From: a virus
Taxonomy: Duplodnaviria > Caudoviricetes
IMG/VR virus record: IMGVR_UViG_3300008255_000392
Span: 1 to 27,674 of that record
Length of the DNA: 27,674 bases
Strand: one strand, 5' to 3'
Shown: one piece after another, positions 1-27,674 of the stretch
Position numbering within the stretch: position 1 is the stretch's first letter
Layout of the letters: every line of letters begins with the position of its first letter
The notes under the pieces: generated by a model
What the model was told of the DNA's origin: nothing
The model's database searches: none
What the model saw: only the letters and a program-made list of their open reading frames with translations
Translations under genes and position numbers: made by a program

Positions 1-65
1 GCAAGCGCCGCCTCGACGAGATGATCGAGACGGTCAAGCGGACACCCTTGAGGATCGCCCGATGA
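1..65 (+). CDS. 3' end of an upstream gene, possibly terminase small subunit (partial)
   Basis: The frame from position 3 reads KRRLDEMIETVKRTPLRIAR* and its TGA overlaps the next ATG (ATGA at 62-65). Identity inferred from position only. Confidence 0.4.
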   Translation, partial: KRRLDEMIETVKRTPLRIAR

Positions 66-781
66 CGCCCGAAGAACGCCAGGACCGCGCCGAGAACCGC
101 TTCCTGCTTCTCAACACGAAGCCCGCGGCCCGGAACTTCGAACTGTCCCTCTGCGCCGAGGATCCCGCCTACTGGATCTGGAACGATCAGCACTACGTCT
201 GGACCCGGGACGAATACGATCCCGTCTCCCCCGTCAAGCCCTTCCCGGACGAGCCCGGGCTCCGCAACCTGCTCGATGAAATTCACAACGGCCAACAGCA
301 GGTAACGTGCATCGGAAAGTCCCGGCAACTCACCGTCACCTGGCTCGTCGTCGCGTATTTCGTGTGGTGGGCCCGGTTCGTGCCAAACCAACTCCTGTTC
401 ATCCAGTCCAAGAAGGAGGAGGACGCCGCGAACCTCGTGTTCAACAAGGAAACCGGCATGGGCCGCGCCAGCTTCATCGAGGAAAACCTGCCGAAGTGGA
501 TGAAACAGAACGTCAGCCCGTCCTACGGGATCCTCCTGTACCCAAACGGCTCCAAACTCTGGGGCATCCCCCAAGGCGGGGACATTATCCGGTCGTACAC
601 CGGCTCGGGGCTATTCTCCGATGAGGCCGCCTTTCAACCCTTCTGCCGTGAGGCCTACCGAGCGGCGAAGGCGTGTTGCAGGAAGATGATCATGGTGTCC
701 TCTGCCGAGGGCGGATCGTTCTTCGGTCAACTGTCGGGGTTTGAACTCGATCAGGTGGGGACGTTCGGAGGCGCCGAATGA
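62..781 (+). CDS. Terminase large subunit, ATPase half
   Basis: Terminase-type Walker A region GKSRQLTVTW, Walker B LFSDEAAF, coupling motif MVSSA, YPNGSKLWG segment. Ends after the ATPase domain. Confidence 0.85.
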   Translation: MTPEERQDRAENRFLLLNTKPAARNFELSLCAEDPAYWIWNDQHYVWTRDEYDPVSPVKPFPDEPGLRNLLDEIHNGQQQVTCIGKSRQLTVTWLVVAYFVWWARFVPNQLLFIQSKKEEDAANLVFNKETGMGRASFIEENLPKWMKQNVSPSYGILLYPNGSKLWGIPQGGDIIRSYTGSGLFSDEAAFQPFCREAYRAAKACCRKMIMVSSAEGGSFFGQLSGFELDQVGTFGGAE

Positions 782-1653
782 CCAAGGGGATCCAGAAATG
801 GACGACTCCCTCCGGCATCCGGACGATCCGGCTCCACTACAGCGCCTTCCTCAAGCGGGATCCGGACACGGAACAGGGCCGCGCCTGGATGCAGAAGGCC
901 CTCGAAGGGTACGTCGGCGGAGCCGAGAACCCCGCCTGGAAGATGGAGCAGGAGATCGACTTCTCCATCCACTCCGGAGTGCCGATCTACAAGATCTTCC
1001 TCGAAAAGCACCACGTCGCGGCTCTGCCGCTCAAGCCCTTGAAGAACGTACCGATCATCCGGGGGTGGGATTACGGGCTTACTCCGGCCGTGGCACTCGC
1101 CCAACTCACCCCGCGGCCGCACCTGAACATCTTCCCGTCGATCTTCACGCCGCAGACGAACAGCGTGGGCATCAAGCGGTTCACCGAGCGGGTCATCGAA
1201 TACTGCAACGTCACCTATCCCGGCTTCCGGTTTATCGACTATGGGGATCCAGCAGGGGATCAGCGGGCCCAGACGGACGAGAGGACCTGCTTCGATATTC
1301 AGCGGGATTTCAAGGACCCGCAGGGATACCCCCTCGTGCAGGTCGAAGCGGGGGAGATCTCCTGGACCGGCCGGCACAAGGCGATGGAGGATGCCCTCCG
1401 CAGGATCGAGGACGACGGAGTGCCTTTCGTGCAGATCGACCCGCGGGAGCGGTTCCTTATCGGAGCTTTTAAGGGCGGGTACCGGAAGAAGAAGATCGCC
1501 AACAAGGAACTCTACCTGGACGAGCCCGAGAAGAACGAATATTCGCACCTGATGAACGCCCTCGAATACCTCGTCTCCCGGTTGCAGTACGGCCGGCCGA
1601 TGGTGCGGAAGAAGCCCGTCGAGGATAGCGTCGCGATGACCTACTCAGCGTAA
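778..1653 (+). CDS. Terminase large subunit, nuclease half (RNase H-like)
   Basis: WKMEQEIDF linker, IIRGWDYGLTPA (first catalytic Asp), YGDPAG, C-terminal KNEYSHLMNALEY. Own GGAGG RBS and ATGA overlap with the ATPase gene. Confidence 0.85.
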   Translation: MTKGIQKWTTPSGIRTIRLHYSAFLKRDPDTEQGRAWMQKALEGYVGGAENPAWKMEQEIDFSIHSGVPIYKIFLEKHHVAALPLKPLKNVPIIRGWDYGLTPAVALAQLTPRPHLNIFPSIFTPQTNSVGIKRFTERVIEYCNVTYPGFRFIDYGDPAGDQRAQTDERTCFDIQRDFKDPQGYPLVQVEAGEISWTGRHKAMEDALRRIEDDGVPFVQIDPRERFLIGAFKGGYRKKKIANKELYLDEPEKNEYSHLMNALEYLVSRLQYGRPMVRKKPVEDSVAMTYSA

Positions 1654-1663
1654 GGAGGATCGA

Positions 1664-1846
1664 ATGTGGCCCTTTGACGGAAAGAAGATCGAACCGAAGC
1701 CAACCGAGTTGGTGGGTTTCCAACGGATCCCCAAGGACGGCCGCACCAACACGGGATTCGTCAAACCCAAGAACGGGACGATGGGCAACCAGAACATGAA
1801 CAAGATGATGAAACAGATCGAGGACGACGAGAAGGCGCGGAGGTAG
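1664..1846 (+). CDS. Small hypothetical protein (60 aa)
   Basis: AAGGAGG RBS directly after the terminase stop; fills the gap to the next gene; GC-rich third codon positions. Confidence 0.65.
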   Translation: MWPFDGKKIEPKPTELVGFQRIPKDGRTNTGFVKPKNGTMGNQNMNKMMKQIEDDEKARR

Positions 1847-1849
1847 GCC

Positions 1850-2269
1850 ATGACGACCATCATGAAGCCCGCCTACACCACCATGTCAGCGAATATTGCG
1901 GCGACCGGCTTCTCGACCCTGGCATCGGCCGCGATCCACACGAGCAACGCCGTCGATAATTCCGCGAACCTCTACCAGGACTATCTGATCGAGGTGAACG
2001 CGGGCGGGACGGCGGCGGCTACGTCATGGCTCGACGTCCGGGCGGCCATCTGCGAGGACGGAACGAACTATGGTACCTGGGAATCGGCGATTCCGCTCGG
2101 GATCATCAACTTCTCCGTACAGCCCCAGAAGGCGCATTTTTCCCTCTGTGGCCACGGGGGACTGTTCCAAGCGCCTCAAAGGTTCAAGATCATGGTTCAA
2201 AACAACTCCGGTGCGGCCCTTACGTCAGGTACGATCTACTGGCAGGGCATCCAGATTCAGAGCGTGTGA
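1850..2269 (+). CDS. Hypothetical beta-rich virion-associated protein
   Basis: GGAGG RBS; 139 aa, Ala/Thr/Ser-rich with alternating beta-strand pattern; directly precedes the LamG gene. Confidence 0.6.
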   Translation: MTTIMKPAYTTMSANIAATGFSTLASAAIHTSNAVDNSANLYQDYLIEVNAGGTAAATSWLDVRAAICEDGTNYGTWESAIPLGIINFSVQPQKAHFSLCGHGGLFQAPQRFKIMVQNNSGAALTSGTIYWQGIQIQSV

Positions 2270-2270
2270 C

Positions 2271-3098
2271 GTGATCCCTCACGCCCCGGAATCCCACGTT
2301 CGGACGGTACTCCGGATGCACCCGGCAATGGTAGGACATTACCCGTTGCGATCCGGAATCCCCACGGTGGATATTTCTGGAAAAGGGCAAACCGGCACGA
2401 TCACCTTGATGAATCCAAACCGCGGGAAGTATGACCGGGAACCTGGACTCTACGGCGCATGGGACGACACCCATGAGGCGTGGTTCGATTCCAATATCGC
2501 AACGATCCTTCAAGCCTTTACCATGGGAGGGTGGGCTTTCTGTCTTGGTAAAGCAGATGGTTCCAATGAATTATGGAGTAAGCGACAGTATTATTCTTCG
2601 GCGCATGCCGAATTTCCTTTTGCCATTTATCTCGACGCGGCCGCAACTTCCATCAGTTATATGTTGGATTCAGGAAATGATTACACGCCAGATCATCGTA
2701 TTACAACTGCCATCCCAGGTGGGTTAAAAGACCGTTGGTTCTTTTACTGCCTCACAAGGAACGGCAACAATAACATTCTCAACATCAACGGCATCCCTGT
2801 GGTTGTGTCCTCCTGGGCGGGAACTATGGCGGCCGGAAACAAAACGAAATATCGCTTTGGGTCCCCGAATGGAAATGGTCCAGGACAATACACGGCATCC
2901 TTCAATGGATATTTTGGGGAACATTTCATCATGAACGTCGGGATCGACCAGACACAAATAGCCCATATCTACCGTCAAACAAGAAATCGCTACCTAACAA
3001 GGGGCGCCTACATCCTCGATTCAACTCCTGCCGCAGGTGGTGAATCGGCCGTTCCGGTGTTCCAGTCAAACTACTCCCGCAGGAGAAGGGCGGCGTAG
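2271..3098 (+). CDS. LamG / concanavalin A-like lectin domain protein (probable virion accessory)
   Basis: GTG start right after the previous stop. LamG-type motifs FTMGGW, WFFYCLTRNG..ILNING, FNGYFGEHFIMN..IDQTQIAHIY. Confidence 0.75.
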   Translation: MIPHAPESHVRTVLRMHPAMVGHYPLRSGIPTVDISGKGQTGTITLMNPNRGKYDREPGLYGAWDDTHEAWFDSNIATILQAFTMGGWAFCLGKADGSNELWSKRQYYSSAHAEFPFAIYLDAAATSISYMLDSGNDYTPDHRITTAIPGGLKDRWFFYCLTRNGNNNILNINGIPVVVSSWAGTMAAGNKTKYRFGSPNGNGPGQYTASFNGYFGEHFIMNVGIDQTQIAHIYRQTRNRYLTRGAYILDSTPAAGGESAVPVFQSNYSRRRRAA

Positions 3099-3800
3099 AT
3101 GAAATATCTGAAAGCAGGGACGGCCGCGGTCATCCTCATGGGGCCTGCCGTCGACAAGACGGATGGCGTCACGGCAGAGACGGCCCTCACCCCGACCGTC
3201 TACCTCTCGAAAAACGGGGGAGCCCAGGCGGCCCGAAACGACGCGACAGCGATCACCCATGACGCCCGCGGGTACTACCTCGTCACGTTAAATGCCACGG
3301 ACACCAACACGGCCGGCAGGCTTCGGGCCTTGTTCTCGTCGGACGCCGATCATCTTCCCGTCTGGGAGGATTACACCGTCCTGCCTGCCCAGGTCTACGA
3401 CTCGATCATCGCGGGAACGGACAAACTCGACGTCGCCGTGACCGAACAGGCGAATATCGACTTCGGTGCCTTGCAGAAGGCGTCCCTCGACGCCGCAACC
3501 CCCGCCTCGGTGGGATCCGTAACGGCCGGCGTCACCCTCGCGGCCGATGCCTTGGACGCCGCTTCCCTCAAGGCAGACGCGATCGCGGAGATCGTCGCCG
3601 CGGTACTGGCCGCCCAGGTAGAAACCGAAGGCACCTACACCGTCCAACAGGTCCTCTCGATCACCCTGGCGGTCCTGGCCGGCGTGACGGCAAACGGCGG
3701 GGCCTCCCTCAAGACGCCGAACGGCATCGCGGTCCGTGTCGCCGCGACCATCAACACTTCCTCGGAGCGTACAGCGATGACGCTGACGCCGAGCGCGTAG
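3099..3800 (+). CDS. Hypothetical virion structural protein
   Basis: ATG directly after the TAG of the LamG gene. Ala/Thr-rich, with GYYLVTLNATDTNTAG and a C-terminal LAVLAG...RVAATINTSSERTAMTL module resembling phage structural proteins. Confidence 0.6.
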   Translation: MKYLKAGTAAVILMGPAVDKTDGVTAETALTPTVYLSKNGGAQAARNDATAITHDARGYYLVTLNATDTNTAGRLRALFSSDADHLPVWEDYTVLPAQVYDSIIAGTDKLDVAVTEQANIDFGALQKASLDAATPASVGSVTAGVTLAADALDAASLKADAIAEIVAAVLAAQVETEGTYTVQQVLSITLAVLAGVTANGGASLKTPNGIAVRVAATINTSSERTAMTLTPSA

Positions 3801-3810
3801 GAGACCGACG

Positions 3811-4278
3811 ATGGAAAAGATCGACTTCCTGGCACGTCAGCCGAAGCAAACCCTCTTGGGAACGCCCTGGCAGAAGGATCCCTTCGATTGCCGTCATACC
3901 CTCATGGAATTCAAGGGTACGGCTTTCGTGGATGGACTCCATTCCCATCAGATCGTGCAACTCTTCCAATGCCAGGATTGCGGGCTCGTTCATAAGGTCC
4001 CTCGGTCGGTGAAGGAAGCCGGAGTCTCCGGCGCTGTGGATATTGACGACCCGCGCGTGAAACGCACCCTGCGCCTCACGCCCTCCGTCGTCTCCCGCCT
4101 GTTCCCGTTCAAGGAGGGCAGGGGAGGCACGAAGGAATGCATGGAGATCTTCCAGGTCCCGAGATCCTGGGGTGCCCCCCGCAGGGGTGCCCCCCGCAGG
4201 GGTGCCCCCCGCAGGGATGCCCCCCGCAGGGATGCCCCCCGCAGGGGTGCCCCCCGCAGGGGAGGGACCCGGGGATGA
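3811..4278 (+). CDS. Hypothetical protein with possible Zn-binding motif and GAPRR repeat tail
   Basis: AGGAG RBS; CRH...CQDC motif; C-terminus encoded by a 15-bp tandem repeat; stop overlaps the portal ATG. Confidence 0.55.
   Translation: MEKIDFLARQPKQTLLGTPWQKDPFDCRHTLMEFKGTAFVDGLHSHQIVQLFQCQDCGLVHKVPRSVKEAGVSGAVDIDDPRVKRTLRLTPSVVSRLFPFKEGRGGTKECMEIFQVPRSWGAPRRGAPRRGAPRRDAPRRDAPRRGAPRRGGTRG
4169..4258 (+). repeat. 15-bp tandem repeat GGG(G/A)TGCCCCCCGCA x6
   Basis: Directly visible; encodes (G/D)APRR in the 3811-4278 frame. Confidence 0.95.
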
Positions 4279-6251
4279 CGAATCAAGAGGTCGTTGACTT
4301 CCTGAACGCCGCTCTCAAGGAATCCGCGGATACCTTCGGCGGCTTCCGGAAGGTCATGACCGAGTGCTACGACCGCTATCGGTCGTTCCGCGACTACTCG
4401 AAGAAGAAGTCCTGGCAACACAAGATCGTCGTTCCGTCCGTCTATCCCGCCATCAAGGGCGCCTCCGGACTTCTGAAACGGATCCTGATGAAAACCCCGG
4501 AATTCTTCGAATTCGTCCCGGAGCGTCAGGACAACGCCCCGCAACAGATGGATCCTGTGACCGGCCAGCCGATCGAGGACCAGATGGACAACTTCGCCCG
4601 GGCCTTCACCCGCAAGGTCCGATTCCACCTGGACGAGGCTGATTTCATCGAGGCATTTGAAGAAGGAGTCGAATCCGCTCTGGCCGTCATGATCGGCGTC
4701 CTCCGGTTCACCCCGCAGAACGTCGAGGACAACAAGGTGATCTGGGGACCGATCCCCGTCATGGATCCCGCAACGGGGAAAGCCGTCCTCGACCCTATCA
4801 CAGGGGAGCCCGTCGCCTCGAAGTTCGATTTCGTGAAGGAGACGACCCAGCGGGCGAAATTGAAATGCACCGTCGTCAACCCGCTCCTGATGCACTTCCC
4901 CCTCGATCGCTCCTGGATCGTCGAGGAAACCCGGGTCCAACTCTATGAACTGCTCGAAAACGCCGAGCAGATCCCCTGGGAGAAGAAGGAACTCAACCGC
5001 CTGAAACGGGAGGATTACGAATCAGCCGCCCGGACCTCGGCCGACATTGAACGCCTCGCCATGCTCAAGATCGCCGAGCCCAAGAACCGCTTTCGGAAGG
5101 AAGTCGTCCTGCACACCTTCTGGGGAACGGTGACGGACCAAAAAGGGAACGTCATCGTCAAGGACGGCCGGTTCATCGTCGCCAATCAGAAGTACCTGCT
5201 CCTGAAACCCTCGCCCTCCCCCTACTGGCTCCGGAAACACCCGTATGTGTTCATCAGCCCGCTGAAAGTCCTGTTCCAATGCATCGGCGCCGGCATGATC
5301 GACGGCATCCGGCCGATCATCAACGCCCTCGACAACCTCATCAACATCGCGGGCGACAAGGCTCTGTTCGCGCTTCTGTCGCCGTCCGAAGTGAACGTCG
5401 ATGCCCTGAAAGACCCGCAACAGGCCGAAGGCGGCTTGACCCCGGGGAAGTTGTTCAAGACCAAGGGACCGCTCGGCCAAGCCCTTCGCCAACTCACGGC
5501 CGCGGATATTCCGCAGGGAACCTTCGTCCTCGCGGATTTCCTGAAAAACAGCGTCCAGAATTATACCGGATGGACGGAATTCATTCAGGGAATGCCGACG
5601 AACAAGGGCAAGGTCACCGCCACGGAAGTCAACCGGAAAACCGAGGCGTCCTCCATGTCCTTCGAGAACATCGCGGCGTCGATCGAGAAGGGCGGCGTCC
5701 TCGAGTCCATCGAAGTCGCCCGGGACTTGACCGTGCAGTATTTCATGGACCCGCTCTTAAATCCAGAAACCATCGACATTTTCAAGCAGGAGGGCCTCGA
5801 CTTAAATGCACTCCCCGAGGCCGAGAAGTACGCTTTTCTGAACAAGCGGTATCCGATCAAGGCGAAGGGGCTGACGGCCTTCTTCGACCAGGAGAAGGAA
5901 CGCCAAGATCTCCTGGGACTGATCGAAGTGTTCTCCAAGGTCCCCGCCCTCGTTCAACACCTGAATATCGAGGAATTCCTCAAGCGGATCCTCCAATCGT
6001 TCGAATGGCAGAACCCCGACTTGCTCATCCTCCGCGGCCCCATGCCTCTCCCGGGCGCCGTGGATCCCGTCACAGGTCAACCGTTGCCGGCCGGCGCGAC
6101 GACGGGTATGCCCCCCGCAGGTATGCCCCCTGCAGGTATGCCCCCCGCAGGGGTGCCCCCCGCAGGGGCGCCCATGCCGCAAGAGGGACCGATGGATCCG
6201 AACGTCGTCATGGAAATGCTCAAGGCCGCAGGAAGCAAATTCAGCCAGTAA
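4275..6251 (+). CDS. Portal protein (P22/podovirus-like)
   Basis: About 658 aa from the ATG at 4275 (GGAGG RBS, ATGA overlap). Lies between terminase and scaffold/capsid. Motifs HPYV..SP...F..IGAGMID.IRP, TATEV, repeated DPxTG loops, Pro/Met-rich C-terminus. Confidence 0.85.
   Translation: MTNQEVVDFLNAALKESADTFGGFRKVMTECYDRYRSFRDYSKKKSWQHKIVVPSVYPAIKGASGLLKRILMKTPEFFEFVPERQDNAPQQMDPVTGQPIEDQMDNFARAFTRKVRFHLDEADFIEAFEEGVESALAVMIGVLRFTPQNVEDNKVIWGPIPVMDPATGKAVLDPITGEPVASKFDFVKETTQRAKLKCTVVNPLLMHFPLDRSWIVEETRVQLYELLENAEQIPWEKKELNRLKREDYESAARTSADIERLAMLKIAEPKNRFRKEVVLHTFWGTVTDQKGNVIVKDGRFIVANQKYLLLKPSPSPYWLRKHPYVFISPLKVLFQCIGAGMIDGIRPIINALDNLINIAGDKALFALLSPSEVNVDALKDPQQAEGGLTPGKLFKTKGPLGQALRQLTAADIPQGTFVLADFLKNSVQNYTGWTEFIQGMPTNKGKVTATEVNRKTEASSMSFENIAASIEKGGVLESIEVARDLTVQYFMDPLLNPETIDIFKQEGLDLNALPEAEKYAFLNKRYPIKAKGLTAFFDQEKERQDLLGLIEVFSKVPALVQHLNIEEFLKRILQSFEWQNPDLLILRGPMPLPGAVDPVTGQPLPAGATTGMPPAGMPPAGMPPAGVPPAGAPMPQEGPMDPNVVMEMLKAAGSKFSQ
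6105..6164 (+). repeat. 15-bp tandem repeat GG(TA/GG)TGCCCCC(C/T)GCA x4
   Basis: Directly visible; encodes G(M/V)PPA in the portal C-terminus; the last unit is identical to the 4169 unit. Confidence 0.9.
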
Positions 6252-6263
6252 GGGGGGAAGGGA

Positions 6264-6563
6264 ATGGATCAGATCGAAAGGGAGTTGGCGTTGCAGTTCC
6301 GGATCCAGAGGGGACAAGCGGTAAAGGATTTGCTCGCGTCTTCCGCCTGGACGGAGCACATCTCGAAGTACCTCACCGTTCAGAAGAAGTTGGCAATCAC
6401 CAAGTCCTACCAGGTTCTCGGGAGCGAAGCGGAAGTCGCGTTCTGCCTCGGCGGCCACGCCGCGCTCGAGGCCTTCGAGGACGCCCTGAAAACCACCGTA
6501 CAAGACATCGACCTCACGTTGGACGACCTGCCGGAGGATTCCTCTCCGGACATTACGCAGTAG
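6264..6563 (+). CDS. Small helical protein between portal and scaffold
   Basis: Purine-rich RBS, 99 aa, acidic C-terminus; slot often filled by a small protein in podovirus head modules. Confidence 0.7.
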   Translation: MDQIERELALQFRIQRGQAVKDLLASSAWTEHISKYLTVQKKLAITKSYQVLGSEAEVAFCLGGHAALEAFEDALKTTVQDIDLTLDDLPEDSSPDITQ

Positions 6564-6579
6564 GGAGGACAGAGGACAA

Positions 6580-7596
6580 ATGTTCAAAAACCTTCTACTC
6601 ACCCTGGCCGAGCCCGGGTCAGAAGGTGGCTCCGGGGGGGGTGGCACTCCCACGGAATCAGGACCTCCACCGTTGCCGTCTGCTTCCGCTCGGGAACGCA
6701 TCTATGAACACGCCGATGCGTCCCCGAATTCCGGAACCGATGGCACAGAAGCCCCACCCGCGGCCCCCGAGGCCACGCCCAAGCCCCCGGCAGGACTGCC
6801 GTCCACAGGACTGCCGTCCACAGGACTGCCGTCCGCAGGACTGCCGTCCGCAGGACTGCCGTCCGCAGGACTGCCATCCGCAGGACCGGATTCGGCGAAG
6901 GCGAAGGACTCGGATTCGGCTCCGGCGAAGGGTGAAGGAACACTGGACCCCGTTGCGGAGAAGCGGGTGAAGGACGCACAGGCGGCTTTCACGAAAGGCC
7001 AACAGGACCTTGCGGCCGAACGGAAGGCGCGCAAGGAAGCGGAGGCCAAAATCGCCAAGGTGTCGAAGTACGTCGATATGGAAAAACTCGACGCCCACGA
7101 CGCCGAGGAATTGGACAAGGAACTGGATCAGCCGGTAACGAAGCGGGACCTCGAAGCCCTCAAGGCCGCCTCGCCTCCTACGGAAGATGCCCCCTCGGCA
7201 TCCACGTTGGATTCCGAAACCCGGCAGAAGTTCCTCGACGATTACTACACGAAGAACGCCCACGTCAAGCCGTATGCGGATTCAGGAGAGGCATACGGGG
7301 TGTTCCTCAAGGCGGCCGAACGCCTGGGTCCGGAGATCGCGGGCCTGTCCGAACTCGATCAACTCGCAAAGATCGGTGAGGCCGTTTCGAGTTACTTCCG
7401 GACTAAGGACGCGGAACGGGAGAAAGCGATTGCGGAACGGCTGAACACCAAGCGGTCCAACATCAGCGTCGGCGGGGGCCTGGATTCAGCGGGCGCCCCG
7501 GGAACCGGGGAAGCCGAGGACGTGGGCGACGATCCGGCCGCGGAAGTCGCGCACCGGAAAGCCGCGCAAAGCCGCGCCCTCCGGCCGACCCTCTAA
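6580..7596 (+). CDS. Capsid scaffolding protein (putative)
   Basis: Immediately upstream of the capsid gene; acidic, low-complexity N-terminus; coiled-coil KRVKDAQAAFTKGQQDLAAERK; basic C-terminal end. Confidence 0.7.
   Translation: MFKNLLLTLAEPGSEGGSGGGGTPTESGPPPLPSASARERIYEHADASPNSGTDGTEAPPAAPEATPKPPAGLPSTGLPSTGLPSAGLPSAGLPSAGLPSAGPDSAKAKDSDSAPAKGEGTLDPVAEKRVKDAQAAFTKGQQDLAAERKARKEAEAKIAKVSKYVDMEKLDAHDAEELDKELDQPVTKRDLEALKAASPPTEDAPSASTLDSETRQKFLDDYYTKNAHVKPYADSGEAYGVFLKAAERLGPEIAGLSELDQLAKIGEAVSSYFRTKDAEREKAIAERLNTKRSNISVGGGLDSAGAPGTGEAEDVGDDPAAEVAHRKAAQSRALRPTL
6793..6882 (+). repeat. 15-bp tandem repeat GGACTGCC(G/A)TCC(A/G)CA x6
   Basis: Directly visible; encodes GLPS(T/A) in the scaffold. 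Confidence 0.95.
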
Positions 7597-7624
7597 CGAC
7601 CTCAAGGAGGCCAATGGAAAAATA

Positions 7625-8539
7625 ATGCCGATCGCTTCCAACTGGGTCAGCCAGGGATCCTACCTGGCGAATCCCAAACTCAGCCGTACCACCCGCCACG
7701 CGGCGCAAGCGGAGATGGTCTTCCGTCAGTACGCCGACGTGCAGGAGGAATTCGGCAAAGGCAAGGGCGATTCCTGGAACTTCGACCGGTGGGGGAATAT
7801 CTCCACCAAGGGCGGGAAATTGGTGGAAACCGCCACCATGCCGCGCCGCTCCCACACCCCGTACAAGGGGACAGGATCCGTCGATGAGTACGGCAACGGC
7901 CACGCCTACACGGGGAAACTCGAGGCCCTGTCGCAGTTCGACGAGTCCCAGAAGATCAACCGCATTCTGAAAAACGACATGGTGGACGTGATGGATTGCG
8001 AGGTCGAGGCGGAATTCGCCAAGACCAAGATCGTGTACGTCGCGTCCTCGGCTTCGGCCTACAACATCTACACCGACGCAACGCCGGTGGAGACCTGCTC
8101 CGTGTCGTTCGACGACTTCCACGCGAAAAACATCGTGGATTACCTGTACCAGACGATGAAGGCGGCGAAGTTCTCGGGCGGGTTCTACCACGGAATCCTC
8201 TCCACCCAGGCGGCCCGGGGGTTGCACGACAAACTCCAGGCCATCTGGCAGTACACGAAGTACCCCGTCAACGGCGAGATCGGGTCGTACTACCAGACGC
8301 GGTTCTCCCGTTCCAACAACGCCTTATCCAACGCCCAGGGAATCTCCGCGGCGTGGGGCGAGGCGTACATCTTCGGCGCCGATACGGTCATGGAAGCGAT
8401 CGTGATTCCCGAGGAGATTCGTTATGAAGTCAAGGACGTGGGCCGCGACAAGATGATCGCGTGGTACGCGCTCCTGGGCTTCAAGATCTTCTGGGCCGGC
8501 GATCCGGACAACTCGATCGTCAAGTTCGGAGGTGCCTAA
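7625..8539 (+). CDS. Major capsid protein (N4-gp56-like, HK97 fold)
   Basis: 304 aa; motifs FRQYADV..GKGKGDS, EYGN, GEIG, EEIR..DVGRDKMIAWYALLGF; AAGGAGG upstream; very biased codon usage. Confidence 0.85.
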   Translation: MPIASNWVSQGSYLANPKLSRTTRHAAQAEMVFRQYADVQEEFGKGKGDSWNFDRWGNISTKGGKLVETATMPRRSHTPYKGTGSVDEYGNGHAYTGKLEALSQFDESQKINRILKNDMVDVMDCEVEAEFAKTKIVYVASSASAYNIYTDATPVETCSVSFDDFHAKNIVDYLYQTMKAAKFSGGFYHGILSTQAARGLHDKLQAIWQYTKYPVNGEIGSYYQTRFSRSNNALSNAQGISAAWGEAYIFGADTVMEAIVIPEEIRYEVKDVGRDKMIAWYALLGFKIFWAGDPDNSIVKFGGA

Positions 8540-8984
8540 TATGGACGCTCAAGGACGGTCCTACTCGGCGTTCGGGCACCAGCAACTCATCAACCTGGGC
8601 CATGACGTTAACCTCTTGGTCAACGACGGCATCAACGCCGCAACAGTGGCCATCACCGGCACCATCTTCAAGATCCCCTCTACCTGGAACGGGGTCCTGA
8701 AGTCCGTCTCCGCGTACATCAAGACGGGCGGGACGGTCGCTTCGGCCGGCCACGTCGGGCTCATCCAACGGTCCCTCGCCGGGACCGGCGCCTACGCTTC
8801 GATCGGAACCCTCTCCTTCCTCGGGACCCACGCCGATGGCGCCGTTCTGGCCGGGGCGGTGGATTCCTCCGTCACCGTCCTGGGCGGCGATATCCTGCGT
8901 CTCGCGGTGGGCGCGGGAACGAACTTGCAGACGCTCACCGTCACCGTCACGGCCGCGTTCCAGGAAGCGTTCATCTCCGCGTAA
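8532..8984 (+). CDS. Putative capsid decoration/cement protein
   Basis: Overlaps the capsid stop, GGAGG RBS, 150 aa, Gly/Ala/Thr/Val-rich beta composition, upstream of the hairpin. Function inferred from position. Confidence 0.55.
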   Translation: MPNMDAQGRSYSAFGHQQLINLGHDVNLLVNDGINAATVAITGTIFKIPSTWNGVLKSVSAYIKTGGTVASAGHVGLIQRSLAGTGAYASIGTLSFLGTHADGAVLAGAVDSSVTVLGGDILRLAVGAGTNLQTLTVTVTAAFQEAFISA

Positions 8985-9007
8985 GCGGGGAAAACACAGC
9001 AACTACC

Positions 9008-9036
9008 GGGCGGGGGAGCACTCCCCCGCCCACCTT
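9008..9036 (+). terminator. GC-rich hairpin after the capsid/decoration genes (weak terminator or mRNA-stabilising stem)
   Basis: Perfect inverted repeat GGGCGGGGGAG-CA-CTCCCCCGCCC followed only by ACCTT (poor U-tract). Confidence 0.6.
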
Positions 9037-9045
9037 GGGAGTCGC

Positions 9046-10113
9046 ATGAAGTCGATGATCTTACGGTACGGGGCCTATGGGGATCTGATCTATCTGCTCC
9101 CGCTGATCGACCGGATGAAGGCCGATGGGAAGGACCTGTACCTGCACACCGGCATCCGGGGGCTCGACGTGTTCCAGGCCGATCCTCGCTTTCAGTCCAT
9201 CCTCGCTTGCAACCCCGCAACCGCCGAGGATTGGCAGGAAGTCATCAATAAGGACATTGAAACCGTCAACCCGGACGAGATCGTAAACCTCACCGACACG
9301 ATGGAAGGGACGCTCATCCCGGGAAGGGAACAACCGTCCTTCCATTGGCCGGTGGAGAAGCGCCGGAAGGTGACCCAGGGGGAGAGTTTCTACTCATTCG
9401 GGCTCAAGGTCGCGGGGTATTCCCGGGGGGAAGGATGCGGGACCGTGGCCTTCACGGAGGAGGAACTGACCTGGGCCGATCGGTGGAGGGAGACCTACCG
9501 GGACGAGTTTCTGGTGATGATGCCCGTCTCGGGATCCAACGCCCAGAAGCGGTTTCCGATCGCCAAGGAGTTGGGAAGGGAGATCCTTTCCCGTTACCCG
9601 GACGCGATTCTCTATCTCACCGGAGGGCCGAACGAGAAGCATCGGTCGTTCTCCTTCGGGGACCATCGGGTGTATCCGGCCTTCGATACGTCCTTCCGGC
9701 AGGTCCTCCTGATGACGCGGTACGCCGACTACGTTGTGGGCCCGGAAACGGGGCTCCTGGCCGCCGCGGGAATGTGGGGCACTCCGAAAACGATGCTCTG
9801 TACCTCGTCGTCGGTCTTTCAAGCAACCGATGGCCACCGAAACGACTTCTCCCTGCAAGCGGAGATTCCCTGCTCCCCCTGTCTCCGGGCGATCTACAAG
9901 CCCGAGGACTGTTACCATTCGCACGTCGCCGAGGATGAAACGGTTTGCAACTACAAATTCAGAATGGAGACGATTCTTGAGTCCATCAACGTGGTTTACC
10001 GGACAATGCGCTATCGACGGGAGCAAGATGGAAAACTTCGCACCCAACCTATTCGAGTGCCCGAACTGCTCCCTGATCTCGGCAGATTACCCGGCGCTTC
10101 CGGAACTGTATGA
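9046..10113 (+). CDS. Glycosyltransferase family 9 (heptosyltransferase-like, GT-B fold)
   Basis: ATG at 9046 with GGGAG RBS; ILRYGAYGDLIYLLPLI, KRFP, ADYVVGPETGLL, GTPKTML, C-terminal CSPC..C..C. Confidence 0.85.
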   Translation: MKSMILRYGAYGDLIYLLPLIDRMKADGKDLYLHTGIRGLDVFQADPRFQSILACNPATAEDWQEVINKDIETVNPDEIVNLTDTMEGTLIPGREQPSFHWPVEKRRKVTQGESFYSFGLKVAGYSRGEGCGTVAFTEEELTWADRWRETYRDEFLVMMPVSGSNAQKRFPIAKELGREILSRYPDAILYLTGGPNEKHRSFSFGDHRVYPAFDTSFRQVLLMTRYADYVVGPETGLLAAAGMWGTPKTMLCTSSSVFQATDGHRNDFSLQAEIPCSPCLRAIYKPEDCYHSHVAEDETVCNYKFRMETILESINVVYRTMRYRREQDGKLRTQPIRVPELLPDLGRLPGASGTV

Positions 10114-10654
10114 TGAATACTACCTCGAAACGTACCGGAAACTGGCCCAGGCACCCCTCTCCGACCTGCTCATGCGATGCCGGTGGGGGCTCGTCCGTCG
10201 CCATCTCAATGGACACAAGACCCTGCTCGACTACGGCACAGGAACGGGCGCGTTCCTCGAAAACGCCATGCGTCCTGGGGATCTCTCCGTGAAGGGATAC
10301 GACGTCAATCCCGCGTCCCCGTTCAGCCGCGTCATGATCGACCACCTTCGCCCGGACGTCCTGACGATGTTCGATGTGGTGGAACACCTGACGGATCCCA
10401 AGGGAGTGATCGAGAAGATCCACCCCCGCCTCCTGACGATCTCGACGCCGAACGTCGATTTCGTCGACACAAAGAACCTCCCCACCTGGCGCCATTTCAA
10501 GCCGGGGGAACATCTGCACTACTTCGGCCAGAAGGCCCTCACGGCCCTGATGCGGTCGACCGGGTTCGCCGTCGAGGAAATGTCCTTCACGGAAGCCGCG
10601 AAGCGCAATCCCGACCGGCCCTTCGACATCATTACGATGGTGGGCGCCCGATGA
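10028..10654 (+). CDS. Class I SAM-dependent methyltransferase with N-terminal CxxC
   Basis: ATG at 10028 after GGGAG; CPNC; motif I LLDYGTGTG; DVLTMFDVVEHLTDP; STPN; PGEHLHYF. This pattern is typical of glycan-locus methyltransferases. Confidence 0.85.
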   Translation: MENFAPNLFECPNCSLISADYPALPELYDEYYLETYRKLAQAPLSDLLMRCRWGLVRRHLNGHKTLLDYGTGTGAFLENAMRPGDLSVKGYDVNPASPFSRVMIDHLRPDVLTMFDVVEHLTDPKGVIEKIHPRLLTISTPNVDFVDTKNLPTWRHFKPGEHLHYFGQKALTALMRSTGFAVEEMSFTEAAKRNPDRPFDIITMVGAR

Positions 10655-12279
10655 CCTGGGACATCAACGCGCCGTACATCCCGGAAGTGGAGAAGTGCCG
10701 GCACCGGCTTCTGCAATACTGCGAGGGCCAGGGACTCGATCTGGGGTGCGGGTCGAAGAAGATCAAAGATACGGCGATCGGGTGCGACCTGGGGAAGGGC
10801 CCGAATTCGGCCGCCGACTTTTCGATCGACCTCGAGGGGGGCTTGACCCTGTTCGCCTCGGATACGTTCGATTTCGTGTTCTCGTCTCACTACCTCGAAC
10901 ATACGAAGAACCCCGTCACCGTACTCCGGGAGTGGTTCCGGGTGATCCGTCCGGGCGGGAACCTCGTCCTCTACCTCCCCCACAGGGACCTGTACCCCAG
11001 GATGGGGCAGAAGGGGTCCAACCCGGACCATAAAAACGACTTCGAGCCCGGAGACATTCTCCGGATCATGGACGAGATCGGCTCCTACAAGGTCCTGGTC
11101 AACGAGATCCACGGGGAGGCCGACGAATACTCCTTTGAACTGGTGTTCAACAAGGTTTCCTCCCTCCCGGGGATCACGGCCGCCATTCCGAAGGTCCTCC
11201 CCGCGCCCGGGCAGAAAACCGCGTGTGTTGTCCGGTACGGGGGGATCGGAGACGTCATCTTCGCAACGCCCGTCCTCCGGCGCCTGAAAGAGGAAGGGTA
11301 TCACGTCACCGTCAATACCTCGGAGAACGGCCGGGAGATGTTCAAGGGCAATCCGAACATCGACCAGATGATCTTCCAGGGGATAAACGAAGTGGCCAAC
11401 GCCGACCTCGAGGCGTATTGGGCGAAACTGGCGACTCGGTTCGACCGCTTCATCAACCTCTCCGGGACTTGCGAGAAGGCCCTCTTGCAGATCAAGGGGG
11501 AAGGGTCCGACTACGACCTCTCCGACGACGAGCGGCGGGCGAAGTACGGGAACATCAACTACACCGACTATGCCCTGAAAATTGCCGGATTCGATGACCG
11601 GGGGTTGAATGGGGAGATCTTCCTCACGGAGGAAGAAGAACTCTCGGCGTCCGTGTTCCGGACGGCCCTTACCGGCCGATTCGTAGTGATCTGGGCTCTG
11701 GGGGGCTCGGGACCGCACAAGCGGTTTCCGTTCTATGCAATAGCGATGGCCGCCTTCGCGCGACAGCATCCGGAAGTGCTGTTCATCACCGTGGGAGGGC
11801 AACCGGAGAAACTGCTCGAACTGGCCGCCGACGACGATCCGAATTACCTCCACAAGTCCGGACGGTGGACGATCCGCAACGTCGCCGCGGCGGTGAAGTA
11901 CGCGGATCTGGTGGTGGGTCCGGAAACCGGGGTCCTCAACATGGCGGGGTGCTTCGATACCCCGAAGATCTGTATGCTCACGCACTCGTCCTGGGCGAAC
12001 CTCTGCAAGTATTGGAAGAACGACTACTCCATCCAGTCCAAGCAACGCTGTTCCCCGTGCCACAAGATGATCTACCAGAAAAACGACTGTCCGAAGGACG
12101 AGCACTTCAAGGTGTGCGCTTGCGCCACGCAGTTCGACCCGTCCGATCTCTTACCCAAGATGAAGGAGGTATTCCGAAAATGGAGGCGCACAAATTCAAC
12201 CCTGATCGCCCTTCCGGGATTGGCGTCGATGGGAACCAACGATGGATCACCCAAGGCCCGTGGAAGTTTGATCCATTAA
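10651..12279 (+). CDS. Methyltransferase-GT9 glycosyltransferase fusion
   Basis: ATGA overlap at 10651. N-domain GLDLGCG, FDFVFSSHYLEH, WFRVIRPGG. C-domain VVRYGGIGDVIFATPVLRRLK, ADLVVGPETGVLN, CSPC..C..C. Confidence 0.85.
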   Translation: MTWDINAPYIPEVEKCRHRLLQYCEGQGLDLGCGSKKIKDTAIGCDLGKGPNSAADFSIDLEGGLTLFASDTFDFVFSSHYLEHTKNPVTVLREWFRVIRPGGNLVLYLPHRDLYPRMGQKGSNPDHKNDFEPGDILRIMDEIGSYKVLVNEIHGEADEYSFELVFNKVSSLPGITAAIPKVLPAPGQKTACVVRYGGIGDVIFATPVLRRLKEEGYHVTVNTSENGREMFKGNPNIDQMIFQGINEVANADLEAYWAKLATRFDRFINLSGTCEKALLQIKGEGSDYDLSDDERRAKYGNINYTDYALKIAGFDDRGLNGEIFLTEEEELSASVFRTALTGRFVVIWALGGSGPHKRFPFYAIAMAAFARQHPEVLFITVGGQPEKLLELAADDDPNYLHKSGRWTIRNVAAAVKYADLVVGPETGVLNMAGCFDTPKICMLTHSSWANLCKYWKNDYSIQSKQRCSPCHKMIYQKNDCPKDEHFKVCACATQFDPSDLLPKMKEVFRKWRRTNSTLIALPGLASMGTNDGSPKARGSLIH

Positions 12280-12479
12280 CGAAAGAACTCCTGCCGGGGC
12301 AAATCCCCACGGAAGTACCGCCCGAGGCCCGGGTAGCCCCGGTTGCGGAGGGCGCCGCGGGAGTCGACCTCCCGGAAGGGGAGGACGAGTCGATCGCCTT
12401 CAAGATGTCCCGGGTAATGGAAACGTTCACCCCGAGGAAGAAGGGTAAGAAGGGTAAGAAGGGAAAAACCGATGGCTGA
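12180..12479 (+). CDS. Small hypothetical protein with KKG-repeat C-terminus
   Basis: Strong AAGGAGGT RBS at 12163-12170; ATG at 12180 lies inside the upstream gene's tail; the end overlaps the adaptor start. Confidence 0.65.
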   Translation: MEAHKFNPDRPSGIGVDGNQRWITQGPWKFDPLTKELLPGQIPTEVPPEARVAPVAEGAAGVDLPEGEDESIAFKMSRVMETFTPRKKGKKGKKGKTDG

Positions 12480-13605
12480 ACAGCAGACGACCACTACGGG
12501 GCTATTCGCGGGGAAAACCCTCACCGAACTCGAGGATGGAGTCCTCTCCAAACTCGGGGAAACGGCGCAGACCTTCACCCGCTATACCCAGGCCGAAGTG
12601 GACGCCTACCTGAACCGCGCCCTCCGGGAATTCTGCTTCCGGACCCGGATCCTCAAGACGAACGCGATCACGATCTTGAAGGCCAGCATCCGGTACTACA
12701 AACTGCCGACGAACTTCCTCGATTTCGTGAACCCCCGATGGGTCGCACGGTACAGAGACGCCGGAGGCACCGGCTACACCCGCCTCGAACGGACCTCCGT
12801 GCAGAAACTGGATAACGTCTCCGGAACATGGCGAGACGAAGTGGGAACCCCGAAGGGGCTGTTCCTCGGGCCGGTGTACGGCAACACCCGCATGGTGGGG
12901 GTCTATCCGATCCCGGACGCCGATGGGGCGACCTACGACGTCTCCCAGGATACCGGCGTGGTGGTTTCCGGGTCGAACGTCTCGATCGGGAACAACGTTA
13001 CCGGCGTTCATAAGACCGGCGCGAACTCGGTCTTCTACGTCGACACCGAAGGCCGGGACCTGGCCACGCTCGGCGTCATGGTGGGAATGGCCATCGAAAA
13101 CCTGACGGACGGCTCCAAGGGAGCGATCACGGCGATCGGGGACTCGGAGGCGACCAACGACAAGATCTCCGTCACCCTGGCCGGAGGCACCGACAATGAT
13201 TTCGACGTGGGGGATTCCGTCATCATCTACGCGGGGGAGTACGGCGTCCTGACCTCCTGGGCGACGGACACCGAGCAATACCTGTTCAACACGGAATTCG
13301 GGGTCCTGGGCACCGTCACCACGCCGAACGGCAACATCGAATATGAATTCATCCGGGACGCCGCGAAACTCTCAAACGCGAACCAATACCCGGAGATCCC
13401 GTGGATGTTCCACGACGACCTCGAGTGGTACGCCGCGGGGCTCCTGCTCGGCACCGATCACGACGGCCGGATCGACAAGTCCCTCGGGGCGAATTTCCTG
13501 ATGCTCTGGGAGGCCGCGGTTACGAAGGGGAAAGAAATGTGCGGGGATAACCTCGGATTCCCCGAAACGCTCGAGCCCGATTCCGACTACATCGGAGAAC
13601 TGTGA
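12472..13605 (+). CDS. Head-tail adaptor (tail tubular protein A / P22 gp4-like) with inserted beta domain
   Basis: Helical N-terminus TLTELEDGV..EVDAYLNRALREFC, YYKLPTNF, GTPK, VGVYPIPD, C-terminal PEIPWMFHDDLEWYAA; expected position. Confidence 0.7.
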   Translation: MAEQQTTTTGLFAGKTLTELEDGVLSKLGETAQTFTRYTQAEVDAYLNRALREFCFRTRILKTNAITILKASIRYYKLPTNFLDFVNPRWVARYRDAGGTGYTRLERTSVQKLDNVSGTWRDEVGTPKGLFLGPVYGNTRMVGVYPIPDADGATYDVSQDTGVVVSGSNVSIGNNVTGVHKTGANSVFYVDTEGRDLATLGVMVGMAIENLTDGSKGAITAIGDSEATNDKISVTLAGGTDNDFDVGDSVIIYAGEYGVLTSWATDTEQYLFNTEFGVLGTVTTPNGNIEYEFIRDAAKLSNANQYPEIPWMFHDDLEWYAAGLLLGTDHDGRIDKSLGANFLMLWEAAVTKGKEMCGDNLGFPETLEPDSDYIGEL

Positions 13606-14561
13606 GAATGGCGATTCCCGCTCAGAAACAGGCGCCGAGAAAGCCCCAAGGGCCTCCGGAGATCAACTTCACGAAGGGGATCAACACCTTCCAGGTGAAC
13701 CGGCTCCTGCTCGATCCGGGCGAGGCGGCAACCCTGCTCAACGCCGATTTCGACCAGATCGGAGCCCTGGGGATCGCACAGGCCAACACCGTGATCGCCA
13801 CGGGCATGGGCCGGATCCACTCGATGTTCAAGACGGGGGATCATCTGTTCGTGGGGGAGGGGATCAACCTCGTCCATTTCCTCATCACGACGATGGCGAA
13901 AACCGTGGTCTACACCGATTTCAACGGCGACGATATCTCAATGTTCGCCTACGAGAACTTCCTCTATGCCACGGAGGGGGTCACGAAAAAGAAGGTCTAC
14001 ATCCCCACCCTGGCCGTCACGGAATGGGGGATCGAGAACCCGCAGGAGGCGGCCTCCGGGGCCGTGGGGGATACGGGGAGTCTTTCCGGTACCTACGCCC
14101 TCTATTACACGTTCGTTGCAAAATATCCGGACGGCACGGAGTACGAAACCGACCTGTCGCCCGTGGCGGCGGTGATCGTCGATACCGCCAAGATCAACTG
14201 GACCTACCCCGCAACGGCGCCGGATAGCCAGGTCACCCACATCCGGCTGTACCGGGACAAATCGGGGGTAGTCGCTACCCTGGCCCAGGCGCGGACGGCG
14301 ATCGAAGCAAAGCAAACCGCCCTCGAACAGTCCTCGGGATCGCTTAAATTCGGGAATCTCTTCCAGTCGGTCATCCGTTCCCAGACCAACAAGGCCGTCT
14401 CGCAGAACATGGTCGCGGATCCGGACGTGATCGTGGGGCCGTTCTACATCGATGAAGTGGAGATCGGCACCGCCTCGTACACCGACAACGTTTCAGACAC
14501 CGATCTCGTCCAGGCCGCACCGTTCACCCGGGAGCGGTATCGCCCGATCTTCGGAGCGTAA
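13602..14561 (+). CDS. Tail stabilisation/nozzle protein, N-terminal part
   Basis: INFTKGIN..LDPGEA..LLNADF start resembling tail tubular B / P22 gp10-type proteins; GTYALYYTFV..ETDLSP..IRLYR..YTDN beta module. Start is GTG 13602 or ATG 13608. Confidence 0.6.
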   Translation: MRMAIPAQKQAPRKPQGPPEINFTKGINTFQVNRLLLDPGEAATLLNADFDQIGALGIAQANTVIATGMGRIHSMFKTGDHLFVGEGINLVHFLITTMAKTVVYTDFNGDDISMFAYENFLYATEGVTKKKVYIPTLAVTEWGIENPQEAASGAVGDTGSLSGTYALYYTFVAKYPDGTEYETDLSPVAAVIVDTAKINWTYPATAPDSQVTHIRLYRDKSGVVATLAQARTAIEAKQTALEQSSGSLKFGNLFQSVIRSQTNKAVSQNMVADPDVIVGPFYIDEVEIGTASYTDNVSDTDLVQAAPFTRERYRPIFGA

Positions 14562-14564
14562 AAC

Positions 14565-16691
14565 ATGGCCCTGTCAATCATCGGACGGTTTAATGTGCCA
14601 GCGGGTTCCTCCGTGTACGGCCCCGCGCAGGATTTGGAAGATTACGACACGATTTATTTCGTCATGGCCGATGCGGCCAATAGCAATCACCTTTCCCTGC
14701 ACAAATTCACCTGGCCGAACACTCTCGTCGTGGTCGCGGATATCCACACCCACCTCAGCGGGAAGCAATACGACACCGCGACGATCGCGAAGGATGTTTC
14801 CCTCACGATGGGGGAATTAAGCGCGGATCAGCATTATTGCATCGTTGCAACCGATTACTCCACGCAAGGCATATCGGTGACGGTCCTTGTCGATGTGAAC
14901 CTCGCCACGGGTGGGATCACGACGTACACCCCAGGAGCGGCCCTCGGGAGCGCGGGGCCGTTTCAGCCATGGTCCGGGTCAAGAAGGACCTGGGCGGCGT
15001 ATACGGAGACGGGAACGTACTTCTTCACGACCCTTTGGGGAAACGGACAACATCGGTGGATCCGGAAGCGGCTCGGAATGAATGCCGGGGACGTCGACAC
15101 GGGAAATAACAACACACCCGCCATGATTTATTGGACGGATATCCATGGGTTCTATGGAACCGGAAACGATTGGAGATTCGAGACGATATCCCTTACGACC
15201 TCTCCGGCTCAAGTGCGGGGGATGTACCAGAACAGCGAAGTGTTTGGGATTTATACAAGTACCTTCTGGCCGCAACCTGGCAACAACAATTTCCCGATGT
15301 TTCAAAAGGCATGGTATGACAACTGGCAGTACGGATTCGGGAAGGGCACCTACGCGGCTCTCGACGGGGATTATGACATTCTCTTCTATCGGAAAAACAT
15401 CGTAACCCTTCAATATCAGGTCGGGGTAATGCTTGCCGGTGCGGGGCAAACCTCCCAGGGAGGCACGACAAATGCCTTCGATATCTGGCAGCCGGGTACG
15501 GATGTTTCGAAACGCAGGGTTTTCTTTTCCTATGGCGGCGGCGGCAACGGAAAGGTGTTTACGTCCCTTGCTTGGCCGCCGGGAGTGGATGGACAGGTAA
15601 CGGTCGACTCCGGAGGTACGCCGATCGTAGTGGGAATTCACACCCATGATGAGTACATCTATGTCCTTCATTGGGGAGGGACGGAACAGGGGACTTGCAT
15701 CACGAAACTCCTGGAAACGGAATTGATCGCGGGAGAAGCGGAACCGTCGATCGGCGGGATCGGAGCTAGGATCCTGTTCAAGGACAAGAGGGTGTTCTTC
15801 ATCGGAGTCCCGGACTATGGGAAATACCTGTGGTGGGGGCAACCCCTCGAGCCCCAGGCCCTCGACGTCGGGTGGGACGGCTTCAATACCACGGTGTTCG
15901 ACGACGAGGACAATACTTCGATCAACGTCCTCGATGACAACCTCTACGTCGGCTCTCAAAAGGGATTCATCCGGCTCCGCGGGAAATCACCGGATTCGTG
16001 GGTCCTCGATCAAACCCTGGCTACAACGGGGCCGCTCTCCGATAAAACCTCTTCCGTTACCCCCTTCGGGCTCATCTACCCTCGGGAAAACGGGCTGTGG
16101 CTGTTCAACGGCTTTACCTCGGTCCTGTTTTTCGAGAAGGGGAAAAACCTTCTTAATAATGTCAATTGGGACGAATACGCCCGGGCCTTCTCCCTCTGGG
16201 ACGGCCGGTACTACCGGCTCTATTACCCCTCCGGGGCCGCTACGGAGAACGATCGGGAACTCGTCATCGACCTGATCGGCGGGATCAAGAACGCCCGGGG
16301 CACGGAAGGCGATCGGGCGGCGACGTTCGGATTCTCGGACCTCACCACGAACACCGTCTATCTCGGAGACGCCTCCGGGAATCTGATGACGCTCGGCGGG
16401 ACGGCGGCGCAACGATCCTTCTCCCTGATGACGAAGGAATATCCCACGAACGGCCTCCTGGCGGCCGGGTCCTTCTCGGCCCTGCACTACGACATTGACC
16501 TGGCCGGCGCGACCCTCTCCATCATCCCGATCTGCGACGGGGTGGAGAAACCGGCGAAAACGATCACGAACACCACCAGGACCCGGAGCAAGGTGTCCCT
16601 CCCGGATGGGAACTTCTACCGGGTGGGATTCCGGTTTGAAATCACCACGGACAAGGCCGTGAAATTCTACGATCCCTGGTACATCGTATGA
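14565..16691 (+). CDS. Tail stabilisation/nozzle protein, C-terminal part, preceded by an extra ~390-aa beta-rich domain
   Basis: From about 15770 there are beta-propeller-like repeats (RVFFIG, LWWGQPLEP, LYVGS, GLWLFNG, RYYRLYY). The N-terminal domain is aromatic/Gly-rich and visibly more AT-rich. Confidence 0.6.
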   Translation: MALSIIGRFNVPAGSSVYGPAQDLEDYDTIYFVMADAANSNHLSLHKFTWPNTLVVVADIHTHLSGKQYDTATIAKDVSLTMGELSADQHYCIVATDYSTQGISVTVLVDVNLATGGITTYTPGAALGSAGPFQPWSGSRRTWAAYTETGTYFFTTLWGNGQHRWIRKRLGMNAGDVDTGNNNTPAMIYWTDIHGFYGTGNDWRFETISLTTSPAQVRGMYQNSEVFGIYTSTFWPQPGNNNFPMFQKAWYDNWQYGFGKGTYAALDGDYDILFYRKNIVTLQYQVGVMLAGAGQTSQGGTTNAFDIWQPGTDVSKRRVFFSYGGGGNGKVFTSLAWPPGVDGQVTVDSGGTPIVVGIHTHDEYIYVLHWGGTEQGTCITKLLETELIAGEAEPSIGGIGARILFKDKRVFFIGVPDYGKYLWWGQPLEPQALDVGWDGFNTTVFDDEDNTSINVLDDNLYVGSQKGFIRLRGKSPDSWVLDQTLATTGPLSDKTSSVTPFGLIYPRENGLWLFNGFTSVLFFEKGKNLLNNVNWDEYARAFSLWDGRYYRLYYPSGAATENDRELVIDLIGGIKNARGTEGDRAATFGFSDLTTNTVYLGDASGNLMTLGGTAAQRSFSLMTKEYPTNGLLAAGSFSALHYDIDLAGATLSIIPICDGVEKPAKTITNTTRTRSKVSLPDGNFYRVGFRFEITTDKAVKFYDPWYIV

Positions 16692-17311
16692 GGCCCCCAC
16701 GTCTCATACCGAACTCCCCGGACCTGATGGCGCAGTTGCAGACGCATTTAGACCTGATCTGGAACGAACTCGAGGCGCAAAAAGGGGTAGGCGGGAAAAC
16801 GATCCGGCTCCTGGGGCCGATCGACATGAAGGGGTTGCCGATTCAGAACACGACCCCATCCGTGCCGACGAAACACTCCGGAGCCCACCAGAACGGGGGA
16901 AACGACGAACTGACGGTGACGGGCCTCTCCGGACTCCTGGGAGACGACCAGACGCCGTTTCTCATGGCGGCCGATCAACGGGGCGGGGCGAAACTCGGGG
17001 ATGTGTTCGCTCTCGTCTCCGAAGTCCTGACGCTCTCCCTCCATTCGACGATGGGGATTCAGAAGGTGGACGGGGTGTACCTGGCCCTGAAACAGCAAAC
17101 GCCCGTGGCGCCGATCGCGTCTCCGGACGCCTCCGACATAGGAACGGTCGTTACCCTGGCGAACGAACTGAAAGTGAAATTCGACGAATTGCTCGTAAAA
17201 TTGAAACTCGCGGAGATCATGCCGTGGTACGAGGGGTATTTCCACCAGTATTACTTCCATTCGGATTATTGGGCCGCGGCCCCGTCCGGATACTTCCGGC
17301 AGGTGGTGTGA
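16688..17311 (+). CDS. Short fibre/needle-like virion protein with aromatic C-terminal peptide
   Basis: ATGA overlap; HxxxHxxGGxDxL motif; heptad LANELKVKFDELLVKLK resembling head-fibre C-termini; then PWYEGYFHQYYFHSDYW. Confidence 0.55.
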   Translation: MRPPRLIPNSPDLMAQLQTHLDLIWNELEAQKGVGGKTIRLLGPIDMKGLPIQNTTPSVPTKHSGAHQNGGNDELTVTGLSGLLGDDQTPFLMAADQRGGAKLGDVFALVSEVLTLSLHSTMGIQKVDGVYLALKQQTPVAPIASPDASDIGTVVTLANELKVKFDELLVKLKLAEIMPWYEGYFHQYYFHSDYWAAAPSGYFRQVV

Positions 17312-18354
17312 TGCTGAACACTCTCTCCCTCTGCCCGACCTGTTACAAGAAGATCCCCGCAGAGATCCATTTCACGAACGGCGCGGTGATGGTGAAGGAG
17401 TGCGACGTCCATGGGCAGACGGTCGCCCTCTGCGAACGGGATGCGGAGCATTTCTCGAACTTCTACGAATACGGGACCCTGGGGAACTCGAACACGATCA
17501 TCATCCACGTTCACAACCAATGCAACATGACGTGTCCCTGGTGCTATTACCCGATGGGCGTGGAAAAGATGCACGACTTCCCCTGGTACGACGTCCTCCT
17601 GCGTCAGTACAAGGGGAATTTCCGGCTCCTGCTCTCCGGTGGGGAGCCCACGATCCGGCCGGATTATTTCTCGTTCAATGAACGAGCCGCCGAGGCCGGA
17701 TGGAACACGGGCTCGATCACGAATATGCTCAAACTGGCCGACGACGACTTCTTCAAGAGGACCTCCGAAAGCCCCCTCTACGTCCAGGACGGGACCTATA
17801 AATTCGCCATGTCGATGCAACACCCAAAGAACTATTCCCCGGAGATCGCGGTTCAGAAGATGAAAGCCCTGGCCAACATCCGGGCGGCGGGCTTGAAGGC
17901 GATGTGCATCATGTTCTCGATCCAGTCCTTGGACGAACTCCGGTGGATCCGGGAATTCTACGAGGGAACCAAGGAGTGCTACTCCATGCTCCGGATCCGG
18001 ACCATGTTCAAGAACTGGAACAACAAGGGGGATCGGTCCAACCTGTTCCTCTCCGACCTCCACCGGTCTTTCATGCGGATCTTCGAAGACCTGACGCCGT
18101 TGCAATCCCGGGAGATCGAACACTCGAACGCCTACTGCCTCTACATGAAGATGTCCGATGGCATGAACGTGTCGCTCTCCTGCGCACCCACGGTGGAAAA
18201 CGTCGATTACCACCTGACGTCGCGGCCGGTGTTCATGCTTGCGATGGACGGAAGGTGCTACCCCGTGCCTCTGGCCCAGATCATCAACGAGGGGATCTCG
18301 AAAGGTTGGAAAGACGGATACAGGATCGAAGGAGGAACGCCATGTACTTCGTGA
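17311..18354 (+). CDS. Radical SAM protein with N-terminal CxxC...CxxHG domain (COG1964/MJ0619-like architecture)
   Basis: ATG overlaps the upstream TGA; TLSLCPTC...KECDVHG; CNMTCPWC (CxxxCxxC); LSGGEPT; ITN. Confidence 0.85.
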   Translation: MLNTLSLCPTCYKKIPAEIHFTNGAVMVKECDVHGQTVALCERDAEHFSNFYEYGTLGNSNTIIIHVHNQCNMTCPWCYYPMGVEKMHDFPWYDVLLRQYKGNFRLLLSGGEPTIRPDYFSFNERAAEAGWNTGSITNMLKLADDDFFKRTSESPLYVQDGTYKFAMSMQHPKNYSPEIAVQKMKALANIRAAGLKAMCIMFSIQSLDELRWIREFYEGTKECYSMLRIRTMFKNWNNKGDRSNLFLSDLHRSFMRIFEDLTPLQSREIEHSNAYCLYMKMSDGMNVSLSCAPTVENVDYHLTSRPVFMLAMDGRCYPVPLAQIINEGISKGWKDGYRIEGGTPCTS

Positions 18355-18845
18355 TCGGTGCGGCAATCATCGGTGGAGGAATCGCCGCCTACTCGAGCAA
18401 CAAGGCGGCGAAGGCGAATGCGAAGTCCCAGAAGGAAGCCAACGCCGCGAATATCGCGGCGAACGAGAAGGCACACACCATGACGCCCGAGGAAAAGGCG
18501 GCCTTCTTCAATACCGGCATGCAGAAGATCAACACGGGGTACAACACGTCGATCGACGCGACCTCGAGGGCTCTCGCGAAACGCGGCCTGGGAGGGAACG
18601 CGGCGGCCATGCCCCTGGCGGCCATCGGCCGAGGACGGGCTTCCTCGATCGGGGACCTGTACTCCGGACTCGTATCGACCCAGATGAACATGAGGGCGGG
18701 AACCCCGCCGTCGAACATCCAACCCGTCTACTCCGGCGCGGGCGCGGCGAACCTGTTCATGAACACGATGGGGAACACGATGGCGAACGTCGGGTCCTAC
18801 GGGGCCGGAAGGTACCTCGACAAGTATTTCAAGGCGAAGGTCTAA
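18342..18845 (+). CDS. Probable internal virion/ejection protein (small)
   Basis: AAGGAGG RBS; hydrophobic Gly-rich N-terminus VIGAAIIGGGIAAYSS followed by an Ala/Lys/Asn helix and LAKRGLGG, as in P22 gp7 / T7 gp14-type proteins. Confidence 0.65.
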   Translation: MYFVIGAAIIGGGIAAYSSNKAAKANAKSQKEANAANIAANEKAHTMTPEEKAAFFNTGMQKINTGYNTSIDATSRALAKRGLGGNAAAMPLAAIGRGRASSIGDLYSGLVSTQMNMRAGTPPSNIQPVYSGAGAANLFMNTMGNTMANVGSYGAGRYLDKYFKAKV

Positions 18846-18855
18846 GGAGGGCGTC

Positions 18856-20322
18856 ATGGCCGGATTCCAACCGTTCGAGACGATGCCGGATATGTCGAAG
18901 TTCCTATTCGCGGGACTCGATCAGGCGCGGAAGGACCGGGAAAAGCGGGAGAAGTCCAAGGCGATGAAGGACCTCTTTTCCTCCGTCTCCACCCTGTTCA
19001 AGGACGAAATCCCCAACTGGAATCCGTCCTCCGCGCAAGATCTCACGCCTCTCGCGGAACCCGCACCGGCCGGGATCCCCTCCGGCGCGCCGTCTCCTAT
19101 CCCCGCGGCTTCGCCGTCCGCAGGACCGCCAATGCCCGCCGCCGGGGCACCCGCTCCAAGCGGCTTCCCTCCCGTGTTGGGGATGCCTCCGCTCTCCCCG
19201 GAGCAGATCGCAAAGGCGAAGGAATCGTTCGCCAAGATGTCTCCGGAAGACCAGGCGAAGGCGATGGAGGCGGGGAAACAGGCGATGGGAGTCCCTTCGG
19301 GACCGACTCCACCCGCCGCGGGACCTTCGCCGGGGATGTTGAACCTCCAACCGCCGCCTCCGGCAGGGCTCATGTCGCCGGTAGGGCCGGCGATGCCCCC
19401 GGGGATGCCCCTTGGCGCCCCCGGACAGGATCCGAACGCCTTGCGGGCGGGGATCATGAACTCCCTCGCGCAGACCTCCGGGGATTACGCCCCCGAGGCG
19501 GTAGCCGCCATCCATTCGCTGTTCTCGGTGAGCCCCTTCAAGGACACGGAAGGAAGGGACGTATACTCGGCCGCCCCGGGCTCCGTCGTCATGGACAAAA
19601 AAGGCAGGACCCTTTTCAAGGTCCCCGAGAAGGCCGACGAGGCAGGGATCAAGAAGGCCGAGATCGGTGCCGGCGCGACGGTGAAGGCGGCCAAGATCGG
19701 CGCCGGGAGCCGGGAAGCCGCCGCGAAGATCCGAGGGAAGTGGCAGTACAAGAGCGCCGTCGCCCGGGCGAACGCCGCGCGGACCGTGGCAAAGATCCGT
19801 CTCACGGCGGGGGATCGGATCAATTCCCCCGCGAAACTCTACACCTACCTGTCGCAGAAGTTCCTCGACGGCACCCTGCAACCGGCCGAGAAGGAGATCC
19901 TCAACCACCTGGAACCCGTCATCATCAAGATGGGCGGGCTCCAGACCCTGCTCGATATGCAATCCGGAGTCTCGTCGAATCCCCCGCCCTGGGGCGGGAA
20001 CGAACCGGCCGAGACGCCGGATCCGGAAGTACAGCAGGAAGTGGGGTGGTGGGGATCCCTGTTCAACGGCGCCCCGGGCACGACGACTCCCGTCGTTCCT
20101 GCTCCGATCGCCAAGAAAACCCCCGGAAAGGCTGCGCCGGCCAAGGCACCGGCAGTAGGCCCGGGATTCTCGATCGGCGGGCAGAAACTTACCGCTCCCA
20201 CGGGCTATTCAGACGCCGATATTCAGATGACGATGGATTCCATGCAAGCGAAACTCAAGGAGGGGTACTCCAAGGATCAACTGTTCGAGCATTTGAGAAA
20301 AAAAGGTTGGAAAGTGCAGTAG
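18856..20322 (+). CDS. Probable internal virion/ejection protein (Pro-rich)
   Basis: AAGGAGG RBS; Pro/Ala/Met low-complexity segments; middle position in the ejection trio. Confidence 0.55.
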   Translation: MAGFQPFETMPDMSKFLFAGLDQARKDREKREKSKAMKDLFSSVSTLFKDEIPNWNPSSAQDLTPLAEPAPAGIPSGAPSPIPAASPSAGPPMPAAGAPAPSGFPPVLGMPPLSPEQIAKAKESFAKMSPEDQAKAMEAGKQAMGVPSGPTPPAAGPSPGMLNLQPPPPAGLMSPVGPAMPPGMPLGAPGQDPNALRAGIMNSLAQTSGDYAPEAVAAIHSLFSVSPFKDTEGRDVYSAAPGSVVMDKKGRTLFKVPEKADEAGIKKAEIGAGATVKAAKIGAGSREAAAKIRGKWQYKSAVARANAARTVAKIRLTAGDRINSPAKLYTYLSQKFLDGTLQPAEKEILNHLEPVIIKMGGLQTLLDMQSGVSSNPPPWGGNEPAETPDPEVQQEVGWWGSLFNGAPGTTTPVVPAPIAKKTPGKAAPAKAPAVGPGFSIGGQKLTAPTGYSDADIQMTMDSMQAKLKEGYSKDQLFEHLRKKGWKVQ

Positions 20323-20325
20323 GTC

Positions 20326-23300
20326 ATGGATCCCTTCGCTGACTTGGCCCCACCCGTCCGCGCCGCTGATCCGTTCGCGGATCTCGGACCGCCGAGGAAG
20401 GCTACCGATCCCTTTGTGGATCTGGAGCCGTTACCTCCCGTTCCGGAACCGGACGCCTTCGGCATGGTGCCGGTAGAACACCCGTTGGATCTCGCCCTCG
20501 GAGCCGGCGCGTCGTCCGTCGATCTCTCCAAGGGAATCGTCCAATCCCTCGCGGGTGGACTCGGAGCGGCGGGGGCAATCCCCTCGGCGATCTATAACAA
20601 GCAGCCGGAGATCATTCCGCAGACGTTCGAGAAGATCTCCAGCGCTTTCCCGATGGAGCCTGTCTGGAACGCGATCCTGCCGGAACAGGCCAATGTCTAC
20701 CGGAAGGGAATCAACATTCCGGTATCCGAACTGGCAACCTTCCCCCAAGCGTCTGAGAATCTCGGGGACATCATCCTCGAAAAGACCGGCTCCCCCACAA
20801 TAGCGGCGGCGGCGGCTACTTTACTGCAAGCGCTTCCCATCGGTGTGATGAGCAAAACCGGAGCGGAACTGCTCAAAAAGGGCGGGAAGGCGGCCGTAGA
20901 GTCGGTTGTCTCCGATATCCCCCAGGAAACCCTCTACAAGACGGGCCAAAAGACCACCTACACCCGGGCCGACCTCCAAAAGATCCTCACCCAGGACCCA
21001 ACCGCGGATCCAGTCCTGTACGAGCGGGTCACCACGGATCCCGCCTTCAAGCAAACCCTCGTCGACGCCCTGCGCAAGGGGGATCTCTCCGTCGAGGAAC
21101 TGCACCCGAACTGGCTCGGGAAGATCCTCGGCAAGGAGCCGATCACAACCGAGACTCCGACCGAAACACCCCCGCCCGCAAGCCCCAAGGGGGCCCTGCC
21201 GGCCGAGGGGGAAACCGGCGTCACTCCCGCCCCTACGGGTCCTGATCTCATGCCAGGAGGGCAGGGAGGCGTTGCAGAGCCCCTTCCCGGTACGATCTTG
21301 GAGACAAAGACGCAGATGGACGCCGCGAACGCCGTCGCTACGAAGGCGATGTGGGAGCGGCAGGGATTCGATGCAACGATCGAGGGAGATCCGTCCGGAC
21401 TCGGGCATATCGTCACCCGCAGGGTAAAAAAAGGGTACGAAGCCCCGACCGCGCCGGATCCCTTCGCCGATCTGGCCCCCGTTTCGACTCCCGAGGGAAC
21501 CCAAGCGCCTTCGGTCGAGAGAGCGCCCACGCCGCAAGCGGTGGGAACACCGTGGACCGTCCCTTCCCCCGGTCCCGCGGCGGGGCCAGAACCTTTCACC
21601 GAACGTCGAGTAGCCCAGACGTCGGGTCCCCGGGAGCGGCGCGAAGATCTCGCCACCCGGAAGAAGATCGACGAAATGACGCCCGAGGAACAATCGGCCG
21701 CCCTCCGGTATGACGAGAAAACGGGGCTCAAGTCCCATCGGGCCTTCCTCGAGGAAGCCGACACGAAGCCGGTCAAGGTTGCCTTCGACATGAACGGCCT
21801 CAAATGGATCAACGACAATCTCGGCCATGCCGTTGGAGACGATGCTATCCGCGCGGTAGCAGACGCCATCCACGCGGCGCACGGAGACGGGTACAGGATC
21901 TCCGGAGACGAACTGGCGATTCTTGCCGACCACCCCGCGGCGGCCAAGGGAGCGATCGCAAAGATCCGGGACATTCTGAAAGAGACGGAGATCATCGCAA
22001 CACGGCCGGATGGTACGGAGGCGCGGTTCAAAGGCCTCACGATCACGCGGGGAATTGGAGGAACGATAGATGAAGCGTTTACCACCCTCAACGCAGATAA
22101 GGAAGCCGCCATCGGGCGGGGGGACCGCTCCAAAGAGCGCGGAGGACGCCCTCTTGGACTTCTTGAAGTCGCAACCGGGGGGAACGAAGTTCCGGTTCAA
22201 ACTCCCGGACCTCATGCACAACTTCCCACCCGTCCCGAAGGGGATCAGGAGGTAGCCCATGATAAAGAAAACGTCCCAGGGGTACCAAGTAACCTCCCGA
22301 AAGGGGAAACCCCTGTCAAAACCGAACCTGTCACCGGAGGCGGCGAAGGCGCGCCTCGCCCAGGTGGAGATGTTCAAGCACATGAAGGAGCAACACCCGC
22401 TCAAGGAGAGACAACTGAAGCGAAAACGGTTGGAGGAAAGGCTCCGGAAGGGATAGCCCCCGCCGTCACTTGGAAGAAAGCCGCGATCGTTCCCACCCGG
22501 GAAGGCGTGAAGGCCGTTCCGATCGAAGAAAAGCCCGAGCCCCCCGAGGGCGGGACGAAACTGTACGCCTCGCCCCTCGATCCGGAACTGATCGCTCAGG
22601 CGTGGCAATCCCTGAAGCATTCCACGGCTGAATTGAAGGAGCGGCACCGTCTCGCCAAGAGTGCGAAGGGTCTGGATCTCAACTGGTTCAACAAGAAGGT
22701 GAACACCCCGTACTACGTTTTCACCGAGAAATTCCCCCGGTATCGCGGAGTGTTTGACCGGATGCGTCAGATGATGCAGGAGCGGGACGACATCGCCGCG
22801 TCTCTCGCGGAGGACGCGATATCGTTTTTCTCCGGGCTCGAATTCAAGGAGAAGGATGCCGTCAATAAACTGCTCATCAAGGGACGGTATCAGCGGAAGG
22901 TCTGGACGCGGGACGAACTGGTGGAGGAAGGGAAACTCTCCACGAAGCAGATCGACGCCTATCTCGGAATTCGGGCGATGCTCGACCGAGCCCTCGACAT
23001 TTACGAGGACGGCATCATGTACCGGATCACCAAGGGGAAGATGCAAGCGTCCTCGAACCTCTCCGTTCCCCTCATCAAAGATTCCCTGGTCGGTCTGGGA
23101 TTCGATGACGATCGGATCGAGCAGATCGCCGCCCTGATCGGGAGCATCAGGGAGACGAAGCGCAAGGGGTACGCGCCGTTCGCCCGGTTCGGGAACTTCT
23201 CCTACGGCTACGTCCACGTCAAGGAGGACGGCACTCCGGACTGGCAGAATCCCTCCAACTACTTCGCCAAGGAGGAAACCGCGTGGAAGGCGGCCGAGAA

Positions 23301-25308
23301 GTACCAGGTCCTTCTCAAGCGGTTCCACAAGGGGATCTCCGAGGGGCGTCTGATCCCGGTCCCGCCGAAGGAATTGAAGCAGACCGAGGAAGCAAAACTC
23401 TTGCAGGAGATTGGCGGGTTTGAACTCGACGTCATCAAGAAAATCATGGCCCTCGACCCGGAGGCGGCCGCGTCCCTGAAAGAAACCGTGGAGCAGTTCT
23501 TCCAGGCGCAGGGGTTCCGTAGGCATTTCTTTGAGTCCAAGGACTCCCCGGGCTTCTCCACCGACATGGAGCGGGCCCTCGCGGATTACATCGTCTCCCT
23601 GTCCGGGTTCGTCTCGAGGATCAAGGGGATCCCGGAGATGGACAACGCCGCCGCGGGGATGGAGCGGATCCCGGACCTGGCACGGTACTACCGGGAGTGG
23701 AAGAACTATTCGATCTCGCCCCAGGAGGAATTCCATCAACTCCGGGCCGGCCTGTTCCTCTACTTCCTCGGGGGGAACGTCAAGAGCGCCGCGATCAACC
23801 TGACGCAGACGTTCGTGACGACGATCCCCTGGCTCACGCAGTACGTCTCCCCGTTCCGTGCGACGGAGGAAGTCACCCGGGCCGTGAAGGACTTAACCAC
23901 CGCGATGGGCAAACGGGAGGATGGGACCTTCGGTGTGGTGGTCGACAAACTGCCGAAGGATATTCGGGAGATCGTCCGGAGGGGGTACGACGAGGGGATC
24001 GTCTCCGAGCAACTGATCTACGACCTCATGGGGACCGTTCGCAAGCCGTCCTCGATCCGGAAACTCTCCAAGCAGAAGCAGAGGGCCGTCCGGGGATTCG
24101 GATACCTGTTCTCCCTCGCGGAGAAGTCGAACCGGCTGATATCTTTGATAGCGGCGGCCCGGATCCACCAGTCCCTCTCCCAGAAACACGCGGCGAAGAT
24201 GACGGCGTTCGACGCGGGCGGCGGCGGGAAGGAGCCGCCGAAGCCCCCCGGGGGCGGCGGGGCCATACCCTTCGAGGAAGATCCTTTCGAATTCGGGAAG
24301 CGGGCGACGGACGAGACGCAATTCATCTACGCGAAGTACAACCGGCCGGCGATGTTCCGCGGGTGGGGATCCCTGCTCGGGACCTTCCGGACGTTCGTCA
24401 TCAACTTCCTCGAATTCCTCGCCCGGTTGTGGAATCGGGACTCGCTCCGGGCCGTGGGCTCCGTGTTCGTCATGCTCTGGGCCTTCTCCGGGATCCTGGG
24501 GATGCCCTTCGCGGAGAACGTGAAGTACATCCTCGAGGAGGTCGCGGGGATGATCACCCACAAGAAACCCGACCTCGAGACGGCCGTCCGGGAGTGGGGC
24601 TACGAGAATATGGGCGGCCCGGAATTCATGGATTACCTGCTCCACGGACCGTTCCGTCAGGCGACGGGGTTCGATATATCGGCCTCCGTGGGCGTGGGAG
24701 ACGTCCTTCCGTTCTTCGATCGGTATTTCGCTCGGTCCCCCATCGAGACGGTGATCGGGGCTCCCGCCGAAGTCCTCTTAAATCGCCCCGCGCGCGCCTA
24801 CGGATTCTTGAAGGAGGGGCGCCCGTACCGCGCGGCCGAGACGGTAGCGCCGGAATTCCTCCGGAATCCGATGTACGCCGGCAGGATCCTCAAGGAAGGC
24901 GTCCTGGACCGTTCCGGGGGGCAGATCGTCGCCAAGAAGGCCGTCTCCGGTGCCGACGTGGCGAAGAAGGCCCTCGGATTCATACCGACGCAGATCGCCA
25001 AGGCATACGAGCGGGAGAGAGCAAAAGCCCGCATTGGGGAGCGGTCGGAGCAGTTGAAGAAGGACGCGACCCGAGCCCTGCTCAATGCGATCCGGATCGG
25101 GGATCGGCAGAAGGCCGTCTCCATCCTGAAATCGACGGGGCCCAAGCCGGGAGTCCCGCCCGAGGAATGGATCATCCTCAACGAACAGGCGATCGAGAAA
25201 TCGCTTGAGAATACGCTCCTCCCCCCGGAACTCCGGGGGCTACTGCGACAGCCGAATCTGCAACGACCGGCGTTCCTGCGAATGAATAAAGTTTACGGAG
25301 GGAAATGA
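20326..25308 (+). CDS. Large polyvalent ejection protein with GGDEF and PLxRFG-like domains
   Basis: 1660 aa; N-terminal DPFADL repeats; GGDEF-like domain; GYAPFARFG (PLxRFG-type motif, about 23167); helical C-terminal region LGGNVKSAAINLTQ / ETQFIYAKYNRP. Confidence 0.75.
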   Translation: MDPFADLAPPVRAADPFADLGPPRKATDPFVDLEPLPPVPEPDAFGMVPVEHPLDLALGAGASSVDLSKGIVQSLAGGLGAAGAIPSAIYNKQPEIIPQTFEKISSAFPMEPVWNAILPEQANVYRKGINIPVSELATFPQASENLGDIILEKTGSPTIAAAAATLLQALPIGVMSKTGAELLKKGGKAAVESVVSDIPQETLYKTGQKTTYTRADLQKILTQDPTADPVLYERVTTDPAFKQTLVDALRKGDLSVEELHPNWLGKILGKEPITTETPTETPPPASPKGALPAEGETGVTPAPTGPDLMPGGQGGVAEPLPGTILETKTQMDAANAVATKAMWERQGFDATIEGDPSGLGHIVTRRVKKGYEAPTAPDPFADLAPVSTPEGTQAPSVERAPTPQAVGTPWTVPSPGPAAGPEPFTERRVAQTSGPRERREDLATRKKIDEMTPEEQSAALRYDEKTGLKSHRAFLEEADTKPVKVAFDMNGLKWINDNLGHAVGDDAIRAVADAIHAAHGDGYRISGDELAILADHPAAAKGAIAKIRDILKETEIIATRPDGTEARFKGLTITRGIGGTIDEAFTTLNADKEAAIGRGDRSKERGGRPLGLLEVATGGNEVPVQTPGPHAQLPTRPEGDQEVAHDKENVPGVPSNLPKGETPVKTEPVTGGGEGAPRPGGDVQAHEGATPAQGETTEAKTVGGKAPEGIAPAVTWKKAAIVPTREGVKAVPIEEKPEPPEGGTKLYASPLDPELIAQAWQSLKHSTAELKERHRLAKSAKGLDLNWFNKKVNTPYYVFTEKFPRYRGVFDRMRQMMQERDDIAASLAEDAISFFSGLEFKEKDAVNKLLIKGRYQRKVWTRDELVEEGKLSTKQIDAYLGIRAMLDRALDIYEDGIMYRITKGKMQASSNLSVPLIKDSLVGLGFDDDRIEQIAALIGSIRETKRKGYAPFARFGNFSYGYVHVKEDGTPDWQNPSNYFAKEETAWKAAEKYQVLLKRFHKGISEGRLIPVPPKELKQTEEAKLLQEIGGFELDVIKKIMALDPEAAASLKETVEQFFQAQGFRRHFFESKDSPGFSTDMERALADYIVSLSGFVSRIKGIPEMDNAAAGMERIPDLARYYREWKNYSISPQEEFHQLRAGLFLYFLGGNVKSAAINLTQTFVTTIPWLTQYVSPFRATEEVTRAVKDLTTAMGKREDGTFGVVVDKLPKDIREIVRRGYDEGIVSEQLIYDLMGTVRKPSSIRKLSKQKQRAVRGFGYLFSLAEKSNRLISLIAAARIHQSLSQKHAAKMTAFDAGGGGKEPPKPPGGGGAIPFEEDPFEFGKRATDETQFIYAKYNRPAMFRGWGSLLGTFRTFVINFLEFLARLWNRDSLRAVGSVFVMLWAFSGILGMPFAENVKYILEEVAGMITHKKPDLETAVREWGYENMGGPEFMDYLLHGPFRQATGFDISASVGVGDVLPFFDRYFARSPIETVIGAPAEVLLNRPARAYGFLKEGRPYRAAETVAPEFLRNPMYAGRILKEGVLDRSGGQIVAKKAVSGADVAKKALGFIPTQIAKAYERERAKARIGERSEQLKKDATRALLNAIRIGDRQKAVSILKSTGPKPGVPPEEWIILNEQAIEKSLENTLLPPELRGLLRQPNLQRPAFLRMNKVYGGK
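21712..22107 (+). other. GGDEF (diguanylate cyclase-like) domain inside the large protein
   Basis: DEKTGLKSHRAF...FDMNGLKWINDNLGHAVGDDAI...YRISGDEL...TITRGIG...AFTTLNADK matches the DxLTGLxNRR / DxDxFKxxNDxxGHxxGD / RxGGDEF / SxG / AK layout. Confidence 0.85.
22070..22255 (+). CDS. Nested overprinted small protein 1 (61 aa, +1 frame)
   Basis: GGAGG RBS upstream; third-position GC bias moves to this frame over its 3' half; begins in the last helix of the GGDEF domain. Confidence 0.55.
   Translation: MKRLPPSTQIRKPPSGGGTAPKSAEDALLDFLKSQPGGTKFRFKLPDLMHNFPPVPKGIRR
22259..22456 (+). CDS. Nested overprinted small basic protein 2 (65 aa, +1 frame)
   Basis: AGGAGGT RBS 5 nt before the ATG; MIKKTSQGYQVTSRKGKPL..AAKARLAQVEMFKH looks like a folded small phage protein; phage-typical codons occur in this frame rather than the host frame. 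Confidence 0.7.
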   Translation: MIKKTSQGYQVTSRKGKPLSKPNLSPEAAKARLAQVEMFKHMKEQHPLKERQLKRKRLEERLRKG

Positions 25309-26102
25309 TGAAGAACCGAACGAAGTTTTTGGTACTGCTCTCGGTGATCATGATTTCCTCGGTCCTTGCTTTCGGGGCGGACACGATCACGAAGGGGCTC
25401 ATCGGGAAGGAGGACATTTACTTCGGGACGGACAATGTGCCGGCCCAGACGTTCTCCCGGGCTACCTCCACGGGATCCACGATCACCCTGACGCGCCTCA
25501 ACGGATCGCACATCCCCTGGGATAACTCGTACACAGCGACGATCCGGCCGAAGAACGTCATCGGGAATAATACCGGGACGATCTCGGGGTACGGGCTTTC
25601 GATCTCAACGCTGTCCCTGTCCTCCACCTTGGCGGTTATCGGCGCCACGACATTGACGGGGCACCTGGACGGCAGTACGGCGACCTTTTCCGGAGCCCTG
25701 ATATCGGACAACCTGGCCACGGGGGCGATCTCCACAACGGGAGTAAAAAACTCCGGGACCTCCACGGCTTTGATCGGAGCCTTCAAAAAGATCACCCTTG
25801 ATGAAAAGGTGCGGGACACGGCCGCCGCGGCGCCCACGTCCGGGACCTATGCGGTAGGAGACATTGTTTTCAGCACGGTTGCCGTTGTCCCGACGACGAT
25901 CGCGGACACGCCGATCTACTGGTACTGCTCCGTGGCCGGCACTCCGGGGACTTGGGTTGCCGTCTATCCGATCTTCCGGGCAACTCCCGCCTCGGCAACG
26001 GCTTTCGGGAAGCTGGGGATGATCGCCATTGACAACTCGTATATCTACACCGTGCCGATTACCGATAACGCCTGGAAACGGGCAGGGGCCGCGGCATGGT
26101 AG
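25305..26102 (+). CDS. Tail-fibre-like protein with N-terminal signal-peptide-like segment
   Basis: PTSGTYAVGDIV..WYCSVAGTPGTW and PASATAFGKLG..DNSYIY..NAWKR motifs resemble fibre modules; N-terminus MKNRTKFLVLLSVIMISSVLAFGA. Confidence 0.6.
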   Translation: MMKNRTKFLVLLSVIMISSVLAFGADTITKGLIGKEDIYFGTDNVPAQTFSRATSTGSTITLTRLNGSHIPWDNSYTATIRPKNVIGNNTGTISGYGLSISTLSLSSTLAVIGATTLTGHLDGSTATFSGALISDNLATGAISTTGVKNSGTSTALIGAFKKITLDEKVRDTAAAAPTSGTYAVGDIVFSTVAVVPTTIADTPIYWYCSVAGTPGTWVAVYPIFRATPASATAFGKLGMIAIDNSYIYTVPITDNAWKRAGAAAW

Positions 26103-26533
26103 AGGACTTCGACAAGGCGTGGGCTTTCACCCAACGGTGGGAAGGCGGGGAGAAGATCTCCCGCGATCCCAACGATTCGGGCGGCACAACGAAGTGGGGG
26201 ATCTCCGGGCACCACCACCCCGAGGTTGACATAGAGAACCTGACCGAGGAACAGGCGAAGGCGATCGCCAAGCCGGAGTATTGGGACGCCGCGGGGTGCG
26301 ACCGGCGTCCGTGGCCGCTCGATCTCCTGGCGTTCGATACCGCGTTCAACCTCGGGTTGGATGATGTCCAGGCGATCGACCCGAAGGCCTCGACTTGGGA
26401 GGCATGGCTCCTTCGGAGGGTGATGAAGCACATACGGGTAGCCCGGAAGTTGCCCTATGAAGTGAGAAAGAATCGGTGGGGATGGCTGTTCCGGTGCTAC
26501 GATCTCTACAAAACCTGCTTGGAAGGAGAATGA
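26096..26533 (+). CDS. Endolysin, glycoside hydrolase family 108
   Basis: EGG...DPNDSGGTTKWGIS catalytic motif, YW..CD..P.PL..FDTAFNLG, C-terminal GWLFR. Confidence 0.9.
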   Translation: MVEDFDKAWAFTQRWEGGEKISRDPNDSGGTTKWGISGHHHPEVDIENLTEEQAKAIAKPEYWDAAGCDRRPWPLDLLAFDTAFNLGLDDVQAIDPKASTWEAWLLRRVMKHIRVARKLPYEVRKNRWGWLFRCYDLYKTCLEGE

Positions 26534-26534
26534 C

Positions 26535-26882
26535 ATGAAGAAGATGATCGGGCTTTTGATCGGACTGGCAATTCTGATGTACGCGGGGAATGCGAGGGCC
26601 TTCACGCTGAATTGGGATCCGGTGACGCAGTACACCGACAACACGACGATCGGCCCGGAGGCGGGAGGGGTTTTCTACAATGTCGAGATGGACGGAGCCG
26701 CGGCCTCGGGGAATTTTTCCGGGACGTCCTGGGTCATTCCCCCCGTGGCGAAGAAATCCTCGCATACGTTCCGGGCGAGGGCGGTCCTTGGATCGGGGGA
26801 GGTATCGGCCTGGACCCCCCCTTTTGCGTGGACTTCCCCTCAAGGAAGCCCTGCCGTTCCAAGTGGTATGAGCGTCCGTTGA
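26535..26882 (+). CDS. Secreted fibronectin type III-like protein
   Basis: AAGGAG RBS; signal peptide ending ARA; TLNWDPV, FYNV, HTFRARAV, SAW strands of FnIII pattern. Confidence 0.6.
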   Translation: MKKMIGLLIGLAILMYAGNARAFTLNWDPVTQYTDNTTIGPEAGGVFYNVEMDGAAASGNFSGTSWVIPPVAKKSSHTFRARAVLGSGEVSAWTPPFAWTSPQGSPAVPSGMSVR

Positions 26883-26941
26883 TCGAGATTCTTGATATGG
26901 TTCCAGACGCTAAACCTGACGAATAAAAGGAGGTGGTCTAA

Positions 26942-27433
26942 TTGTCCTTCTTCAGCGATCTTCTGGCGGGTGGTGCGGCGGGGCTGTTCGCGGGGCTCGG
27001 TTCGTTCGCCAAGGATCTCCGGGAGGCGATCACGGGTAAGACGATCCTTGACCCGAATCAGCAAGCGGAGATCTTAATGAAGATGGCCGCGATCGAGGCG
27101 GCGGCCGCCCAAGCCGTGGTAGATTACGATCAGTCCCAGATGGAGGGGCAGACCGCGATCGCCAAACTCGAGGCGGCATCCCAAGATAAGTACGTCACCC
27201 GATGGCGCCCGACAATCGGGTGGATCTGCGGGATCGGTCTGCTCTATACGTTCCTCATGAAACCGATCCTCCCGTTCATATTCCAATGCGGGGCACTCAT
27301 TACCGGGCGGGATGTATCTTCGGTTCCCGCACTTCCCGAAGTTCCGATGGGGGATCTGATCATCCTGCTTGCAGGGATGCTTGGATTGGGCGGCATGAGA
27401 TCTGTGGAGAAAATCAAAGGAGTCAGGAAATGA
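26942..27433 (+). CDS. Holin (3TM/GTA-holin-like family)
   Basis: AGGAGGT RBS with TTG start; WRPTIGWICG, LLAGMLGLGGMRSVEKIKG; close to the endolysin. Confidence 0.85.
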   Translation: MSFFSDLLAGGAAGLFAGLGSFAKDLREAITGKTILDPNQQAEILMKMAAIEAAAAQAVVDYDQSQMEGQTAIAKLEAASQDKYVTRWRPTIGWICGIGLLYTFLMKPILPFIFQCGALITGRDVSSVPALPEVPMGDLIILLAGMLGLGGMRSVEKIKGVRK

Positions 27434-27674
27434 CCAACCCAACCGGGGGAGACGCTTTCTGCCCTGCTGTTTTATGGAACCTCATCGCACTCGTCGTGCC
27501 GATCATCGTGGCGGTCATCGTAGCGACCCACAAGGTCCTCACTGTTATCAGAGCCGAGATCCGGTCGGAGATCACGCCGATCATAGGTCGGATCGACGCG
27601 ATGGAAAAACGGTTCGTCGATGCTGTCCGGGATCTGTGGGACCACAACAACTCCCAGGACACGAGGATCGAAGC
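27430..27674 (+). CDS. Membrane-anchored coiled-coil protein (partial, lysis-region)
   Basis: ATGA overlap with the holin; MTNPTGGDAFCPAVLWNLIALVVPIIVAVIVATHK.. gives one TM segment then a helix; open to the window end. Confidence 0.6.
   Translation, partial: MTNPTGGDAFCPAVLWNLIALVVPIIVAVIVATHKVLTVIRAEIRSEITPIIGRIDAMEKRFVDAVRDLWDHNNSQDTRIE

Follow-up and report, generated by a model that had tools for sequence, protein, structure and literature searches.

A GGDEF Domain of a Phage-Specific Clade in a Probable Ejection Protein of a Short-Tailed Phage, With a Candidate Arginine-Rich Substitute for the I-Site

Introduction

Why would a tailed phage place a bacterial second-messenger enzyme in a protein that is probably carried into the host with its DNA? 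The question is raised by a 27,674-nucleotide stretch of viral DNA (IMG/VR record IMGVR_UViG_3300008255_000392), referred to here as the window, in which a preliminary description of the sequence had recognized a diguanylate cyclase (GGDEF) domain within the largest protein and proposed that the virion injects an unregulated cyclase. The feature is real and belongs to a kind already known from computation. GGDEF domains were predicted computationally among the domains of phage and prophage polyvalent proteins (Iyer, Burroughs, Anand, de Souza, and Aravind, 2017; PMC5512222, section 6), and they were proposed there either to disturb nucleotide-based responses of the host or to be directed at competing elements (PMC5512222, section 22). 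The preliminary description thus overrated the novelty of the locus, since both the occurrence of GGDEF in such proteins and the two uses it suggested were in that paper. Residue-level analysis, a clade, a dimer stem, and an upstream motif are all absent from the abstract and sections 6, 21, 22, and 32 of PMC5512222, although its supplement may bear on the point. No experimental test of any phage-encoded GGDEF enzyme was found in the literature within our scope, outside which lie most subscription papers (e.g., the YuA genome paper).

Genome Setting and Ejection-Gene Block

The window represents the structural region of a short-tailed phage and encodes terminase, SU10-type portal and adaptor, major capsid protein, endolysin, and holin. 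Three plus-strand genes lie 3' of the tail genes and have in common with the T7 gp14-gp15-gp16 block both their small-medium-giant order and gp14 homology. The first (18342..18845) encodes a 167-aa T7 gp14-like internal virion protein, whose best Pfam match, PF24072, falls below the cut-off (E 0.0076); a 48% identical protein, P0206, matches PF24072 at 40.1 bits, above the cut-off of 27. The second gene (18856..20322) encodes a 488-aa proline-rich protein that has no significant family match and is placed in the middle, gp15-like slot by position only. The third (20326..25308) encodes a 1660-aa polyvalent protein and, as the last gene of the block with the gp14 homolog two genes upstream, occupies the gp16-like slot. 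Among nine related long-protein loci tested, T7-like tail genes were found upstream in five and "internal virion protein" genes in three. No significant sequence or structure match was obtained between the giant protein and solved gp16-type or ejectosome proteins. Packaging and injection are inferred from the gene slot, which makes delivery of the 1660-aa protein by the virion probable; the assignment of this protein to an ejection slot in the preliminary description is borne out by the gp14 homolog and by the relatives that sit behind "internal virion protein" genes.

Several other features of the structural region deserve mention. A terminase ATPase match is confined to the first ORF (62-781), the frame of which is cut by the window edge, and the next, 291-aa ORF (778-1653), which has no match, may be a separately encoded nuclease part. 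Methyltransferase genes and a methyltransferase-GT9 glycosyltransferase fusion lie between the capsid and adaptor genes (8836-12279) and possibly serve virion or surface sugar modification. A gene between the tail and ejection genes (17224-18354) encodes a radical SAM protein that carries a zinc ribbon at its N-terminus and shows weak TrsS/Tes-like matches, below cut-off. Short tandem repeats with five-residue units precede the portal gene (~4150-4270), GLPST/GLPSA repeat units occur in a scaffold-like protein (~6790-6880), and a segment of 46% GC, compared with about 61%, lies within a laminin-G-like gene (2501-3000) that may be a recent acquisition.

Architecture of the 1660-aa Protein

The giant protein begins with a triple DPFxDL repeat (20329..20424, plus strand, as are all features of the protein), a fourth copy of which is found at aa 378, before the arginine repeat; these are possibly a packaging or processing signal. 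An arginine-rich tandem repeat at aa 426-445 (21601..21660) comprises ERR at 426, ERRxD at 437-441, and Arg445. It leads into helices at aa 445-461 (21658..21708), the predicted homodimer stem, which precede a wide turn and the GGDEF domain itself (aa 463-610; 21712..22155) with its SGDEL signature (21901..21915). No strong membrane anchor was found next to the GGDEF domain. The C-terminal half of the protein is a largely helical PLxRFG domain (NF032893; 23167..25128, start approximate) detected at 232.6 bits against a cut-off of 100, and described as uncharacterized in PMC9505181 and PMC13028781. This half also matches the DarB-like phrog_10089. Matches to the PLxRFG region were found in 57 phage records, foremost among them F116-like podoviruses, whose giant proteins have this domain in common with that of the window.

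A large multidomain protein that is encoded near virion genes and carries disparate cargo corresponds to the polyvalent proteins of Iyer et al. (2017), which likewise include members with GGDEF. The cargo here consists of GGDEF and PLxRFG. In the closest complete relative, L157 (3905 aa), the N-terminus, GGDEF, and PLxRFG parts are the same, and a methylase and an SNF2 helicase lie between these parts, giving a combination of GGDEF, methylase, and SNF2 helicase that is that of the Acetonema example in PMC5512222; compared with those examples, the protein of the window is a minimal version with one recognized enzyme plus PLxRFG. LPD, ART-PolyVal, or MuF_C families were detected in 13 of 21 clade proteins scanned, in 12 of them above cut-off. 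A swap of GGDEF for helicase cargo in close relatives, suggested by P0168, was rejected: complete L157 carries both cargoes, L154 and L158 are truncated where their contigs begin, and P0168 begins inside that ORF.

The GGDEF Domain and Its Clade

The domain matches PF00990 at 36.8 bits (gathering threshold 23.8), while its TIGR00254 score is below cut-off, and fold comparison identified the GGDEF palm fold in aa 463-610; an identification first made from motifs is thereby confirmed by both profile and structure. Relative to canonical cyclases (PleD, WspR, DgcB, DgcR; PF00990), the domain has a shortened I-site loop, a shorter first helix region, an extra beta-hairpin, a clade-specific C-terminal motif (K..R...G.R...RG..P), and histidine for the cross-dimer arginine. 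An arginine repeat lies upstream, and the sensor domain of the canonical enzymes is absent from the protein.

A search of 1.84 billion representatives returned 745 proteins at E<=1e-10; most of the best 150 of these exceed 1,000 aa, and cellular enzymes may be among the remainder of the 745. When IMG/VR was scanned with a core-only pattern, 72 loci (74/111 stretches) were recovered, about 63 of which belong to the clade, and the clade is common in uncultured phages. A scan of genome contigs found at least three clade members among the 80 loci listed and yielded no host assignment. Of the 117 rows of a quick tree, 67 of phage type were separated by a long branch (SH-aLRT 99) from 45 cellular GGDEFs, randomly kept; support in this tree is SH-aLRT without an AU test, its groups were defined by an HMM built from the clade, and one row, L066, fell outside. 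Between the window and L157, dN/dS over the GGDEF domain was 0.19/0.84, and between the window and L001 it was 0.28/1.01, so the domain is under purifying selection. The L001 domain is 68% identical to that of the window but lies in an otherwise unlike protein and gene block, indicating that the GGDEF module moves between phage groups.

The tree also places YuA-like standalone proteins on the phage side, outside a subgroup (94) of virion-type proteins. Matches to the standalone Churro phage gene were found in 55 phage records, one of which is YuA gp44 at 82%. Proteins of the YuA gp44 type (Yuavirus and Bordetella siphoviruses; PMC8471281), known from annotation, share with the window's domain an SGDEF-type signature, an N-terminal helix, and the C-terminal motif, but they are encoded by 156-aa standalone genes in a non-structural region, adjoin an antirestriction gene, and lack the ERRxD motif. 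Short standalone clade members that retain the arginine motif are found at L050:9983-10618, where the gene sits among replication genes, and at L075:10010-10501, and are small natural test proteins. At L014:8861-10771, a 637-aa GGDEF protein is encoded between two virion structural genes in what is apparently a split ejection block, and four places in the unannotated 175-kb record of Escherichia phage ERS-1 (H52; PP337211.1) match a YuA-type GGDEF protein.

Predicted Homodimer

Two GGDEF domains must face each other for cyclase activity. Homodimer prediction gave a score of 0.43, compared with 0.00 for the best control, narrowly passing a mark for which the pass rate was 20 of 30 among solved homodimers and 1 of 23 among single chains; the score covers protein chains, with ligands outside it, and the pass may reflect likeness to known structures, since solved GGDEF dimers exist. 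Contacts agreed between runs to at least 91%, with pLDDT of at least 83. The predicted interface is composed of aa 445-461 and both 526-527 signature loops, with Arg445 inside it, and the GGDEF domains are thus predicted to dimerize by way of helices of their own, N-terminal to the fold. At least eight proteins among the best 150 of the 745 search matches (P0025, P0027, P0050, P0052, P0060, P0062, P0132, and P0148) carry two clade GGDEF domains in tandem within a single chain, and the motifs of both copies look intact.

I-Site Loss and the Upstream Arginine Motif

The canonical I-site, RxxD five residues before the signature, is absent from the window's domain. Its frequency is 1/59 in long and 0/9 in short clade rows, whereas 19/44 cellular rows have it; the I-site loop in the clade is typically three residues shorter. 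About 50 residues upstream lies [ED]RRxDxxxR, most often exactly 50 before Asp488 (21/41 anchored rows). Motif counts were made on 54 non-redundant viral long proteins from the core-only pattern, leaving out L033 and L047, which lack an anchor, L066, whose upstream part is short, and near-copies (>90%); the 160-sequence homology set was not used, because the query itself held the motif and the counts would have been biased. The full motif, [ED][RK]Rx[DN]xxxR, occurs in 33/54, [ED]RR as such in 45/54, two copies in 12/54, and the Cle core [YF]xGP[DE]RR in 3/54. Corresponding figures for [ED]RR and the full motif were 5/85 and 0/85 in cellular GGDEFs and 57/3502 and 0/3502 in sequence windows elsewhere in the same proteins; as the 54 rows are related to one another, no Fisher value is attached to this enrichment. 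In the 1660-aa protein, [ED]RR occurs only twice, at aa 426 and 437. The full motif is absent from 21/54 viral long proteins and from the YuA-like standalone proteins. A correspondence between motif loss and the Asn variant at the guanine-reading site was considered and rejected, the motif being kept in eight rows with Asn there; this retention and the absences just named weigh against the favored mechanism (see below).

The arginine-rich region (ARR) of Cle contains a tandem core, [YF]xGP[DE][RK]R (Nesper, 2017; PMC5677366). The Cle ARR and CSP (PMC5677366; Hee, 2020; PMC7382256) have in common with the window a tandem arginine repeat with DRR-like and RxxD elements, and their GPR.R..D register is matched. 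Compared with CSP, the window's repeat has three residues less between its halves, threonine for the stacking tyrosine, and glutamate for Lys/Arg, and in CSP changes of these kinds weaken c-di-GMP binding (PMC7382256, Table 1). Furthermore, the Cle ARR sits on a CheY-like domain, whereas the phage motif is fused to a cyclase and is often a single repeat in relatives. On a strict definition, which asks for DRR and [RK]RxxD at a distance of 11 residues and for [YF]xGP cores, the shorter spacer, the lack of tyrosine, and the Glu for Lys/Arg place the window's repeat outside the Cle ARR/CSP group; it may work like these elements, yet is not filed as a member. On this analogy, the chance that the [ED]RRxD motif binds c-di-GMP is put just short of even. 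If so, it may substitute for the missing I-site as a feedback brake, a role favored by analogy with the I-site, and since the dimer model places the stems together, a single c-di-GMP dimer could be contacted by both RxxD motifs. Of the earlier notion of an unregulated cyclase, the lack of a canonical I-site is upheld and extends clade-wide, while "unregulated" has become doubtful because the upstream motif resembles a known c-di-GMP-binding one.

A domain that is constitutive and free of feedback, as the preliminary description proposed, is the alternative. The arginines would then be structural, as a dimer stem or a contact to DNA or capsid, or would stabilize the active dimer, and would exert no brake, as might be expected from the missing I-site, the departures from CSP, the position of Arg445 within the predicted dimer interface, and the YuA-like versions that do without the motif. 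The fixed spacing, the conserved RxxD, and the occasional exact Cle-type cores, however, are more readily explained by ligand binding than by a generic basic patch, and we regard a feedback-free domain as unlikely, though deserving serious attention.

Proposed Mechanism and Purpose

Intact catalytic residues (see below) in a protein that occupies an injected-protein slot suggest that the phage likely injects a predicted-active signaling enzyme. In the mechanism that we favor, the 1660-aa protein would be packed in the head and injected with the DNA, its GGDEF domains would pair via their own N-terminal helices, as modeled, and the paired domains would convert GTP of the host to c-di-GMP within minutes of the start of infection. 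The c-di-GMP made would plausibly be bound by the [ED]RRxD motif, acting as a replacement for the feedback site. The resulting pulse would push the host into a high-c-di-GMP state in which pili or flagella are withdrawn or surface sugars changed, and rival phages are kept out. Taken as a whole, an injected c-di-GMP cyclase with a substitute feedback motif and a host-surface purpose is the best overall explanation, with about an even chance of being correct; exclusion of rival phages by a high-c-di-GMP state is the most likely purpose, but as such is proposed tentatively. A concentration of 1 uM corresponds to ~600 molecules per femtolitre. A few injected copies would presumably give only a limited pulse. 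On a rough estimate, such copies could reach micromolar c-di-GMP in minutes, depending on turnover rate.

A surface purpose is favored by two precedents. Among host genes induced by c-di-GMP is plzR, which blocks pili and also the adsorption of YuA (PMC11461919). PB1-like phages raise host c-di-GMP, the effect also proposed for the window's protein, but do so through a peptide (PMC8085984); these YIP peptides stimulate host YfiN and, unlike the window's protein, are neither enzymes nor virion-borne. Lysogens of the GGDEF-bearing phage LK3 do not fit a simple high-c-di-GMP state, because they are hyperbiofilm formers yet more motile; these observations concern whole lysogens, in which the GGDEF gene was not singled out.

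The same injected, active cyclase could instead serve counter-defense, its nucleotide jamming or misleading nucleotide-sensing immunity with no surface remodeling intended. This use was already proposed in section 22 of PMC5512222, and the same chassis carries anti-restriction-type cargo, namely the methylase and SNF2 helicase of L157 and the DarB-like PHROG match, with ART and ParB domains in relatives; the antirestriction neighbor of the Yuavirus gene points the same way, and Asn or Thr at the guanine-reading site in 10/58 relatives hints at varied products. Nevertheless, no defense system is linked to the window's protein, and in some phyla c-di-GMP is an anti-phage signal, so that making it would harm the phage. 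A counter-defense purpose is therefore considered rather unlikely.

Catalytic Competence and Product

The favored mechanism, an injected c-di-GMP cyclase, requires a working active site. D488, K493, N496, D505, and G527-D528-E529 are all present (metal Asp, Lys, Asn, guanine Asp, and xG[DE]E), as the preliminary description had claimed, the roles of D488, K493, and N496 being those that we take them to have from PleD numbering. Asp488, Gly504, Gly527, Asp528, and Glu529, none of them part of the viral search pattern, are invariant in 58/58 aligned long rows, and Lys592 and Arg601 are kept in 55/58 and 56/58, respectively. The Glu529 position is that of the general base (PMC6456294). The guanine-reading position, Asp505 in the window, is Asp in 48/58 long rows, Asn in 9, and Thr in 1. 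Two residues depart from the majority: His471, where 33/58 rows have Arg, at what is probably the position of the cross-dimer arginine that favors guanine, and Ala595, where 45/58 have Arg. A 4-residue insertion lies near the phosphate-binding pair of Lys592, and either A595 or R601 could hold the place of its arginine. L157 shares both His471 and Ala595, which are thus not private decay.

With SGDEL and His471, the domain lies outside class I (an exact GG[DE]EF signature plus the cross-dimer Arg) and fits class II of PMC13725321. Verified cyclases exist among A/SGDEF domains (PMC13725321, section 2.4; PMC8079147); for MbaA the evidence is genetic and in vivo, and the purified cytoplasmic part was without cyclase activity in vitro (PMC8079147). 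We consider it probable that the domain is an active dinucleotide cyclase. A catalytically dead domain, one that only binds GTP or c-di-GMP as a sponge or scaffold, or one that works late in the producing cell instead of being delivered, might be read from SGDEL, His471, and Ala595, from the fact that canonical motifs do not guarantee cyclase activity (PMC13725321), and from the inferred nature of the virion placement; the invariant metal and general-base residues, a dN/dS of ~0.25, the tandem pairs, and the ejection slot argue against all of these, and they are improbable.

If the domain is active, c-di-GMP is probably the main product, because Asp505 occupies the guanine-reading position; the product expected in the preliminary description is accordingly retained. 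Identity as a Hypr (cGAMP) synthase was rejected on the same residue, the Hypr serine that replaces Asp in xxGD being absent. Although His471, shared with L157, replaces a cross-dimer Arg whose position shifts the product ratio in GacA (PMC6456294), and the clade is divergent, retention of Asp505 and Asn496 and the absence of the Hypr-defining Ser make a product mixture or another product (cGAMP, c-di-AMP, or linear pppGpG) the least probable of the alternatives. The clade members with Asn or Thr at the guanine-reading position (L011, L022, L031, L040, L045, L046, L056, L057, L058, and L060) are candidates for other products.

Concluding Remarks

What is new here are the predicted dimerizing helices, the clade-wide loss of the I-site together with an upstream arginine motif, and the grouping of YuA gp44-type proteins with the clade. 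A compact 190-aa domain and a three-residue motif to mutate provide test objects, and the YuA-like phages, which are in culture and have a standalone gene grouping with the clade, are a ready test system. A linear arginine motif acting in place of the I-site would, if true, add a mode of regulation new to GGDEF enzymes. It is conceivable, though doubtful, that tailed phages own an ancient and widespread clade of self-dimerizing injected cyclases in which the I-site was lost and a Cle/CSP-like peptide clamps c-di-GMP on the dimer axis; such a clamp would represent a new allosteric design for dosing a virion-delivered second-messenger pulse, and the injected enzyme might even bring along c-di-GMP from the preceding host. 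Should the proposed mechanism hold, the phage would already have reshaped a central bacterial second messenger by the time the first of its genes is expressed, a use of these domains that was predicted in 2017.

Follow-up and report, generated by a model that had tools for sequence, protein, structure and literature searches.

Genes that lie wholly inside another gene on the same strand, in a shifted frame and with a start of their own, are represented by the Rz/Rz1 spanins of Lambda and by E in D and B in A of phiX174. Rz1 is a partner of the product of its host gene, and in Rz/Rz1 as well as in phiX174 the site is fixed and each of the two frames encodes folded parts with a function. A further out-of-frame gene in a phage gene, the ShiLan-domain hidden HNH endonuclease, was described on computational evidence only (Arsenault et al. 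2025; PMC11855218). In the catalogue of polyvalent phage proteins by Iyer et al. (2017; PMC5512222), GGDEF is an uncommon domain; the main text of that paper does not contain the terms 'overlap', 'linker' or 'TnpV' and describes no out-of-frame nested genes. Peptides of PB1-like phages act on the cyclase YfiN (PMC8085984). A description of genes nested in polyvalent or virion proteins was not found in the literature covered, which leaves aside most subscription journals.

Here we analyzed a 27,674-nt stretch of viral DNA (IMG/VR record IMGVR_UViG_3300008255_000392; hereafter the window), in which a 1660-codon gene encloses two small ORFs in the +1 frame, ORF1 and ORF2. The closest known cases of nesting are Rz/Rz1 and the ShiLan HNH gene. 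As in Rz/Rz1, the embedded genes are on the same strand with their own starts, and the role proposed below for ORF1 would likewise be that of a partner. In contrast to Rz/Rz1 and phiX174, most of the outer frame at our locus drifts as a linker, and ORF2 is found in many places with dissimilar flanks. The ShiLan HNH gene, as described (PMC11855218), is also a whole gene out of frame in a phage gene, with an outer frame that stays open as a tolerated loop. However, it encodes a homing nuclease and has no Shine-Dalgarno (SD) sequence, whereas the present case has SD sequences, no nuclease motif and a location in linkers of virion polyvalent proteins. In fact, neither ORF1 (61 aa) nor ORF2 (65 aa) matched an HNH or other nuclease family in Pfam, PHROG or NCBIfam. 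The outer protein resembles those catalogued in PMC5512222 as a giant multi-domain protein with GGDEF in a virion context. The resemblance to the PB1-like peptides is by description only, as small phage peptides binding a diguanylate cyclase; according to the account in PMC8085984 the enzyme targeted there belongs to the host, and no nesting of the genes is involved.

Two +1-frame ORFs inside a giant gene

ORF1 and ORF2 are complete from start to stop and wholly enclosed by the open frame 20326-25308 (Table 1). A first-pass annotation made from the sequence had assigned a strong SD sequence to each of them, and the coordinates as well as the GGAGG and AGGAGGT motifs were confirmed. An in-frame TAG immediately precedes the ATG of ORF1. 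Among the differences listed for a relative from run X20, both bases flanking the GGAGG of ORF1 are changed and the motif itself is not. AGG, the codon that contributes to the SD sequence of ORF2, accounts for 22 of 230 arginine codons across 12 window genes.

The first-pass annotation had also noted that the phage's usual G/C-ending codons appear in the +1 frame, and this was borne out by measurement. Over 128 codons the main frame had a GC3 of 0.44 and the +1 frame one of 0.78, identical to the average of the window genes (0.78). The difference of +0.34 exceeded that of all 1799 segments of the same length elsewhere (maximum +0.10, mean -0.21, standard deviation 0.10), in a scan that uses a corrected gene start near 10177, where the mis-set start had scored +0.46.

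Table 1. Features of the nested locus. SD ranks refer to anti-SD pairing energy over the 360 ATGs of the window.
Feature	Position	Strand	Basis
Outer gene, 1660 codons, polyvalent virion (probably ejection) protein	20326..25308	+	Flanked by structural genes and endolysin/holin genes
GGDEF domain, SGDEL variant, phage subfamily ending R..RG..P	21655..22158	+	Pfam PF00990 E 4e-9; alignment A7
SD sequence of ORF1, GGAGG	22057..22061	+	8 nt before ATG 22070; rank 28/360
Outer-frame reading across both nested genes: GGDEF helix tail, then acidic G/E/P/T linker, net charge -8	22069..22455	+	Translation and composition
ORF1, 61 aa, +1 frame, basic N-terminal tail over last GGDEF helix, then conserved motif	22070..22255	+	Sequence, homologue alignment
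Conserved ORF1 core, aa 24-46: L..FL.SLP.G.K-hydrophobic strand-LP	22139..22207	+	Alignment A6
SD sequence of ORF2, AGGAGGT	22247..22253	+	Formed by final codons AGG AGG and stop TAG of ORF1; rank 10/360
ORF2, 65 aa, +1 frame, basic hairpin-plus-helix domain of about 43-44 aa and lineage-specific helical tail	22259..22456	+	Homologues, model
C-terminal module, shared with L082 at 85%	22528..25308	+	N-half of L082 is a different (methylase/SNF2) module

The outer gene and its GGDEF domain

The window represents the structural module of an uncultured phage, with terminase, SU10-type portal, major head protein, adaptor, the 1660-aa gene, endolysin and holin. Metagenome runs carrying this DNA are mostly from groundwater and a single year, perhaps from one campaign, and none of those listed is an RNA run. 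The outer protein matches GGDEF at aa 462-558, phrog_11358 at aa 857-1597 (E 5e-60) and the DarB-like phrog_10089, and its C-terminal part resembles DarB-like and other giant virion proteins. Its size, several domains, location in a portal-terminase virion module and swapped domains assign it to the polyvalent proteins. The gene is a mosaic in which aa 388-634 are similar to loci L083 and L091 and aa 735-1660 to L082 (85%), with ORF2 in between. L082, the closest C-terminal homologue, has neither GGDEF nor ORF1 nor ORF2, in line with the expectation that homologues without the enzyme domain would also be devoid of the nested genes. It carries a nested +1 ORF of its own (L082:290-523; 77 aa, purine-rich SD, TnpV-like with a Pfam E of 3e-4, under the cut-off) before a methylase/SNF2 helicase.

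Misassembly does not account for the open outer frame, because one contig of run X3 covers 20300-23418 intact, with four substitutions and one 3-nt gap, and the X20 relative has a 6-nt deletion inside ORF1 that keeps both frames. A broken outer ORF, which had been considered beforehand, can thus be dismissed. The 6-nt loss fits the 59-aa ORF1 homologue P0044. A second contig of run X3 matches only 22343-22387 of ORF2 and then diverges; it probably represents another family member. No promoter or terminator on the + strand was found within 21300-22800.

Several other features of the window were recorded. The N-terminus of the giant protein (20326-20430) has DPFADL-like repeats, which recur ahead of GGDEF (21460-21480) and are possibly a targeting or cleavage signal. 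A 972-aa antisense ORF is located at 20821-23739, and a 563-aa ORF (5279-6970) sits in the low-GC3 frame of the portal. Past the portal region, a 338-aa gene (6580-7596) contains five-residue repeats of the GLPS/GLTT type. The structural module also harbors a methyltransferase-glycosyltransferase fusion (10651-12279) and a radical SAM gene with an HMPTM zinc ribbon (17224-18354), which suggests virion protein modification. A 700-aa ORF at 10177-12279 was rejected as over-called, as position 10654 is the end of a methyltransferase-like gene read in a different frame and the methyltransferase/GT9 gene has its start at 10651.

Alignment A7 of the GGDEF subfamily matched 47 solved GGDEF chains (best E 5.5e-14). 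The metal- and guanine-binding residues D..K..ND..H..GD and the xGDE motif are present, the latter as the SGDEL variant; the catalytic and binding roles of these residues are presumably those known from PleD. The TIGR00254 score of the domain was 33.4 bits, under the cut-off of 37.4. An RxxD I-site upstream of the GGDEF motif was absent from alignment A7. By its residues, the domain is a candidate diguanylate cyclase with catalytic residues and without an I-site.

ORF2 copies are nested in many giant genes

ORF2 has 40 homologues at 63-83% identity, mostly across aa 1-43, and its profile matched 1472 cluster representatives at E≤0.001; related phages are non-independent observations, which applies to all homologue counts given here. 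Viral contigs yielded 228 confirmed matches, of which the best 80 were analyzed. In 61 of these 80 loci ORF2 occupied the +1 frame of a long ORF (300 aa or more, usually 1000-3300); two copies lay in a short ORF, and 17 were free. The same best 80 collapsed into 54 non-redundant clusters (39 nested, 1 short and 14 free). Among six loci from genome contigs, a long ORF enclosed one nested copy and a short open frame another.

Over 41 codons of 40 nested clusters including our own copy, identity was 74% in the inner and 40% in the outer frame, with pN/pS values of 0.30 and 2.09, respectively; this first set was picked by the inner peptide, so that inner conservation is inflated. Synonymous recoding predicted 4.8 stops in the outer frame over nested ORF2, of which none was observed, whereas free copies contain 4.1 other-frame stops compared to 4.3 predicted. 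As outer-frame peptides over ORF2 were too variable to seed a search, the outer upstream flanks were used as queries, which corrects the selection bias only partly since they were drawn from nested loci. All 17 loci obtained through the flank alone retained an intact ORF2, eight of them with new sequence. In the larger flank-recruited group pN/pS was 0.044/0.365 (about 0.12) in the inner and 0.141/0.037 (above 3) in the outer frame. An outer frame open across the ORF2 core is expected by chance in about one of four cases (0.26) in this GC-rich phage. The proposals that the nested frame is under selection within an outer frame that remains open, and that homologues keep the +1 frame free of stops, are both upheld for ORF2 by these data, and ORF2 is almost certainly a real nested gene.

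Nested ORF2 copies start with ATG in 38 and with GTG in 2 of 40 cases. The 20 nt ahead of the start in 39 relatives are A-rich (11.0 vs 7.1 A), weakly folded and mostly devoid of an SD sequence; unlike most of these relatives, the ORF2 of this phage uses one. A-rich, weakly folded starts without SD are typical of Bacteroidota. An A at position -3 was not enriched before nested starts (16/39).

The regions surrounding ORF2 fell into 23 upstream and 30 downstream groups, and the outer protein of this phage is unrelated to the others by BLAST, which indicates that ORF2 moves between positions. Recognised polyvalent domains (LPD38, ART-PolyVal, DarA_C, ddrB-ParB and GNAT) were present in 5 of 21 outer proteins scanned. 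Nested copies cluster in the ORF2 tree, our own among them (4 changes vs 12.6 when shuffled), with support too weak to count origins. The GGDEF profile matched none of the 39 other outer proteins, some of which are cut by the 6-kb flanks, and the ORF2 profile found no match in any other GGDEF locus fetched. On these grounds ORF2 appears not to be a GGDEF partner, and because it is absent from the other GGDEF loci fetched, this lineage is the only one in which the tandem pair was seen.

Further observations concern ORF2-bearing genes. A 395-aa protein (P0069) fuses a polyvalent N-half to the ORF2 frame, by sequence error or slippage. Two candidate nested +1 families were noticed in ORF2-bearing giant genes, one at L016:6331, L040:6238 and L054:5455 (inner 0.45 vs outer 0.14) and one at L016:9154 and L081:8695 (inner 0.49 vs outer 0.41).

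Fold and genomic context of ORF2

The model of ORF2 (pLDDT 92) consists of a hairpin, a short strand and a helix, with a net charge of about +8. No clear match to a solved structure was obtained (best Z 4.9 in the PDB), and no family in Pfam, PHROG or NCBIfam covers ORF2. Among predicted viral structures in BFVD, matches were weak (best E 0.015) and comprised prohead protease, XkdF and cytidyltransferase-like fusions. The likeness to small alpha-beta domains of the DUF2188/YegP type is weak, as are all fold matches (sub-threshold Pfam DUF2188 in three fusion proteins, E 0.006-0.04; 3bid, E 3; 6q2z, Z 3.5). The prohead protease of Salmonella phage ZK22 also aligned with ORF2 through its N-terminal 45 aa (hhalign 93%, 42% identity), which likens ORF2 to the N-terminal domain of such proteases (DUF2213/Peptidase S78_2/XkdF); in cultured phages a distant ORF2 copy is found at the start of the prohead protease.

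Seven of the 14 free clusters (L017, L032, L034, L043, L060, L075 and L077) lie either ahead of a terminase gene, at a distance of up to about 2.5 kb, or in the interval from terminase to portal, and about half of the free copies have other neighbours such as glycosyltransferase and aminotransferase. In L039 an N-terminally fused ORF2 homologue lies between the portal and scaffold genes. Aeromonas phage 1233 (OR359403.1, L170:3001-3132) contains an unannotated free homologue downstream of an 812-aa gene. Judged by this context, there is about an even chance that ORF2 is a mobile accessory of head morphogenesis or DNA packaging, and its product might be a small DNA-binding or prohead-targeting protein.

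ORF1 accompanies the GGDEF subfamily

For the ORF1 survey, loci were recruited by the GGDEF domain alone (best 80 of 144 metagenome matches), with the addition of L085, which was found by ORF1. Of 84 GGDEF-match loci, 46 stop short of the subfamily C-terminus and were excluded. Thirty-three clusters reach the GGDEF end; 26 long and five short ones were counted, and L116 (frameshifted) and L154 (ordinary GGDEF) were left out. The ORF1 motif was present in 20 of the 26 clusters with at least 120 aa after GGDEF and in none of the five in which GGDEF ends the protein. Four members (L096, L105, L113 and L114) match the motif weakly and were assigned by eye, and L086-L088 were dropped as false matches. 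The active sites of the six long carriers without ORF1 look intact. The ORF1 profile matched GGDEF loci only, and L085, recruited through ORF1 alone, has GGDEF as well. No ORF1 was found away from GGDEF in searches that include gene-called databases, which would miss nested copies. By this distribution ORF1 appears to be a dedicated, not an obligatory, companion of this GGDEF subfamily.

The layout of an enzyme with cognate partners envisaged in the first-pass annotation thus fits ORF1, which travels with GGDEF, and does not fit the unlinked ORF2; free-standing homologues were found for ORF2 and, in the databases searched, not for ORF1. The placement right after the GGDEF domain needs correction for ORF1, whose first ~21 codons overlap the last helix of the domain. 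Within this overlap pN exceeds pS in the inner frame of the three closest copies and selection is on the outer frame, whereas codons 24-46 are governed by the inner peptide. For this core, pN/pS was 0.18/0.46 in the inner and 0.25/0.24 in the outer frame of the window, L083 and L091. Over the motif of 18 distant members, identity was 25% inner vs 19% outer, with some rows mis-anchored. Both nested frames show purifying selection, that on the ORF1 core being weaker than that on ORF2.

An ATG is located 26-34 codons ahead of the outer proline in all 20 motif-bearing clusters. It usually derives from outer Tyr/His-Gly codons, and the ATG-making codon is T-ending at 19 of 23 sites (10.3 expected; p 2e-4). 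Where the usual site is lost, an ATG occurs at a nearby Asp, Asn or Tyr codon instead. A start that is kept and relocates favours initiation over frameshifting, and ORF1 is very likely a real nested gene. Sequence searches of Pfam, PHROGs, NCBIfam and the PDB gave no family name for either ORF. The Atlas model was poor (pLDDT 0.46), with no convincing Atlas match (scores <0.9). In what we take to be a likeness, the motif resembles the GD box of AbrB/MazE proteins, for which Pfam gave no support.

In L100 (2452-2991), L101 (5413-6100) and L103, an ORF1-like gene is followed by one or two more nested +1 ORFs. By eye, the ORF after ORF1 looks like the nested ORF of L082, and up to three nested genes are arranged in tandem behind GGDEF. 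With ORF2 in the window and these other nested ORFs in L082, L100, L101 and L103, the slot accepts varied passengers. In L116 the frame shifts at the ORF1 junction, by sequence error or slippage.

Discussion

The DNA of ORF1 and ORF2 very probably makes three proteins, and the homologue comparisons show that both nested proteins, and an outer frame free of stops, are maintained by selection. We assign a probability of about 0.6 to the combined explanation, roles of ORF1 and ORF2 included, that the late mRNA of the giant virion gene would also be translated from two internal ribosome binding sites in the +1 frame. Two small basic proteins would be produced, and the outer frame would read through as an acidic spacer. 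Translation of ORF2 would be coupled to the stop of ORF1. The amphipathic helix and the strand of ORF1 might bind to the cyclase, itself devoid of an I-site, and hold back its activity during synthesis and packaging of the giant protein; cyclase activity would then appear only after ejection into the next cell. Inhibition by ORF1 is tentatively proposed. ORF2, presumably unrelated to the cyclase, occurs on its own, fused to a prohead protease or nested in a polyvalent gene. Nesting would be tolerated since the frame one base earlier over a Lys-rich small gene reads as a linker rich in G, E, Q, V, A, T and P once its stops are removed synonymously.

A G/E/P-rich outer sequence lifts G/C at the first codon position, which is the third position of the +1 frame. 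The nested ORFs could on this account be chance shadows of linker composition, or else decaying untranslated remnants of captured genes. Such an origin is extremely unlikely, as free-standing and fused homologues have stops in the other frame, inner pN/pS is about 0.12 among close relatives, starts are kept, the fold of ORF2 is confident and the deletion in the X20 relative preserves the frame. The +1 peptides might instead be alternative C-termini generated by ribosomal frameshift or transcriptional slippage (GGDEF-ORF1 core, or N-half-ORF2). Near RG..P it is indeed the inner frame that takes over as the conserved one, and there are two fused cases, P0069 (a polyvalent N-half followed by the ORF2 frame) and L116 (with a frame shift at the ORF1 junction), but both may be sequence errors. 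Moreover, the start codon is retained in 20/20 ORF1 and 40/40 nested ORF2 clusters and relocates when its site changes, a stop just upstream closes the +1 frame, and inspection by eye revealed no common slippery run at the junction. We consider frameshifting unlikely.

The first-pass annotation had favoured a single cassette, in which the GGDEF effector and two cognate partners were inserted together. The tandem coupled layout, the absence of all three parts from L082 and the close relatives known for both ORFs (P0044 and P0004) are consistent with this proposal. It does not agree with the 39 other ORF2-nesting proteins, none of which matches GGDEF within the 6-kb flanks, nor with the ORF2 profile, which matches no other GGDEF locus among those fetched, nor with L100, L101 and L103, which have a different nested ORF in the slot after ORF1. 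For ORF2 the cassette is largely refuted by these comparisons, and joint insertion of all three parts is very unlikely; ORF1 and ORF2 appear to be separate modules that arrived separately. Acceptance of real nested genes still leaves the role of ORF1 to be weighed. Linkage alone cannot give the sign of an effect, six long GGDEF carriers manage without ORF1, and it has no family, solved relative or convincing Atlas match. ORF1 may thus act as an activator, assist in folding or packaging, or be a co-inherited neighbour with another target, a real possibility on the doubtful side of even. Against it stand the strict position of ORF1 and its absence away from GGDEF across proteins only 31-41% identical, and a cyclase without I-site might profit from another brake.

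Translation from internal sites, our preferred explanation, has consequences for the annotation of phage genomes. Gene callers retain the giant ORF and discard nested ones, so that protein families are undercounted; most of the best viral ORF2 matches are hidden by nesting. Acidic linkers of polyvalent proteins that seem devoid of meaning can reflect another gene. Tentatively, such linkers may constitute a second coding layer, a slot for swapped small late genes in the +1 frame. In this phage two genes would share the slot, one for a peptide that restrains a cyclase delivered with the virion, the other a mobile gene of head assembly that in uncultured phages would mostly be nested and hence unannotated. 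Provided that ORF1 does inhibit the cyclase, it would represent a natural GGDEF inhibitor of very small size and would explain how an unregulated signalling enzyme can be made for delivery without disturbing the producer cell.
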